DNA from: an uncultured Christensenella sp.
GTDB taxonomy: Bacteria > Bacillota > Clostridia > Christensenellales > UBA1242
Length of the DNA: 64,000 bases
Reading direction: 5' to 3'
Assembly: GCA_964579205.1 (NCBI GenBank)
Contig: CAZOFH010000005.1
Coordinates: forward strand, 6,870-70,869
The notes under the pieces are model-generated. The model was not told the DNA's origin, did no database searches, and was given only the letters and a program-made list of their open reading frames with translations. The stretch's first letter is position 1. Each line of letters opens with the position of its first letter. This document shows, in pieces, positions 1 through 64,000 of this stretch. Made by a program: the position numbers and the translations under genes.

Positions 1-834
1 ACCATCGCTTCTGACATCAATTCAAACGAAACCGACAATATCCAGACCATCGTGAGGTACAACGAGCAGTATGTGGCGACTTCTGAGGCGAACTTGCGGA
101 GTTTTTATGACGCATACCTCAGCCCGCACAGCACCAGCATAATGAGTTGCCTCAAAGTGAACAAGGAGGAGAGCCAAGGTCAAAGTGATGACAGTAGTAG
201 TGGCGGCGGCGAACAAAGCGAAACCGAGCAAAGTGGCGGTTCATCCGCAAGCCCTGCTCCCACAACGGACAAAATCAAAAACGAGGGCGAAATCGCAGTT
301 TTCAAAAACGGTCGTCTCGCCAAAATTCTCACTAGCGAAGAGCGTGTCAAGTTTAGTTGGCTAGACAATCGCCTAAACGACACCCCGTTTTCGCTCGAGC
401 ATATCACTGACCAAATTTTTGATGACGCAACGGTCGGATTTAACATAACGGACAAAAGCATCTCTGCCGAGTACAAATTTGTCAACAACACCCCGTGCAT
501 CTATTACACGATTGACCTAAACTTGCGTACCGAAATGATTTCGGAAGCGAGCGGGAAACTACCACGCACGCAAAATTATCACACCCCAGCGGTCGCCGAT
601 GCCGTGCAAACTCGCGTCTCAAACGACGTCGCCGACGCAATGGAAATTGCCAAGGAGTATGGCTTTGATACGTACAATTTTTATCGCTCTTTCCTCATCG
701 CCTGCCCCGCCGAGTGGAAAAAATACTTGACACAAATCGGTCCTGACGGCGATTATATGCAAAATGTCGAGGTTTTCGTCAAAACGAATATCAATACTTA
801 TGGACTCGGCTCGGTCATTACCGCGACGAAGTAG
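1..834 (+). CDS. Ger(x)C-family spore germination lipoprotein, C-terminal part (5' end lies outside the window)
   Basis: Frame 1 is open from base 1, upstream of the first ATG at 52. 'GEIAVFKNGRLAKILTSEERVKFSWLDN' and the C-terminal 'EYGFDTYNFYRSF..EWKKY' match the GerAC/GerBC family pattern as I remember it. Confidence 0.6.
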   Translation, partial: TIASDINSNETDNIQTIVRYNEQYVATSEANLRSFYDAYLSPHSTSIMSCLKVNKEESQGQSDDSSSGGGEQSETEQSGGSSASPAPTTDKIKNEGEIAVFKNGRLAKILTSEERVKFSWLDNRLNDTPFSLEHITDQIFDDATVGFNITDKSISAEYKFVNNTPCIYYTIDLNLRTEMISEASGKLPRTQNYHTPAVADAVQTRVSNDVADAMEIAKEYGFDTYNFYRSFLIACPAEWKKYLTQIGPDGDYMQNVEVFVKTNINTYGLGSVITATK

Positions 835-860
835 TATGCCATTGTGCTAAAAAACAAAAA

Positions 861-897
861 CCAAAAACCGTCACATATAGTGACGGTTTTTGGTTTT
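861..897. terminator. Bidirectional rho-independent terminator between the convergent ger(x)C and rpsR genes
   Basis: Hairpin AAAACCGTCAC-atata-GTGACGGTTTT, flanked by an A-run and a T-run. Confidence 0.7.
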
Positions 898-943
898 ACA
901 GCCCTGTAATAAAATACAAGTCTGCATATTTTACCCCGCAAAA

Positions 944-1297
944 TTAGTCGGCAGAATAAGGCAAAAGAGCCATATATCTAGCACGCTTGATAGCGGTGGT
1001 CAATTCTCTCTGGTGCTTTGCGCAAGTACCAGTTTGACGGCGAGAAACAATCTTACCCTTTTCAGTAACGAAACGACGAAGTCTAGCCACATCCTTGTAG
1101 TCAATCTCAGACACTTTGTCTTGACAGAATTGACAAACCTTACGGCGAGGCTGTGGGCGACGACGGCGCTCTTGCTGCTGCTCCTCAGAGCGAGGCTTAC
1201 GCTCAAACTTCTCTTGCTTTGCATCCTTGTTCTCAGCCTTTGCCTCTACAGCGGGCTTTACTTCTTTGATTTCAGCAACTTCTTGGTTTTCAGCCAT
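944..1297 (-). CDS. rpsR: 30S ribosomal protein S18 with a Lys/Glu-rich N-terminal extension
   Basis: '[64 protein letters not shown]' is a canonical S18 sequence. It is the last gene of an rpsF-ssb-rpsR arrangement. Confidence 0.95.
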
Positions 1298-1404
1298 TTT
1301 TGTCTCCTTTTAATAAAATAATTTAAAGTGATTAATAAAAATCAAATAAGAATAGGTTTCATTGAATAAATTTGAAAAATTAAACTAAATAAAATTTTGA
1401 ATGA

Positions 1405-1824
1405 TTAAAAAGGCAAATCGGTGTCATCTACAGGCTCTAGAGCCGAGACCTTGGCAGTCTCTTGCGGCTCTGCAGCAGTATGACTACCATCGCCAGCACC
1501 AGCATTCTCTCCCCTAGGTGTCAAAAACTCAACATCGTCGAGGATAATATCGGTAGTGTAGCGCTTTTCACCATTCACTTCATAAGTACGGTTTTGCAAA
1601 GCGCCAATCACAGCGACCTTGGTGCCCTTGTGCAGATACTTGCCACACCTGTCAGCCAAACCTCTCCACGCGGTGAGGTTGAAAAAATCCGCCTCACGCA
1701 CACCGTCAGCATTAGCAAAATTACGGTTGACAGCAATGCTAAAACGGCACATAGAGATACCACTATTGGTGGTGGTGAGTTCTGGGTCACGAGTCAGGTT
1801 ACCAATCAAAAATACTTTGTTCAT
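1405..1824 (-). CDS. ssb: Single-stranded DNA-binding protein
   Basis: 'MNKVFLIGNLTRDPEL' OB-fold N-terminus and an acidic tail ending 'DDTDLPF'. Start moved to the ATG at 1824, 9 nt after a GGAG. Confidence 0.93.
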   Translation of the reverse strand: MNKVFLIGNLTRDPELTTTNSGISMCRFSIAVNRNFANADGVREADFFNLTAWRGLADRCGKYLHKGTKVAVIGALQNRTYEVNGEKRYTTDIILDDVEFLTPRGENAGAGDGSHTAAEPQETAKVSALEPVDDTDLPF

Positions 1825-1842
1825 TGTCATTTGCTCCAAAAA

Positions 1843-2124
1843 TTATTTTTTAATAATCATCTTGCGAACGAAGAATTCGGTCAGAGCCATTTGCTCCTCC
1901 ATCTTGCGCAAAAGTGTAGGGTTGGCAGTAAAGTTCATCAAAACGTAGTACCCCTCACGCTTATCTTGGATAGGATAAGCGAACTTTTTGACACCAATCT
2001 TGTCAATAGAATCAACGACACCGCCGTCAGCCACTACCATATCACTAAACTTTTTGATAATAGCCTCGCGAGCCTCCTCTTCTGCATTGATAGAAATGAT
2101 GTAAAGCATCTCATACTTGTTCAT
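1843..2124 (-). CDS. rpsF: 30S ribosomal protein S6
   Basis: 'MNKYEMLYII...KKFAYPIQDKREGYYVLMNF' is S6-like. AGGAGG lies upstream of the ATG at 2124, which is an internal Met of the 109-aa track ORF. Confidence 0.93.
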   Translation of the reverse strand: MNKYEMLYIISINAEEEAREAIIKKFSDMVVADGGVVDSIDKIGVKKFAYPIQDKREGYYVLMNFTANPTLLRKMEEQMALTEFFVRKMIIKK

Positions 2125-2268
2125 ATTGAGAAAACCTCCTTTTGGACTAATGGACAAAGCGAACCAACGCACGAGTAGCCCGAACCATTACCAGCCCGAG
2201 TGCTAATACTAGCCCGCTAAAAACATACTAGCCCGCTTTGTCAAGGATTACTCTCGTAATCTACCCAT

Positions 2269-2297
2269 ATTATAGCACAAGTTTCGTAAACTTGCAA
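2269..2297 (-). promoter_or_regulatory. Sigma-A-type promoter for rpsF-ssb-rpsR (TTGCAA-N17-TATAAT)
   Basis: On the minus strand, TTGCAA lies at 2292-2297 and TATAAT at 2269-2274 with a 17-nt spacer. This implies a 5' UTR of about 135 nt. Confidence 0.45.
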
Positions 2298-2344
2298 TAC
2301 TTTACGCAAAAGAATTTTTGGGAATTTTTATAGATATTCCGCTT

Positions 2345-2440
2345 TCTCTTGTCACTATGTGCAGGCAGTTTCGTTTTGGGGTTCGCTATCGCTCACAGAT
2401 TCCACGGACGCAAATGCGTCCTCTGAATGACAAAGGAAGG
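2345..2440. repeat. Intergenic structured repeat, copy A
   Basis: Core is GGGGTTCG-[GC tatc GC]-TCACAGATTCCAC-[GGACGC aaat GCGTCC]-TCTGAATGACAAAGGAAGG. It shares a 5' extension (TCTCTTGTCaCTATGTGCAGgC) with copy D. Confidence 0.75.
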
Positions 2441-2450
2441 CATCCCCCCA

Positions 2451-2487
2451 AAACAAAAAGACCCCCACAGGGTCTTTTTGTTTTGCC
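2451..2487. terminator. Bidirectional rho-independent terminator (3' end of the 2540..3241 gene)
   Basis: AAAAAGACCC-ccaca-GGGTCTTTTT with flanking A and T runs. It is nearly identical to the terminator at 3599-3633. Confidence 0.75.
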
Positions 2488-2539
2488 ACATCCCTCAAAA
2501 ACTTGCAAAAGCCAGTTTCCCTTTTTTAGGCATTTCGAT

Positions 2540-3241
2540 TTACGCCCATTTGATGCCGTTGGTGTTAAAGTCGATGATGCCATTCCAGTCGGCGGTAGAA
2601 ATGGTCGCGCCAGAGTTTTTGTTTTTGGCAGTGACGACGACTAGCCCTTGCATTTTTTTGCCCAAGTTGGCGGTCGTCAAAGTCTGAGTCAGCGGATAAA
2701 AGTCATTTATCATACTGGTAAAACTCGTCCCCACCGCGGTAAACTCTTTGGTCACGCAAAGAGCGGAATAAGCATAGGTTTGATTGCTCGAATTTTTTGG
2801 CACACTAGTGATGAGCGCCTGCTCTTGGGCAGTGTAATTGGCACTAGTGACCGTGGTCGTGCCTGTAGAGGCAGTAATCGCCGAAATCGAACTATTGGTG
2901 GTGTACACAATAGCGAAAACACGCACTACTACCGAAGTCCGAGTGCCAGTACCTTGGGTCACTTTGACACCGATATTCTCAAAGAACGGCGCCGAAAGAG
3001 TGGCATCATCCACGATATATGTACTAGTCGCCCCTGCGGTCGCGATTTGCCAATGGTGACTATTGTCTATCCCCTGCACCTCGAGCGTAACGCTATCGGC
3101 AAAACCGAGCGAAACCGACGCTTTTTTGGCACTGCTAAAGAACGCCAGCACAATAGTACTGATTACCGCCGCCACCAGCAAAAGAGTTAGCACGGAAAAA
3201 ATAATAATGGTCGGCAAATTTTTCATCTTGCGCAAAATCAA
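2540..3241 (-). CDS. Secreted protein with a SipW/TasA-style N-terminal signal (paralog 5)
   Basis: The N-terminus 'KNLPTIIIFSVLTLLLVAAVISTIVLAFFSSAKKASVSLGF' parallels the other paralogs and the TasA/CalY '..GGGTWAAFND/AFFSD' pattern. The start is uncertain; the TTG at 3235 has the best spacing from AGGAGG. Confidence 0.6.
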   Translation of the reverse strand: MILRKMKNLPTIIIFSVLTLLLVAAVISTIVLAFFSSAKKASVSLGFADSVTLEVQGIDNSHHWQIATAGATSTYIVDDATLSAPFFENIGVKVTQGTGTRTSVVVRVFAIVYTTNSSISAITASTGTTTVTSANYTAQEQALITSVPKNSSNQTYAYSALCVTKEFTAVGTSFTSMINDFYPLTQTLTTANLGKKMQGLVVVTAKNKNSGATISTADWNGIIDFNTNGIKWA

Positions 3242-3266
3242 TTCCTCCTAATATACACTCTTAATT

Positions 3267-3296
3267 ATTGTACCACATTTGTACATTTTTTTGCAA
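3267..3296 (-). promoter_or_regulatory. Promoter for the 2540..3241 gene (TTGCAA-N18-TGgTACAAT)
   Basis: On the minus strand, -35 TTGCAA lies at 3291-3296 and an extended -10 TGgTACAAT ends at 3267. A TGTACA palindrome sits in the spacer. Confidence 0.45.
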
Positions 3297-3351
3297 ATAA
3301 ATTGCAGGATAATTTTGACAATTCCAAAAAATTGTTTTTGAGGCTTTTTTT

Positions 3352-3416
3352 GGGGTTCGGCTAAAGCCTCACAGATTTCACGGACGCAAACGCATCCTCT
3401 GAATGACAGTGGAAGA
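3352..3416. repeat. Intergenic structured repeat, copy B
   Basis: GGGGTTCG-[GGC taaa GCC]-TCACAGATTTCAC-[GGACGC aaac GCATCC]-TCTGAATGACAGTGGAAGA. Confidence 0.75.
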
Positions 3417-3454
3417 AAATGACTAAATAGTGTCGGGGGCGGCTGTTCCCGACT

Positions 3455-3516
3455 GGGTTCGCTAGCGCTCACAGATTCCACGCAGTTGTAGCAACTGCTC
3501 TGAATGACAGAGGAAG
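3455..3516. repeat. Intergenic structured repeat, copy C (tandem with copy B)
   Basis: GGGTTCG-[GC tagc GC]-TCACAGATTCCAC-[GCAGTTG tag CAACTGC]-TCTGAATGACAGAGGAAGA. Confidence 0.75.
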
Positions 3517-3546
3517 AAAATTTGACTTTATAATAATTAGTAAAAT

Positions 3547-3597
3547 GGGGTCGAGGGGGCTCCCCCCAGCCTCTAAATAGCAAAGGCAGGCATCCCC
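3547..3597. repeat. Partial or degenerate repeat copy fused to the terminator module
   Basis: '..CCTCTAAATAGCAAAGGCAGGCATCCCCC' parallels the 3' end of copy A ('CCTCTGAATGACAAAGGAAGGCATCCCCCC'), and the same terminator follows. Confidence 0.5.
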
Positions 3598-3598
3598 C

Positions 3599-3633
3599 AA
3601 AACAAAAAGACCCTGCGGGGTCTTTTTGTTTTC
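3599..3633. terminator. Bidirectional rho-independent terminator (3' end of the 3682..4395 gene)
   Basis: AAAAAGACCC-tgcg-GGGTCTTTTT with A and T runs. Confidence 0.75.
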
Positions 3634-3681
3634 GTTTAGTAAATTACTCTATCATTCAGCGGCGTGATAGCGTGGGAGTTA

Positions 3682-4395
3682 TCAGCTGACTGTCCAAGAG
3701 GTAGTCGAGATATCGGCAGACTGGATGGCTTGCTCGATGCTACCTGAGTTTTCGTATACTGCAGCGAAGTACAGAGTAGCAGTAAAGGCAGTGTCAGCCA
3801 ATGCGTTGATAGCCGAGTCAGTGTAGCCGGTGTTGATATATTTTGTGAGCCAAGCCTCGGCGCCGGTCTGACCACTAGCCTCGAGAGTGAATTGCGCCCA
3901 TTGATATGATGTGCCAGCGTTATTAATCTTGGCAGAGAAATATGTCGGGGTGCCATTCGCAAAGTTGCGAGAATCAGAGGTACTATCAGCCAAAGCGGTC
4001 GTTCCAGTCGCGGTAGTAGTACCTACATTGAGGGCAGGCTTTGCCTTGCTCCCGTTGGCAGTGATGACCACTGCGACAGCCACGATTACCTTTTTGCTGG
4101 TGTTATTCTTGACTCTGATAGGAGCCAGCGCAACACCTTGAGTGAGTTCGGTATTGGCGGTCAGTTGGTTGCCGATAGTGCCGTTTTTGTTGACGAGATA
4201 CGCTTCCCATTGCCCTGAACTAGTGAGACCGTTGGTCGCGGTGATAGATACCTGACTCGCGAAACTCAGCGTATTACTAGCCTTGGCAGTAAAACTAAAA
4301 CCTGCCAGCACGATAGTAGCGGTGAGGGCGACTGCCAGCAAAACCGACAAAACTACTACACTGATACTCAGTGATTTTGTTTTGGTAAGTGCCAT
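3682..4395 (-). CDS. Secreted protein with a SipW/TasA-style N-terminal signal (paralog 4)
   Basis: Starts at 'MALTKTKSLSISVVVLSVLLAVALTATIVLAGFSFTAKASNTLSF' (ATG at 4395, AGAGGA upstream). The body is Ser/Thr/Ala-rich and looks beta-rich. The C-terminus 'LYFAAVYENSGSIEQAI' is paralogous to the 4487..5161 gene. Confidence 0.65.
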   Translation of the reverse strand: MALTKTKSLSISVVVLSVLLAVALTATIVLAGFSFTAKASNTLSFASQVSITATNGLTSSGQWEAYLVNKNGTIGNQLTANTELTQGVALAPIRVKNNTSKKVIVAVAVVITANGSKAKPALNVGTTTATGTTALADSTSDSRNFANGTPTYFSAKINNAGTSYQWAQFTLEASGQTGAEAWLTKYINTGYTDSAINALADTAFTATLYFAAVYENSGSIEQAIQSADISTTSWTVS

Positions 4396-4419
4396 ATTTG
4401 TTTTTCCTCTTAATTTTTT

Positions 4420-4460
4420 TTGATTTACAAAAACAATGGACAACCCAAAACAGGTCGTCC
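4420..4460 (-). terminator. Rho-independent terminator after the 4487..5161 gene
   Basis: On the minus strand, GGACGACC-tgttttg-GGTTGTCC is followed by a T-rich tract. Confidence 0.6.
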
Positions 4461-4486
4461 GATTGTAAATTATTTGTTAATGTTTA

Positions 4487-5161
4487 TTATGCACCAGCAA
4501 AGCTTGAGTAAGTACCAGCAGCGATAGCAGAGTTGATGTTTGTAATAGCGTTTGCATCATCTACAACAGCAACAATGTAAATTGTACCCTTAAATCCTGA
4601 ACCAGAAGCCAACGCTGTAGAGTTGAATGCTGAGTGAATGTAGTTAAGAACTGTTGTTGCAGCAGCAACGCTAGCACCTTGCTTAAATACTTTCCAAGTA
4701 GCAGCCTCAGTGCCTGGAGTTACTGTAGAATCAGTAGCGCCAGTAGCGAATGCATTCCCTGCAGAGTGAGCAGTATCAGTAGTAGCAGCAGTAGAACTGT
4801 CAACATACAAACCAGCCAATTCAGTACCAGCCGCTTCGATTTTGTAACCTACAGCGATAGCTACACCTACAGAACTTGTGTTTTTAACAGTAATGTTTGA
4901 AAGTGATACACCTTGTGAAAGTCCGCTTGTTGTGCTAGTTGTTGTACTAGAAATAGTACCATTAGCATCGATTGTGTGAGCGTTCCAAGCGCTACCTGAA
5001 ACACCAGTGACTTCCAAACTAATACCATTACCGAAAGTCAAAGTGGTAGTCGCACTACCTGTGAACGAGAAGGCTGCGAGTACGATTGTAGCAGCCAAAG
5101 CGGCAGCCAAAAGCACCGACAAGGTCACGATAGCTACAGTCGACATTTTTGTCTTTGTCAT
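4487..5161 (-). CDS. Secreted protein with a SipW/TasA-style N-terminal signal (paralog 3, candidate major subunit)
   Basis: Starts at 'MTKTKMSTVAIVTLSVLLAAALAATIVLAAFSFTGSATTTLTFGNG' (ATG at 5161, AAAGGAG 10 nt upstream). The upstream part of the 280-aa track ORF looks non-coding. Confidence 0.65.
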   Translation of the reverse strand: MTKTKMSTVAIVTLSVLLAAALAATIVLAAFSFTGSATTTLTFGNGISLEVTGVSGSAWNAHTIDANGTISSTTTSTTSGLSQGVSLSNITVKNTSSVGVAIAVGYKIEAAGTELAGLYVDSSTAATTDTAHSAGNAFATGATDSTVTPGTEAATWKVFKQGASVAAATTVLNYIHSAFNSTALASGSGFKGTIYIVAVVDDANAITNINSAIAAGTYSSFAGA

Positions 5162-5638
5162 AATAAATGACTCCTTTTTATTTTTTTTGAATTGTGTCTC
5201 GGTATCCAACCTATTTACGACGGGTCCCAACAGGTCGTATGAGGTTTTCGCCAGACTGTATATCCTCTTGCCCATAAGTATACTGCTGTCCAGCGGTGCC
5301 ACAGTGCTAGGTAAAAAACTCGGGTACATTACCTGTCAAAAAATCGCACTCGGCTGGCACCGAAACTATTGTGAGACTACTATCTACTCTGCTATCCTTG
5401 CACAGCATCATCCCCCACCTCTCCTATTTTTGTCAAGGCTAGAGGACACGATCTCCTGAACCACCCTATGAGCATGGGAAATCATTCTTCGCTCTAGTCT
5501 TGTCATTAGTGTGGTATGATGTCGCCCGCGGATAGTCGAGCATCTCAGTAGCACAGCCCCGTCATCAGACAAAGGCGGAGCCGTAGTCTCGCTACTGGGT
5601 AGTTTAGGGAGGTTCCGCTCCACAAGTTCATCATTTAT
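5162..5638 (-). promoter_or_regulatory. Long (about 470 nt) structured 5' leader of the 4487..5161 gene; class unknown
   Basis: The only good sigma-A promoter I can find lies at 5646-5675. The intervening sequence is GC-richer than other spacers, has no credible ORF, and contains many complementary segments, for example CGGTGCCA paired with TGGCACCG. Confidence 0.4.
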
Positions 5639-5645
5639 TGGAATA

Positions 5646-5675
5646 ATAATATCATTAATTGATATCGTTTGGCAA
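5646..5675 (-). promoter_or_regulatory. Promoter (TTGCCA-N18-TATTAT) with upstream A-tracts
   Basis: On the minus strand, TTGCCA lies at 5670-5675 and TATTAT at 5646-5651. Phased A-runs lie upstream at 5690-5760. Confidence 0.4.
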
Positions 5676-5912
5676 ACGATTTTGAGGTATTTTTTCGATT
5701 TTTTTTATTTTTTTTCGATTTTTTTTGTTTTTTGGGGTTTTGGGGGGATTTTTGTCACTTTTTGACGGCAAATATGTGAGTGTGAGGAGAAATGACTGAG
5801 TATAGGAGGAATAATGCAGCACTATGTGCAAATTCTCCCTTTTGTTACATTTTTTGCATTTTGCGCTATTTTTATACACTGCCGATGAGGAAATTGGAGG
5901 GAACCACCTCAT

Positions 5913-5944
5913 AAAAAAGAACGCCGTGGGGCGTTCTTATAAAA
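5913..5944. terminator. Bidirectional rho-independent terminator after the 5952..6536 gene
   Basis: AAGAACGCC-gtgg-GGCGTTCTT flanked by A and T runs. Confidence 0.7.
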
Positions 5945-5951
5945 TGATGCA

Positions 5952-6536
5952 TTACGCGGCGATTGGCTCGACGTCTACGGTAAATGCGCAATCGACGGAG
6001 GTGACAGTACCCACGAGGTAGCCGTCATTTGGGCTGCCGCCAAAGTTACTAGTGCTGGAGGTATCAAAGCCTAGTGGCACGGTGACGGTCAAGGTGGCTG
6101 CTTTGGCAGTGCCGGCGGTGACCTCTAGTCCGCTCCCCAGTCCCAAGGCGAATGTCCACGCGCCTGCAGTAGTGGTGACGGTAGCGGAATTATTTGAATT
6201 TGACACTGAGGTAAAACTCTTTGAACTATTCGTCCCCCAATGCAAGGTAAATGATGTCAACTGAAAGTTGGTCAATTTTACCTTGGTCGCGTGGTTGGCT
6301 TCGGTAGGTAGGTTAAAGTGGACGGTGGCTTGGCTAGTGCCGCCGGGGTACAATTTTGCAGCGACAGAAGTGCTACACGCGACAGTACCGAGGTCTGCTA
6401 TATAGACGGTATTTTTGCCATAACCGTACGATGACATTGCGGCGAGAGTAATGCTCGCGGTCATTGCGACGACCATTATCAACACCATTGATATAAATAT
6501 GGTTAGAGTTGCTCGCGAATGGGTAATCCTGCGCAT
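5952..6536 (-). CDS. Small secreted protein with a SipW/TasA-style signal (paralog 2)
   Basis: 'TLTIFISMVLIMVVAMTASITLAAMSSYGYGKN' at the N-terminus, with a GGAGGGGGAG RBS. It lies 21 nt downstream of the 388-aa gene. Confidence 0.55.
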   Translation of the reverse strand: MRRITHSRATLTIFISMVLIMVVAMTASITLAAMSSYGYGKNTVYIADLGTVACSTSVAAKLYPGGTSQATVHFNLPTEANHATKVKLTNFQLTSFTLHWGTNSSKSFTSVSNSNNSATVTTTAGAWTFALGLGSGLEVTAGTAKAATLTVTVPLGFDTSSTSNFGGSPNDGYLVGTVTSVDCAFTVDVEPIAA

Positions 6537-6557
6537 TTACTCCCCCTCCTAATTGAT

Positions 6558-7724
6558 TTAATTCGTAGTGATTAGTTTCTTAAAGTCATTGTAATATGTT
6601 TTGCCTGAGTAGTTTGAATCGAGTGATTTTAGCCAAGCCAAGTATTTATCTTGGACGGGCTGGTTTAGGTAGTTATTATAAAAGGTCATAGTATCCATAC
6701 TGCTGACTGACATGCGGATACTCGTCTCGGTATCGGTGATGTCAAAGTAAAGTTTGCTATCCGTACCGCTAGACAAGTCTACATACTGCCCTGGAGAAAT
6801 CGGCGCGCTGACAAAGTAGGTATTGTATCCGCTAGTCGCCGTGCTGTCGCTCGCTTTGATAAAGGTCTGAGGTGCAGAATTTAGAGTGATGTATGTAGTC
6901 CAATTACCGTTTGAGAACACACTATTCTTGGCAGGCTGAGAGCCGCCATTGATAATCTGGATAGCATAGATGACGGTGACATTTGAGTTATTATAAATAG
7001 TGATAGCATTTGACGAAGTAATCGTATCAAATGAGGTGGCAGACGGCATCTTGACTTTGTTGAATGCGAATGAGCCGTCTGACTGCTTGGTCGCTACAAA
7101 CGAGGCATTGGCAGAGGTAGCGCCCGTATCTGTAGATGACCCTGGGATGCGTCTATTGGCGCTGTGCCCTGAGTACATCAATATCAAATCGTTGGCGTCC
7201 ATTGTGCCGCCATTGGTGATATCCACGCCGTCTGTAGTCAGCGTACCCAAGGTACCCACAGTAGCATAAAGGTCACGACTCGACCACTCTACGATAAAAC
7301 CAGCCTCTTTGCCATTACTAGAGGTGGTATCTAGCGCGTATTGTGCTTGCGCCAACTCGACTGAGATATTGCTAGATGTGGCGCCCGTGAGGGAAATCGT
7401 CTTTGAAGAATCGTCGCGCTTTATCACCTTGTAATAATAGTACCAGCCGTTGTCCTGCAAAAACCACTGATTGCTATTGAATGTAACTCCGCTACTCACC
7501 AATGGCGTGGCGCGCAAGACGCAATCCATATCGCTAGTCACGGTAATAGAGCCATTGGCTACTGTCGCACTGAGAGAGCCGACCACACCTACACCCGGCA
7601 CATTCTTTGACTGATTGAGCGCGAGCGAGGCAAATAGTATTGTGCCGGCGAGACACACAGCCAGCAACACGGCGGTCACTACGACAATCAAGACAAACGG
7701 CGTTCTGCGTGCGTTTTTATTCAA
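6558..7724 (-). CDS. Larger secreted protein with a SipW/TasA-style signal (paralog 1, possibly a TapA-like accessory or anchor)
   Basis: TTG start after AGGAGGGGAG. The N-terminus is 'RRTPFVLIVVVTAVLLAVCLAGTILFASLALNQSKN', and the mature part is Ser/Thr/Asn-rich. Confidence 0.55.
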   Translation of the reverse strand: MNKNARRTPFVLIVVVTAVLLAVCLAGTILFASLALNQSKNVPGVGVVGSLSATVANGSITVTSDMDCVLRATPLVSSGVTFNSNQWFLQDNGWYYYYKVIKRDDSSKTISLTGATSSNISVELAQAQYALDTTSSNGKEAGFIVEWSSRDLYATVGTLGTLTTDGVDITNGGTMDANDLILMYSGHSANRRIPGSSTDTGATSANASFVATKQSDGSFAFNKVKMPSATSFDTITSSNAITIYNNSNVTVIYAIQIINGGSQPAKNSVFSNGNWTTYITLNSAPQTFIKASDSTATSGYNTYFVSAPISPGQYVDLSSGTDSKLYFDITDTETSIRMSVSSMDTMTFYNNYLNQPVQDKYLAWLKSLDSNYSGKTYYNDFKKLITTN

Positions 7725-7832
7725 AACTACTCCCCTCCTAAAAATTTTTCTGTAATCATTTTATACTATTTAATCAAAAATGTAAAATTATTTTGTGCAA
7801 AAAATTGATAAATTTGTCAAAAAAGGCAAATT

Positions 7833-8726
7833 TTATCCGTGAAGCATATTTTCAAAGCGGATTTTCTCTTCTTTTTGCTTTGCCAACTGCGCCTGCTCCA
7901 CTGCCAATCGCTCGTATTCGGTCTTTTTGTCCAAAAATTCCTTGAACTCTTGGTCATTGTGCTTTTTCTCGATAAGGGCGCGTGACAAGAGCAGACCTAT
8001 GAGGACACAGATAAACACGGCTAGCACTAGGATAAAGTTGGACTGAACAAACATTATCACATACCCCACAAATGGGATAGCGACTATCATTTTGCCCTGC
8101 ACTGCCTCAAACTTTATGACGTGGCACAAGTTTTGGTCATTGTATCTAGGGTCGTCGCTATTCGAGCCGACCATAATAATTACATCACTGCCGACGCTAC
8201 GCACCTTGTGAATGTAATTATTCGCCCCGTGGGAATAACTCAATATATCCCCTACCTTGATATCCTCAATGCTCGCGACTGGCTGGGTAATGACCATACT
8301 ACCTACGCTAATCTCGTCCTTCATACTGTCGGTCGGCACTAGCCCAATGCGCAAGCCCACTAGCAGCCCTAGAGCCACCATAAACGCTACTATTAACACA
8401 ATGGATAGCAAGAATGTATTGATGACATTGATAACGGTGACCGCTCTACTCGGGATGACCTGACTAAAGAGGTAATTGTCGGTGAATTCGTTCATCTGGC
8501 GGCGTTTGTAATTGCGCAATTTGAGCATTTCGCCGCTAGGTTCGCAGGCTTGGTCATACTGCTCCATTATAGACTGCATTTTGCCCTGAGGAGCGGGTGT
8601 CTTTGGGTCGTACAACACTTCTACTGCGTCAGAGCGTGGCTGCTCGGCATTGAGCATCTCGGTACGAGTGAGGTTTTCGCCATCCTCTACCTGCCGCTGT
8701 TCCTTTTTTTTATTTCCAAAATCCAT
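7833..8726 (-). CDS. sipW: Signal peptidase I of SipW/archaeal type (S26B), with a long N-terminal extension and a C-terminal TM segment plus coiled-coil tail
   Basis: 'VPTDSMKDEISVGSMVITQPV..IKVGDILSY..YIHKVRSV..GSNSDDP..VQGKMIVAIPFVGYV' follows the SipW pattern (SGSMEP..GD..THR..GDNN..G..P.GY) as I remember it. There is no LepB-type Lys box. Confidence 0.7.
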   Translation of the reverse strand: MDFGNKKKEQRQVEDGENLTRTEMLNAEQPRSDAVEVLYDPKTPAPQGKMQSIMEQYDQACEPSGEMLKLRNYKRRQMNEFTDNYLFSQVIPSRAVTVINVINTFLLSIVLIVAFMVALGLLVGLRIGLVPTDSMKDEISVGSMVITQPVASIEDIKVGDILSYSHGANNYIHKVRSVGSDVIIMVGSNSDDPRYNDQNLCHVIKFEAVQGKMIVAIPFVGYVIMFVQSNFILVLAVFICVLIGLLLSRALIEKKHNDQEFKEFLDKKTEYERLAVEQAQLAKQKEEKIRFENMLHG

Positions 8727-8758
8727 ATTTTCTCCTATTTTTACAAGGATTTATTACT

Positions 8759-8787
8759 ATTGTACCAAAACCCGACAAAAAACTCAA
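8759..8787 (-). promoter_or_regulatory. Promoter for the sipW operon (TTGAGT-N17-TGgTACAAT)
   Basis: On the minus strand, TTGAGT lies at 8782-8787 and an extended -10 TGgTACAAT ends at 8759. Confidence 0.45.
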
Positions 8788-9012
8788 ACATTTAACGGCA
8801 TTTTTTATAAATTTTAGTACATTTTTTGAAAATGGTCTGAGTTTTATTTATTTTGTCTTATTTTGCTGGTTTTTATACCCTCGCGCGCGACTATTATATA
8901 TATGAAAGATAGGCTGGCGTCTGAGGCTCGAGGTGGCGGCGCACTGAGGCACGGGAGCGGTGTGGGCTCAGCCCCCTGCTGCATCGACATACTGCGGGAG
9001 AGACTTTCGCTG

Positions 9013-9104
9013 TCTCTTGTCGCTATGTGCAGACTGTTTTGATTTGGGGTTCGCCTACGGCTCACGGATCCCACGCGGTATTGCATACCGCTCTGAATGA
9101 CAAG
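9013..9104. repeat. Intergenic structured repeat, copy D
   Basis: TCTCTTGTCgCTATGTGCAGaC..GGGGTTCG-[CC tac GG]-CTCACGGATCCCAC-[GCGGTAT tgc ATACCGC]-TCTGAATGACAAG. A small hairpin GTAGC-ggt-GCTAC followed by T-rich sequence comes next. Confidence 0.75.
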
Positions 9105-9158
9105 TTTTGTAGCGGTGCTACATTTGATTTGATTGCCGCAAAAATTGGCGTTATTCAC

Positions 9159-9187
9159 TTGCCAAAAAAAAATCGAGGTGTTATAAT
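9159..9187 (+). promoter_or_regulatory. Promoter for ppa-lepB (TTGCCA-N17-TGtTATAAT)
   Basis: TTGCCA at 9159-9164 and TATAAT at 9182-9187, with an upstream TG. Confidence 0.55.
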
Positions 9188-9219
9188 GGTAGTATTAATC
9201 TACAATTAAGGAGAAAATT

Positions 9220-9753
9220 ATGAATATTTGGCACGAAATCGAAAAAACAAGAGTAAAGGCGGACAAATTTGTCGCCGTTATCGAAATCGCTAAGGGCAGC
9301 AAGGTAAAATACGAGTTAGACAAAGAAACTGGGATGATTATGTTTGACAGACTGCTGCACACTAGTATGGTTTACCCCGCAAACTACGGCTTTATCCCTC
9401 GCACTCTCGGTGGCGACGGTGACCCACTAGATGTATTGGTACTGACTACCGAGGCTCTGATGCCCGGCGTTTTGGTCGAGGCGCGTCCTATCGGCGTTAT
9501 CGAGATGATCGACGACGGCGAGGCTGATGAAAAAATCATCGCTGTGGCTACCTCAGACCCATTCTTTACCAATGTAAAGTCACTAGACGACTTGCCAAAG
9601 CACACTTTTGACGAGATGGTGCACTTTTTCGCAAGATACAAAGAACTGCAAAACAAAGTCACCGAAATCAAAGGTGTACATGGTATGGAGGCTGCGCTCA
9701 AGACTGTCAACGACAGTTTGCTCAACTACACTGCGGAATACGACCGTAATTAA
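9220..9753 (+). CDS. ppa: Family I inorganic pyrophosphatase
   Basis: '[56 protein letters not shown]' is a canonical family I PPase sequence. Confidence 0.93.
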
Positions 9754-9769
9754 TTAAATTAGGAGAATT

Positions 9770-10519
9770 ATGCAAAACACTGATGCTAAAAAGGCTCAAT
9801 CGTTGGACGACCCAACGGGGCGTATCTATTATCGCAGAATCGACCTGTTCCACGAGGCACTAGGCACAGTAATACTACTGGTGGTAGTATTTTGTATGTT
9901 TTGCGCGGTTTTTTGGCTAGGTACGCATTATGCAAAGCCTGTACAGGGTGCTAGTATGCAGCCTAATATCAACAATTATGAGACTGCCACGGGAGACATC
10001 GCGATAGTGTCGAGCATTAGCACTTATTCGCACAATAACATCATAATTGTCGATATGTTGCGCTCAAAAAATACCGACCACCTAGTACAAGGCAGGCTAC
10101 TCATCAAACGGGTCATCGCCCTCCCTGGGGATTCACTCAAACTTACTTTGGACGGCTCTAGGTACTATTTTGAACTTAAAAAGAGCGGCACTGAGGAGTT
10201 TATACGGCTGGAAGAGGCTTTTACCAATCCGATGACCAGCGCGGACAGGGCGAACGCGTTTCACTCGCAATCGGGCTGGACGGTGCATATACCTACCAAC
10301 ACGGACGGGTCTATCACCATTCCGCAAAATTTCATCTTTTTCGCTGGAGACAATCGGGACGGGAGTTATGACTGCCGCAACTTTGGCCCTGTGGAGACGG
10401 ATGCTTGTGTAGGCGTGGTGGAGTCGATACTCTACAAGGACAATTTTTGGAACAGGCTGTTTGCCGCGATAAGTTCTATATTCAATGTCCAGCACACAGA
10501 GGCATATATTAGGGATTAG
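9770..10519 (+). CDS. lepB: Signal peptidase I, LepB type (S26A)
   Basis: 'GASMQPNI' (Ser box), 'LIKRVIALPGD' (Lys box) and 'FFAGDNRDGSYDCRNFGPV'. Confidence 0.88.
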   Translation: MQNTDAKKAQSLDDPTGRIYYRRIDLFHEALGTVILLVVVFCMFCAVFWLGTHYAKPVQGASMQPNINNYETATGDIAIVSSISTYSHNNIIIVDMLRSKNTDHLVQGRLLIKRVIALPGDSLKLTLDGSRYYFELKKSGTEEFIRLEEAFTNPMTSADRANAFHSQSGWTVHIPTNTDGSITIPQNFIFFAGDNRDGSYDCRNFGPVETDACVGVVESILYKDNFWNRLFAAISSIFNVQHTEAYIRD

Positions 10520-10702
10520 GATTGTATCCTACCCTTTTTTGTTCCCCTTTTGCCGTACGAGAGCGTCTATAGCTGTCCCAAAATGGCGCGACAGCGGGCA
10601 CAGATAATGGTGGGCGCAAAATTTTCACTTTAATTTTTGACAAAATAATTGCGTTTTGGATAATTTTTTGGTACACTTGACGCAATAAAAGGAGTTTAGC
10701 GA

Positions 10703-12187
10703 ATGGCTTTTTGCAAATTTAGTAGCGAATACATAGCAAAATCTTTCACAATGATAGACAATGTTTTTTTTGCGCGGTATCTCCCTTCTACCCCACCGAA
10801 ACTCACGACAATTTATCTATACGGGCTGTACCTCTGTTCGCTCGAGGGCGATGCGACGCAAAACAACACGGTGGAGAGGTTTGCTGAGGCGCTGGGCTAC
10901 GATGTCGAGGATATCGTCGACGCGTACAACTATTGGGAGGAGCAAGGACTGGTGCGCGTAGTTTCTACCCAGCCAATGCAGGTACAATATCAACCGATTA
11001 GAGGGGCTAGTAGTGCCAACCGCCGCTACTCAAAGGACAAGTACACCAATTTTAATATCGAAATCCAAAAAATCATCAGCGACAGGCAGATTACGCCGAA
11101 TGAATTTGAGGAATACTACGCGCTAATGGAGGGGTTTTGTCTACCAGACGGGCGCAAAATCGACCCTATGGCGCTACTGCTGATAGCGAGATTTTGCACA
11201 CAGATAAAGGGTGCGGGGATAAATTATCGCTATATCACCACGGTCGCAAAGAATTGGGCGTGCGAGGGCTACGTGACGGCGGAGCAGGTCGAGCAAAAAC
11301 TCAGCGCGTACACCACGCAAAATAAGGAAATCACCCAGATTATCAAGGCTTTGGGGAGCAGCAAAAAGCCGAGCGTGGAGGAATACGACTATCTACACAA
11401 ATGGACGCAGCAGATGGAATTCACCGTCAATGTCATCTGTTTCGTCGCCAAATCTATCAAAAAAAGTGCGGGTATTAGCGGCTTTGAAAAACTGGACAAA
11501 AAACTGCAAAAGTACTATGAGGCGCGGATTTTTAGCGAAGAGGAAATCGCCACGTTTGAAGAAAACAAAGACGCGATTTTTTCGCTGGCACGCAGTATCA
11601 ACCGCACTTTGGGGCTATTCTATGACGATGTGAGCAACGAGGTCGAGACCTACATTACCCCGTGGCTAGGTCTCGGGTTTGACGCGGAGACGCTATTGCA
11701 AATTGCCCAAAACTGTTACCTAAAATCAAAGCGCACGCTGGCTGCGCTCAACACCGAGATAAATACCCTATTCGAAAAAGGTATCGTCACTCATGCCGCT
11801 TATACCGAGCATCTCAAAGGTCAAGAGACAACCAAGAGTCATTTGGCCGCCATCCTCAAAAAACTCAATATTGAGCGAAATGTCACAAGCCTAGATATGG
11901 AGTTTTGGCAACGGTGGACGTACACGTGGGGATTTGTGCCTGATGTCATCGATATTGCTGTAATATTCGCCAGCAAACGCGGCGCAAACATAACTTATAT
12001 AAACACCCTCCTCGCCGACTGGCACAGTCAAAACATTCACTCGACTGACGACGCACGAGCAGCACTACAAAAAATCGAAAACGCTGCACCAAAATCGGCA
12101 CAAAATTCCGCAAAAATCAACAAACGTAAGTATTCACAAGAGGAGCAGCAGTCTATCTTTGACAACTTTAACGAAATCGAACTCTAA
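10703..12187 (+). CDS. Replication initiation/membrane attachment protein of the Bacillus DnaB/DnaD family
   Basis: A winged-helix-like N-terminus is followed by about four DnaD-type (DDBH2-like) repeats, for example '..YITTVAKNWACEGYVTAEQVEQ' and '..YINTLLADWHSQNIHSTDDA'. The gene lies directly upstream of dnaI. Confidence 0.7.
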   Translation: MAFCKFSSEYIAKSFTMIDNVFFARYLPSTPPKLTTIYLYGLYLCSLEGDATQNNTVERFAEALGYDVEDIVDAYNYWEEQGLVRVVSTQPMQVQYQPIRGASSANRRYSKDKYTNFNIEIQKIISDRQITPNEFEEYYALMEGFCLPDGRKIDPMALLLIARFCTQIKGAGINYRYITTVAKNWACEGYVTAEQVEQKLSAYTTQNKEITQIIKALGSSKKPSVEEYDYLHKWTQQMEFTVNVICFVAKSIKKSAGISGFEKLDKKLQKYYEARIFSEEEIATFEENKDAIFSLARSINRTLGLFYDDVSNEVETYITPWLGLGFDAETLLQIAQNCYLKSKRTLAALNTEINTLFEKGIVTHAAYTEHLKGQETTKSHLAAILKKLNIERNVTSLDMEFWQRWTYTWGFVPDVIDIAVIFASKRGANITYINTLLADWHSQNIHSTDDARAALQKIENAAPKSAQNSAKINKRKYSQEEQQSIFDNFNEIEL

Positions 12188-12199
12188 AAAGGAGTAAAA

Positions 12200-13129
12200 A
12201 TGAACAAAACTCAAATTATTATCAATGAATTGCAGCAGATAAACACCCACTGCGCTTATGCCGAACTAAAGGCAAAGAACAACCTCAGCATCGCCAGACA
12301 AGACGCGGATTTTGCTGATATTGATGCCAAAATAAGGAAATTGAAACTCGACCTCAGCAAGACAGACGACCTCGCACAAATCAAAAAAATCAACACTTCT
12401 ATCGCCTCACTACAAAAGAAACTGCCGACTATTCTCAGCAAACTCGGGCTCAGCCTAGACAGCCTCACCCCGCAATACGCGTGCCCGATTTGCCACGACA
12501 CAGGATATGACAATGGCAGCCACTGCGCTTGCCTTACCGCAAAAGTAAAGGCAGCGCTAGCCAAGCAATGCGGGCTGCAAAACAACCTGCAATACTCCTT
12601 TGCTACCAGCGACCCAAAACTAGTAGAGAGCGACAGCAGTCTCAAAAAGGCGTATGCGGTAGCGCAAAAATATGTAGCGAATTTCCCCAATTTTAAATAT
12701 CCAAATCTAGTATTCGTCGGCAATGTCGGTGCGGGCAAGACTTATCTCATACAATGCATTGCCAATGCCCTAATCGAGCGCGGCAACTATGTCACATTCT
12801 CCACTGCCTTTGACCTAAACCGCACTATCCAAAACTCATTTGGCACGAATTCGCAAGAGCGCGAAGCGATGCTAGCGCCATTCTTTGAGAGCGACCTACT
12901 GATTATCGACGACCTCGGGAGTGAGCCGATTATCAAAAATGTCACTTTGGAAAATCTATTTTGCGTCATCAACGAGCGCCAATCGCGCAATTTGCCGATA
13001 ATCATCAGTACCAATCTCAATCTCGAGGAATTGCAAGAGCGGTACGGCGACAGGCTAGCGTCACGCATTTTCAACAAACGCATCAATCTCCTCATTCCCT
13101 TTTTGGGCAAAGACCTGCGTGTCAATTAG
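12200..13129 (+). CDS. dnaI: Helicase loader of the DnaI/DnaC family (AAA+)
   Basis: Zn motif 'CPICHDTGY..CAC', Walker A 'GNVGAGKTYL' and Walker B 'LLIIDDLGSE'. Confidence 0.8.
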   Translation: MNKTQIIINELQQINTHCAYAELKAKNNLSIARQDADFADIDAKIRKLKLDLSKTDDLAQIKKINTSIASLQKKLPTILSKLGLSLDSLTPQYACPICHDTGYDNGSHCACLTAKVKAALAKQCGLQNNLQYSFATSDPKLVESDSSLKKAYAVAQKYVANFPNFKYPNLVFVGNVGAGKTYLIQCIANALIERGNYVTFSTAFDLNRTIQNSFGTNSQEREAMLAPFFESDLLIIDDLGSEPIIKNVTLENLFCVINERQSRNLPIIISTNLNLEELQERYGDRLASRIFNKRINLLIPFLGKDLRVN

Positions 13130-13133
13130 TCAA

Positions 13134-13186
13134 ATAAAAAAAGAAGTTTATCCAAGTTTCAGCCCAGATAGACTTCTTTTTTTATT
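13134..13186. terminator. Bidirectional terminator between the convergent dnaI and giant surface protein genes
   Basis: A 12-bp stem AAGAAGTTTATC/GATAGACTTCTT with one G-U pair, flanked by A and T runs. Confidence 0.6.
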
Positions 13187-13210
13187 CAGAGTATTTATCT
13201 AGCCACCTTT

Positions 13211-16200
13211 TTAGGCGTGTTCTGTAGTCCACTCAATCGACCACTCGTACTCTCCTGTCGTCACCTCTACTCGTTTGAAGCGTGGGTATAGCCCTGCGAG
13301 GTTGGTAAATGCAACATTGAGCGAACTGTCATAAACAGCGATTTCGCGGTCATTGATGTGAGCGCTTGACTGCAGTTCTTCTAGAGTCTGATTATTTACA
13401 TCACTATAACTCTTGAGATTGCTCTCAGTAATCGAGTCTGTAGAGCAGTAGTAACTACTAGCAGAAGTAGGTGTACTACCGATAGTCGGATAACTCTTGA
13501 TAAAGTTGGTAGTGATGACAGAGTTGTAGATAACACCAGTACCTGTAGCACCACCACAGATTAGACCTGCATAAATGGTGGTAGGCTCTGTTTCGCCTGT
13601 AGCGGCACTAGTCACATAAAACTCGTTGTAACGGATGATACCCGCGCTAATCGTACTAGCGATATAAGCACCATTTTCTACAAATCCGATGATACCACCG
13701 AGCATCGCTTGTTTTCCGTCCGTAGTAATCGTACCGTAGTTTACAGAGTATGTCGAATATCCATAACCCATCATACCTGTGATACCAGCCGCAGCACTGA
13801 GAGCGTCCTCAGAATTGATATCACTAGAGGTAATCGTACCGTAGTTTTTACACCCGTAATTGTATGAGTAGTATTGTACTGAAGTGTATTTTGCCTCGGT
13901 CAATTCAGATGGCGCATCGTATGCTATACCTATGCTAGCACCCGCGATACCACCAGCAAAAATACCACAGACTGCACCACTATTATTGTTTTCGTCCATT
14001 GCACTAGAACCGTTGACACAGTCGATAACCTTACCATTATTGTTCATACCTACGATACCACCGACAAATAATGTATCGCACGTGTCACTATAAATCTTTA
14101 GGTCGAGCATATTGGTACACTTTTCAATCACTCCGACAAAGCCTTGGTTGTACAAGTGTCGCACGTTCTCGGTACCGTAATTGAGTACTCCTGCCCAAAT
14201 CTTTTGGTCAGATACCACACCAGCGATACCACCGATGCAATAATTGATCGTGGTGCCGTTGATTACTTGAGGCGCTACGAATCTACCACTGACTACATCT
14301 ACACGGTTGCCTGATTCGTTGACTTTCGCATCATCACCTTTGATATGACAGTTGTAGATAACGCCAGCGTTGTTCGATACCAAGATACCGTTGTTTATCG
14401 CACGCAAGCCACTAGCATCCAGAGTGTTTACCTCTACCGTCAGGTTGGTAATGATACCTGAGTAGTTTTGGAATGCGGTATCATCATATTCACTGCCATC
14501 CCCCATAATGATTGGATCGAGTACGGTACCTGTCAATGCGTTCCAGATATACATACCTTGCGACTCAACGACTTGATAATTCTTGATAGCGAATCCAGCA
14601 CCGTCAAAACCACCGCGGAAATTCAAGTTTGTGTACTTTGGCGCTGCACCCGAGTTGTTGTCATAAAATTCTGCTGGGTACATAATGTTGGTAGTCGCTG
14701 CCGAATAAGTCTGCTTTAATTCGTCCAAATCAGGTAGTACAATATCATTTTTGAGTCTAAAGTACTTTTCTGGCAACCAGAAGACATATTGCAGTTGCTC
14801 TACACTAGCCACTACGAATGGGTCGTTTCTAGTACCAGTACCAGATTCAAAGCAGTCGAATACCACTTCGGCGACATCGAGCGCAATGGCTTGACTACCG
14901 AATGCCTTACCTTTGCTATTTACGACAGACATTTCCATATTCCTGAATGTCCCCAACTGCCAGAATGCTGTGCCACCTTTTTGAGAATTCAGATTGAGTT
15001 CGTCATCGAATTTATAGTCTTTTGCATTCAATGGCAACTTCTCAAGTTTTGTCATATTGTTGTTTAGATAGTATTTGATCAAGATGCGGTCAGCCTCGAT
15101 TTTCTCCTCTTGGCTGTTATTGATTATCGAAATGCCACAACCTTCCAAATCCCAAGAAATACGCACTTTACCATTGAGTTGGTCGAGTTTGAATGAGCCA
15201 GCCTTTGGATCATTGAGTTTTCCTGCTGAAAATTCGTACGTGGTACTATTCAAGAATAGAATGCTAGGGTCGGTCTCATTCTTTCTGCTCTCAGCCAATA
15301 TTATATTATTTGCACCAGAACCCTTGATATGTGCCTTGATGTGATAAATGTATGTCGCACCGTCGCTCGATACACTCTCAGGCACGCGAGGCATTGTACA
15401 TTTCTGCTCAGAAAGATTTTCAGTGTCAACAGTCTCAGGCTGCACAATCTCATTCTCACCTAGCGTAATTTCACGCGAAATGCTCAGCTTAAAGTTGACA
15501 TCATTGGCCGTTTGCAGAGTTCTCAGTTCTTCCGTCTCTATCCAAGCGAGCCTTCCGTCCTCGTCAATGTACAGAATCATAGATTCGGCATCCTCACCAC
15601 TACCCATTATCTGAGTCCCGAGGTCAGGCAACTTCATCAGTTTTGTGAGAGGATTAGCGTTCCAATTTGCGTTTACATATCCCTCGATAGCCGTACTACC
15701 TACAGTAGGGATACCTTTTATCCTCACGTACACTTCGTCAATGATTTGACCTTTGAGCCCTACAAAGTCTGCCCCTTCAAAGTCAAATGCACTCTTGTTG
15801 AGGATTACATTCTGATATTCACTCGCACCATTTACCTTGTATTTTAGGTCGTAGTTGTTGAGCAAAATCTCATCTGTCCAAGTAATATTACCGTCAGCCA
15901 CACCCAAGTCTTGGACAGCGCCGCCGTAGATGATTTTGAATGAATTTTGCGCATCACTAGTCAGATAAATCGGATTGGCAGTATTGCCGTACCAATCGTT
16001 ACCGATCGCATACATAGACACGCTGAATTCACCATTATCTGTGCCAAACACATCAGATGCGACAAAGCGATTGGCAGTCTGGTCTGACAAATCAAATTCA
16101 ATCGGGCTAAAGTTTTCTACCGTGGTACCCACGCCACTGATGCTGAGAGCATACTTTGTAGCACCTGTAAATCCTATCCAGTCGCCGCCACCGTCACGGA

Positions 16201-19200
16201 TACCAAAGTCGAATTCGCCATTGCTATCAATGCGCGCATTTGCACCGCTACGGTCGATATTGCGAGCCTGATATACATTGCCATTAGGCAGCAAATCGTT
16301 GTATACCAGAGCGGTATTGCTATATGTGCCGTTCGGAGTAAAGAGTTTGTTTACCAAAGCCCCTTGCGACAAGTCACTGCTGAGATACCCTATACTTACC
16401 TCTTTGCCATTGAGCGTCTGCTCGGTCTTGGCTGTTTCGCCACCTTTCACTTGAAACTGCAGTTTGAATGCACCATAGTTGGCAGCGAAGCCCATATCGC
16501 TCAGCATTTCGCTGTAATTGGTGGTGTCAGCAGTCCTGTCGAGTACCATTTTGGTAGTCGCGCCGTAGGTCATATAAATCTTGTACCCTGTAGCACCTAT
16601 GATTTGGTTCCAGCATACTTTACCTGATTTTACATACCAACCATTGAATGAGGCTGTATTGCTCACTTCTGTCCCAGAAAGGACTGGTGTCACAGTGTTT
16701 GGCTCCAATTTGTCGAGTTTGCTGACTAGTACATCCCCGACTACTGCCTGCGAGCCGACTAGATTTTGACCATTACCTAGAGCCTGAGTCGTCACTTGAT
16801 AGAGTTTGTTTGGGGTTAGCAATGTGCTATTCACCTCAAAATAGGTGTTGTTTGCGCCCAAAGTAGTAGTAATAGTATCTCCTGTAGGAGTGTACTGGCT
16901 ACCTGATAGCGTCACTTCTCTAAACTCTAGTTTTACACCCTTTGACGAAGCATTATTGTTGACCACTACCACATTGCTACCCTCTACATTGATAGTAGGT
17001 GCTGAGTAGATAGTCATAATCTGCTTTTTACTCACGCGGCTAGACATCATCAAGTAATTCTTGCCGTCTATTGTCACGCTAGTTTGTCCCTCGTTAGGTA
17101 CAACAGTGACATATACTTGGTACTCACCGCCGAACTCGCCTGTTTCGCTATCGGTAAAGATATCTGCTAGCGTTTTGCCAGTACCGGCAGTCGCGTGATA
17201 CCCTGTAGCAGTGTAGAGGTTGAGTGAGTAGTTTGAGTTTTTGGCTGCGTCATAATCTATGTAGTAGGTCAACTGATTTTCCGTCGCAACTGCTAGTTGG
17301 TCATCGAATTTTTGCAGAGTGACCTTGTACCGAGCAGTGGTGCGCTCTTGCAACACTTGCCAATTTAGCACAGGCTCGCCGTCAGCATTGCTCGATAGAT
17401 ACACACCAGTCGCTTCTGCTAGACGAGTAAAGTACTTTGCCTCAGAAAATTCGCTAGTGATGCGGCGAATAATAGAACCCTCTACACCAGACTTGTACCC
17501 CACCTGCTGGATTTTGATGTAATAATTCATACCAGACCAGTTCGGCGAAATGTTATATGATGCGTTACCACTCGCATCAGCCTGCACTGTAGTGTTGACC
17601 AAAACTTCTTCTCTAGCGAGGTCTGATTTTTGGTAAATCATTACATTAAAATAGCCTTGGCTCTGAGCGTATTCCCCAGCGCTCCATTTGATCAGTTGAT
17701 TTTCATCATCTATTGTAATGTTGCTAGTGCTGATACGAGGTAATTTGAATACCGTCACAGCCGAGCCCGCAGGGTCATTAGGGTTGAGCGTGTATGTCGC
17801 GACATTACTATCATACACCCTGCTCTCGGTACCGTGCAGCGCCTTGATAGTGATAGTGAGCGGGTTGCCGCTACCGCACCAAGTACCCTCATCAGTCAAC
17901 GCACTCAATGTGGTCGAGTTTGTCGACAGAGTAATTACTTCGGTATCGCCGCTGCTATTTTTAATCGTCAACTGATATGACTTTATGATACTAGTGATAT
18001 TGTCTAATGTGACTTGAGAATTCGTCCACGATATCACACCAGAATCGCTAATCGTCAGCACAGGAGTAGCCAACTTGCAGATTTCTAGCCCTTGACTCAT
18101 ATAACTAGAGAGATATGACGCATTGTCACCCTTTGCCTGTACTACAAATTCATAGTTGCCCGCAGTCACCAATTTTTGCCCGAAAATGTGAGTCGAAAAG
18201 TCAAAACTTGGCGCATATTGATTGCTAGGAGTGATATTCTCCTCTACAGCGAGCGGCTCTGATTCACCAGACTTGTACAGGTACACCGTGTACGATTGCA
18301 CCGCTGAGCCTGAGTATGACCACGACAAAGTATTGTCGTTGACCGCCAAATTTATTGGGGTCGGCACGATGCGGATATCCAATTCATCCGAGAATAGCGA
18401 GTTGATGAGATATGTGTCGTCTGTGTCTACTACTGTAGTGTATTCGGTACCAGTGATTTTGGTCTGAATAGAAATCCTATAGTTTTGGCTACTGCTCAAG
18501 TTTGAGAGTACTACCGAGGTGTCATTTATGCTGAGATTGTTAGACAATTCAGCATCATTTAGTTTGATAACGTAGCGGATGCCAGTGTTTTCCAGACCAA
18601 TGTTCACATCCTCCACCTTATCCCACACCAGCACACCATCTAGCACGCGCAAATTCTTTGGCGCATCCATTTGATACGTCTTGATAGTGTCTGACCAGTC
18701 ACCGTTTACATAGTCTACACCAGTAGTGTTTGTGTTGATAGCACGGAGGCTAAAACTATAAAATCCGTCGCCGTCCAAATCATCTAGCGCTTCCGCAATA
18801 GACAGAGTCGATGAAGCTGACTGAATAGTTTTGAGCGTAATATCCTCTTCGCCAGTGTGCGCAATTCTAATTTCCACCGCACTCGCATTGATTCTATTCC
18901 CCGCATCATCTAGCAGCCCTGATGAGCCGCCCCATGTCAGGTTGCCATCGCTAATCGACATCGAAGATTTGGCAATCTTGTTGTAACGGTCTACACGCAT
19001 AGCGCTACTAGTCAGACTGTCGATAAAGTATGTATCGGTATTTTTTGCATACATAGAGATATCAGCATAACTTTGCGAATTAAAGTCCGCGCTAGTAGGT
19101 GAATAACTGTAGTTAGTTTGATTTTCCACACTAGCGATATCCACTGTCTTACCATTGCCAAAATTGATGGTGTATGTCTCAGCATTAGCGACTGCATCCC

Positions 19201-20887
19201 ACGTTAGCACACCTTTTGAAACCTTTAACACAGGAGTCGCAAGTTTTATCAATTTTTGCTCAGCAATACGGATTGGGCTATCCTCATACATACTGTGAGG
19301 CTCGGCTACTGCTACGATTTTTATGTAATTGTCGCCAATATTCCAGATAGACTCACCAGCACCGTTTAATGTGTTAAACCCTAGTGAGTACCTTGGCTCA
19401 GTCGTGTTGTAACTCCTAGCGAGGTCGCCCGCGGTCAGGTAATTGAGATTGTTGTTACTAATATATACCTTGTATTCTTGGGCATTGCTGACAGCACCCC
19501 AAGTGATAGTATAACTAGAATAGTTATCGCTAGAGATATTTACTTCGCCTTTTATGCTACCCAACTGCTGTTTGGCACAGCCACTGCTGTCACTATCCAT
19601 TAGCACCCGAGCCGTGTTGCTAGTGCCGAGCGCGTACAAGAATACTTCATAAGAGTCATATGTCGCTGGCACATCGGCGAGAGTAGACATATCAAATGAT
19701 GTTTTACCCCACGCGTCAAAGGTCTCAATTATTGTCTTTATCACGTCTTGGCTACTGTTTTTGTAGACTACTTTTAGTTTGTACTGGTCGGCATTTGGCA
19801 CATTCTTCCATGTGAGGAGATTTTTGATAGAAGTACCATCGTTGATTGCAGATACTAGCAGATTGCTAGGGGCACTGAGTTTGCCAACTTGAATACGATC
19901 TGCAGTCTCAATCCCTGAGCCAAACACATTGCTAGCCGTGTCGGTTTTTGTGCCGAAAATCAGATATACAGGGTCATTGGCTATAGTGTCTGGAATGTCG
20001 ATTTTGGCTACTTTTTTGCCGTCATTATCCACGATATCAGCCGCGGCTATCGCCTCGTCCCAGATTTGCTGCTGAGTCGGATTGATAGTGGCACTACCCG
20101 AAACTGGGATGATTTTGTACATATAATCAGAGATTTGAGTAGTGTTGTTTGCCAATGTAAAACTCAAGACATATTGCCTGTCTTGGTCTGCTGTAACGTC
20201 TCCTATCGCCTCAATTTTGAGGTCAGTAGGGTTACCTAGTTTGGTAAATCCAAAAGGAGCCGTACTGTCCGAATTGTTGTACAAAATATTCTCATCGTCA
20301 CCCAAAGTACGCAAAACCACACTATAGTCACCATAAGAAAAATTTGAGTAATATGTCGCAGTAGTCACCACTTTTTCTAGTGTTTCGCCGTCACGCGTAA
20401 TGGTCAGTTCGTACTTTGGCGCAAAACTGGTAGAACTCTTGACTGTGACCGCTTCCCAAGACATTCCCGTACCATCAAAACGCGGATTGGTAGGCTTTGA
20501 GAGAGTCTCTTTTTCGTTGACTACCTTTATCTCAGCCACATCAGAGAGCGCGTTTTTGTTGTCCAGAGATTTTATAGTAATGTAGCAAGAGCCCGACCCC
20601 ACCGCCGTAACCACACCGTACTTGTCCACGGTCGCGACTGAAGGGTTGCTACTAGAAAACGCGACCGTCTTGTTGGTCGCCTCTAGCGGCTCAAAGGAGT
20701 ATTTGAGCGCGTACGTTGTATCGCGCACTAGCGGCACACTCTTTGACTCAGGGTCGAGCGACACGCTAGACACATACACCCTATTATCAATATTGATTTC
20801 TGGGGTCTCTTCTTCGCTACAAGCCGCCAGCATTGGCACCATAAATAGCACCATTACGACCAGCAGCAAGTTTTTAAACTTTGACAT
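13211..20887 (-). CDS. Giant (2558 aa) surface lipoprotein with a Big_2-like domain, at least 10 FN3-like modules and a C-terminal GLUG-motif region
   Basis: The start is set at 'MSKFKNLLLVVMVLFMVPMLAAC|SEE' (lipobox; AGGAG upstream; ATG at 20887). The Big_2-like segment reads '..AFSSSNPSVATVDKYGVVTAVGSGSCYITIKS'. There is a recurrent '[LI]xW..V..A..Y.[VI]' module signature. The C-terminal part has GG[IL][AIV]G repeats: IGGIAGVV, VGGIVGMN, AGGIAGAS and LGGIIGFV. Confidence 0.8.
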   Translation of the reverse strand: MSKFKNLLLVVMVLFMVPMLAACSEEETPEINIDNRVYVSSVSLDPESKSVPLVRDTTYALKYSFEPLEATNKTVAFSSSNPSVATVDKYGVVTAVGSGSCYITIKSLDNKNALSDVAEIKVVNEKETLSKPTNPRFDGTGMSWEAVTVKSSTSFAPKYELTITRDGETLEKVVTTATYYSNFSYGDYSVVLRTLGDDENILYNNSDSTAPFGFTKLGNPTDLKIEAIGDVTADQDRQYVLSFTLANNTTQISDYMYKIIPVSGSATINPTQQQIWDEAIAAADIVDNDGKKVAKIDIPDTIANDPVYLIFGTKTDTASNVFGSGIETADRIQVGKLSAPSNLLVSAINDGTSIKNLLTWKNVPNADQYKLKVVYKNSSQDVIKTIIETFDAWGKTSFDMSTLADVPATYDSYEVFLYALGTSNTARVLMDSDSSGCAKQQLGSIKGEVNISSDNYSSYTITWGAVSNAQEYKVYISNNNLNYLTAGDLARSYNTTEPRYSLGFNTLNGAGESIWNIGDNYIKIVAVAEPHSMYEDSPIRIAEQKLIKLATPVLKVSKGVLTWDAVANAETYTINFGNGKTVDIASVENQTNYSYSPTSADFNSQSYADISMYAKNTDTYFIDSLTSSAMRVDRYNKIAKSSMSISDGNLTWGGSSGLLDDAGNRINASAVEIRIAHTGEEDITLKTIQSASSTLSIAEALDDLDGDGFYSFSLRAINTNTTGVDYVNGDWSDTIKTYQMDAPKNLRVLDGVLVWDKVEDVNIGLENTGIRYVIKLNDAELSNNLSINDTSVVLSNLSSSQNYRISIQTKITGTEYTTVVDTDDTYLINSLFSDELDIRIVPTPINLAVNDNTLSWSYSGSAVQSYTVYLYKSGESEPLAVEENITPSNQYAPSFDFSTHIFGQKLVTAGNYEFVVQAKGDNASYLSSYMSQGLEICKLATPVLTISDSGVISWTNSQVTLDNITSIIKSYQLTIKNSSGDTEVITLSTNSTTLSALTDEGTWCGSGNPLTITIKALHGTESRVYDSNVATYTLNPNDPAGSAVTVFKLPRISTSNITIDDENQLIKWSAGEYAQSQGYFNVMIYQKSDLAREEVLVNTTVQADASGNASYNISPNWSGMNYYIKIQQVGYKSGVEGSIIRRITSEFSEAKYFTRLAEATGVYLSSNADGEPVLNWQVLQERTTARYKVTLQKFDDQLAVATENQLTYYIDYDAAKNSNYSLNLYTATGYHATAGTGKTLADIFTDSETGEFGGEYQVYVTVVPNEGQTSVTIDGKNYLMMSSRVSKKQIMTIYSAPTINVEGSNVVVVNNNASSKGVKLEFREVTLSGSQYTPTGDTITTTLGANNTYFEVNSTLLTPNKLYQVTTQALGNGQNLVGSQAVVGDVLVSKLDKLEPNTVTPVLSGTEVSNTASFNGWYVKSGKVCWNQIIGATGYKIYMTYGATTKMVLDRTADTTNYSEMLSDMGFAANYGAFKLQFQVKGGETAKTEQTLNGKEVSIGYLSSDLSQGALVNKLFTPNGTYSNTALVYNDLLPNGNVYQARNIDRSGANARIDSNGEFDFGIRDGGGDWIGFTGATKYALSISGVGTTVENFSPIEFDLSDQTANRFVASDVFGTDNGEFSVSMYAIGNDWYGNTANPIYLTSDAQNSFKIIYGGAVQDLGVADGNITWTDEILLNNYDLKYKVNGASEYQNVILNKSAFDFEGADFVGLKGQIIDEVYVRIKGIPTVGSTAIEGYVNANWNANPLTKLMKLPDLGTQIMGSGEDAESMILYIDEDGRLAWIETEELRTLQTANDVNFKLSISREITLGENEIVQPETVDTENLSEQKCTMPRVPESVSSDGATYIYHIKAHIKGSGANNIILAESRKNETDPSILFLNSTTYEFSAGKLNDPKAGSFKLDQLNGKVRISWDLEGCGISIINNSQEEKIEADRILIKYYLNNNMTKLEKLPLNAKDYKFDDELNLNSQKGGTAFWQLGTFRNMEMSVVNSKGKAFGSQAIALDVAEVVFDCFESGTGTRNDPFVVASVEQLQYVFWLPEKYFRLKNDIVLPDLDELKQTYSAATTNIMYPAEFYDNNSGAAPKYTNLNFRGGFDGAGFAIKNYQVVESQGMYIWNALTGTVLDPIIMGDGSEYDDTAFQNYSGIITNLTVEVNTLDASGLRAINNGILVSNNAGVIYNCHIKGDDAKVNESGNRVDVVSGRFVAPQVINGTTINYCIGGIAGVVSDQKIWAGVLNYGTENVRHLYNQGFVGVIEKCTNMLDLKIYSDTCDTLFVGGIVGMNNNGKVIDCVNGSSAMDENNNSGAVCGIFAGGIAGASIGIAYDAPSELTEAKYTSVQYYSYNYGCKNYGTITSSDINSEDALSAAAGITGMMGYGYSTYSVNYGTITTDGKQAMLGGIIGFVENGAYIASTISAGIIRYNEFYVTSAATGETEPTTIYAGLICGGATGTGVIYNSVITTNFIKSYPTIGSTPTSASSYYCSTDSITESNLKSYSDVNNQTLEELQSSAHINDREIAVYDSSLNVAFTNLAGLYPRFKRVEVTTGEYEWSIEWTTEHA

Positions 20888-21129
20888 ATGTTTATCTCCT
20901 ATTTTTCTTATGTTGCCTAAAAACTCACAAAAAAATGCAATTATTTGTCCCAAATTTGCTATATTTGTCCGATTTTGTACCATTTGATACAAATTTTGCC
21001 CAAAAGTCAAACACAACAAATCAAAATAATACACCTTAATTGTATCAAATTACAAAAATTTATGCAACAAAAATAGTACCCTGTTACAAAATTTTTTTAC
21101 TATTTATTTTTTTGATTTTTGAGAGAAAC

Positions 21130-23844
21130 CTACTCCGCTCTTTTGCCACAGGCTTTGCATTTCTTGGTCAAAAAGTTTAGTTTGCCACCACAATTTGAAC
21201 AGATGCCACGCTGCTTTAGGTTAGCCTTTAGGCGCGACAAATCCGCTATTGCAGTTTGGTTGCCATAGCCTGCAGATTTTGTATACCAGCGCACCGCCTC
21301 TATGTAGTCCTGCTCGACGCCCTTGCCCTTTGCGTAATAATCAGCCAGCATACACTGCGCGTGTGAATTGTCGTGCTCAGCAGCCTTTCTGTACCACTCG
21401 GCTGCTATGCGATAATCTTGCTCTACCCCGTCGCCAACATTGTAGCAATCAGCCAATCGGCACTGCGCTTCGGCATCATTTTGGTCAGCGGCGTTTTTAT
21501 ACCACCCTAGTAACCTACCGAAATCCCACTTTGAGCCATCCTCGCCAAAGTTTTCCTTGTACACCTTTGCTTGCTCGAGAATATCCATTCCTGCATTTTC
21601 GACAGCAATATAATAATCCACCGCCGTGCGATAGTTTTGTTCCACACCCTTGCCGTCCGCATAGCATACCGCTAAACAAAACTTCGCCTCTGTATCGTCA
21701 TTTTTGCGCACAAGCGCATCGTATAGCCAAAATGCAGTGCCCCAATCTTGCGCCACCCCCTCACCTTTTGCATAACACCCCGCTAACATATACTTGGCGT
21801 ACACATCGCCATAATCCGACGCCTTTTTGTACCACTTGGCAGCCTCGACAAAGTCCTGTTCTATGCCGCGACCATAATAATAACAATCGGCGAGTCGCCC
21901 AAGCGAACGACAATTCACAGAGCAGCGCTCCGCCGCCTTGAGAAATAATTCACCAGCCTTTGCATAATCCTGCTCGACGCCATTACCTGTAAAATAACAT
22001 TCAGCCAAACGGTCCTGAGCCAAATATAGCCCCTCACTAGCGGCTTTTTGGTACCAGTCTATCACTATTTGAGCATCCCACTCAGCATCCTCATCCCCGC
22101 AAAAGACTGCATACAGTTCTTTTTGCTGCGCAAGGTCGACCGCTTCTTCTGCATCGATATACCACTGTGCCGCAGTGCTATAACTTTGCTCCACGCCCTT
22201 GCCATATGCGTAACACAATGCCAAGCAAAAGTAGGATTTTTTATCACTGCCATAGTGCGTTAGTTTTTGATAAATTTGCGCAGCCTTTGCATAATCCTGC
22301 TCAACACCGTCGCCCGAGCAATAGCGCCCCGCCAGTTCAAACTGCTCTACAATCTCCTGAGCCGCCCTTTCGTTCCATTGGTCGGGCACAGCACTTTTCC
22401 ACGATACTTTACCCTTACCAAATAAATTATTATAAATTCCGCATTCCTCAAAAGCACATACGCTAGGTCGAGCCCCATTATACCAGCACACTGCTTTGAC
22501 ATAATCACGCTCCACACCTTTACCTTCGGCATAACAAACCGCCAAACAAAATTTTGCGTATCCATCCCCCATTTCTGCGGCGCGAGCGAACCATTTTGCC
22601 GCTTCTTTGTAATCTTGCTCAACGCCATCACCGATTGCATAAAAGCATCCTAGATAATAGGCTGCTCCCCTATAGCCTAGTTCCGCCGATTTTTTGTAAT
22701 ACTCAAAGGCTTTTTCGTAGTTTTGTGGGACACCATAACCGAATTTGTAGCAACGCCCCAACTCAATCATTTCTCTCGCTTGTTCTGCCCCGCAATACTC
22801 GACCGCTTTGGTAAAACACTCCACGGCTTTGCTATAATCTTGGTGCTCACCCTGTTTATAAAAACAATGCCCCATAGAAATAATAGCATAAACATCACCA
22901 CGATCAAAAGCCTTTAAATACCATTCCGCCGCCTTATCAAAATCTTTGGCATAATTTTTTCCGCCATATTTATAGCAAGCCCCCATTTCACGCATCGCCA
23001 ATGGATACCCTTGCTCGGCTGCTTTTGCAAACCATTCTATCGCATTATCCCTCTTGCTTTTGCTAGCAGAACCATTATAAACATCGCAATGCCCGACCAT
23101 ATATTGCGAATAGGCATCTCCCTGCTCGGCGGCACGCTGATAGCAGGCTATCGCTTGCTTGCGTAATGCCCGTTTTTTGGTATTATCATTCTCAACATAC
23201 CTGCTACACCCATACAAATCAGACAGCCGCAACAGAGCCTTTACATATCCACACTCCGCCAATTCGGTATAAATCCTCACCGCGGTAACGCTGTCTGCCT
23301 CCACTCCTTGTCCTCCGTAATAACACACCGCCAACATAAATTGGGCATACATATCTCCGTGCTCTGCTAGATGCTCAAAATTCTCAAATGCACGCCTGTA
23401 CCATTCATCCCTTTGGGCTATATCCTCTTTCACCCAAATACCAAAATTACAAAATCTCGCCAGCGCGTACTGGGCAAAAGCATCCCCCCGCTCGGCTGCG
23501 CGCGTATAATATTCTACCGCCCGATTGGTATGCGGCTCAATACCAAAATTTTCTTCGTAACAATATCCCGCATTGTACTGAGCGACCTTATCCCCCATAT
23601 CTGCGGCAGTAATAAAATACCCCAACGCTTTGCGATAGTCTTGGGGCACGCCCCTGCCGTAAAAATAACAAATACCAAGATTGTTGACACTTGTCGCAGA
23701 ATTATAATCGACATTTTGGCAATTATCAGCAAAAGTCGCCTTGTCCAGCGGATAAAAATCAATATCCCCGATGCGAATACTCCTCTCTTGGGAATAAAAA
23801 GTATTGTCTATGGCGTTTTGCATCGCGATAATTTTGCTCGACAT
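21130..23844 (-). CDS. Sel1-like repeat (SLR/TPR-family) protein of 904 aa with a C-terminal zinc ribbon
   Basis: About 20 repeats of the form 'G.GV.QDY.KA..WY.KAAE.GD..AQ..LA.CY'. The C-terminus is 'CSNCGGKLNFLTKKCKACGK'. No signal peptide is evident. Confidence 0.85.
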   Translation of the reverse strand: MSSKIIAMQNAIDNTFYSQERSIRIGDIDFYPLDKATFADNCQNVDYNSATSVNNLGICYFYGRGVPQDYRKALGYFITAADMGDKVAQYNAGYCYEENFGIEPHTNRAVEYYTRAAERGDAFAQYALARFCNFGIWVKEDIAQRDEWYRRAFENFEHLAEHGDMYAQFMLAVCYYGGQGVEADSVTAVRIYTELAECGYVKALLRLSDLYGCSRYVENDNTKKRALRKQAIACYQRAAEQGDAYSQYMVGHCDVYNGSASKSKRDNAIEWFAKAAEQGYPLAMREMGACYKYGGKNYAKDFDKAAEWYLKAFDRGDVYAIISMGHCFYKQGEHQDYSKAVECFTKAVEYCGAEQAREMIELGRCYKFGYGVPQNYEKAFEYYKKSAELGYRGAAYYLGCFYAIGDGVEQDYKEAAKWFARAAEMGDGYAKFCLAVCYAEGKGVERDYVKAVCWYNGARPSVCAFEECGIYNNLFGKGKVSWKSAVPDQWNERAAQEIVEQFELAGRYCSGDGVEQDYAKAAQIYQKLTHYGSDKKSYFCLALCYAYGKGVEQSYSTAAQWYIDAEEAVDLAQQKELYAVFCGDEDAEWDAQIVIDWYQKAASEGLYLAQDRLAECYFTGNGVEQDYAKAGELFLKAAERCSVNCRSLGRLADCYYYGRGIEQDFVEAAKWYKKASDYGDVYAKYMLAGCYAKGEGVAQDWGTAFWLYDALVRKNDDTEAKFCLAVCYADGKGVEQNYRTAVDYYIAVENAGMDILEQAKVYKENFGEDGSKWDFGRLLGWYKNAADQNDAEAQCRLADCYNVGDGVEQDYRIAAEWYRKAAEHDNSHAQCMLADYYAKGKGVEQDYIEAVRWYTKSAGYGNQTAIADLSRLKANLKQRGICSNCGGKLNFLTKKCKACGKRAE

Positions 23845-24006
23845 AACGCATCCACCTCCTCGAGTGATTTATTTAAGTTGATTATATCACACAACAATCG
23901 TCAAGGCAAACGTTCTGCTGATATTCGTTCGCCAACAATGCAATACAAAAACAAACAAAAAACGGCTCCCAAAGCGACCTGCGTCACTGCCAAAGCCGTG
24001 TAAAAA

Positions 24007-24083
24007 TGGTGCTCCCGAGCCGATTCGAACGGCTGACCTTTGCCTTAGGAGGGCACTGCTCTATCCATCTGAGCTACGAGAGC
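24007..24083 (-). tRNA. tRNA-Arg (anticodon CCU) with encoded CCA
   Basis: The reverse complement is GCTCTCGTAGCTCAGATGGATAGAGCAGTGCCCTCCTAAGGCAAAGGTCAGCCGTTCGAATCGGCTCGGGAGCACCA. It folds as a cloverleaf with a 7-bp acceptor stem, a GTTCGAATC T-loop and the anticodon loop CU-CCU-AA. Confidence 0.9.
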
Positions 24084-24344
24084 AAGAAATCACATTAGCA
24101 AGGGAAACTAATTGAGCCTATCTACCGCCTGCTCGAATAAACCAACCAGTATAATCCGAACATAGTTATCTCAACTCGCCCTGCTTGTCTTGTAATATTT
24201 TTATTATACCAAATAATAGGCGAAATGTCAAATCAAAATCGCTGTTTTGCGCATTTCTCTAATAATTTGGTACAATTTGCGCGCAAAATATGGCTTTTCG
24301 AGCGGATTTGTGATATACTAAGTAAAATCTTTGAGGAGCAAGAG

Positions 24345-25469
24345 ATGCAAAAAATTTTGGAGCAATGGCAATTTTGCCAAGAAATCATCAAAATCACGCT
24401 GAGCGACACCACGACATACGACTACAAAAAGGTAATCATACACCCAGTTTGTATCAAAAATCAGGTACTATGGCAAATAGAAAAGCACACGGCGGACAAG
24501 GTCTATCACAGCAATGTCACGGCGGATGCGGTGCAAGAATTTTTGAGCGACTTTGGCGGACAGTTTCGGCAGATAACCTTTTACTACCCTGATAAAACAA
24601 TAATTTTTGCAAAACGCGGGAACACTTATCACGCAAAGACTACCGAGGTAGCGCTCGCGGCGCGCACGCAAGGTCACAACCGCGAAAAGCACTATATTCT
24701 AGCCGAAGGTGACCAAATTCCTGCCTTTGTCGACCTCGGGATTTTCAATAGCGACTACACCATTGCCAAGGCAAAATTTGACAAATTCAAGCAGATTAAC
24801 CGTTTCGTAGAAATTCTCGATGAGGCTATCAAGGACAAGCCTAGTGATGAATTTGTGGTGCTTGATTTTGGGTGTGGCAAGTCGTATTTGACCTTTATAA
24901 TTTATTACTACTTGACGCAAGTACGCCACATCAAGGCAAAAATCATCGGCTACGACCTAAAAGAGGACGTGGTGGACAAGTGCAATCAAATCGCGCAAAA
25001 GTACGGCTATGACAACCTCAAATTTTATGTCAACGACGTGTCAAAAGGCGCGCTGTATGAGGGGAAGATTGATATGATCGTCACCCTGCACGCTTGCGAC
25101 ACTGCCACCGACTACGCCCTCGACTATGCTATCAAAAATGAGGTCAAGTATATTTTTAGCGTGCCGTGCTGCCAGCACGAAATCAACCAGCAAATCGCAC
25201 CAAACGGCGACTACGACATCCTACTAAAACACGGGCTGATAAAAGAACGCTTCTCCGCCCTACTGACTGACGCGATACGGGCAGAAATCCTTTCGCAACA
25301 CGGCTACACGGTAGATTTGCTAGAATTTGTCGACTTTGCCAACTCGCCCAAAAACATACTTTTTAGAGCGAAAAAGACAACCAAGTCAAAGCCGCAGAAT
25401 TTTGACATTGCGGCGATTTGTGCTCGATATGGCTTTGAGCAGACACTGTTTAAACTGACCCAAAAGTAG
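24345..25469 (+). CDS. Class I SAM-dependent methyltransferase
   Basis: Motif I is 'VVLDFGCGKSYLTF' and post-I is 'IIGYDL'. Start set at the ATG at 24345 after GAGGAG. The substrate is unknown. Confidence 0.7.
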   Translation: MQKILEQWQFCQEIIKITLSDTTTYDYKKVIIHPVCIKNQVLWQIEKHTADKVYHSNVTADAVQEFLSDFGGQFRQITFYYPDKTIIFAKRGNTYHAKTTEVALAARTQGHNREKHYILAEGDQIPAFVDLGIFNSDYTIAKAKFDKFKQINRFVEILDEAIKDKPSDEFVVLDFGCGKSYLTFIIYYYLTQVRHIKAKIIGYDLKEDVVDKCNQIAQKYGYDNLKFYVNDVSKGALYEGKIDMIVTLHACDTATDYALDYAIKNEVKYIFSVPCCQHEINQQIAPNGDYDILLKHGLIKERFSALLTDAIRAEILSQHGYTVDLLEFVDFANSPKNILFRAKKTTKSKPQNFDIAAICARYGFEQTLFKLTQK

Positions 25470-25507
25470 TAACATCGGAGCAAATTATCGAGTTATCAAT
25501 ATAACGT

Positions 25508-25545
25508 CAAAAACCACGGCAAGATGCCGCGGTTTTTGATTATAA
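25508..25545. terminator. Bidirectional terminator between the methyltransferase and DivIVA-domain genes
   Basis: AAAAACCACGGCA-aga-TGCCGCGGTTTTT with one mismatch. Confidence 0.6.
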
Positions 25546-25654
25546 TCCCCCTTACCCCAAAAAACTATTTTTTAACAAAAAAAGAGCAAATTCTCTACAC
25601 CAAAAGCGAATCGAAAATCTCTCTTTTTAAGCCCTAGACTAGATACTAACCAAA

Positions 25655-26488
25655 TCACTCTTTGTTGGTAATAACGTCGTCAAACTCTATATCAAAAGCC
25701 TTGAGAATCTCTTTGAGCGACTCTTGCGGATGCAAAACGCTATCGATATCCACGCCCTTGTCAAGGTGCAGACTCTCCGCAAAACTCATCGGAGCGCCGC
25801 CGCCCGCTAGCAAATCATAAGGCACCGCCTCGCCATAACTCTTGGGCATCTCGACATTCTCGCCGTCCAAATATTTTTGCGCCAAAGTCACCTCGCTATC
25901 ATTATCACGCTGCCGTGTAATAGTCTCGAGGCGGCTCCCCTCGCTATCGTAATAGACCTTGATTTCGTTTTCTTTGAGGGTAACGGTTGGGTCAAATCTA
26001 CCATTGACAATAGCAGGCGACTTGTGCTGCATACGCTCCAAAACGGACTTTGAATACACGCGCTCGCCCTTGTCATTGAGCGTAGAGTTGAGTGTCACTG
26101 TAAGCGCATATTGAAAATCGCCCACCACATTCTCAAGTTCATCACCCGGCAACAGCCCAGCAAATTTTGAGCGCAACTCCTCTAGCACGTTCTCCCACTT
26201 TTGATACAGTAACTGCACTCGTTTTATCTCCAAATCATACACCGTACGCGAAGAATTGGTAATCTCGTCCGCCTTTTGCACTGCCTTGATGAGTGCTTTT
26301 GACACACGCTTTTCTTTTTCTTTATAAATCTCGAGGCTGTATTTTAGGTCATTCATCTCTTGCGTCATCGTGAGCATTTTTTCGTTTTGCCGACGCAATT
26401 TTTCGCTATACTCGCGGCGCATTTTCTGCAAAAAGTTGTCTACATCGTCGGTCGAATAACCATTTGATTCTCGTCTAAAATATTCCAT
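25655..26488 (-). CDS. DivIVA-domain protein
   Basis: The N-terminus 'FRRESNGYSTDDVDNFLQKMRREY' resembles the DivIVA N-terminal domain and is followed by a coiled coil. Confidence 0.7.
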   Translation of the reverse strand: MEYFRRESNGYSTDDVDNFLQKMRREYSEKLRRQNEKMLTMTQEMNDLKYSLEIYKEKEKRVSKALIKAVQKADEITNSSRTVYDLEIKRVQLLYQKWENVLEELRSKFAGLLPGDELENVVGDFQYALTVTLNSTLNDKGERVYSKSVLERMQHKSPAIVNGRFDPTVTLKENEIKVYYDSEGSRLETITRQRDNDSEVTLAQKYLDGENVEMPKSYGEAVPYDLLAGGGAPMSFAESLHLDKGVDIDSVLHPQESLKEILKAFDIEFDDVITNKE

Positions 26489-26491
26489 AGC

Positions 26492-27325
26492 CTAATCCTC
26501 CAGCAACTTTTCTACTCGTTTTTGCTTGAAATGCTTGACAATTAGGTAGGTCGCAAACGCCAGACCAAACACTATCAATATCGCACTCAGCAACTGGCTG
26601 ACTCGCACCGAGCCCCACATCAGCGAGTCCGTCCTAAAGCCCTCGACGATGAGCCGCACGATACCATACAAGACAAAATATCCGCACATCACAATACCTT
26701 TGATATTCACCTTGTAAAGCAAAAGAACTAGGATAACCGCAATCAAGACATCAGGGATACTCTCATAAAAGAAAGTCGCATTAAACCACGCATCCGCTGG
26801 CACCGAGCCATACGCATCTATACACTGCTGACGCGCCAATTCGGTAAAGTGCGAACTCTCGATATTGACCGCATTAGGGAAAAACTGCTGACTAGGATCG
26901 GTGATTAGGTTGCCGTACGCCTCTTGATTGACAAAATTACCCCAGCGCCCTATACCCTGCGCGAGGATTAGGCTAGGCACGGTCACATCAGCGACTGCCA
27001 AAAAATTCTTTTTGCGAAAAATACAGTACAGCATCATACCGATTGCGCCACCGATTACACCGCCGTAGATAGCAATACCGCCATTCCAGATGGCGAAAGC
27101 CTCCCACCCCCAAGGACCATTATTGTAGATAATGTAGTACAAGCGCGCGCCGACGATCGCCAGTGGGAACATCCACAGAATCCACTCGAATGGGTCATCG
27201 CGCTTGAATCCGCGCTGCTTGGCATTAAAACTCGCCAAAACAAGCGCCAAAATCAAACCAAAAGCGATAATCAGCCCATACCAGTGAACCTCTAACCCGA
27301 AGATGGTAAATGCTATTGGATCCAT
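26492..27325 (-). CDS. lgt: Prolipoprotein diacylglyceryl transferase
   Basis: 'HWYGLIIAFG', 'GARLYY', 'GGIAIYGGVIGG' and 'GRWGNFVNQEAYG'. Start set at the ATG at 27325. Confidence 0.9.
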   Translation of the reverse strand: MDPIAFTIFGLEVHWYGLIIAFGLILALVLASFNAKQRGFKRDDPFEWILWMFPLAIVGARLYYIIYNNGPWGWEAFAIWNGGIAIYGGVIGGAIGMMLYCIFRKKNFLAVADVTVPSLILAQGIGRWGNFVNQEAYGNLITDPSQQFFPNAVNIESSHFTELARQQCIDAYGSVPADAWFNATFFYESIPDVLIAVILVLLLYKVNIKGIVMCGYFVLYGIVRLIVEGFRTDSLMWGSVRVSQLLSAILIVFGLAFATYLIVKHFKQKRVEKLLED

Positions 27326-27438
27326 CACAACCTCACTTTTATTTCTACTTATTATACTAGAATACCGTGCAAAAAGCAACCATTAGAACAAAAAAATGTA
27401 TAGCAAATTGACCTTGCCACACATTTTTTATAATTTAT

Positions 27439-28527
27439 CTATCTTGTCTGAGCCTGCTCGTCTTCATTTTCCTGCTCTTGCTCGATATCTTGCTCACCAT
27501 AATCAACCAGTTTGCGAGGCTCGTGCGTAGGCAAACTACCATAGATAGCATTCGCCACTGCCTCGAGAGGATTATTTTCAGAGGTCAGCAAAGCGCCATT
27601 CTCGAGCACAATACGCCCGTCACCGTCAGCGACTATTGATATCGGAGTGCCATCTTTGTCAAAACACTCGATAGTGACAGGGAAAGGCAAAACGCCGTCG
27701 ATATATCTCTCTCTAAGTCTTTGAGAAATGCATTCCAAAGCCACGGCAAACTCTTTGTCCGACCTCGCAGCAAAACTACTCTCAATAATGTCAGGCTCGT
27801 GTGTATCGGTATCTTTTTCTACTAGTTCGCCTGCAGCATCCCTCTTTTGAGCGCCAATCTTGATAGAGCCCTCAAAGTGTCTGCTCGGGTCGATATTCTC
27901 GTCGAGAGTCTGCGACATATCTGCATTCCTCTCAGAAAACAACATATCGACATCAGTCTGTAGCGATGTCATAGCCCTATTCATCTTGTCAGCCTCTGCA
28001 GCGATCTCTTCTTGCTTATTCTTGACGACATCATTAGCCAAAACTACAGGTCTAGGCAGCACATTCGCATACTCCTGCAACTCAGTATCCGAAATCATAC
28101 GCTTTTTCCTACAAAAAGCCAAGTCACGGTTGAGACTCTTTTCTAGCCTCAATCTCTCTTGGTCAAAGTGGTTTTTGCCATCGTCACGGAGCCTCTTTAG
28201 CCTATTCCTAGTCCTCATCGCGCGTAAATACCTACGATATTTGAGATGCCCAGCGATACCACCGATAGCCGACCCCAAGAGCCCTGCGCCCGAAATGGTA
28301 GCGACCACCCACAAAACGCCCACCGTCCAGCCAGACAAAAATCCAGTCAATAAAAACAGTGCCAAAAATCCCCAGCCAGAAATAAAACTAGCCACAGTAG
28401 GCATTTTTGCCTTTTCCCTAATATCAGAGTCACATTTACCCAAGACTTTGTCGAATTCTTTCTGCGGGAGTTGCCGCTTTAACTTAGCCATCTCCTCATT
28501 ATGCTCGTCAAACTTTTCTCTGTTCAT
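27439..28527 (-). CDS. Hypothetical membrane protein (two TM segments, coiled coil, acidic C-terminus)
   Basis: Long ORF with good coding appearance. I recognise no family. Confidence 0.5.
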   Translation of the reverse strand: MNREKFDEHNEEMAKLKRQLPQKEFDKVLGKCDSDIREKAKMPTVASFISGWGFLALFLLTGFLSGWTVGVLWVVATISGAGLLGSAIGGIAGHLKYRRYLRAMRTRNRLKRLRDDGKNHFDQERLRLEKSLNRDLAFCRKKRMISDTELQEYANVLPRPVVLANDVVKNKQEEIAAEADKMNRAMTSLQTDVDMLFSERNADMSQTLDENIDPSRHFEGSIKIGAQKRDAAGELVEKDTDTHEPDIIESSFAARSDKEFAVALECISQRLRERYIDGVLPFPVTIECFDKDGTPISIVADGDGRIVLENGALLTSENNPLEAVANAIYGSLPTHEPRKLVDYGEQDIEQEQENEDEQAQTR

Positions 28528-28613
28528 TCCCTTTCTTCCCTTTGTTTTTTCTTATTATAGCATAGAATTGGATAATTTTCAAGGGTATTGCCCAAATTTG
28601 TGATGAAAATTTA

Positions 28614-29453
28614 TTAGGTCACGATGAGTCGTAATTCGGTATTGGCGGGGTAAATCTGGAGCAACTTTTGCAAGTCCAATTCGTTGATTTTCCCCACCAC
28701 TCTATATTGGCTATCAATGACATTAAATTCGGTGAGGCTGTCAGGAGTCACGGCAGAAATCAGCCTAAACAGCGGCAAATCCTCAGGTACGGCGAGCGAC
28801 CGCATTTTTAGCCCACGGCTCAAATGACTAGTCTTGCTCTCGATAATCCCCATATGCGAGTAGTACGCCTGTTTGTCCTCTAATATCGAGGTCAGTAGCA
28901 GAAATGTGCCAAAGACTAGCAGGGTAAAATTCGGCACAAAGAGTATAGTCATCAAAAACGCGACCAAAATAGCACTAGAGACTGCGATCCCCAAGATGCG
29001 CACGCGTCGAATAGCAGTCTTTTTGTCCAATTTTTTGCTCAAAAATGCCAGCAACACCCTGCCGCCGTCTAGCGGGAATACGGGCAGGCAATTTATCACC
29101 GCAGTACAGAGATTGGCGTAGACAAACACTTGGGTATAGGCGTAAGTTATAGGAAAAACCCACCACACCGCGCACCCCAGCACTGCCAAAACAAGGTTGC
29201 ACACAGGTCCCGCGATCGCTACAAGCACCTCGTCACGCGGGCAGAAAAAGCGACTTTCTCCACTAAGTGAAGCACCGTGCGGCATCAAGGTAATCTGGTT
29301 GAGTCTATACCCCAACTTTTTGGCGACCATTGCGTGCGCCAATTCGTGCAAGATAATAGTAATAAGATAACTAATCAGCAAGACAAAGTAATTGAGATAG
29401 ACCAAAATCCCCGCGAACACCACAAACAGCGGATGAACGATATATTTTATCAT
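28614..29453 (-). CDS. spoIVFB: M50 site-2 protease, SpoIVFB-like, with a C-terminal CBS-like domain
   Basis: 'HELAHAMVAKKLGY' (HExxH) and 'NCLPVFPLDGGRV' (NxxPxxxLDG). Its position after mreB-like/minD matches the B. subtilis order mreB..minD-spoIVFA-spoIVFB. Start set at the ATG at 29453. Confidence 0.7.
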   Translation of the reverse strand: MIKYIVHPLFVVFAGILVYLNYFVLLISYLITIILHELAHAMVAKKLGYRLNQITLMPHGASLSGESRFFCPRDEVLVAIAGPVCNLVLAVLGCAVWWVFPITYAYTQVFVYANLCTAVINCLPVFPLDGGRVLLAFLSKKLDKKTAIRRVRILGIAVSSAILVAFLMTILFVPNFTLLVFGTFLLLTSILEDKQAYYSHMGIIESKTSHLSRGLKMRSLAVPEDLPLFRLISAVTPDSLTEFNVIDSQYRVVGKINELDLQKLLQIYPANTELRLIVT

Positions 29454-29599
29454 ACCCCACCCCAATAAACATAATAAATAGGCTCACGCACCACACCCGC
29501 ACTCTGCATATATTCACGTACGCCCAGCATATCGCACACTAGGCAGACTATTGCCACCCAAATAACGGTGAGCAGCAACACAAAAATTTTGTCACGCAT
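29450..29599 (-). CDS. Small (49 aa) single-TM protein translationally coupled to the M50 protease
   Basis: My own translation is MRDKIFVLLLTVIWVAIVCLVCDMLGVREYMQSAGVVREPIYYVYWGGV*. Its TGA stop overlaps the protease ATG as ATGA. The ORF is too short to appear in the track. Confidence 0.4.
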   Translation of the reverse strand: MRDKIFVLLLTVIWVAIVCLVCDMLGVREYMQSAGVVREPIYYVYWGGV

Positions 29600-29606
29600 A
29601 TTCCAC

Positions 29607-29837
29607 CTACTCGTTTATTAACCCGACAACTTTTAGCCGAAAACAAGACACCTTGCAACGCAAAACATATGTGCCATTGCTCTCAATGTCTAGCCTAGTG
29701 TAGACATCTTCGGGCGCGATATCCATAAAATTCGCCAGCACTTTGTAAATTTCTACATTCAAGAGTTCGTTGAGTTTGTTTGGATTGATGAATTTGTCAT
29801 TGATAAGGATTTGATTGAGACGCGTTAATTTCCCCAT
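29607..29837 (-). CDS. minE: Probable cell division topological specificity factor MinE (divergent)
   Basis: A 76-aa ORF lying 10 nt after minD. 'LNVEIYKVLANFMDIAPEDVYTRLDIESNGTYVL' resembles the MinE C-terminal domain. The N-terminus is atypical. Confidence 0.5.
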   Translation of the reverse strand: MGKLTRLNQILINDKFINPNKLNELLNVEIYKVLANFMDIAPEDVYTRLDIESNGTYVLRCKVSCFRLKVVGLINE

Positions 29838-29846
29838 TTTTCTCTC

Positions 29847-30608
29847 CTAAAAATTTTTGCCAAAGCCGATCTTTTTGCTCTGCGGCATCGCCCGATTGAG
29901 TGCGACATTATTAGCCAAATCCACCCAATCACTCATCTCTCCGTCACGCATCCCACCCAAGCCTCCCGTTGTCGTAGACAGCATACCTAGGCTGAGATTC
30001 TCGTGCAGTACCCCTATCAGAGGAATGCGTAGGCTAGAGGCGATTTCGTGAGGCGAATACATTATGTTTTTGGCTACAAGGTCGTTTTTGACGCGATTGA
30101 CCACTAGACTAATGCTATCTATGCACCCGCACAAAAGGTTGCACACGCGCCCAGCATCACGAATAGCAATTAGATGCGGAGTGGTCACGACCAGCGCTTC
30201 ATTAGCATAAAAGACGGCACGGCGGAATTCAAACCCAACCCCAGCAGGGCAATCAATGAGAATGTAATCAAAAGATGAGTTGAGTTCGTTTATCACATCT
30301 TGGATTGCGCTAGTCGTAATACGGGTGGCGTCCGCAATATTGACGCACGGCAAAAAATACAGGCTCGGGTTTTCCTCGCAACGGATGAGTGCTTGTCTCA
30401 CTCTACACCGTTGCCCCAAGATATCGCACAAATCGTAATTTACCTTTGCGTCCACACCCGCGACCAAGTCGAGGTTGTTTAGCCCGATATCTAGGTCGAG
30501 GATTACCGCCTTGCTACCCATTTTTGCCAAATTATATCCCAAGAGATACGCGGTAGTAGTCTTGCCCACGCCGCCCTTGCCACTGGTAATCACTATTCTT
30601 CTAGCCAT
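29847..30608 (-). CDS. minD: Septum site-determining ATPase MinD
   Basis: Deviant Walker A 'ITSGKGGVGKTTT', together with 'ILDLDIGLNNLDL' and 'ILIDCPAG'. Confidence 0.88.
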   Translation of the reverse strand: MARRIVITSGKGGVGKTTTAYLLGYNLAKMGSKAVILDLDIGLNNLDLVAGVDAKVNYDLCDILGQRCRVRQALIRCEENPSLYFLPCVNIADATRITTSAIQDVINELNSSFDYILIDCPAGVGFEFRRAVFYANEALVVTTPHLIAIRDAGRVCNLLCGCIDSISLVVNRVKNDLVAKNIMYSPHEIASSLRIPLIGVLHENLSLGMLSTTTGGLGGMRDGEMSDWVDLANNVALNRAMPQSKKIGFGKNF

Positions 30609-30699
30609 ACTGCCTCCACATACGGGTACATTTTAGTGAAAAGTGAGCAAAAAGTAAAGAGCAAAGACTGACCTTTGCCCTTTTCTACACAAGTATATT

Positions 30700-31698
30700 T
30701 TATCCGACATTTTTCATCAATCTTTTGTACAGCGCCTTACTCTTGCCCAACTTGCCCAGCCCATATAGCGTACATTCGTAATTTGCGACGAACACGGGCA
30801 AGCCAATTTTGTTACTCATAAACTCGCTTAGCCCCGATATGAGGCTGCCGCGCCCGCAAAACACCGCACCTTGAATAGCCAAATTCTTGCGCGTGAGTGG
30901 GGTCTGCTGCCCAAAAAGTTTCGCCGCGGCGTCACCAATAGCCTTGTAATAACCAATTATTGCGTCATAGATATCGCTGCTATGGATTTTCGTCAAGCGC
31001 TGCCGCCCCGTCCTAATATCCACTCCCGAGTAGGATAATTCAAACGCATTATTTTTGCTAAGAACTGCAGAATGCTTTAAAATTTCGCCCAAAGTCTCAG
31101 AGTCAAGACTAACGCCGTAGCGAAATTTCACCTGCTCAAATATCGCCTGCTCAAAATTCTTTGTCCCAACATTCATAGTCAGCGCCGAAGCGATACCCTG
31201 TTCTGAGAGAATGGCGATATCGGTGTTTGCCGTATTGATATCCACTATTATACAGCACAAAAAGTCGTCAAAAGTTATGCCGCATCCCACCATATCCGCT
31301 ATCGGGTACGGCACAAAATCGACTTCGCTAATTCCAGCATAATATGATAGTTCGCGGATACTTTTTTTGAATTGCGGCGTCACTCCACACGACACAGCGA
31401 AATGGGCTACAATGTTTGCATTAGGCTTGTCCACCGTGACGCGACGAACATATTCCGCCATCATTTGCCTAGCGTACAGCATATCGCTAGCGTCCACCCC
31501 GTCAACACCCACTGGATAAACGAAAAACTGGTCGTGTTGCGCCTTTTGCGCGGTAGAACCGTAACCCAAAATCTGCACATCCTGATAGTCGCCCTGACAC
31601 AACACGGCGTTTGGCTCGTCCAGAACGACGCCCTTGCCATCTCGATAAATTGCGGTATTATTCGGTGTAAAATCTATGCTCAAAACTATTTTTGACAT
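30700..31698 (-). CDS. MreB-like actin-fold protein with degenerate nucleotide-binding loops
   Basis: The overall MreB pattern is present ('..GTKNFEQAIFEQVKFRYG', '..FCGRGSLISGLSEFMSNKIGLPVFVA'). However, PHOSPHATE-1 reads 'SIDFTPNNT' (expected DLGTANT) and PHOSPHATE-2 reads 'VDINTANTD' (expected DIGGGTT). Confidence 0.55.
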   Translation of the reverse strand: MSKIVLSIDFTPNNTAIYRDGKGVVLDEPNAVLCQGDYQDVQILGYGSTAQKAQHDQFFVYPVGVDGVDASDMLYARQMMAEYVRRVTVDKPNANIVAHFAVSCGVTPQFKKSIRELSYYAGISEVDFVPYPIADMVGCGITFDDFLCCIIVDINTANTDIAILSEQGIASALTMNVGTKNFEQAIFEQVKFRYGVSLDSETLGEILKHSAVLSKNNAFELSYSGVDIRTGRQRLTKIHSSDIYDAIIGYYKAIGDAAAKLFGQQTPLTRKNLAIQGAVFCGRGSLISGLSEFMSNKIGLPVFVANYECTLYGLGKLGKSKALYKRLMKNVG

Positions 31699-31798
31699 TA
31701 CAAAACTTCCTTTTGACATAATTTTAGCAAAAGTGCGTTTTTAATGCAATCAAAATCACAACATTTTTGACAAAAAAACATACCCCGCAGGGTATGAA

Positions 31799-33367
31799 TT
31801 ATAATATCTCGAGATTTTTGCCAAAAACTTTCTTAAAATCGACGCTCGCCTCGATAGCCGACTTTACCTCAAACTGGATATCCGCGCCATCCGTCACCGT
31901 CTTCATAATGACGGCATCGCCCAAAACATCACAAGCGAGGTCTACAATGTGCTCTTGCTGAGACCTATCGAGCGCTACCGAAATCTTGAGAATTGCAGCC
32001 AATTTCTTGACTGCTGCGAGGTCCTCATCATCCACTAGGTCTTTGTAACGCACCCAGTCAGACAGGCTAAACTCCTCGGCATTTTGTGTCGCAGCGATAA
32101 AGGCAGCCAGCACCAAATCACGATGAGACAAGCCATAAACCTCAGAATTGAGGATGACAGACAAGGCGTCCTTTTTGCTAGGTGAATACCTCAGTCTCAT
32201 CCCGCAATCGTACATATAGCTAGCCACTTTCAGCGGACGCAAGTAATGCCTATTTAGTTTGTGCATCACCCGCAGTTGTCTAAACAGCAGCGCCGCCAAC
32301 TCATACACGTGCAACTGGTTGGAAACATAGTTTTCTCTAAAACTCAAGTTTGCATTGAGGCTGTAGCCGACGATGTCTACGATTGGCTTTTCTGCAGTGC
32401 TAGGCACGCATTGGTTAAACAATATACCAGTAGAAACATTCGAGGTAGAGATGATGAACTTCCCCTGCTCCAAATATTCCATAAATGCGCGCACGATAGA
32501 CAGCCCTGCCGCGACAGAATTCGCCGAACGCTGACTGATGCCCTTGATTTTGCTACGCTTGTCAATGTCTAGTGCCTTGATAGCATTGTAGACATTGTCA
32601 AAATCTTTTTGCGTCACCTCGTATGAGTGAGCAAGGTCGAGCGGGTACTTTTTACCCTTTCTGCTGATTTTGCCGATGCTCTCAAAAGCATCCCCGACGC
32701 CCACCAATTTTAACTCTTCAAAATCGCAGTCCTTGAGCCAAGCACAATTCTCACTCAGCTGCTCAAAAAACTTCTCTTGGAGAGCCTGCATCACCTGCTC
32801 TGGCGTACCGGTAATCTCGGGATGCTTTGTCACCAAGGTCTCGGTACCGTACGGCAAGGTAATGGAATTGACTATCGCCTTGCGCGCATACTGCACTACA
32901 TGGGTATAGTCGTCGTCAATATACATAATGACGCCTTTGGGCGCGTCGACCGAATTGACTACCGCGGTGTAGACCGACACAATCTCGTCCATCCCCTGCA
33001 GCAGCCTAATCTTAAAGCCGGATGCAATCTCCAACTCCTCCAAAAATCCGTAGTGATTCTTTGCCTCTCTAAATCCAGCAGTCGCATAAGCCACCGCCTT
33101 TTGCACGCCCAAATCATCACAGAGTTTGCGGTACATTTTGACCAATTCCACACATTCTGCCACCTGTGTAGGCTTGATAAACCCGTCCTGCGCCACATCC
33201 TCGTACACCTTGATAGGCTCGATAAACTGGTCAAACACCTCAAAGCAAGTGTCGGCAATCTGCCAAGCAAAAACGAGCTTTAACTGACGCGGGGTCAACT
33301 CTAGCAGTGCTACTTTTTCTTTTTGTCTGTCTAGCGAAATTTTCTTTTCCAAATTAATCTGATTCAA
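31799..33367 (-). CDS. Ppx/GppA-family protein with degenerate phosphate-binding motifs
   Basis: 'AYATAGFREAKNHYGFLEELEIASGFKIRLLQGMDEI' is Ppx/GppA-like, and an HD-like C-terminal region is present. The N-terminal 'LELTPRQLKL' replaces D.GSNS.RL, and 'YIDDDYTHVV' replaces DIGGGS.E. Confidence 0.55.
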   Translation of the reverse strand: MNQINLEKKISLDRQKEKVALLELTPRQLKLVFAWQIADTCFEVFDQFIEPIKVYEDVAQDGFIKPTQVAECVELVKMYRKLCDDLGVQKAVAYATAGFREAKNHYGFLEELEIASGFKIRLLQGMDEIVSVYTAVVNSVDAPKGVIMYIDDDYTHVVQYARKAIVNSITLPYGTETLVTKHPEITGTPEQVMQALQEKFFEQLSENCAWLKDCDFEELKLVGVGDAFESIGKISRKGKKYPLDLAHSYEVTQKDFDNVYNAIKALDIDKRSKIKGISQRSANSVAAGLSIVRAFMEYLEQGKFIISTSNVSTGILFNQCVPSTAEKPIVDIVGYSLNANLSFRENYVSNQLHVYELAALLFRQLRVMHKLNRHYLRPLKVASYMYDCGMRLRYSPSKKDALSVILNSEVYGLSHRDLVLAAFIAATQNAEEFSLSDWVRYKDLVDDEDLAAVKKLAAILKISVALDRSQQEHIVDLACDVLGDAVIMKTVTDGADIQFEVKSAIEASVDFKKVFGKNLEIL

Positions 33368-33370
33368 TTC

Positions 33371-33544
33371 CTAATCCTCACTGATAGTAATAGCAGATAC
33401 AGGGCATACACCCTCACAAGTCCCGCATTTTATACATACATCTTTGTTTATCTCTGCTTTGCCATTAGCGTCAAAACTAATAGCCCCTACTGGACACATA
33501 CTCGCACAAGCACCGCATCCCAAACATACATTTTTATCAATCAT
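33371..33544 (-). CDS. 2x[4Fe-4S] ferredoxin (57 aa)
   Basis: My own translation is MIDKNVCLGCGACASMCPVGAISFDANGKAEINKDVCIKCGTCEGVCPVSAITISED*, which contains two CxxCxxCxxxCP motifs. The ORF is too short for the track. It ends 3 nt upstream of the ppx-like start. Confidence 0.8.
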   Translation of the reverse strand: MIDKNVCLGCGACASMCPVGAISFDANGKAEINKDVCIKCGTCEGVCPVSAITISED

Positions 33545-33682
33545 TTTTTGTCATCTCCTCATATTTTTTTGTAGACTATATCACAAAATGAAGCCTTTTG
33601 TCAATAGGTAAATTGCAAAAAAAAATTTTTATAATTTTTTCAAAAAAATTACGCAAAAAGACTTTATTTATTCTCAAAAGTG

Positions 33683-33691
33683 TGCTATAAT
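33683..33691 (+). promoter_or_regulatory. Extended -10 element (TGcTATAAT), candidate promoter for tRNA-Leu
   Basis: TGcTATAAT lies about 100 nt upstream of the tRNA. The -35 (TTTATT) is weak. Confidence 0.3.
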
Positions 33692-33794
33692 AATGTTGCT
33701 TTTTGAGTAAGTGGCATAGTTTCGTACCATTTTGCTGGGGGGGTGGGGCTGTTTGCCCCATATCTCAAAAAAGTGGGCGGAGTGCATTGCATTT

Positions 33795-33883
33795 GCGGTA
33801 ATGGCGGAATTGGCAGACGCGCAAGACTAAGGATCTTGTGGCTTATAAAGGCCGTGGAAGTTCGAGTCTTCTTTACCGCACCA
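33795..33883 (+). tRNA. tRNA-Leu with anticodon AAG (type II, long variable arm), CCA encoded
   Basis: GCGGTAATGGCGGAATTGGCAGACGCGCAAGACTAAGGATCTTGTGGCTTATAAAGGCCGTGGAAGTTCGAGTCTTCTTTACCGCACCA. The acceptor stem is GCGGTAA/TTACCGC, and the anticodon stem CAAGA/TCTTG encloses the loop C-U-A-A-G-G-A. Confidence 0.85.
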
Positions 33884-33905
33884 GATTTTTACTCACCTAG
33901 CGCTA

Positions 33906-33941
33906 GGGATTAGCAATTCGCTAGTCCCTTTTGTTTTGTTT
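33906..33941 (+). terminator. Rho-independent terminator after tRNA-Leu
   Basis: GGGATTAGC-aattc-GCTAGTCCC followed by TTTTGTTTTGTTT. Confidence 0.7.
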
Positions 33942-33954
33942 AGAGTTTGATGCG

Positions 33955-34018
33955 GTCGACAGGCGCGGCTTGCCGTCAGTCGCGGGCAGCGACTGGTGCG
34001 CCCCTGAATAGACAAACG
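33955..34018. repeat. Possible degenerate relative (copy E) of the structured intergenic repeat
   Basis: GTCGACAGG..-[CAGTCGC gggca GCGACTG]-GTGCGCCCCTGAATAGACAAAC. It shares the ACAG..hairpin..CTGAAT(A)GACA layout but lacks the GGGGTTCG module. Confidence 0.3.
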
Positions 34019-34053
34019 CAAAAAGCCCTCAATATAGAGGGCTTGTATTTTTG
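34018..34053. terminator. Bidirectional terminator (3' end of the acidic zinc-ribbon gene)
   Basis: AAGCCCTC-aatata-GAGGGCTT flanked by A and T runs. Confidence 0.65.
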
Positions 34054-34109
34054 TATTGCGCAGGCAAGCCTAATGAATAGAATTACCACGTGACCAATTA
34101 TCACCACGA

Positions 34110-34724
34110 TTACTTATCATCAAAGTCGTCGTCATCGTCTTCATCAAAATCATCATCGTAGTCGTCATCATCTTCATCATCGTCATCGTAGTCGTCATCG
34201 TCAAAATCGTCATCGTAGTTAAAGTCGTCTTCAAAATCGTCCTTATAATCGTCGTCTTCCTCATCTTCTGCAAGGTCGTCATCATCCAACTCATCGCTAA
34301 AGTCGACTTCATCATCCAGAGGTATGCCAATATCGAGGTCGTCTAACCCTTCGAGCACGGCGGCATCGCCATTGACATCGATGTCGTTGACCATTTCGCC
34401 CAAGCCGTCATCGTCGTCGGCAAGGTCGTCATCATCTTCATCGTCCCACTTTGCGCCCGTGTCCATATCGTCATCATCGCAAATTTTCTTTTCGCGCTCA
34501 TGCTCTTTGCGGCACGACTCACACATAATCTCTTCTTCATTTATGTAATTAGTCTTACAAATCGGGCAAATGTCAAGGTCAAAATCCATATCCAGATCCA
34601 AATCCTTGTCATCTGAAAATGCTGCTTCCATCTCTTTTTTGCAAACACTACAAAATTTGTCATTCACATTGATATAATTGAGTTCGCAACGAGGACAGCG
34701 AATAAACTTGTTATCTGTATCCAA
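34110..34724 (-). CDS. Double zinc-ribbon protein with an extremely acidic (poly-Asp/Glu) C-terminal half
   Basis: 'CPRCELNY..CSVCKK' and 'CPICKTNY..CESCRK' are followed by about 120 residues dominated by D and E. The start is tentatively the TTG at 34724, 8 nt after AGGAG; the track ORF extends to 34745. Confidence 0.55.
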   Translation of the reverse strand: MDTDNKFIRCPRCELNYINVNDKFCSVCKKEMEAAFSDDKDLDLDMDFDLDICPICKTNYINEEEIMCESCRKEHEREKKICDDDDMDTGAKWDDEDDDDLADDDDGLGEMVNDIDVNGDAAVLEGLDDLDIGIPLDDEVDFSDELDDDDLAEDEEDDDYKDDFEDDFNYDDDFDDDDYDDDDEDDDDYDDDFDEDDDDDFDDK

Positions 34725-34835
34725 AATAAATTCTCCTAAAACCAAACTTTCATTTGCATCAGCAAATTTGGTTACTATTATATAGACTAATTTGGAAAAA
34801 GTAAACTATTTTGACACACTTTTTTAAAAAATTTT

Positions 34836-35630
34836 TTAGCACCCCTCGATAATCATTTTGTCAGCGACCAAAGCGATAAATTCTCCATTGGTAGGTTTTT
34901 CATTACTATCATACACTTTCAGCCCAAACACATCGTTGATATTCTCTATTTTTCCCCTATTCCACGCGACTTCGATAGCGTGTCGGATTGCGCGCTCCAC
35001 CTTGCTAGCGCTGGTGTCAAACTTGGCAGCAATATTGGGGTACAATTTTTTGGTAATGCTATTAACAATCTCGGGCTCTTCGATAGCCATCTTGATTGCC
35101 TCTCGCAAGAATTGATATCCTTTAATATGAGCGGGTATTCCGACTGTGATAAAAATATTGCTGATTTTCTCCTCGAGATTGTGGTTTTTGCGCAATTCTT
35201 TTGACCTGCTGCCCAAAATTCTGTCTACTTCGCCCTGCGCGCTCGAATTGTTCTCTACCCCACTCTCGCTCACCGCCAAAATTCTCTCCTTTAACATAGC
35301 CACGTCATACGGCTTGACAATATAGTCGCTAGCGCCTAAGGAGACAGCCTTTTTGACAAAATTTTGATTAGTTAGCGCGGTAGTCACCATTACTTTTGGG
35401 CAGTTGTTTATCCCAGCGATTTCGCCCAAAACCGCCAGCCCGTCTTTGTTGGGCAACACGAGGTCGAGTAGCACAACATCGGGCTCAGCCTTGACGATTT
35501 GGTCGTACGCAGTCGCACCATTGCCGTCAAAATACACCACCTCAAACCTAGTGTCATTCTCAAAACTCTCCCTCACCACATCTTTTGTCTGTTGACTGTC
35601 ATCAATAATTGCCAATTTGATTGCTTGCAT
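34836..35630 (-). CDS. spo0A: Sporulation master regulator Spo0A
   Basis: A receiver domain ('DVVLLDLVLPNKDG') is followed by the Spo0A_C signature 'ITVGIPAHIKGYQFLREAIKMAIEEPEIVNSITKKLYPNIAAKFDTSASKVERAIRHAIEVAW'. Confidence 0.95.
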   Translation of the reverse strand: MQAIKLAIIDDSQQTKDVVRESFENDTRFEVVYFDGNGATAYDQIVKAEPDVVLLDLVLPNKDGLAVLGEIAGINNCPKVMVTTALTNQNFVKKAVSLGASDYIVKPYDVAMLKERILAVSESGVENNSSAQGEVDRILGSRSKELRKNHNLEEKISNIFITVGIPAHIKGYQFLREAIKMAIEEPEIVNSITKKLYPNIAAKFDTSASKVERAIRHAIEVAWNRGKIENINDVFGLKVYDSNEKPTNGEFIALVADKMIIEGC

Positions 35631-35991
35631 AAATCTCTCCTAAAAACTAAAATTTTTCAAAATAATGCGAGAATTTTGGTCTTCGCCCTTATTTGTATAA
35701 AAAGTATAGTTCTATCGACAGAATTTTGCAATTATTCACAATGTACAAAAATGACTAAAATTGTCTATTGTAATCTATTTTTGTACATTTTTGTACATTT
35801 GACAAATAATTCTTTTATTCGTTACGCGTATAATTACCAAATTTTTGCAAAAAATATGGTCAAAAAGTGGCTTTTTACGCAAAAAACTTTGCTTTTAACC
35901 AATTTTTGAGATAAAACTGTCGGCAATGCGTAAATTTTAGTCTTGATTTTCAAAAATTTTACAAAACAAAATAAGTTTGGGAGGCAAATCT

Positions 35992-36318
35992 ATGTTCAAC
36001 CTAATTACATTCCTCATAATGAGCGTCGGCGGCATAAACTGGCTCTGCATCGGGCTGTTTCAATTTGATATTATTGCAGGAATTTTCGGCAGTCAAGCCA
36101 ATTTTGTGAGCCGATTTTTGTATATGATTATCGGTCTGGCGACTGTATGCAGTCTCATCGCCCTGCCTATCAAAAAAGGACGCATCTACGAGCCAAAAGA
36201 ACTACCTAATGCAAAAAAATCGGATAAAAAAGCCGCCCCAGCCTCCCAAAATGAGCAAAAAAATCAAAATCCTACCACAGAGCCTGCCAAAGAGCAACAA
36301 AAAAAGCCGATTAAATAA
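35992..36318 (+). CDS. DUF378-family small membrane protein with a Lys/Gln-rich tail
   Basis: 'GGINWLCIGLFQFDIIAGIFG' is the DUF378 pattern. The ATG at 35992 follows GGGAGG. Confidence 0.7.
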   Translation: MFNLITFLIMSVGGINWLCIGLFQFDIIAGIFGSQANFVSRFLYMIIGLATVCSLIALPIKKGRIYEPKELPNAKKSDKKAAPASQNEQKNQNPTTEPAKEQQKKPIK

Positions 36319-36405
36319 TCGCACTTTTAGATGGATTTTGTGCAAAAATGCACCATTTCCCTCAAGCGATTTTTCAAAATCGACTTTTTTTATTACAAAA
36401 ATCTA

Positions 36406-39093
36406 TCAAAAACCCATTTTGCGGGCAATTTTTTCGCGTTTTTGGTTCTTTATGACTACAACGAGCCAAGTGATTAGCAATCCTAGCAGCACGACAACAC
36501 AGAGAACCACGCAAACAATCAACCCGATATTTATACTTGGTGCTACATATTGCTTAGCCAAAAACTCGTTTTGCAAGTTCGCGAGCCCGACAGTATTCTC
36601 ATAATTTGCCACCCTGCTCGCCACAAAGCACACATCGAGCACGTTATTAGCGTACAAATCGTTGAATGATATTATCACTTTGTTGTCCTCAGCAGTCAAC
36701 TTTTTACCATTCAAAAGACACGAATAAAAGATGTAATCACTGCTCGGAGTAAACTCCAAAATCACACTTTCATCCAGTTTGAGCGGGATAATATCAGTCT
36801 TGACAGCGCCGTTGACTTTAGCCAAAATCGCGCCGTTGTGGTTTACATTGTTGATATACAACACGCGCTCTTGGGCTGCAGAAGTTTGGTTTACGCCCAC
36901 AATAATCATCGTGCCGAATTTATTTGTCTCGATGACCAATTTGCCGTCATTACAGAAAGTCTGCATTTCGGTAATTTTGGTCAAATCAAACTCACCATCG
37001 CTACCTTTTTGACACACAAACGCCCTAAAACTAGCATTGTCGCCGACATTTTGCAATTCAATTTTGAGCATTTTGCCATTCATAAAGGTCACTTCGCCGC
37101 CGCAAAGACTGAGAGCAATATTGTACACGCGAGTCGAATACGTGGTCACACCTTGCATACTCTTTTGCTGCAAAATCGCGGTAACAATCTCTTGCGCATC
37201 GTCAGAATTGAGAGTGCTGCTCACAAAACTTAACTGACTCAGCAGTGCTGGGCTACCGTTTTGAATAGTGCCGGTCGCAGTCTTGTATGTCCAGCCCGAC
37301 AAATCAAAATTGTTGTTTGGGCTGAGCGACAGCCCCCCACTCTCCTGAGTCTTGGCATATTGTGAGACCTCTACATTGAATTTTTGAAATTCCATCGACA
37401 CCAAGTCTGGCGATTTTTTACTCTTGCTGCCGACGAGGTTACTTATTCCGAATGAATAAGTCTGATAATTGTCGTTGAATAGCGCGCTGGCGGTAAAACT
37501 GAAACTTACCGTCTCAGGGGCTTGGGTACTATCCCAAAAAACTTCCGTCACAGGCGCAGCCACAGCGTCACGCGAAGCAGTGACAACCACTTCAATCGGA
37601 GCGGTAGCATTTTCTTTTGCCAAAGGCTCGTCATATTCGATGACGATAGTATATGTTTTGTCGGCGTCCAGCACCTCGGTATTGCTAGGTGCTACCTTTT
37701 TAGCAGTAGGTGCAGGGACAAAAGCGGCGTGACTTTGGTTGACGATTTCATCACCCGTTATCACAAACTGCTCTGCCGACACGGAGTCATATTCTCCAGA
37801 CGCCAAAGGGGCGGTATTGATGACCGCAAATTGCACAACCTCTGCATCCGCAGGCAGGGTTAGCACAGTCGCGGTATCATTTTCGGTAATGAGGGCAGAG
37901 TACCCACCTTCGCTCAAAGTGATTTGAGTAGACAGTGACCCCCAATTACCCCACTCAGACGCAGTCCCGCCGTCCGGCATAGATTTTATCCTAAAAGACA
38001 GGTACTGCCCCTGCGCAGCCAAAGCGGTAGCATTTTTACCCAAATAACTAGCGCTCAGAGTCGCAGTTTGCCCAAAATTGCAACTAACCTCTATCGGCTC
38101 GATGTAGTCGTAATCGGTAACGCTCAGTTTTACTCCCTGCAGAGCGGCGCTTGTTTCGTTAGAAAGGTAGTGCTGGTAGCGCATTTTGTCTTGCCCGACG
38201 AGCAAAAACTCCTCTTTGTCACTAGACAGACTATTTGCGCCGCAGTCAATAGCATACCACGAGTTGCCGAGTTTGACATAGTTCCACATAGCAGGCACAA
38301 AACTTTCGTTTTCGTTGAGAATGTAGCCCTTGACCAGCACATTCTCGATATCCATTGCATTCAGCACGTCTCTCAAAAGTCTAGCGAAGCCCTCATACAC
38401 CGCGGTGCCACCATTGAGCGCGCCGTAATTTGTGGTAATCTGCCCTGCCTTTTGGACATCCACCACGCCGCTTGCGTTTATGCCGTAGCCAAAAGTCGTA
38501 TTGTCCAAAATCAAAGTGTTGGCACGACGAATTTTATCCAAATTGGACTCTTCTGCCTTGGCAGTATTCACCAAAGTTTGCAATTTTGTGTTGTACTCGG
38601 TCTCTGCGGCAGTCACCTCGGTCTGAGACGAAAAGCCGCTAGCATAGTAGTCGCTATTTCTGCCCGTCCCCATAGTGACTACATATTTGTTCTCTCTAAT
38701 GCCGATGCTCAACTCAAATTTTGAAAAATCGACATAAAAAACATTGTACTCCATACAAAAGGCGTGGCACGCCCTCTCAAAATGGCGCAGCAAAGTGTGG
38801 TCGCCGTCGGTATACTTTTGCGCCTGCTCGGCAGTCACCACCCCTTTGTCAATCAGGTCGTATTCTTGATTGCCCAATTTGAGCGACCCCCTGTTGTACA
38901 TATCGACCATTGCATCATAAAATTTCTGCTCATCGCTACTCAACTCTGAGTAATATGCCCTACCATTACTCTCGGTAGCGACGGCGGGCTGATAAAAGGG
39001 TATGCTCACGCACGCAAGCATCAGGAAAAGCACAATTATCGCCAAAACGGTCACACAAATTGACTTTCCCACACTTTTTGCCCCCAAAATCAT
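36406..39093 (-). CDS. Large membrane-anchored surface protein with a transglutaminase-like domain that has lost the catalytic Cys and His
   Basis: It is a paralog of the 48115..51009 gene, with the same N-terminal TM segment, 'FYDAM..GSLKLGNQEYDL' module and C-terminal TM anchor. The core reads 'AVYEGFARL..PAMWNYV..YAIDCG', whereas the paralog reads 'GVCEAYARS..AHMWNFV..YMVDTT'. Start set at the ATG at 39093 after AAGGAGG. Confidence 0.65.
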   Translation of the reverse strand: MILGAKSVGKSICVTVLAIIVLFLMLACVSIPFYQPAVATESNGRAYYSELSSDEQKFYDAMVDMYNRGSLKLGNQEYDLIDKGVVTAEQAQKYTDGDHTLLRHFERACHAFCMEYNVFYVDFSKFELSIGIRENKYVVTMGTGRNSDYYASGFSSQTEVTAAETEYNTKLQTLVNTAKAEESNLDKIRRANTLILDNTTFGYGINASGVVDVQKAGQITTNYGALNGGTAVYEGFARLLRDVLNAMDIENVLVKGYILNENESFVPAMWNYVKLGNSWYAIDCGANSLSSDKEEFLLVGQDKMRYQHYLSNETSAALQGVKLSVTDYDYIEPIEVSCNFGQTATLSASYLGKNATALAAQGQYLSFRIKSMPDGGTASEWGNWGSLSTQITLSEGGYSALITENDTATVLTLPADAEVVQFAVINTAPLASGEYDSVSAEQFVITGDEIVNQSHAAFVPAPTAKKVAPSNTEVLDADKTYTIVIEYDEPLAKENATAPIEVVVTASRDAVAAPVTEVFWDSTQAPETVSFSFTASALFNDNYQTYSFGISNLVGSKSKKSPDLVSMEFQKFNVEVSQYAKTQESGGLSLSPNNNFDLSGWTYKTATGTIQNGSPALLSQLSFVSSTLNSDDAQEIVTAILQQKSMQGVTTYSTRVYNIALSLCGGEVTFMNGKMLKIELQNVGDNASFRAFVCQKGSDGEFDLTKITEMQTFCNDGKLVIETNKFGTMIIVGVNQTSAAQERVLYINNVNHNGAILAKVNGAVKTDIIPLKLDESVILEFTPSSDYIFYSCLLNGKKLTAEDNKVIISFNDLYANNVLDVCFVASRVANYENTVGLANLQNEFLAKQYVAPSINIGLIVCVVLCVVVLLGLLITWLVVVIKNQKREKIARKMGF

Positions 39094-39246
39094 CTCCTTA
39101 GTCCTCCTTATTCGGTCTGTTTCTTTGGTGAGAAATTTTTGCAAATCAATACACCATTCATATGATAACACAAAAATGCAATTTCCGCAAACATTTGCAA
39201 CACAAAACAAAAAAATATCCCTCAAAAATTGAGAGATATTATTTTA

Positions 39247-42200
39247 TTAACCCAAATCGAATGAATCTAGGTCGCCGTCAGGCAAACCGTCGCTAGGGTC
39301 TACGCGGAGTTTCTTTGGCTCAGCAAATTCCTTTGCTGTTTCGTTAGCAATCTCTTGCTTAACTTCCTCAAATACGGTCGGAGTCACAGAATTGTACATC
39401 CTAAGACCTGTACCCGCAGGAATCAACTTACCAATGATGACATTCTCCTTTAGTCCGACTAGGTGGTCAACCTTACCCTTGATTGCGGCATCGGTCAATA
39501 CCCTGCTAGACTCCTGGAATGATGCAGCAGACAAGAAACTGCTGGTAGACAGGCTGGCTTTGGTCAGACCTTGCAAAATCCTCCTAGCGCTGGCAGGTGT
39601 TTTGCCCGCCATAATAGTCTTTAGGTTGATATTCTCTAGATCGTTGATATCCAAAATGTCGCCCGGAATCAAGTCTGTGTCGCCACTAGTCTCGACTCTG
39701 ACGCTGCGAATCATCTGTCTAACAATAATCTCGATGTGTTTTGAATCCAGAGGAACGCTCTGAGACTTGTAAACTGCCAAAACTTCTTTTAGCAAGTACT
39801 CCTGAGCATCTTTGACACCACGAGTACGCAAAATGTCTTGTGGGAAGATGCTACCGTCAGTCAATGGAGTACCCGGCTCGATAACCTGACCTTCGGTCAC
39901 GGCAATCAAACTCTTGGCTGGCAACAAGTACTCAGCGTCGCCGCTAGGAGTGTGAACCTGTACGCACTTACGATTGTTTACATCATAAATGTGCACTTTA
40001 CCACCGACTTCGCTAACGATAGCGGCGTCATTAGGTCTACGAGTCTCAAACAATTCCTCGACACGTGGCAGACCTTGTGTAATATCTTTTGCAGATGCGA
40101 CACCACCAGTGTGGAAGGTACGCATGGTAAGCTGAGTACCCGGCTCACCGATAGACTGAGCGGCGATAATTCCGACAGCCTCACCGACCTCGACCATACC
40201 CGTGCTGACCATATCACGACCATAACACTTTGCACATACACCGTGCTTACACTTACATGTCAGGAGAGTCCTGATAGTCACCTCTTTGATACCTGCAGCC
40301 ACAATCTTGGCAGCAATCGCAGGGGTAACCATTTCGTTTGCTTTGATAATGAGTTCGTTGGTATTTGGGTCGTAAATGTCATCGACAACGACACGCCCCT
40401 TGATCCTACCTTCGAGTGTCTCGATAATGTGGTCGCCACTCTTTAGGTCGCTAACTGTAATACCTTTGGCTGATTCGCCAAGTGAAGCGAAACAGTCCTC
40501 TTCGGTAACGACAACGCCGTGAGCGATATCTACCAACCTACGAGTCAAGTAACCTGCGTCTGCAGTGTGCAATGCCGTATCAGCCAAACCTTTACGACCA
40601 CCACGTGCAGCGATAAAGTACTCGATAGGGCTCAAACCATCGCGGAAACATGACAATACTGGCACATCAATCTTGCTACCAGAAGTCGTAGCCATAATAC
40701 CACGGATACCACAAAGCTGGTTTACCTGATCATCACTACCACGAGCCTTTGACGCAACGATCATCTTTAGACAGTTGAATGTACCCAAGTTGCCTACCAC
40801 GGTAGCCTTGACTTGAGCGGTTGCCTCGTTCCACAACTCGATGTTTTTGTTTACTTTTTCGTCACGAGTAATCAAACCACGCGCGTACAACTTTTCGTTG
40901 CGCTGCGCCTGAGCCTGATGCTCGGTAATAATTTTCTTTTTGTCCTCCGGAATCAACATATCATAAATGTTGATCGTAATAGAACTGAGGGTCGAATGCT
41001 TGTAGCCGAATGCCTTGACTTTGTCTAGCATCTTTGAGGTCTCGGTAGTACCCAAAGCGAAATAAGTTTGGGCAACGATTTCTGCCATTTTACCCTTTGT
41101 AACGGTGTAGTTTACCTCGTATTCAAGGTAATCCTCTGGCTTTTCGCGTTTTACAATACCGATACATTGAGGGATACAACGGTTAAACAAAATCCTACCT
41201 ACAGTAGTAGCCACACGCCCTGTCACCGTCTTGCCATCTACGACAGCAGTACGCCTAACTTGGATAGGTGCCTCTACATGAACATAGCCATTGTGATAAG
41301 CCATAACAGCCTCATCTTCGCTAATGAACATAGACCCAGCGCCCTTTTCGTCAGGATTCTCAATAGTCATATAATAGATACCCAAGATAATATCCTGTTG
41401 AGGCTCTACTACTGGCAGACCTGACGCTGGCTTTAGAATGTTGTTGCTGGCGAGCATCAACACTCTAGCCTCGGTACGCGCCTCGATAGACAGTGGCACG
41501 TGAATAGCCATCGTATCACCGTCAAAGTCCGCGTTGTAACCTTGACAAACGAGTGGGTGAAGTTTTATCGCTCTACCCTCGACCAAAACTGGCTCAAACG
41601 CCTGCAATGACAAGCGGTGCAATGTAGGCGCACGGTCCAAGATGACAGGGTGATCCTTGATGACATCCTCTAGGATATCCCACACCTCTGGACGCTCGTT
41701 CTCTACCATTCTCTTTGCGCTCTTAACATTCTGAGTAAAGTTTAACTCAACCAATTTGCGCATAACAAAAGGCTTGAACAACTCGAGAGCCATTTCTTTT
41801 GGCACACCACATTGATACAACTTTAATTCAGGTCCGACCACGATAACAGAACGACCTGAGTAGTCTACGCGCTTACCCAACAAGTTCTGACGAAAACGAC
41901 CTTGCTTACCTCTGATCATAGCGGTCAATGATTTGAGTTCTCTTTGCTTTGCACCCAAGACAGGCTTACCGCGCTTACCATTGTCGATAAGTGCGTCGAC
42001 AGCCTCTTGGAGCATACGCTTTTCGTTCCTGATGATTACGTCAGGAGCAGCCAAATCAATCAATTTTTTGAGACGGTTGTTTCTGTTGATAACCCTACGA
42101 TACAAATCGTTTAGGTCACTAGCAGCGAACCTACCCCCCTCCAACTGAATCATAGGACGCAATTCAGGTGGCAAAACTGGTAGCACATCGAGAATCATCC

Positions 42201-42876
42201 AACGAGGATTGTTGCCACTCTTTAGGAATGCCTCGACAGTCTCCAACTTTTTGATAGCTTTGAGTTTGCGAGCCCCCTTGGAATTTGCTACAATGTCCTT
42301 GAGTTCCTTGCTCTCTTTCTCGAGGTCAATTTCGGCGAGCAATTCTCTGATTGCCTCACCACCCATACCTACTCTAAAGGCACCAGCGCCGTATTTTTCT
42401 AGCGCGTCGCGGTACTCTTTGTCAGTGATGACCTGCTTTTTCTCAAAGTCAGTATTGCCCGGCTCTAGCACAATATAACTAGCGTAGTACAGCACCTGCT
42501 CGAGGTTTTTGCTAGTCATATCGAGGATGCTACCTACCTTGCTACTACCACCGCGGACGAACCAAATGTGGCTAACAGGGGTCGCAAGTTCAATGTGACC
42601 CATACGCTCTCTACGCACTTTGCTACGGGTAATCTCTACACCACATTTTTCACAGTGGTGCCCCTTGTACCTTACTCGCTTGTACTTTCCACAGTGACAC
42701 TCAAAATCTTTTTTCGGTCCGAAAATGCGCTCACAAAACAAGCCATTAATTTCAGGCTTTAAGGTACGATAATTTATTGTTTCTGGTTTGGTTACCTCAC
42801 CGTGAGACCACTCTCTGATCTTCTCTGGTGAAGCAATACCGATCTTTATAGAATCGAAATTTTTTAATTCAAACAT
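39247..42876 (-). CDS. rpoC: DNA-directed RNA polymerase subunit beta'
   Basis: Zn finger 'CHCGKYKRVRYKGHHCEKCGVE', catalytic 'NADFDGD', and full-length collinearity with bacterial beta'. Confidence 0.98.
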   Translation of the reverse strand: MFELKNFDSIKIGIASPEKIREWSHGEVTKPETINYRTLKPEINGLFCERIFGPKKDFECHCGKYKRVRYKGHHCEKCGVEITRSKVRRERMGHIELATPVSHIWFVRGGSSKVGSILDMTSKNLEQVLYYASYIVLEPGNTDFEKKQVITDKEYRDALEKYGAGAFRVGMGGEAIRELLAEIDLEKESKELKDIVANSKGARKLKAIKKLETVEAFLKSGNNPRWMILDVLPVLPPELRPMIQLEGGRFAASDLNDLYRRVINRNNRLKKLIDLAAPDVIIRNEKRMLQEAVDALIDNGKRGKPVLGAKQRELKSLTAMIRGKQGRFRQNLLGKRVDYSGRSVIVVGPELKLYQCGVPKEMALELFKPFVMRKLVELNFTQNVKSAKRMVENERPEVWDILEDVIKDHPVILDRAPTLHRLSLQAFEPVLVEGRAIKLHPLVCQGYNADFDGDTMAIHVPLSIEARTEARVLMLASNNILKPASGLPVVEPQQDIILGIYYMTIENPDEKGAGSMFISEDEAVMAYHNGYVHVEAPIQVRRTAVVDGKTVTGRVATTVGRILFNRCIPQCIGIVKREKPEDYLEYEVNYTVTKGKMAEIVAQTYFALGTTETSKMLDKVKAFGYKHSTLSSITINIYDMLIPEDKKKIITEHQAQAQRNEKLYARGLITRDEKVNKNIELWNEATAQVKATVVGNLGTFNCLKMIVASKARGSDDQVNQLCGIRGIMATTSGSKIDVPVLSCFRDGLSPIEYFIAARGGRKGLADTALHTADAGYLTRRLVDIAHGVVVTEEDCFASLGESAKGITVSDLKSGDHIIETLEGRIKGRVVVDDIYDPNTNELIIKANEMVTPAIAAKIVAAGIKEVTIRTLLTCKCKHGVCAKCYGRDMVSTGMVEVGEAVGIIAAQSIGEPGTQLTMRTFHTGGVASAKDITQGLPRVEELFETRRPNDAAIVSEVGGKVHIYDVNNRKCVQVHTPSGDAEYLLPAKSLIAVTEGQVIEPGTPLTDGSIFPQDILRTRGVKDAQEYLLKEVLAVYKSQSVPLDSKHIEIIVRQMIRSVRVETSGDTDLIPGDILDINDLENINLKTIMAGKTPASARRILQGLTKASLSTSSFLSAASFQESSRVLTDAAIKGKVDHLVGLKENVIIGKLIPAGTGLRMYNSVTPTVFEEVKQEIANETAKEFAEPKKLRVDPSDGLPDGDLDSFDLG

Positions 42877-42890
42877 TTATCGATACACTC

Positions 42891-45800
42891 CTATTCATCA
42901 AAATCATCATCAAACAGGTTACCAGCATTAAACGCATCTTCGTCATTTTCTATTTGATTAAATTCGCTTTCGCTAATAATATCACTTGACTCGCCTTCGA
43001 TATCGTCAAAGTTGAGTTCGATTTCTTTACGCTCATCGTTGTGCGCTTTTGCCACGCTCGGAATATCAATGTCGTCATTAGTCAGTTCGGTCAATTCAAT
43101 CTCTCTGCTGTCCTCAGTCAAAATCTTGATATCCATACCGAGTGACTGCAACTCTTTGACCAGCACCTTGAATGACTCAGGGATGCCCGGCTCAGAAATT
43201 GGCTGACCTTTGACAATAGACTCGTAGACATTATTTCTACCAGCGATATCGTCTGACTTGATAGTAAGCATCTCTTGCAGCAAGTTGGCTGCACCGTAGC
43301 CCTCCAATGCCCAAACGTCCATCTCTGAGAACCTCTGACCACCAAACATCGCCTGACCACCGAGTGGTTGAGCGGTAACGAGTGCGTAAGGACCGATACT
43401 ACGAGCGTGCATCTTGTTGTCAACCATATGAGTAAGTTTGAGCATATACATATAGCCGACGGTTACTCTGTGGTCAAACGCCTCACCCGTCCTACCGTCG
43501 TAAAGCACCATCTTTGCATCATCGTCAAGGTTGTTCTGACGATACAATTCGCTGATTTGCTGCTCAGTCGCACCGTCGAATACTGGGGTCGCAACTTTCC
43601 AGTCCAGCACTTTGGCTACTCTACCCAAGTGAACCTCGAGCAACTGACCAATGTTCATACGGCTAGGCACACCCAATGGGTTCAAAACGACATCGACTGG
43701 CTGACCATTCGCCATAAATGGCATATCTTCGCTAGGCAAAATCCTAGACACGATACCTTTGTTACCATGACGACCAGACATCTTGTCACCGACAGACAAC
43801 TTTCTCTTTTGAGCAATGTAAACTTTTACCAGCATATTCACGCCAGCCTCGAGTTCGTCCTTGTTTGCTCTGCTGAAAATCTGCACGTCTACGACTACAC
43901 CGGCACGGCCGTGTGGCACGCGCAAACTTGTGTCTCGCACTTCTCTCGACTTTTCACCGAAAATCGCACGCAACAATCTCTCCTCAGGGGTCAACTCGGT
44001 CTCACCTTTTGGAGTAACCTTACCTACCAAAATGTCGCCCGGCCTAACCTCTGCGCCGACACGGATGATACCGTTTTCGTCCAAGTTTTTGAGTGCTTCT
44101 TCGCTCAAATTTGGAATGTCGCGAGTAATCTCTTCGTTACCGAGTTTGGTAGCGCGGCACTTTACATCCTCAACCTTGAGGGTAATCGAGGTATAAATAT
44201 CCTCTTTTACGAGGCGCTCATTAATAAGGATCGCATCCTCGTAGTTGTAACCCTCCCAGTTCATAAACGCAACTAGCATATTCCTACCAAGTGCCAACTC
44301 ACCATTACAAGTAGACAAGCCGTCTGCGATAACATCGCCAGTCTTGACTCTCTCGCCCTCTTTTACGATAGGCTTTTGGTTGAGACAAGTATCCTTGGTA
44401 GTCTTGGCAAACTTGGTGAGTTTCTTTTTGTGGATATTACCCTCATCGTCCATAATGTCGATTTCGCTAGAATCCATATATTTTACCACACCGTCGCAAT
44501 CAGCCAGCACCAGTGCTCCACTATCCCTTGCAGCGCGGTACTCTAGTCCGGTACCTACGATAGGCGCCTCTGTCCTAATGAGTGGCACAGCCTGACGCTG
44601 CATGTTACTACCCAGCAATGCACGAGCAGCATCGTCGTTCTCTAGGAATGGGATACAAGAAGTCGCAACCGAAATCATCTGACGAGGCGAAACATCTACA
44701 TAGTCAATCTCGTCGCTAGAAACCTCGATAACCCTATCCTTGTAACGACAAATAACAGTTTTGTTGATAAAGTGACCTTGTTCATCGAGTGGCTCGACTG
44801 CCTGCGCAATCTTGCACTTTTCCTCGACGTCTGCCATAAGGTATACGACCTCGTTGGTCACCACACCTTTTTGCTTGTCAACTTTTTTGTATGGAGTCTC
44901 CAAGAAACCATACTCATTAATCTTTGAATAAGTAGCCAAAGAGTTTATCAAACCGATTGACTGACCTTCTGGGGTCTCAATCGCACAAATCCTACCATAG
45001 TGAGTGTAGTGGATATCACGGACCTCAGCACCAGCACGGTCTTTGCGCACACCGCGAGGACCGACTGCCGAAACCTTACGCTTTTGAGTGAGTTCACTGA
45101 GTGGGTTGACCTGATCCATACTCTGAGACAGCGGACTGGTCTTCATAAAGTCCATAAACGCCTTAGTCACGTGGCGCGCATTCACTACCGAACTAGGAGT
45201 CGCCTGAGTCAAGTCCTGCCCTTGCATACTCTCACGAGCCAAAGTAGCCATTTTGGCCATACCAGAGTGCATAGCGATGTTTACGAGTTCGCCCACACTA
45301 CTTACACGACGGTTAGCCAAGTGATCGATATTATCAATGCTGCCGATACCCTCAATCAAATCGAGCAAGTAACTAATTGACGCCAAGATATCGTCGATGA
45401 CGATGTGACGATTGATGAGTTCTTCTTGATGCTCGCGCACAATCTCAAGTTTTGCATCCTTGGTCTTTGCATCCTTGGTCAAATCGAGATAAACCGGATA
45501 ATTAATCAATTCATAAATCCCGTAGTCACGAGGATTACACTTGATAATCGAATCGAGAGCCACGCGGTTGTTACCACGCATCAAGTGCTTTTTGCCATTT
45601 GAAAGCAGCACATATACCTCATTGATACCCGCGTTTTGGATCATATTGGCTTGCTCTTGAGTAATCTCGGTACCCTCAGGCAAAACGGTGCCATTGATCA
45701 CCAATTCCTGCCCTAGAGTCAGCCCTGGCAAACGGTTGCACAGGTTCAACTTTTTGTTGAATTTATAACGACCGACTTTTGCCAAGTCGTATCTAAGGTT

Positions 45801-46616
45801 GGTAAAGAAAGTATTGAAAATAAAGGTACGAATAGTCTCAGCACTAGGCAACTCACTAGGCTTTAACTTCTTTGACAACTCGAGCAAAGCCTCTTCTTCT
45901 GTCTTTTGAGCCTCTTGCTCCAAAGTATTGAGAATGAGAGGGTGATTACCAAACAAAGCAGCAATCTCAGCCTCGCTCCCCAAACCCAAACCTTTGAGCA
46001 AAATACCTGCAGAAACCTTTACACTACGATCCATAGTCACGCGCAAAGTGTCCTTTGGAGTCTGCTCAAACTCGAGCCACATACCTCTAGTAGGGTTTAA
46101 CCCAGCCAAATAAAAAGTCTTGCCAGTGTTTTTGTCCTCAATAGCGTCAAAATATACTCCTGGACTGCGCACGATCTGACTAACAACTACACGGTCTACA
46201 CCGCCAATAAGGAAAGAACCAGTATCCGTCATCAGAGGCACTTCACCCAGCATTATGTTTTGGTCAATAGCCTCACCCGTCTCCTTGTTGATAAGGCGAG
46301 CATCCACCCTGATAGGTGCATTGTAAGTGAGGGCGCGTCTACGGCACTCATCCACAGGATACTTTACCGCAGAATAGTCGATGCTGTAACCCAAAAAGTG
46401 CAACTCAACCTTGCCGCTAAAGTCCACAATAGGAGAAAACTCGGCAATGGTCTCGCCAATCCCTTTTTCCAAAAATTCTTTGTAAGTCTCCTTTTGAATA
46501 TCCACAAGATACGGCATCTCGATAGGCTCATCGACGCGCGCGAAAGAAACACGCTCAGTCTTACCACACATCACTTTTCTGATTGATGATTTTTTTGTTT
46601 CATTGTTTGCTGGCAT
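42891..46616 (-). CDS. rpoB: DNA-directed RNA polymerase subunit beta
   Basis: '[14 protein letters not shown]', '[26 protein letters not shown]' and related motifs. Start set at the ATG at 46616, 9 nt after AAGGAG. Confidence 0.98.
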   Translation of the reverse strand: [1241 protein letters not shown]

Positions 46617-46955
46617 TAACATTATCTCCTTGTAAAACATATTTTTGTTTTTAAAAAGTTGCCAAGTAGAATACTTTTGTGCTATTATCTATATTATAAG
46701 GACATAAAAAGGCAAAATCTGTGAAAAATGATGAGTTTGGGCTAGGCAACAAAAAAATATGCTTTTGTAGCCAAGCACGATTTTGAGGCAAAACGCCCCT
46801 TACATATTAATTTTTATTGAAATTAATCCCTAACAAACTCAATATTCCCCACCACTCACTCTTTATATGGATATAATAGTTTTATGAGTATAGCATAAAA
46901 TATAATTGTTGTCAACACAAATTTGTCAAAAAATTTTGAATAAATGAGGTACGAT

Positions 46956-47930
46956 ATGCAAAAACGCGACAATACCGACCTACCACTCGCGACAAAAGCG
47001 ACAATGCTAATAGAAAAATATGGGACAACAGCGCTCTCATCAGTCATCAAAAAAGACAAGGAGACTAGCGCTGTTTATTCCTTATATAATATACCATACA
47101 CAGCACACAAGACAGACCCTCTGCGGCAATTCGACTGGCACTGCCCGCATTTTGCTGTGGCGAGCCCGCAAAAATCGGCTTTGCCTACCCTTTTTTATAT
47201 GCACGGCGGATCGTGGTCGGCGGCGGATAAGAGCATCTTTTCTATTGTGGCAAAAGAATTCGCGGAGCAAGGACTCATCGTCATTAATCTAAATTACCGA
47301 CTGATGCCGCAGGCTACCCTATCTGAGATTTTCGGCGATACTATGGACTGTCTGCACTTTTGCATAGAGAATGCCGAGATGTTTGGGATAGACAAAAATC
47401 AAATTTTTTTGGGTGGAGATAGCGCAGGGGCGCACTTATCTAGCCTAATGGCTAGCCGCATCAGCACCCAGACCAAGCCCTTGGATTACAGGATACTAGG
47501 CTGCATCCTTTTTTATGGGGTGTATGACATTTCGCACCTACACAGGCTCAATTTTCGCACTTGCCGCGCTATCGGCAGATTTTGGGAGGAAAGCCGCGCC
47601 ACTGACAGTGCCGACCTCGAGAAATTTTATCACGACTACTCACCCATTCGACTTGTGACGCCTGAATTCCCGGCGACCTTTATCACTGCGGGCGAAGTGG
47701 ATAGCCTCACAAAAACGGAGACCATACCTTTTGTCCACAAACTAAACTCCCTAAATATCGACTGCGACGCGCTAGTTTTCCCAAAAAATCGACGCGACGC
47801 ACGCCACGCTTTTATTAATTTGAACAACCGAGCAAGGCGCGAGGCACTCATCCGTGCTTTTGATTTTGTACGGCGCAAAATCTCCACCCCATTACGCAAA
47901 GCGACAGCAAAAACCCCCGCCACCCGATAA
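46956..47930 (+). CDS. Alpha/beta hydrolase (HSL-type esterase/lipase)
   Basis: 'MHGGSW' oxyanion motif and 'GGDSAGAHL' nucleophile elbow. Confidence 0.75.
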   Translation: MQKRDNTDLPLATKATMLIEKYGTTALSSVIKKDKETSAVYSLYNIPYTAHKTDPLRQFDWHCPHFAVASPQKSALPTLFYMHGGSWSAADKSIFSIVAKEFAEQGLIVINLNYRLMPQATLSEIFGDTMDCLHFCIENAEMFGIDKNQIFLGGDSAGAHLSSLMASRISTQTKPLDYRILGCILFYGVYDISHLHRLNFRTCRAIGRFWEESRATDSADLEKFYHDYSPIRLVTPEFPATFITAGEVDSLTKTETIPFVHKLNSLNIDCDALVFPKNRRDARHAFINLNNRARREALIRAFDFVRRKISTPLRKATAKTPATR

Positions 47931-48024
47931 CGAACAAAATTAGCGAGAGCAGGGCTGAATAGGCTCTGTTAGAGGATACACCGCACCCCCGCCCCTTATC
48001 CTTGCGCACACTTTATCAAACGCC

Positions 48025-48057
48025 AAAAAAGCGACAGACAAAAGGTCGCTTTTTTTG
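48025..48057. terminator. Bidirectional terminator between the esterase and transglutaminase-like genes
   Basis: AAAAAAGCGAC-agacaaaag-GTCGCTTTTTTT. Confidence 0.65.
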
Positions 48058-48114
48058 ATTGCTACATCCCCCACAGCCTCACTTTGGGCATTCGTTAGGG
48101 ATAATTATTATGAT

Positions 48115-51009
48115 TTACTTTTGCTGATTTTGGGCATTTTTGCGACGAATAAGCATAGTCGCTACCACCACGCAAATTAGCGCAACAGCGATACACATCA
48201 AGACGACAATTAGCGCCATATCGCGCTGAGTCTGCTGATACGGCTTGCTCAAGGTCGTGGCTGTGCCAGACATTACCGAGTTTGTGACCTCGACGGTGTA
48301 CACACTATTAAAGTATGGCTCTTGGATGACATAGTCCTGCCCAGTCGCCCCGACAATCATTTCGCCGTCCTTGTACCACTGGTAGGTCAACTTGCCGACC
48401 ACGCCGCTGACTGCCGCGCTAAGGGTGTCGACATATCTAGTGATGACTACTACTGGAGCGGTAGCACTAGGAGTAAGAGTGACAAAGCCGTCCTGCTCTT
48501 CCTTTTGTTTTACACTGGTCTTGACAAAATACGCCTCGATGATATTGTTGTCCTTGGTCAAATCGGTATATGTCAAGGTCAACTTGTTGTCTATCACAGG
48601 CTTTTCTACCCCATTTACCCAAACATAATCCACCACAAAGCCGGCGCTAGGAGTAATAACGAAGGTCTTTGATTCGCTTGGCGCAAGGCTAGCGAATTCG
48701 GCATCAATACTACCGCCCTCATGCATCAGCGCCAAAACTTTTTTGGAGGTCACGCCCTCAGGTTTTTGAGTAGCGACCACGGTAAAAGGCGAAAATTCGT
48801 TACAGAAAATGACCACACCGTTTTCGTTGATTAGGCAATCGACTTTCTCCACCTGCCCAGTGGTAGAATTGTAGTGATAAGCCTCAAAGGTCACACCAAC
48901 CTCTTTGCCGCTGTACCCCTCAGGGAAAGGCAGCATAATCTTTATCCTCTTGCCATATGGCAGTTGCTTCATCTGCTCATTGCAAAGAGTGAGGCTAATG
49001 TCATAAGTCTTGGATGCTAGCACAGTCTGACTAGTACTACCCAAATCGGTAGCGATACCAGCATTGATTGAGGTCTGAGTATTGCTATCAATGTGTTCAT
49101 TGACTACTAGCGCCACGCCGTGACTAATCTTTTTGTTTACAGGGTCGGTAAAATCCGCAGGTCGCCAATCAGTCGTATCTATGTCAGCATTCTCCAAAAT
49201 TTGCGGCTTGCCATATACTTCATAAGTCTGCCCCCATTTGACTGGACAGCCGACATTAGTCTGATTTAGGACGAAAAATCCTGTAGACATACATTCTCTA
49301 CCCGTCTCAGCACTACACAGCCCTTTGACCCGCATCGTGTAGGTGCAGGTATTCGCAGCATAGCGCGAACTGGTAGTAAAGCGGCAAGTGACCGTCCTGT
49401 CATTATCCCACGCGACATCGGTAACACGGATATCGTCTAATACCACGCCTGCATTGTGGGTGACCTCGACAGAAACTGATGCACCTGATGACAACTTGAG
49501 TTTTTCGTCAAAAGTCATCGACACGTCATAAGTTGCACCCGAACGCAAGATTTGCGAACTAGACGGCGTAACATTTATCGGGAAAGGTCTGTGCTGAGAT
49601 TTTACTTGGAATTGATTTTCATAAGTGTCAGAGTACTCGATTACATCAGCAGCGGCAACATATGCCTGCGAAGATGAGGTAAACTCAGTCACCCCGACCA
49701 TTACACTATCAAAATCACCATCCAAACGCAAAACCAAGCCGTCAGGCGTATCTACACAAGCGTTCTCGTAATAATTAAATTCTGTGGTATAGTTGGTCAA
49801 TGCCGCCCAATTTGTGCTCGCATCACCAAAGTAATTAGCCACAAAGAATAGCCCCTCTTGATTGTACAACTGCTCACCGTTCATCCCCTTGTATGTCACG
49901 CGCAAAACATCTTTACCTTCATATTTTGTCTGTTCCATAGCAAAATTTGAGTTGTACGTGGTGGCAGTAGAAAACTCAGAGTTGCACAAATCAGGCTGTC
50001 TGAACGCATAGCCCGACTGCGAAATCACCGCGTCGGGAATGTGACTAGCGCCGACTTTGCTATACCCAGCCAAAAAGTACTGACACTCGCCGTCTTTTTT
50101 GCCCGAATCCATAGTCGTGTCCACCATATACCACAGATTGTTTATCTGCACAAAATTCCACATATGTGCTTCAGAAAGGGTGATAGCGGTCTTGTCCTCA
50201 CCGTTGTACTCATTGTACATTCCGATTATAGATACACAAGGGATATTTATCTCGTCCATAATTATTTTGAAACTACGCGCATACGCCTCACACACACCCT
50301 CGCCCTTGACTAACGCGCCGTATGGATTGCGTACATAAGCCTCATTGCCAGCGGTACAGTCGAGTTCGCTCTTGTACACCGCCTTATTGCGGACAAAATC
50401 ATATACAGCCTTGACCTTGTCTCTGGTATCGGTCAACTCGCCCACCTCGGTCAATAGAGTAGTATAACTCCCCTCTAGTGCCTCAATAGCGGCATTCACC
50501 TTGGTTTCATCGGCAAAATCAGCCCCATCGGCGCGGTAATTGTCCGTTCTGCCCGTACCCAAAAATGCATAATTTTTGCCATTTTTTGAGAGAGTGCGAA
50601 TTGACATTTTGTCAAAATCCACATAAAAAACCTCTGGGTGGTCCAAGTAAAAAGCGTCACGCCCAGCCCCGAAAGCATACAGGAGCGCCATTGAATTGGT
50701 CGCGTATTTGTCGACATCTTTTTGCGTCAAAAAGCCTCCCTCTACGAGGTCGATGCTTATATTACCTTTTTTGAGAGTGCCGTCCTCCCACATAGCCTTG
50801 ATAGCGCGGTAAAATTTTGCCTCTAACGTGCTGCCATTACGCTCAAATTGGTCATAATAAAAGGTCTCTGCCGACACCACACTCGCAGCAATCGGGCACG
50901 GCTTTTCACGCGAACTGCCCACTAGCATCCCGATAGCGAATAGCACAGCAAAAGTCGCTAGCAAGACGGTCGCCGCGGCACAAAACTTGCGCATACTCAA
51001 TAGTTTCAT
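48115..51009 (-). CDS. Large membrane-anchored surface protein with an intact transglutaminase-like (Cys-His-Asp) core
   Basis: 'GEGVCEAYARSFKIIMDEINIPCVSIIG..EAHMWNFVQINNLWYMVDTT'. It has an N-terminal TM/signal segment, Ig-like C-terminal modules and a C-terminal TM anchor ('ALIVVLMCIAVALICVVVATMLIRRK'). Start at the ATG at 51009. Confidence 0.75.
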   Translation of the reverse strand: MKLLSMRKFCAAATVLLATFAVLFAIGMLVGSSREKPCPIAASVVSAETFYYDQFERNGSTLEAKFYRAIKAMWEDGTLKKGNISIDLVEGGFLTQKDVDKYATNSMALLYAFGAGRDAFYLDHPEVFYVDFDKMSIRTLSKNGKNYAFLGTGRTDNYRADGADFADETKVNAAIEALEGSYTTLLTEVGELTDTRDKVKAVYDFVRNKAVYKSELDCTAGNEAYVRNPYGALVKGEGVCEAYARSFKIIMDEINIPCVSIIGMYNEYNGEDKTAITLSEAHMWNFVQINNLWYMVDTTMDSGKKDGECQYFLAGYSKVGASHIPDAVISQSGYAFRQPDLCNSEFSTATTYNSNFAMEQTKYEGKDVLRVTYKGMNGEQLYNQEGLFFVANYFGDASTNWAALTNYTTEFNYYENACVDTPDGLVLRLDGDFDSVMVGVTEFTSSSQAYVAAADVIEYSDTYENQFQVKSQHRPFPINVTPSSSQILRSGATYDVSMTFDEKLKLSSGASVSVEVTHNAGVVLDDIRVTDVAWDNDRTVTCRFTTSSRYAANTCTYTMRVKGLCSAETGRECMSTGFFVLNQTNVGCPVKWGQTYEVYGKPQILENADIDTTDWRPADFTDPVNKKISHGVALVVNEHIDSNTQTSINAGIATDLGSTSQTVLASKTYDISLTLCNEQMKQLPYGKRIKIMLPFPEGYSGKEVGVTFEAYHYNSTTGQVEKVDCLINENGVVIFCNEFSPFTVVATQKPEGVTSKKVLALMHEGGSIDAEFASLAPSESKTFVITPSAGFVVDYVWVNGVEKPVIDNKLTLTYTDLTKDNNIIEAYFVKTSVKQKEEQDGFVTLTPSATAPVVVITRYVDTLSAAVSGVVGKLTYQWYKDGEMIVGATGQDYVIQEPYFNSVYTVEVTNSVMSGTATTLSKPYQQTQRDMALIVVLMCIAVALICVVVATMLIRRKNAQNQQK

Positions 51010-51169
51010 ATATTTCCCCTTTCGATTTTGCATATATGATATCATTTTTTTGCGAAATTCTCAACCAAAATGCAATATTTTTTTGAAAATTCGATGAGTA
51101 TTGCGCAAAAAGTAACTCACCCCCCCACCTCTCGGGGGCGGGGTGCTACAAAAAATCGACAGAGAAATT

Positions 51170-52675
51170 TTAGGCGAGGGTCTCCAATACGACAGAGCCG
51201 TCTAGCCACGACATAATGTAGCCCGCCAATTTTTTGTGCGCCACTGATTCAAAAGCCTCGATTAGGTCGCTAGGGGTGACTATCCCAAACATATTTTGTT
51301 CATAAAAATACCGCAGCGATTTTTGCATCTTGGCATCGCCTATGATGTCGTTGATGCTGTCGAACATTAGCACGCCCTTTACGTAGGTCAGATACACGTA
51401 CTCGGTCTCCGTCTTAAAATTGTGAATGTTTCGGTTCATACTGGTATCCAAAGTGTCATAAACATCGCGATACACATCACAAAACAGTAGATAACTGCTC
51501 AGAGTTTCACCCAAAACTTGCTTGCTCGTGCGCTCGTATTGGGGGTTTCGGTCATAAAAAAGCGCTGTCGAATACTCTGCCAAGCCCTCGTCAATCCACG
51601 CGTATTCGCACTCATTATTGCCTATTACCCCATACCACCACTGGTGGGCAACCTCGTGAATAATCGCCTCGCGGTACTCGTCCTCGATATCCAATTCGCT
51701 AGACACATACACGAGTTGCGGATACTCCATTCCACCCTGAAAAAAGTCGGCTTTTGCCACACGCAACACCTCGTACGGGTACGCACCAAACATTTCGCCG
51801 AATGTCTCTACCGCATCGACCGCGGCAGAGAGATTTGCTTCTGCTTTTTCGTCGTCAAAATAATAGTACTCGACCAAAATATCGCCTGCCAAACGGCTCT
51901 TCATCTCAAAATCACGACTAAAAACCATAGCAAAATCGCGGACGACTTGGCTAGAATATACGCTCGTTTTGGCGCCATTTTGCTCGCTTTCGTCTATTTT
52001 CTGCCCCGAACTAGCCAGCGTCAAATCACTAGGATATGTGATGCTGACGGTGTAATTGGCTACCTCGCTAAAGAAAGGGTCGCCATTGGGCGAATAGCCG
52101 TCCGTCACAAAACTGCCATTCTCAAAAACGCACGCCACAGGGTACCAATTCCCCAAGTTTAACGTGTTTTCTCCATAGCCAAAACGATGATTGCAATTCG
52201 GGATAGTCAAGGTAAAGTCGATGTCCACCTCTGCCCAAGCACCACTTTTGAGCGTGCTAGATAGCGGCACGATGAGCAAATTTTTGTCCTCACCGCCGAT
52301 TTCAAAATCAATCGCCTTGCCTCCAACCTTGACCTCGGCAATGGTGATGCCACCCTCACTAAAACCGTTGGGATAGACCTTATGCTTTTGAGCCTCGCTG
52401 TATGCACGGTATTTGCTCGCATCCTCACGAAAGGCATTGGGGTACAGGTGAAATTTTAACTCGCCCAAATCCACCGAACTTGTGTTGTGATAGTCCACCT
52501 GCATTTGCGCGCTCAAAGTCTTTGCGTCCTCATCTAGCGTCGCATCGATGCGATATTCTGTAATATTGTGACGCAATTCATCAAAGGACGACTGCTGCCC
52601 GCACCCAGCAAGGGCAACTGTACAAGGCAATATCATCATCACCGCAACAACAAAACAAAAAAGTCTTTTCTTCAT
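51170..52675 (-). CDS. M1-family zinc metallopeptidase lipoprotein (aminopeptidase N-like)
   Basis: Lipobox 'VALAGC', zinc motif 'HEVAHQWWYG' and 'WIDEGLAEY'. Confidence 0.8.
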   Translation of the reverse strand: MKKRLFCFVVAVMMILPCTVALAGCGQQSSFDELRHNITEYRIDATLDEDAKTLSAQMQVDYHNTSSVDLGELKFHLYPNAFREDASKYRAYSEAQKHKVYPNGFSEGGITIAEVKVGGKAIDFEIGGEDKNLLIVPLSSTLKSGAWAEVDIDFTLTIPNCNHRFGYGENTLNLGNWYPVACVFENGSFVTDGYSPNGDPFFSEVANYTVSITYPSDLTLASSGQKIDESEQNGAKTSVYSSQVVRDFAMVFSRDFEMKSRLAGDILVEYYYFDDEKAEANLSAAVDAVETFGEMFGAYPYEVLRVAKADFFQGGMEYPQLVYVSSELDIEDEYREAIIHEVAHQWWYGVIGNNECEYAWIDEGLAEYSTALFYDRNPQYERTSKQVLGETLSSYLLFCDVYRDVYDTLDTSMNRNIHNFKTETEYVYLTYVKGVLMFDSINDIIGDAKMQKSLRYFYEQNMFGIVTPSDLIEAFESVAHKKLAGYIMSWLDGSVVLETLA

Positions 52676-52886
52676 TTTTCGCTCCCGATACCGTTTTTTA
52701 TGCGGTAATATATGCCCACTCGAGGGCTAGATATGCTCCCAAACAGCCACAATGCAAAAAAATAACTACGCAAAACTATACACTAGAATTGCCCTGCCCT
52801 ATTCGATTTTGTCGATTGGGTACTAGTTTTTTGTAATTTGTGTAAAACAACAAAAACAACCGAGTGATACTCAGTTGTTTTTGTTG

Positions 52887-54455
52887 TTAATTATCATATT
52901 CGGCTCTGATTTTTTTGATAATTGTGTTTTTGAGTTGTTCCTTTGTCAAAAGACCGTCCTTGTAGTATTTGCAAAGCGCCTTTATCTCGTCATCAAGCGC
53001 ATACTCGCGCATTACTGCAGGGCTGCGAATGATTGGTTTTGGCTTTTGCAAGAAAATATTGCCCACACATGCGCCTGTAATAAACAATGCCACAGATATT
53101 AGCAGTGGTGCAGCAAAGATAATACCAAAAATCCTTGTGTCTGGTATACACAATCCCCCCACAAGCATCGCTACCAATAATATAGGAGTAATTATTGACA
53201 GCGTCAACATATTGCCTTTTGATGGTTTTCTCTTTGGAGAAGTCTTGCACATCAAAATAATAACCAAAGTAAGTGCTGCATAGTAGAATAAGCAGATTAT
53301 GACACCAAGCACTTCTGTCGAATAGCCTTGCAATACAATACCATTATATCCTGCAAACATTTCTTGATTAATTTCAAGCGAGACAATCGAGCCATCGCTC
53401 GATGAGCAAATCAAATTTGTGACCATATTTGCATTTGCATAAAGGATATGAGACCTATACGTTCTCTGATTTTCTACAGTCCAATAATCAGGGTCCTCAT
53501 AGATATCCCAATCATCCAAAGTATATACATCACCACCGATATTCACCTCGATACCTGAATCATAGATCTCTTCGACGGACTTTATGTAACAGCCCTGCTG
53601 CAGGGCTTTAGTTTTGATTGTTACCCTCAAACTATCATCATCAACAGTGTAATAAGACGGCGAACGCAGCATACCTGTGACAATGAGTGTCTTGTATTCG
53701 TCAGCAGAAGTATCATAACTATTGACAAACACAAGATTATCATTCATTCCTACGATTTCACCCATATCTATGCCGAGGCAATAAAAATCATATCCACTCC
53801 ATTCGCAAGCAGTATCCAATACTTCATCTTGCGTAATAGTTGGCAAATTGCCATTTATATCATAAAAGCTTTTCTCGCATATATCCAAAACATATTCATT
53901 AGAATTAATAACGGAAATATCCTCAATTCCAAGCGCGTCCACAGCCACACGAAAGTTTCGACCATCAAACGCATCCAAGCAAACACATTCAAAATAATTG
54001 CTAGATGTATAACCAAATACACGGAATTCATAACCTTCAAAAGTAAAGGTTATATTATAAGTATAGAACCAGAAAAGAGAAGACGGTTCCAAAGTGATAA
54101 TATTTGAATACTCATAAGCATCATAATCAATAGTTACCCTGCCTAATTCTTCATCAATAACAGAAAACTCAGGGTCAAAAGCGTCTATTACAATTAACCT
54201 TTCACTAGAATAAGAACTATAAGCAAATAACAAGTTTTGATTTGCACTACCTACACACAAACTATCTGAATCTGTATAGGTAGATCCTTCCATAACCAAA
54301 TCATAGTTTTGAATATCCCTCTGCTCAGGATAATAAATCTCTCCGGCTGTTGCTGGCAACATCAACATAATTATTGCTATAGCCACAGAAATTGTGAGAG
54401 AACAAAGCCCAACAACGGAGGCAATGCGCAAAATTTTTCTTTTTGATTCCTTCAT
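52887..54455 (-). CDS. Hypothetical membrane protein with a SHOCT-like C-terminus
   Basis: N-terminal signal/TM segment, a large extracytoplasmic domain, several TM segments, and a tail 'ALCKYYKDGLLTKEQLKNTIIKKI'. Confidence 0.5.
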   Translation of the reverse strand: MKESKRKILRIASVVGLCSLTISVAIAIIMLMLPATAGEIYYPEQRDIQNYDLVMEGSTYTDSDSLCVGSANQNLLFAYSSYSSERLIVIDAFDPEFSVIDEELGRVTIDYDAYEYSNIITLEPSSLFWFYTYNITFTFEGYEFRVFGYTSSNYFECVCLDAFDGRNFRVAVDALGIEDISVINSNEYVLDICEKSFYDINGNLPTITQDEVLDTACEWSGYDFYCLGIDMGEIVGMNDNLVFVNSYDTSADEYKTLIVTGMLRSPSYYTVDDDSLRVTIKTKALQQGCYIKSVEEIYDSGIEVNIGGDVYTLDDWDIYEDPDYWTVENQRTYRSHILYANANMVTNLICSSSDGSIVSLEINQEMFAGYNGIVLQGYSTEVLGVIICLFYYAALTLVIILMCKTSPKRKPSKGNMLTLSIITPILLVAMLVGGLCIPDTRIFGIIFAAPLLISVALFITGACVGNIFLQKPKPIIRSPAVMREYALDDEIKALCKYYKDGLLTKEQLKNTIIKKIRAEYDN

Positions 54456-54468
54456 ATCGTGCGCCCCC

Positions 54469-55158
54469 CTATTTCAAAAAGACTTCTACCAAGAGTTCTT
54501 TCATTTCCTCATCAGTGAAAATGCCGTCCTCGTGAAGTTGTCTAATACGAAATACCTTGTGGTCGATCACATTGTCCAAGTCGCAATCAAACTTTTTCTG
54601 AGGTTGTGTAGGAGCGACCGTCCCGTCAGGCAAAACGGTAGATTGAGGTTGCGCCACCGTACCACTAGCCGCCGCCTGAGGTTGACCCGCCATACCGCTA
54701 GCCACAGGCTGAGGTTGCCCCAATAGTCTAGCGAACTCTGCTTTGTTCTTGACAAATCCCACACAAAACAGCACTAGTGCTGTCGTCACAACGAGAATGT
54801 CCAAAATTGCTAGAATATTCAGCGTTAGAATAATTGTGAGCAGATGAATAAAAATCACAACTGCCGACATAATAATCGCCGCTAGCAATTTGTGTTTGTA
54901 TTGCGCATACTTGCCTGATTTGTCAGGATTTGCGCAAAGCATCGCAGAAAAAACAATCAACAAAATGTTGCAAATCATCAGCCCGAACGAGCCCAACAAA
55001 TACGCTATACCCTGCGCCACATAGCCTGTTTCAAAAGCAGCACTGATGAGAAGAACCGAGCCACCGATACTGATTAGTTCTAATAACAGACTCAAGCCAC
55101 TAAAGCAGAGAGTGACAATCGCTGCTGCCAAAACTATTTTCTTTTTTAAATTTGACAT
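54469..55158 (-). CDS. Polytopic membrane protein with a Gln/Pro-rich linker and a SHOCT-like C-terminus
   Basis: Start at the ATG at 55158 after AAAGGAG. It has four or five TM segments, the repeats 'GQPQPVASGMAGQPQAAASGTVAQPQ', and the tail 'IRQLHEDGIFTDEEMKELLVEVF'. Confidence 0.5.
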   Translation of the reverse strand: MSNLKKKIVLAAAIVTLCFSGLSLLLELISIGGSVLLISAAFETGYVAQGIAYLLGSFGLMICNILLIVFSAMLCANPDKSGKYAQYKHKLLAAIIMSAVVIFIHLLTIILTLNILAILDILVVTTALVLFCVGFVKNKAEFARLLGQPQPVASGMAGQPQAAASGTVAQPQSTVLPDGTVAPTQPQKKFDCDLDNVIDHKVFRIRQLHEDGIFTDEEMKELLVEVFLK

Positions 55159-55477
55159 AAAATTCTCCTTTTTCCGTAATAAAATTTTTGAGTTGATTAG
55201 CCGAAAATCACTCAAAGTATTCGCGTTTGGTCATATGAGCCAACGCGAAAAAGACTGTCTCAAGCAGCCCAAATAAGAAAATTTTATGTGTTTTTTTACA
55301 AAAAGTGTACTCTCAAAATTTACATATTTTTTGAGGCTAGTTAAGCCCCCCCCCGGGGGGTTATCCACATTTTTTCCACTTTTTCCTTTCCTTTTACCTT
55401 TTGTTATGTGATTATATAACAAATAAACACTATTTGTCAACAACTTTTCCACAATATTTGACAAAATATTACAAAGT

Positions 55478-55509
55478 GACAAAAAACAAGGCAAACACCA
55501 TTTGCCTTG
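55478..55509 (-). terminator. Rho-independent terminator after the 1076-aa GLUG protein gene
   Basis: On the minus strand, CAAGGCAAA-tggtg-TTTGCCTTG is followed by TTTTTTG. Confidence 0.65.
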
Positions 55510-55524
55510 CTCTATTTTTGCTAT

Positions 55525-58500
55525 TTATTTTACATTCAACAGTTGAGGGTACTTCCCGTCGACAAGGTTCCACACAGTGATGTCAAAACCGTCGCCGCGA
55601 CCAGTGAAAGTACTAATCTTTTTGCAATCCTCGTCAGTGTTCCTACCGTCATCACAAGCAAAGCCTTCGCTCAAGATAAAGTATGAATATTGACGCTCGA
55701 TCGAGTCAATCTTTGCACTCTCTGCCTCAATATGGTCATTGATATTGTAGATACAGTTCTCTACATAGCCCGCCAACTTTTTGTTGCCAGACCACCAGCC
55801 GTTAGTTTGTCTGATGACACTACCAGACTCCCAATATGCGTCACCTGCCTTTGTATCAAAAGTAGCGCTAGAATAGCAGTATGCCACTTTACCGCAGTTT
55901 GCCTCACTCTTGTATGGCAATTCAGCGACAAAACCAGCCATCAATTCACCCGACAACGCAGCGGTAGTATAACAATCTTTGATAGTACCGCACTCGTTGA
56001 GACCAGCGAGACCGCCAACCTTTTTACCTGACAGGCTACCAGCAGCATAACTCCTACTGATACCTACAAAACTAGCAGGGTTGTTATTAGTCACTAGCAA
56101 ATCGTTGACCGCAAACTTGCCGACAATTCCGCCGACATAATAACCGCCGTCAATGACAGCCTTTTTGGCAGAACAACGCTCAATCTTGCCCTCAGAAAAA
56201 CCTGCGACACCGCCCGCCAAGACATTCTCAGCAGTTTTGGTCACGATCTTACCTTGGAAAGATGACCCGCAGAGAGTCGCCATATTCACACCGACGATAC
56301 CACCAGTATAAACGAGCGCATTTCCATTCGACTTTGTGTCGATAGCGTAGCCAAAAGTGTCGTTTTCAGTGTTTAGGTTACCCAAATATTCGCAAGAATC
56401 AGCATAACCCTTGTTCTCTCCGAGTACACCGCCGACCAGCACTTGCTCAGAGCAAGCGCTAACGGTAATGTTTAGACTAACAGTCAGGTCATAAGCGTAC
56501 TTTTTGCTACCCAAATAGCCGATAGCACCGCCGACTACTGCTGCTTTTTTGTTTGAAACTGCGATTTTGTCAAAACCGTTCTCAGCAACACCTTGGACAA
56601 GTGTCTTGTTGTTCATCACTATAATTAGCGAATAACCAACATCGTTGACACCTTTCGCCTCACAGTAACCAATCACTGCTCCGACAAAAATTGTCTCATC
56701 TTGCTCCGCGCTGAGTTCGATTTTTACACCATTGATTTTGACGCCATTGATCACAGCCCTTTCGCCGACAAAACCAAACAAGCCGTAGTGTTTTAGCCCA
56801 CAATCGGTCACATACAAGTTCTGAATTTCAGCATCAGCACCCATAATAAATGTACCGTTGAAAGGCTGTTCTGGAGTACCGATAGGCACCCACGCTTCGG
56901 TCATCACAACATCTTTTGTAATATAATACGTCGCGGTGTATTCCTTGTTGTCATTGCTTGCCAAGTCTGCCTCAAATAGCGCCCTAAACTCTGCTTGAGT
57001 CATAGTAGCGCTAGGCTCAACGGGAGGCTCAATAGGCGTTTCTGGCGGAACAACAGGCTCCCCAGGGTCGGTTGGGTCAATAGGCTTGATAGGCTCTATT
57101 GGGTCGACAGGCTTGCCTTGGTAAATACCATTAAACACATACACAGGCATAGCGCTCGCGTCCGACCTAATGAATGGATATCCGCCATTTTCGGTTGATT
57201 TGATACCCCAAGTCTTAACAAAGTCCCAAGTCGTGTAAGCTCCGCTTTGACTGTAGGTCACATAGCCCAAAGTCGCATCAGCAGTAGCATCTGTCTGACT
57301 AATTCTCTCCAAATCAGCACTCGTAGCAACGCTTTTGAGTTGACTCTCGGTCAAACCGTTCGCAATGTAAGCATTTCCCGCCACATTACCAAAACCGATA
57401 CCAGCGAGAGTGCCGTTTTTCAAATAATAGTTACCGTAAACCCTATTACTGCTCTTTTGAGCCTCGGTAGTTGGGTTGAGGATAACGCCATATGTGCCGT
57501 CTCTATTTATATTTGCACCGATGATTGCACCGACACAAGCATTATTATCTACAGCACTGATTTTGCAGATTGCGTAGTTGTCCAAAACACTCGCTCTACT
57601 ATTCTGAGGAACGCCCGATGTATCGCTATAATAAGCGTAGTTGTAGCCGACCACACCGCCGACATAAGCAGCAGAATGCTCATCATTAGCGGTCGAGTTT
57701 ATCTCAACATTGACAGTGTTGTCCTTTATCAAACCACAAGCATCATTAGAGGCTACCAGACCTCCGACGATTTGGGCTCTCGAGGTAATTTTACCTGATA
57801 CAGAACAGTACATTACCCTTGCGGTATAAGTATTAGCCTTTGCTTCGCCGCTATTTAACACCGTGATACCAGCATCGCCATCCAGTGATTTTTTAGTATT
57901 CGTGATAGAAAGCCCCTGAATATTAACGAATTGGATAACACCAGCATTCATCAAAGCCACACCAGCCGTAGCGTCATACGCACCATTGATCACCACATTA
58001 TTCATATTAATGCGAGTAACCACACCGTTTGAGCCAATCGCACCGAAAAGCCCTGCAACTTGTGCATCAAACACGTTAGCCTCCTCGGTAGAAGTAGCCC
58101 CGCTAGCGCTCTCAGCGACCGTTTCAGAGCCACCAGTGCCTGTTGTCTCGTCACTTGGTGCAATGTTGGTCATCGTAAAATTGTTGATAAAATGCCCATT
58201 CCCGTTGTAAACGCCCTCAAAACAACTCTCTTGCGCCCACCCGATAGGAGACCACGAAGTCGTACCCAAACTCATATCAATGTCAGCGACCTGCAAGTAG
58301 TTTAGGTTCAGAGCGAATTTTGTAGTATTACCAATATTCGCCAAATCGTCATAATTACGGACAAAGTAAGGATTACTTTCCGTACCGTCGCCCACACGGA
58401 CGGTTAGGCTGAGACCAGCATATTTGGGGTTGGATGTTTGCAGCAAAACCTCAACTTTCCCACCCTTTTCTGTAGTCTCAAAACGAAAAACATTATCACT

Positions 58501-58755
58501 CACACGCTCTTTGAGTTTTAGCACAGTCTCATCCGTACTAATCAATGTATAAGTATCCTTTGTCGCATACGTCCTATACACGGTGATATCAAGAGTCTCA
58601 CCAGTGTTAACATAGCGAACAAGGCTATCATCTTTGCCATCAGAAAAACTGAAAACTTCTTCACTACGCATAAAGTAGAAAATAGTCAAAGCAACAGTAA
58701 CGATGACCAGTACCGCCAGCAGGAATACCAAAAACCTATCGACAACTTTGTTCAT
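55525..58755 (-). CDS. Large (1076 aa) surface protein with multiple GLUG motifs and an N-terminal signal anchor
   Basis: 'FLVFLLAVLVIVTVALTIFYF' is the anchor. The GG[VIL][VAL]G repeats include VGGVVGYN, VGGAIGYL, VGGVLGEN, TGGIVGVN, AGGVAGFS, VGGIVGKF and VGGLAGLN. A Pro-rich linker reads 'PIEPIKPIDPTDPGEPVVPPETPIEPPVEP'. The protein resembles the C-terminal part of the giant 13211..20887 protein. Confidence 0.75.
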   Translation of the reverse strand: MNKVVDRFLVFLLAVLVIVTVALTIFYFMRSEEVFSFSDGKDDSLVRYVNTGETLDITVYRTYATKDTYTLISTDETVLKLKERVSDNVFRFETTEKGGKVEVLLQTSNPKYAGLSLTVRVGDGTESNPYFVRNYDDLANIGNTTKFALNLNYLQVADIDMSLGTTSWSPIGWAQESCFEGVYNGNGHFINNFTMTNIAPSDETTGTGGSETVAESASGATSTEEANVFDAQVAGLFGAIGSNGVVTRINMNNVVINGAYDATAGVALMNAGVIQFVNIQGLSITNTKKSLDGDAGITVLNSGEAKANTYTARVMYCSVSGKITSRAQIVGGLVASNDACGLIKDNTVNVEINSTANDEHSAAYVGGVVGYNYAYYSDTSGVPQNSRASVLDNYAICKISAVDNNACVGAIIGANINRDGTYGVILNPTTEAQKSSNRVYGNYYLKNGTLAGIGFGNVAGNAYIANGLTESQLKSVATSADLERISQTDATADATLGYVTYSQSGAYTTWDFVKTWGIKSTENGGYPFIRSDASAMPVYVFNGIYQGKPVDPIEPIKPIDPTDPGEPVVPPETPIEPPVEPSATMTQAEFRALFEADLASNDNKEYTATYYITKDVVMTEAWVPIGTPEQPFNGTFIMGADAEIQNLYVTDCGLKHYGLFGFVGERAVINGVKINGVKIELSAEQDETIFVGAVIGYCEAKGVNDVGYSLIIVMNNKTLVQGVAENGFDKIAVSNKKAAVVGGAIGYLGSKKYAYDLTVSLNITVSACSEQVLVGGVLGENKGYADSCEYLGNLNTENDTFGYAIDTKSNGNALVYTGGIVGVNMATLCGSSFQGKIVTKTAENVLAGGVAGFSEGKIERCSAKKAVIDGGYYVGGIVGKFAVNDLLVTNNNPASFVGISRSYAAGSLSGKKVGGLAGLNECGTIKDCYTTAALSGELMAGFVAELPYKSEANCGKVAYCYSSATFDTKAGDAYWESGSVIRQTNGWWSGNKKLAGYVENCIYNINDHIEAESAKIDSIERQYSYFILSEGFACDDGRNTDEDCKKISTFTGRGDGFDITVWNLVDGKYPQLLNVK

Positions 58756-58955
58756 ATTTTTCCCCTCTTTGTTTTATTCTCATAATTATATCATATTTTG
58801 ATTAAAATGTCAATACTCTTTGGAATATTATCGACCAAAATTACCAAAATTGAATTTTTGCATCCGACTTTTGGTGGTGTATGCGTGAATATTATTAATT
58901 TTTTTGCATAATTATAAACACAACAACCTTTTCAAATAACAGTTGAAAAGGTCTC

Positions 58956-59297
58956 TCATAGTCCCAAACTTATTGCCAAAGCGGTGTCGATTTCGCCTAG
59001 TTTTTGGGCAGCATTACCGATTTTTTCTATCAATCTAGCCTTGTCAAGAGTGCGAATTTGCTCTAGCAAAACGACACTATTTTTCTCCAAACCATATGTA
59101 TCGCCGCACAATTCAATATGTGTCGGGAGTTTTGCTTTGTTAATTTTGCTAGTGATCGCCGCGACGATAATTGTGGGGCTATATTTGTTGCCGACATCAT
59201 TTTGCACCACCAAAACGGGGCGTACTCCGCCCTGCTCGCTCCCTACTACAGGAGAAAGATTTGCATAAAAAATGTCGCCACGCCGTATCGAAAACAC
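58956..59297 (-). CDS. mazF: MazF/EndoA (PemK-family) mRNA interferase toxin
   Basis: '[59 protein letters not shown]' is very close to B. subtilis EndoA as I recall it. The start is tentatively the GTG at 59297; the track ORF begins at a TTG at 59321. Confidence 0.88.
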
Positions 59298-59302
59298 AGT
59301 AT

Positions 59303-59479
59303 TTACTGCTCCTTTAACCAATTTTCGTAATCAAAATCAGCAAAATCGCCCCAAATCTCTTCCGCACGAAAACCGTCAAAAAAGCGATAATCTTCTCGAA
59401 ATAATATATGCTCGCGAGGCGAAATTGTGTGCCTCGAATGCTGAGCCAATTCCTGCTGATAAGATTCAAAATCTCTCAT
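59303..59479 (-). CDS. Short (58 aa) putative MazF antitoxin
   Basis: My own translation is [58 protein letters not shown]. It ends a few nt upstream of mazF and has an acidic/aromatic C-terminus like MazE tails. I see no obvious RHH or AbrB N-terminal domain. Confidence 0.45.
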
Positions 59480-59570
59480 ATTAATTTATACCTTTTAACA
59501 CAAATTTTATACCTAAAAATAAAAAATATAGACTGTCAAATCTATATTTTGTAAATTCTCAAAAATTATT

Positions 59571-59942
59571 CTAAATAATTATACAATTTGCGACCGCATA
59601 CTCCGCCTCGTGCGAAATGGACACCGCAATTTCTTTTGCTGACATTTGCGAAAAAATTTTTTCTGCATAATTATGCAAAAAAACCACAGGCGCGCCATCA
59701 TTATTAGGGAGGATTTCTATATCGATAAAATTCACCCCACTGCCGATACCGCAGCCCAACGCCTTGGCAACCGCCTCTTTTGCGCAAAATTTGCCCGCCA
59801 TTCGCTCTGCCTGCCCCGCCTCTGTGCGATGAAAGCGGATATGCTCACATTCTTTTGCAGTAAAGACACGAGTCAAAAACGCCTCATCATCAATTTTTTG
59901 ATTAAATCTTTCGATTTTTGCTATATCAATCCCAGTCCTCAT
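59571..59942 (-). CDS. acpS: Holo-[acyl-carrier-protein] synthase
   Basis: 'GIDIAKIERF', 'FCAKEAVAKALG' and 'SISHEAEYAVA'. Confidence 0.9.
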   Translation of the reverse strand: MRTGIDIAKIERFNQKIDDEAFLTRVFTAKECEHIRFHRTEAGQAERMAGKFCAKEAVAKALGCGIGSGVNFIDIEILPNNDGAPVVFLHNYAEKIFSQMSAKEIAVSISHEAEYAVANCIII

Positions 59943-60552
59943 AATTCTCCTTTTTCATCTGACTAACCACCCTATCGATTTCGTTCCACTCAAAGCCTTT
60001 GCCACTCAAAAATCTATATAGTTTTGCAAAATTGGCGGCAGAAAAGTCCTTGTTTTGCATATATTTGTGCGCAAGAGAGGCTATCGTATCGTCCTGCGTC
60101 TCCAAACCAACCAACGCTGCCTCAATGATTTGCGAATTTATCCCCTTTGTTGATAGCAAATATTTTAGTTTCGTTTTACCATACTTTAAGCAATAGGTCC
60201 GCACAAACATTTGGGCATACTGAGCGTCGTCAAGATATTGGTAAGCGACCAACTTGGTTATGACTGCGTCAATAATTTTGTCAAAATACCCCTTACCGCG
60301 CAAATTTTCACGAACTTGACTAATCGTTTTGGGAGTTTTGCTGATTAGATTTATTGCCTGTTCAAAAGCGTAATCAGTCTCACTTTCGAGTGAAATTCCC
60401 TCCAACTTTTCCAGCGAAATCTCCTGCCCAACAGATAATTTGTATTTGAAAACGGTAAACTCGTCTAGCGTGCATACAAACACCCCATCGATGTAGATGT
60501 GCCGACGCGCTTTTTTGGACTTTGCAATTTTAATTTCTGTGATTTGCCCCAT
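59926..60552 (-). CDS. recX: Regulatory protein RecX
   Basis: Repeated three-helix modules ('AFEQAINLISKTPKTISQVRENLRGKGY', 'YLDDAQYAQMFVRTY', 'KLKYLLSTKGI'). The gene overlaps acpS by 17 nt. Confidence 0.75.
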   Translation of the reverse strand: MGQITEIKIAKSKKARRHIYIDGVFVCTLDEFTVFKYKLSVGQEISLEKLEGISLESETDYAFEQAINLISKTPKTISQVRENLRGKGYFDKIIDAVITKLVAYQYLDDAQYAQMFVRTYCLKYGKTKLKYLLSTKGINSQIIEAALVGLETQDDTIASLAHKYMQNKDFSAANFAKLYRFLSGKGFEWNEIDRVVSQMKKENYEDWD

Positions 60553-60562
60553 TTACCCTCCG

Positions 60563-61147
60563 TTATTCAAAAGCAAACATACCCTGTTTTTCAAGTTCGG
60601 CGTCGAGAATTTTCTCTTCAACCCCAGCAACAAACTTGACGGTAGCGCATTCACCAAAGTCAGTGTCCAAAATCTTGATTTTTCGATTTTTGAGACTGTT
60701 GACAAAGGGCTGATATTGCTTAAAATCCATTGATTTTTGATAAAAATTTGCATTTTCCCAGAGTACTTTTTGCGCCGATTTTAGACACTCTGTCACCGCT
60801 CCGGTGTACGCGCGCAATAGTCCGCCTGCGCCCAATTTTACGCCACCAAAATATCGCACGACTACAGCAACAAGATCAAAGAGCCCCTGTTTTTCCAAAA
60901 CTTCCATCATCGGCATACCAGCGGTTCCCGATGGTTCGCCGTCATCACTCATTTTCGCCGAATTTTGTAACCTATACGCAAAACAAACGTGACGCGCATC
61001 TTTGTATTCTTGGCGTTTTTGAGCAATAAAATCTTCCGCATCTTCCGCCGAAGTGATATGCTTTACAAAACACAAAAAGCGGGATTTGTTTATCAAAATC
61101 TCGCTATAAAAAATTTGTTTATCAGCAACAGAAAGTAATTTTTCCAT
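60563..61147 (-). CDS. yigZ: YigZ/IMPACT-family protein (UPF0029)
   Basis: 'KDARHVCFAYRL..DDGEPSGTAGMPMMEVL..VVRYFGGVKLGAGGLLRAY'. Confidence 0.85.
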   Translation of the reverse strand: MEKLLSVADKQIFYSEILINKSRFLCFVKHITSAEDAEDFIAQKRQEYKDARHVCFAYRLQNSAKMSDDGEPSGTAGMPMMEVLEKQGLFDLVAVVVRYFGGVKLGAGGLLRAYTGAVTECLKSAQKVLWENANFYQKSMDFKQYQPFVNSLKNRKIKILDTDFGECATVKFVAGVEEKILDAELEKQGMFAFE

Positions 61148-62346
61148 TATTTTACGATCACTCTAATTATATTCTTTTTACCTTTCTTTAGGACGAAACT
61201 GCTAGCAGGACATTTAAAGTCCAAGTCCGAAATCACACGCTCATCTACTTTGATTCCACCGCCAGCAATCAACTTTTTGGCATCGCCGCGCGACTGAGCG
61301 AAGCCCAGAGCAATCAAAACATCTATGATACCGCGGTTTTCTGCCGAAATTTCTTTTTCCAACATCTCACTACCGTCACCACAGAAAGCGCCACGAGCCT
61401 GACGGAGAGCCGCATTGGCAGCATCTTCGCCGCGGATAAGTTTGGTCACTTCGTACGCGAGCCTTTCTTTGGCAATATTTATGTCCTTGCCAGTGTGTTT
61501 GCAAATTTCTTTTATCTCTTCGGTCGGCAAAAGGGTGAGCATAAAGAACCATTCTTGCACCTTTTCGTCCTCGACGTTACGAATAACCTGAAAAAGGTCG
61601 TAATCACTAAATTTGTCACCGTCCAGCCAAACCGCTCCGCCAGCAGACTTACCCATTTTTGTCCCGTCAGCCTTGGTAAGGAGCGGAGAAGTCAAGCAAA
61701 ACACCTGCGCTTTATCTTCTTTTTTCTTTATCAAGTCAGCACCAGCGACAATATTCCCCCACTGGTCACTACCGCCCAATTCTACAGTACAGTTGTAATT
61801 TTTGTACAAGTGGTAAAAGTCGTACGCCTGCATCGGCATATAGTTGAATTCCAAAAAACTGAGTCCATTCGCCATTCTTTGCTCAAAACAGCCCGACGAC
61901 AACATTTTGTTGACCGACATATTCAAACCGACCACATTCATAAAATCAATAAAGCCCATATCCTTGTACCAGTCATCGTTGTTTACAATCACCAGTTTAT
62001 TCGAGCAATTTGGGTCAAAAAAAGATGCGAGTTGAGTCTTAATTTTGCGAACATTCTCATCACGCTGCTCTTGCGTAATCATAGGACGCATATCATTCCT
62101 ACCGGTTGGGTCGCCAATTCGCCCAGTCGCGCCACCAATCAGAGCAATCGGGGTGTGCCCCGCCCTCTGCATACGCACCAACTGCAAAATAGTACCCAAA
62201 TGACCTATGTGCAGACTGTCTGCCGTCGGGTCATAACCAGCATAGCAGACGACCCTCTCTTTGCTCATAATTTGTTTCAATTCGTCCAAGTTGATAGACT
62301 GGTAAATCAGCCCACGCTCTTGCATATCATCAATCAAGTCTTTCAT
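61147..62346 (-). CDS. tyrS: Tyrosine--tRNA ligase
   Basis: 'GYDPTADSLHIGHL' (HIGH), 'KMGKSAGGAVWLD' (KMSKS) and a C-terminal S4-like domain. The stop overlaps the yigZ start as TAATG. Confidence 0.95.
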   Translation of the reverse strand: MKDLIDDMQERGLIYQSINLDELKQIMSKERVVCYAGYDPTADSLHIGHLGTILQLVRMQRAGHTPIALIGGATGRIGDPTGRNDMRPMITQEQRDENVRKIKTQLASFFDPNCSNKLVIVNNDDWYKDMGFIDFMNVVGLNMSVNKMLSSGCFEQRMANGLSFLEFNYMPMQAYDFYHLYKNYNCTVELGGSDQWGNIVAGADLIKKKEDKAQVFCLTSPLLTKADGTKMGKSAGGAVWLDGDKFSDYDLFQVIRNVEDEKVQEWFFMLTLLPTEEIKEICKHTGKDINIAKERLAYEVTKLIRGEDAANAALRQARGAFCGDGSEMLEKEISAENRGIIDVLIALGFAQSRGDAKKLIAGGGIKVDERVISDLDFKCPASSFVLKKGKKNIIRVIVK

Positions 62347-62372
62347 AAGAAACTCCTTTTAATTACTACTAT

Positions 62373-62401
62373 ATGATACCACAAAAAGCCTAAAATAGCA
62401 A
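62373..62401 (-). promoter_or_regulatory. Promoter for tyrS (TTGCTA-N17-TGgTATCAT), giving a leader of only about 25 nt
   Basis: On the minus strand, TTGCTA lies at 62396-62401 and TATCAT at 62373-62378 with an upstream TG. The terminator of the upstream gene, AAAAAAGGC-tta-GCCTTTTTT, lies at about 62408-62430. Confidence 0.45.
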
Positions 62402-62431
62402 GAATAAATAAAAAAAAAGGCTTAGCCTTTT

Positions 62432-62920
62432 TTACTGCCTCTCGAGTTGCAAATCCTCACTTTGAGATTTTGGCTCAGCCTTTGACTCTTTGTCATCCCA
62501 AAAATCTTTTAACCCCGTAACTCTGTCGAGTGACCTGCTATCAACAACTTTTTGATAATAATCTTCACAATCCCTCAACAATTTGACTGGATAAGCATCC
62601 CTATCGCTTCTTGCAACAGTCTTTAGAGACTCTATAAATGAATAGTCGCAATGTTCAATCATAAATTTAAGATGCGCTTTTTCTGGAGTAACATCGAAAA
62701 CTGTAACATCCCTCGACTCACTCATATTCTCATCGCACATATCCTCTAACTGAAATGTCACAACATATGCGTAGTTGCCATTCTCGCACGGCTCATCAAA
62801 ACTCATTTGGCAGTCAATACCGACAATATTCTTGCCATCACATTCATCTTTTAGATAAAACTCTTTTACATACTGCTCAATAACATCTTTTGAAAAATTA
62901 CCAAAATGCATAACACCCAC
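62432..62920 (-). CDS. Hypothetical cytoplasmic protein (Cys- and Asp/Glu-rich)
   Basis: A clean 162-aa ORF. I recognise no family. Confidence 0.45.
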   Translation of the reverse strand: MGVMHFGNFSKDVIEQYVKEFYLKDECDGKNIVGIDCQMSFDEPCENGNYAYVVTFQLEDMCDENMSESRDVTVFDVTPEKAHLKFMIEHCDYSFIESLKTVARSDRDAYPVKLLRDCEDYYQKVVDSRSLDRVTGLKDFWDDKESKAEPKSQSEDLQLERQ

Positions 62921-63077
62921 ACTCCTTTACTGTTTGCTATTATTATACACAATTTTTGCTATCTGTCAATGCAAATTATAAAAATTTATAAAAATAAGGG
63001 CAAAATATGCCGAATTGTTTTTGAAAAAAGCGCTTTTATGCTATAATTATGTTGACAAAAAATTAAGGAGTAAACAT

Positions 63078-63767
63078 ATGAAAGAACGAAACTGTTGCAT
63101 AAAAACGAATTCTTGCCCGCACTTGGGTCCTGCGCCAATACCGCAAGAAGGCTTTTTTGAACAGGTAAAGAGCATCGAAGGCATTAGCGGATTTAGCCAC
63201 GGATGCGGAAAATGTGCGCCGCGGCAAGGCGTATGCAAATTGACTCTGAATGTCAAGAACGGGATTATCAGAGAAGCACTGGTCGAGACTGTTGGCTGCA
63301 GTGGAATGACACACTCGGCTTGTATGGCGGGCGAAATTTTGGTCGGGCTCACCCTTTTGGAGGCGCTCAACACCGACCTAGTCTGCGACGCTATCAACGA
63401 CGCGATGAAAGATATTTTCTTGCAACTTGCTTACGGGCGGAGTCAAAGCGCCTTTTCTATAGGAGGGTTACCTCTTGGTGCGGGCGTAGAAGAACTGGGT
63501 TCCTCTCACCACAGCCGTGTCGGCACAGTTTATTCTAGCGAGAAATGTGGCGTCAGGTATTACAACACGACTGAGGGCTATATCACCAGACTTGCTTTGG
63601 ACAAAAATAAAGAAGTTATCGGATACGAATTTGTAAATTTGCCGAAATTACTAAAAAATATTCGCAGTGGAATGTCTGGTCAAGAAGCTTTGGCAAAATC
63701 GAGCGGCGCGTATGGAAGATTTGACGAAGCGAAAGAAATTATCGACACTATGGAGGAGCAAATATGA
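63078..63767 (+). CDS. NifU/IscU-like domain protein
   Basis: The ATG at 63078 follows AAGGAG. 'CGKCAPRQGVCKLTLNVKNGIIREALVETVGCSGMTHSACMAGEILVGLTLLEAL' resembles the IscU/NifU N-terminal scaffold layout with three Cys. Confidence 0.5.
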   Translation: MKERNCCIKTNSCPHLGPAPIPQEGFFEQVKSIEGISGFSHGCGKCAPRQGVCKLTLNVKNGIIREALVETVGCSGMTHSACMAGEILVGLTLLEALNTDLVCDAINDAMKDIFLQLAYGRSQSAFSIGGLPLGAGVEELGSSHHSRVGTVYSSEKCGVRYYNTTEGYITRLALDKNKEVIGYEFVNLPKLLKNIRSGMSGQEALAKSSGAYGRFDEAKEIIDTMEEQI

Positions 63768-64000
63768 TAAACTATTTTGAGGGTTATGACGAAAGAGCAA
63801 AAAAAATCAACCATTTACTCGCTAAATATGGCATTAAATCGCTCCAAGAGGCTTATGATTTGGCTGAAAGCGTGCTAAACTGCGAGGATTTTGTCAAAAA
63901 AGTGCAACCGATTGTGTTTGAGAATGCTGTTTGGGCTTTTCGTATAGGTGTTGCTTTGGCTGCAAAAACTCAAACTCGGGCGGCTCAAGATATTGCCCTT
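63764..64000 (+). CDS. Hypothetical protein, N-terminal fragment (runs off the window)
   Basis: The ATG at 63764 overlaps the upstream stop as ATGA. The frame stays open to base 64000. Confidence 0.4.
   Translation, partial: MINYFEGYDERAKKINHLLAKYGIKSLQEAYDLAESVLNCEDFVKKVQPIVFENAVWAFRIGVALAAKTQTRAAQDIAL

What the first reader, a model, noticed from the sequence alone, without database searches (positions are those of the whole stretch)
2345..3597. Intergenic element with two covarying hairpins, three copies (A, B, C) inside and at the 3' edge of the fibre locus
Aligned by eye, the copies are as follows. A is GGGGTTCGCTATCGCTCACAGATTCCACGGACGCAAATGCGTCCTCTGAATGACAAAGGAAGG. B is GGGGTTCGGCTAAAGCCTCACAGATTTCACGGACGCAAACGCATCCTCTGAATGACAGTGGAAGA. 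C is GGGTTCGCTAGCGCTCACAGATTCCACGCAGTTGTAGCAACTGCTCTGAATGACAGAGGAAGA. The single-stranded blocks GGGGTTCG, TCACAGATTCCAC and TCTGAATGACA are conserved. The two intervening hairpins change sequence but keep pairing: hairpin 1 is GC/GC, GGC/GCC or GCC/GGC, and hairpin 2 is GGACGC/GCGTCC, GCAGTTG/CAACTGC or GCGGTAT/ATACCGC (the last of each taken from copy D). In addition, TCACAGA can pair with TCTG-aa-TGA to close hairpin 2. That pattern argues for selection on structure, either as RNA or as a DNA cruciform. I cannot match it to any Rfam family from memory. Copy A and the partial copy at 3547-3597 are each fused to a near-identical terminator module. The strand is ambiguous: copy D has a G-U pair that only works on the plus strand, while copy B has a mismatch that would be a G-U pair only on the minus strand.
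Basis: seen in the sequence. Interest (0 to 1): 0.7.

Follow-up and report, generated by a model that had tools for sequence, protein, structure and literature searches.

The report
Hairpin-bearing intergenic repeat beside fibre genes
A short non-coding repeat with one clearly co-varying hairpin sits in the spacers after terminators in a variable surface-fibre locus of an uncultured Clostridia bacterium; it behaves more like a small, patchily distributed, recombining intergenic repeat than like a conserved new RNA gene.

Summary
There are four full copies (A 2378-2440, B 3352-3416, C 3455-3517, D 9046-9102) and one partial copy (P 3547-3598), all on the + strand. The three sequence blocks are near-identical. 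Hairpin 2 has three unrelated but fully paired stems, and 6 of its 7 pairs change on both sides. Hairpin 1 is weak (2-3 bp). The proposed closing helix shows no covariation and is broken in a distant copy.

There is no Rfam match. A covariance model finds no other copy in the 64-kb window.

The element is modular: a 5' module, one or more cores, then a 3' module ending in a bidirectional terminator. Every copy lies outside the predicted mRNAs, and no sigma-70 promoter precedes any array.

Near-identical strains carry different hairpin types at the same position, one crossover lies inside copy B, and one strain has a decaying copy C. Syntenic sister species lack the element. One of them has an unrelated repeat of similar design in the same kind of spacer. 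A more distant relative (L035) has two diverged tandem copies, again next to the terminator of a fibre gene.

Best reading: a small BOX/bcr1/SPRITE-like intergenic repeat (about 0.5). A fibre-locus RNA or a recombination site is not excluded.

The parts
2337..2377 (+). 5' module of copy A (TTCCGCTTTCTCTTGTCACTATGTGCAGGCAGTTTCGTTTT)
   Evidence: 86% identical to 9005-9054 over 50 nt, which runs into block 1.
2378..2440 (+). Core copy A. Block 1 is 2378-2385 (its last G opens hairpin 1), hairpin 1 2385-2392, block 2 2393-2405, hairpin 2 (type I, GGACGC/GCGTCC) 2406-2421, block 3 2422-2432.
   Evidence: Covariance model R1 scores 87.2 bits.
2441..2485 (.). 3' module of A: CATCCCCCC followed by a bidirectional intrinsic terminator (AAAACAAAAAGACCC...GGGTCTTTTTGTTTT). 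It also terminates the minus-strand fibre gene 2540-3235.
   Evidence: Inverted self-match 2449-2485. 16-bp stem in the fold. Paralogous to 3599-3632.
3352..3416 (+). Core copy B. Hairpin 2 is type I with one C-A mismatch. B is the first unit of the tandem array B-C-P.
   Evidence: R1 scores 84.5 bits.
3455..3517 (+). Core copy C (hairpin 2 type II, GCAGTTG/CAACTGC).
   Evidence: R1 scores 77.9 bits.
3547..3598 (+). Partial copy P: GGGGTCG, one hairpin (GGGGG/CCCCC), then a degenerate block 3 and 3' module (CCTCTAAATAGCAAAGGCAGGCATCCCCC).
   Evidence: Alignment A1. 86% identical to 2420-2484.
3599..3633 (.). Bidirectional terminator at the end of the B-C-P array. It also terminates the minus-strand fibre gene 3682-4395.
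   Evidence: Inverted self-match 3599-3632 and 94% identity to 2450-2485. Fold.
9005..9045 (+). 5' module of copy D.
9046..9102 (+). Core copy D (hairpin 2 type III, GCGGTAT/ATACCGC; block 2 reads TCACGGATCCCAC).
   Evidence: R1 scores 77.9 bits.
9108..9122 (+). Short hairpin with a T-rich tail after D (TGTAGCGGTGCTACA TTTGATTTG), a weak terminator-like site.
8905..9140 (+). G+C-rich insertion of about 235 nt upstream of the ppa promoter. It contains D. A relative has a much shorter, insert-free spacer here. The boundaries are approximate.
   Evidence: Comparison with the spacer in L029/L030, and with the different inserts in L012 and L014.

Best explanation
The copies belong to a small, non-coding, modular intergenic repeat family of the same general kind as pneumococcal BOX and SPRITE or Bacillus bcr1.

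What is shown:
- A unit is built from a 5' module, one to three tandem 'core' modules, and a 3' module that ends in a bidirectional intrinsic terminator.
- Each core is three conserved sequence blocks separated by two short stem-loops.
- The units sit in the low-constraint spacer between the terminator of one gene and the promoter of the next, within a strain-variable locus of secreted 'fibre' genes.
- Between strains, different copies carry each other's stem types.

What is inferred:
- Copies multiply locally by tandem duplication and are exchanged by recombination or gene conversion. The conserved blocks provide the homology, which would explain why the same stem types move between positions.
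- The family is carried along, gained and lost together with fibre-gene cassettes.
- The palindromic stem is kept because the folded form (single-stranded DNA or RNA) is what the propagation or maintenance process recognises, or because it acts as an extra terminator or insulator hairpin.

I take the element to be selfish or neutral with at most a local accessory effect on transcription. I do not take it to be a dedicated RNA gene.
For: Modular build. Three modules occur in different combinations: the 5' module in A and D, the core in A-D, and the 3' module with terminator in A and P. B-C-P forms a tandem array, and so does X1-X2 in L035.

Position. All copies lie between an intrinsic terminator and the next sigma-70-type promoter, or upstream of the ppa promoter. 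No promoter precedes any array on the + strand.

Patchy distribution.
- Present in near-identical strains (L008-L011, L019-L024, L028).
- Absent from syntenic loci of relatives whose Ppa is 93%, 89%, 88% and 84% identical, and from L025 and L026.
- Present again, diverged, in L035, whose fibre protein is only 55% identical and which is probably more distant than L012.
- The ppa-upstream spacer is short and insert-free in L029/L030, and holds unrelated inserts in L012 and L014.

A parallel family. L014 has its own unrelated 3-copy repeat of the same design (conserved blocks plus compensated variable hairpins), on the same strand and in the same kinds of spacer.

Exchange and decay.
- The copy at position A has stem type I in the window, type III in L021 and type II in L023/L024.
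- L028 is a recombinant whose crossover lies inside the 5' half of copy B.
- Copy C in L009 carries three substitutions, two of them in block 3 (TCTG to CCCG) and one in the stem.

Nothing points elsewhere. There is no Rfam family. No transposase, recombinase or reverse transcriptase was found among the window proteins scanned.

Precedent. Compensatory changes in repeats of this class are reported for bcr1 (PMC3184786). Modularity (BOX) and a terminator-like repeat enriched at 3' ends of genes (SPRITE) are reported in PMC3049150.
Against: - In 64 kb the copies are not dispersed. All lie within 7 kb around one locus, and the more sensitive model R2 finds no others.
- No terminal inverted repeats longer than 6 nt were found. 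No target-site duplication can be read, because no clean empty site exists.
- No mobilising enzyme is known.
- The blocks are far better conserved than the stems and flanks. In three cases across two lineages a unit abuts the terminator of a fibre gene. Both facts would also fit a locus-specific function.
- The total copy number in the genome is unknown.
Confidence: 0.5

Rival explanations
1. A structured non-coding RNA read from the + strand, convergent with the fibre genes and ending at the shared bidirectional terminator. Each array (5' module-A; B-C-P; X1-X2) would be one small RNA carrying one to three structured repeats. It would act on fibre-locus expression in cis or in trans.
For: - Every array ends at an intrinsic terminator when read on the + strand: A, B-C-P, X2 in L035, and a weak one after D.
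- Blocks are conserved while hairpin 2 covaries.
- RNAalifold draws a block 1:block 2 helix that contains G-U pairs and is therefore possible only on the + strand. D's two substitutions in block 2 both strengthen it.
- The association with fibre-gene 3' ends is seen in two lineages.
Against: - No sigma-70-type promoter lies upstream of A, B or the D insert. The similarity between A and D starts abruptly, with no shared upstream sequence.
- Syntenic sister species lack the element.
- Fold z-scores of single cores are unremarkable, between -0.02 and -2.1.
- Four of five single transitions in stems would be G-U pairs only on the minus strand.
- Neither closing helix shows a two-sided change, and both are partly broken in L035.
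Confidence: 0.2
2. A recombination site or homology anchor for exchanging fibre-gene cassettes. The conserved blocks, possibly with the folded hairpin in single-stranded DNA as in integron attC sites, would mark cassette boundaries and promote replacement of fibre alleles.
For: - A and D are direct repeats that share the extra 5' module and bracket the whole SipW-like plus fibre gene set. B-C-P separates two fibre genes.
- Fibre genes differ strongly between strains whose Ppa and S6 proteins are identical: 83% identity in L023, and a different gene set in L009.
- One crossover maps inside copy B, and the stems at position A differ between strains.
- All copies share one orientation.
Against: - No integrase or recombinase was found among the window proteins scanned.
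- The blocks do not match the attC core sites RYYYAAC and GTTRRRY.
- Each fibre gene has its own promoter and terminator, unlike integron cassettes.
- Sister species vary the same locus without the element.
- A crossover in a 33-nt identical stretch is what ordinary homologous recombination would give in any case.
Confidence: 0.15
3. A passive by-product. The copies would be leftovers of local duplications of spacer DNA, including terminator hairpins, with no structure-dependent role. The palindromes would persist only because they are young or are corrected by quasi-palindrome template switching.
For: - The copies are clustered within 7 kb.
- B and C share an extended 3' flank, and A and P share the terminator module.
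- Copy C is decaying in L009.
Against: - Three or four unrelated stems are all perfectly paired at the same position between near-identical blocks. Simple duplication followed by drift does not predict this.
- The similarity stops at the element edges and does not include the adjacent promoters or genes.
- A diverged but still paired version persists in a distant lineage.
Confidence: 0.15

Closest known systems
BOX elements of Streptococcus pneumoniae (boxA-boxB(n)-boxC)
   Same: Both are short, non-coding and intergenic, and both are built from modules in which the middle module can be repeated. Both are predicted to fold into stem-loops. Both are restricted to one species and its close relatives, and both are often found downstream of genes (PMC3049150).
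   Different: No sequence similarity was established. BOX has terminal inverted repeats and target-site duplications and occurs in more than 100 dispersed copies. Here there are no terminal inverted repeats, no readable duplication, and all known copies lie in one locus.
SPRITE (pneumococcal Rho-independent-terminator-like repeat)
   Same: Both are repeat families that include a long terminator-like hairpin with a U tract and are enriched just after the 3' ends of genes. For SPRITE, too, no empty site could be found to prove mobility (PMC3049150).
   Different: Here only the 3' module is terminator-like. The core has no U tract and has conserved unpaired blocks.
bcr1 repeat of the Bacillus cereus group
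   Same: Both are repeats of roughly 100-155 nt in Firmicutes with two independent stem-loops, compensatory base changes that keep the stems, a non-conserved genomic distribution between close relatives, and copies that lose stability over time (PMC3184786).
   Different: bcr1 is flanked by 5-bp direct repeats, is shown to be transcribed and is dispersed over the chromosome. None of these is shown here.
REP / BIME elements with RAYT transposases
   Same: Both are extragenic palindromes recognised as hairpins, with a strand or orientation bias.
   Different: REPs are 20-40 nt with a GTAG or CGTC tag at one end and stems that are conserved within a family (PMC3733652 abstract). Here the stems differ completely, hairpin 2 has no such tag, and no RAYT gene is in the window.
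Integron attC sites
   Different: There are no R''/R' core sites and no IntI gene. The genes have their own promoters and terminators. The bulged helix is not conserved in L035.

Membership tests
Any Rfam 15 RNA family | Match to a curated covariance model at or near its gathering score | tested here: not met
   Only two tRNAs are found in the window at gathering thresholds. In 2200-3800 at E up to 10 there are only sub-threshold noise hits, on the terminators and AT-rich DNA.
MITE (miniature inverted-repeat transposable element) | Terminal inverted repeats | tested here: not met
   The only end-to-end complementarity is 6-7 nt: CTTGTC in the 5' module against GACAAG at block 3. No inverted-repeat arms were found beyond the hairpins and terminators.
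MITE (miniature inverted-repeat transposable element) | Target-site duplication next to an otherwise intact empty site | tested here: inconclusive
   Relatives have the spacers without the element, but the flanks are too diverged to place the edges.
MITE / small interspersed repeat | Presence or absence differing between related genomes at the same locus | tested here: met
   Present in the window species and in L035. Absent from the syntenic loci L012, L014, L029/L030, L025 and L026.
MITE / small interspersed repeat | Many copies dispersed over the genome | tested here: inconclusive
   The window holds 4 full copies, all within 2.3-9.1 kb, and none in the other 55 kb. The rest of the genome could not be searched. 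Short-read contigs break inside the element in at least seven assemblies. That fits either extra copies or strain mixtures.
BOX-like modular repeat | Separate modules that occur in different combinations and numbers | tested here: met
   The combinations seen are 5' module + core + 3' module (A), core-core-partial core + 3' module (B-C-P), and 5' module + core (D). L023 has an extra module at position A.
bcr1-type repeat | Independent stem-loops kept by compensatory changes | tested here: met
   In hairpin 2, 6 of 7 pairs change on both sides. X1 and X2 differ by one compensated pair. Hairpin 1 is only weakly supported.
bcr1-type repeat | Flanking 5-bp direct repeats and demonstrated transcription | not testable with these tools
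   The insertion edges are not clean and no expression data are available.
REP/RAYT | GTAG- or CGTC-tagged palindrome of 20-40 nt, with a RAYT gene | tested here: not met
   Hairpin 2 is flanked by CAC and TCTG. No Y1-transposase domain was found among the window proteins scanned. The rest of the genome was not seen.
Integron attC | R''/R' core sites, an IntI integrase nearby, and promoterless cassettes | tested here: not met
   The blocks do not fit RYYYAAC or GTTRRRY. No integrase was found among the window proteins scanned. Each fibre gene has its own promoter and terminator.
Independent small-RNA gene | Own promoter, own terminator and conservation in relatives | tested here: inconclusive
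   A terminator is present on + for A, B-C-P and X2. No sigma-70-like promoter was found; alternative sigma factors were not scanned. Conservation is patchy.

The most novel reading that the evidence does not exclude
The element could be a dedicated part of the fibre-gene cassette. One possibility is a + strand structured RNA that converges on the fibre genes and shares their terminator. The other is a folded single-strand DNA site at which fibre cassettes are swapped. It would be kept for that purpose in at least two lineages, and replaced by an analogous, unrelated element in a third (L014).
Probability: 0.2. Interest if true: 0.65.

Novelty: new member of a known kind. Interest (0 to 1): 0.35.

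Why it matters
If the best reading holds, this is one more lineage-restricted small repeat. It is useful mainly in three ways:
- As a caution that co-varying hairpins between conserved blocks are not enough to call a new RNA gene.
- As a marker of recombination in a strain-variable surface-fibre locus of uncultured gut or rumen-type Clostridia.
- As an explanation for why short-read assemblies break at this locus.

If the minority reading holds, it would be a new cis element tied to the diversification or control of SipW-type fibre genes. In that case the independent appearance of an analogous repeat in a sister species would be worth following up.

Tried and rejected
Known RNA families. Rfam at gathering thresholds and at E up to 10 gave nothing relevant. 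By eye, the hammerhead, twister and pistol cores and a tRNA T-arm do not fit either strand; in particular there is no CUGANGA...GAAA core.

Collection scans. I scanned GTDB genomes, JGI metagenomes and IMG/VR with GGTTCG-N(5-12)-TCACNGANNNCAC-N(10-30)-CTGAATGA. Only chance matches came back: 2, 5 and 0. The pattern later proved too strict, because the L035 copies would not match it.

Plasmids and phages. blastn of the 5' module plus core found no match.

Spurious ORFs. I looked for ORFs called across other copies, using the 111-aa minus-strand ORF and the 108-aa plus-strand ORF. Nothing relevant was found.

Mobile-element enzymes. No transposase, recombinase, reverse transcriptase or integrase domain appeared among the proteins scanned, which cover most of the larger ORFs; several had no Pfam match at all. 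The window is housekeeping DNA: Spo0A, RpoB/C, MreB, Lgt, TyrRS, MazF, DnaD/DnaI-like and others.

Other ideas rejected.
- CsrA sponge: the ACA-NN-GGA motifs in A-C are absent from D, X1 and X2.
- Outward -35 box (ATGACA in block 3): a -10 sits at a usable distance only in some copies.
- Homology between the window family and the L014 family: they are not alignable.
- An 18/19 match of D's tail to the start of an ORF at about 34.68 kb: E is about 0.01 for the window, so it is probably chance.

One look-up was wasted on a wrongly guessed start codon.
Full report
**What is there.**
- A 2378-2440
- B 3352-3416
- C 3455-3517
- P 3547-3598
- D 9046-9102

This rests. The block pattern occurs 3 times against 0.00 expected from shuffles.

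A and D share a 5' module of about 41 nt; the match 2337-2386 against 9005-9054 is 86% identical. A and P share a 3' module that runs into a near-identical bidirectional intrinsic terminator: 2420-2484 against 3570-3632 is 86% identical, and the terminators alone are 94% identical. B, C and P form a head-to-tail array.

**Setting.** The window is chromosomal housekeeping DNA of an uncultured spore-forming Clostridia bacterium. Its genes include GerA/B/C, rpsF-ssb-rpsR, ppa, DnaD/DnaI-like genes, Spo0A, rpoB/C, MreB and TyrRS.

Between rpsF and ppa, on the minus strand, lie a weakly SipW-like signal peptidase (7833-8726) and five genes for secreted proteins with N-terminal signal anchors. None of the five matches any family. 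Their resemblance to TasA is my inference only.

The predicted promoters are these:
- rpsF: 2297-2269 (-)
- fibre gene 1: 3296-3267 (-)
- SipW-like gene: 8787-8759 (-)
- ppa: 9159-9187 (+)

Read along the minus strand, each fibre gene is followed by its terminator, then by the element, then by the next promoter. D lies in an insertion of about 235 nt just upstream of the ppa promoter. All copies are therefore outside the predicted mRNAs, and no sigma-70-type promoter precedes any array on the + strand.

**Distribution.**
- Covariance model R1, run with filters off, finds only the four copies in 64 kb. The broader model R2 gives the same result.
- Rfam has no match.
- Contigs from near-identical strains carry the copies: L008-L011, L019-L024 and L028.
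- Relatives with syntenic loci have none. These are L012 (Ppa 93% identical), L029/L030 (89%) and L014 (88%). L015-L018 (84%), L025 and L026 also have none.
- The ppa-upstream spacer is short and insert-free in L029/L030. It holds different, unrelated G+C-rich inserts in L012 and L014.
- L035 comes from an organism whose fibre-1 homologue is only 55% identical and whose neighbouring gene differs. It has two diverged tandem copies, X1 and X2, directly abutting the bidirectional terminator downstream of its fibre gene, in the same relative orientation. R2 scores X2 at 60.7 bits.

The family is therefore wider than one species, but patchy. My early pattern scans of the large collections found only chance matches. 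That pattern would have missed the L035 copies, so the scans do not show absence.

**A parallel family.** L014 (assembly GCA_965340305.1) has its own three-copy repeat, on the same strand and in the same kinds of spacer: after a fibre-gene terminator, upstream of ppa, and after the signal-peptidase gene. It has a conserved tail (CCYGGTAAAGGARCGCGTCCCTTTACAATCCCGARTAT) preceded by two hairpins. Their stems differ between copies but stay paired. It cannot be aligned with the window family.

**Structure.** Hairpin 2 is the only well-supported helix.
- Six of its 7 pairs change on both sides, and about 95% of cells are paired. Sliding the partners by 1-3 columns gives 27-40%.
- There are three stem types: I GGACGC, II GCAGTTG and III GCGGTAT. 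P has a fourth stem, and L035 has a short fifth type. X1 and X2 differ by one compensated pair.
- Hairpin 1 is 2-3 bp, with one flip of its second pair by hand alignment.
Three of its four inner pairs are lost in X2, and the fourth survives only as a G-U wobble.
- RNAalifold prefers a block 1:block 2 helix that needs G-U pairs, so it is possible only on the + strand. D's two block-2 substitutions both strengthen it, but it also has breaks and no two-sided change.
- Single-core fold z-scores are unremarkable, from -0.02 to -2.1.

The strand stays open. One, in D, would be a G-U pair only on the + strand. That split is not significant.

**Variation between strains.**
- The copy at position A has stem type I in the window. 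In L021 it has type III, which is D's stem. In L023/L024 it has type II, which is C's stem, plus an extra module.
- Copy B in L023 has a perfect stem and a different loop. L028 is L023-like up to the 5' half of B and window-like from hairpin 2 onward, so a crossover lies inside the element.
- Copy C in L009 has three substitutions: two in block 3 (TCTG to CCCG) and one in the stem.
- Fibre genes differ sharply between strains whose Ppa and S6 proteins are identical.
- Short-read contigs end inside the elements in at least seven assemblies. That fits either unseen extra copies or co-occurring strain variants.

**Interpretation.** The following features are those of small bacterial intergenic repeats:
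- modular build and tandem growth
- placement in low-constraint spacers after terminators
- patchy presence among close relatives
- exchange of parts between copies
- a decaying copy
- no promoter
- a parallel unrelated family in a sister species

Known examples are BOX and SPRITE in pneumococcus (PMC3049150) and bcr1 in the Bacillus cereus group, where compensatory changes keeping two stem-loops are also reported (PMC3184786). I put this reading at about 0.5.

Three observations keep other readings open. All known copies cluster around one locus. The blocks are far better conserved than the stems. Units abut fibre-gene terminators in two lineages. I therefore give a + strand structured RNA about 0.2, a cassette-recombination site or homology anchor about 0.15, and passive duplication debris about 0.15.

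**Limits.** The alignment has only six to eight distinct sequences, most of them from one species, so the covariation statistics show that the palindrome is maintained but do not show by what.

Noticed in passing
window 2150-2262 (minus strand, rpsF 5' leader); L021 and L022: The rpsF leader holds four tandem units of about 12-20 nt (GCGGGCUAGUAU-like on the mRNA strand) enclosed by a long-range helix (GACAAAGCG/CGCUUUGUC). Strains L021 and L022 have identical S6 protein, yet the same leader carries at least a dozen units. L025 and L026 have only a simple hairpin there. This looks like a variable-number repeat expansion inside a probable S6:S18 autoregulatory leader. Rfam did not flag the region.
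   Followed up: partly
L014 5255-5340, 9780-9825, 11355-11435: The sister species (GCA_965340305.1) has its own three-copy intergenic repeat. It has a conserved tail (CCYGGTAAAGGARCGCGTCCCTTTACAATCCCGARTAT) and two variable, compensated hairpins, on the same strand and in analogous spacers. It cannot be aligned with the window family.
   Followed up: partly
window 5162-5951: This 790-nt stretch between two fibre genes has no called gene, yet parts of it are 78-92% identical to L012 6044-6839. That is much better conserved than the other spacers. It includes T-rich tandem repeats (5680-5745) and a run TTTTGGGGTTTTGGGGGG. It could be an unannotated gene, a pseudogene or an RNA.
   Followed up: no
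window 8870-8905; L012 9715-9740; L014 9865-9900; L029 1345-1385: A box TTTTATAC(C)NCTCGCGCGCG followed by TATATTATATATA is conserved in every relative, in the spacer between the SipW-like gene and ppa. The inserts sit next to it, on different sides in different species. It is possibly a regulatory site for the fibre operon.
   Followed up: no
window 34662-34680 (minus strand) against 9093-9111: D's block 3 plus the next 8 nt (TGAATGACAAGTTTTGTAG) matches 18 of 19 bases near the start of an ORF for an acidic protein with a CxxC...CxxC N-terminus. E is about 0.01 for the window, so this is probably chance.
   Followed up: partly
window 2540-7724 against 12000-64000: The plus-strand GC skew is strongly negative (-0.13 to -0.19) from 12 kb onward, as expected for genes on the leading minus strand. 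It is near zero or positive across the fibre genes, which are also on the minus strand. This may reflect their Thr/Ser/Ala-rich composition or a foreign origin.
   Followed up: no
window 3409-3430 and 3510-3536: After cores B and C, a Shine-Dalgarno-like GGAAG is followed by three-codon mini-ORFs: ATG ACT AAA TAG and TTG ACT TTA TAA. Both are kept in strains L023 and L009. They are probably just shared descent of the 3' flank.
   Followed up: no
L025 1930-2823: In one relative, a Fic-domain gene is inserted between the fibre genes and rpsF. This is a further sign that the locus is a hotspot for gene gain and loss.
   Followed up: no
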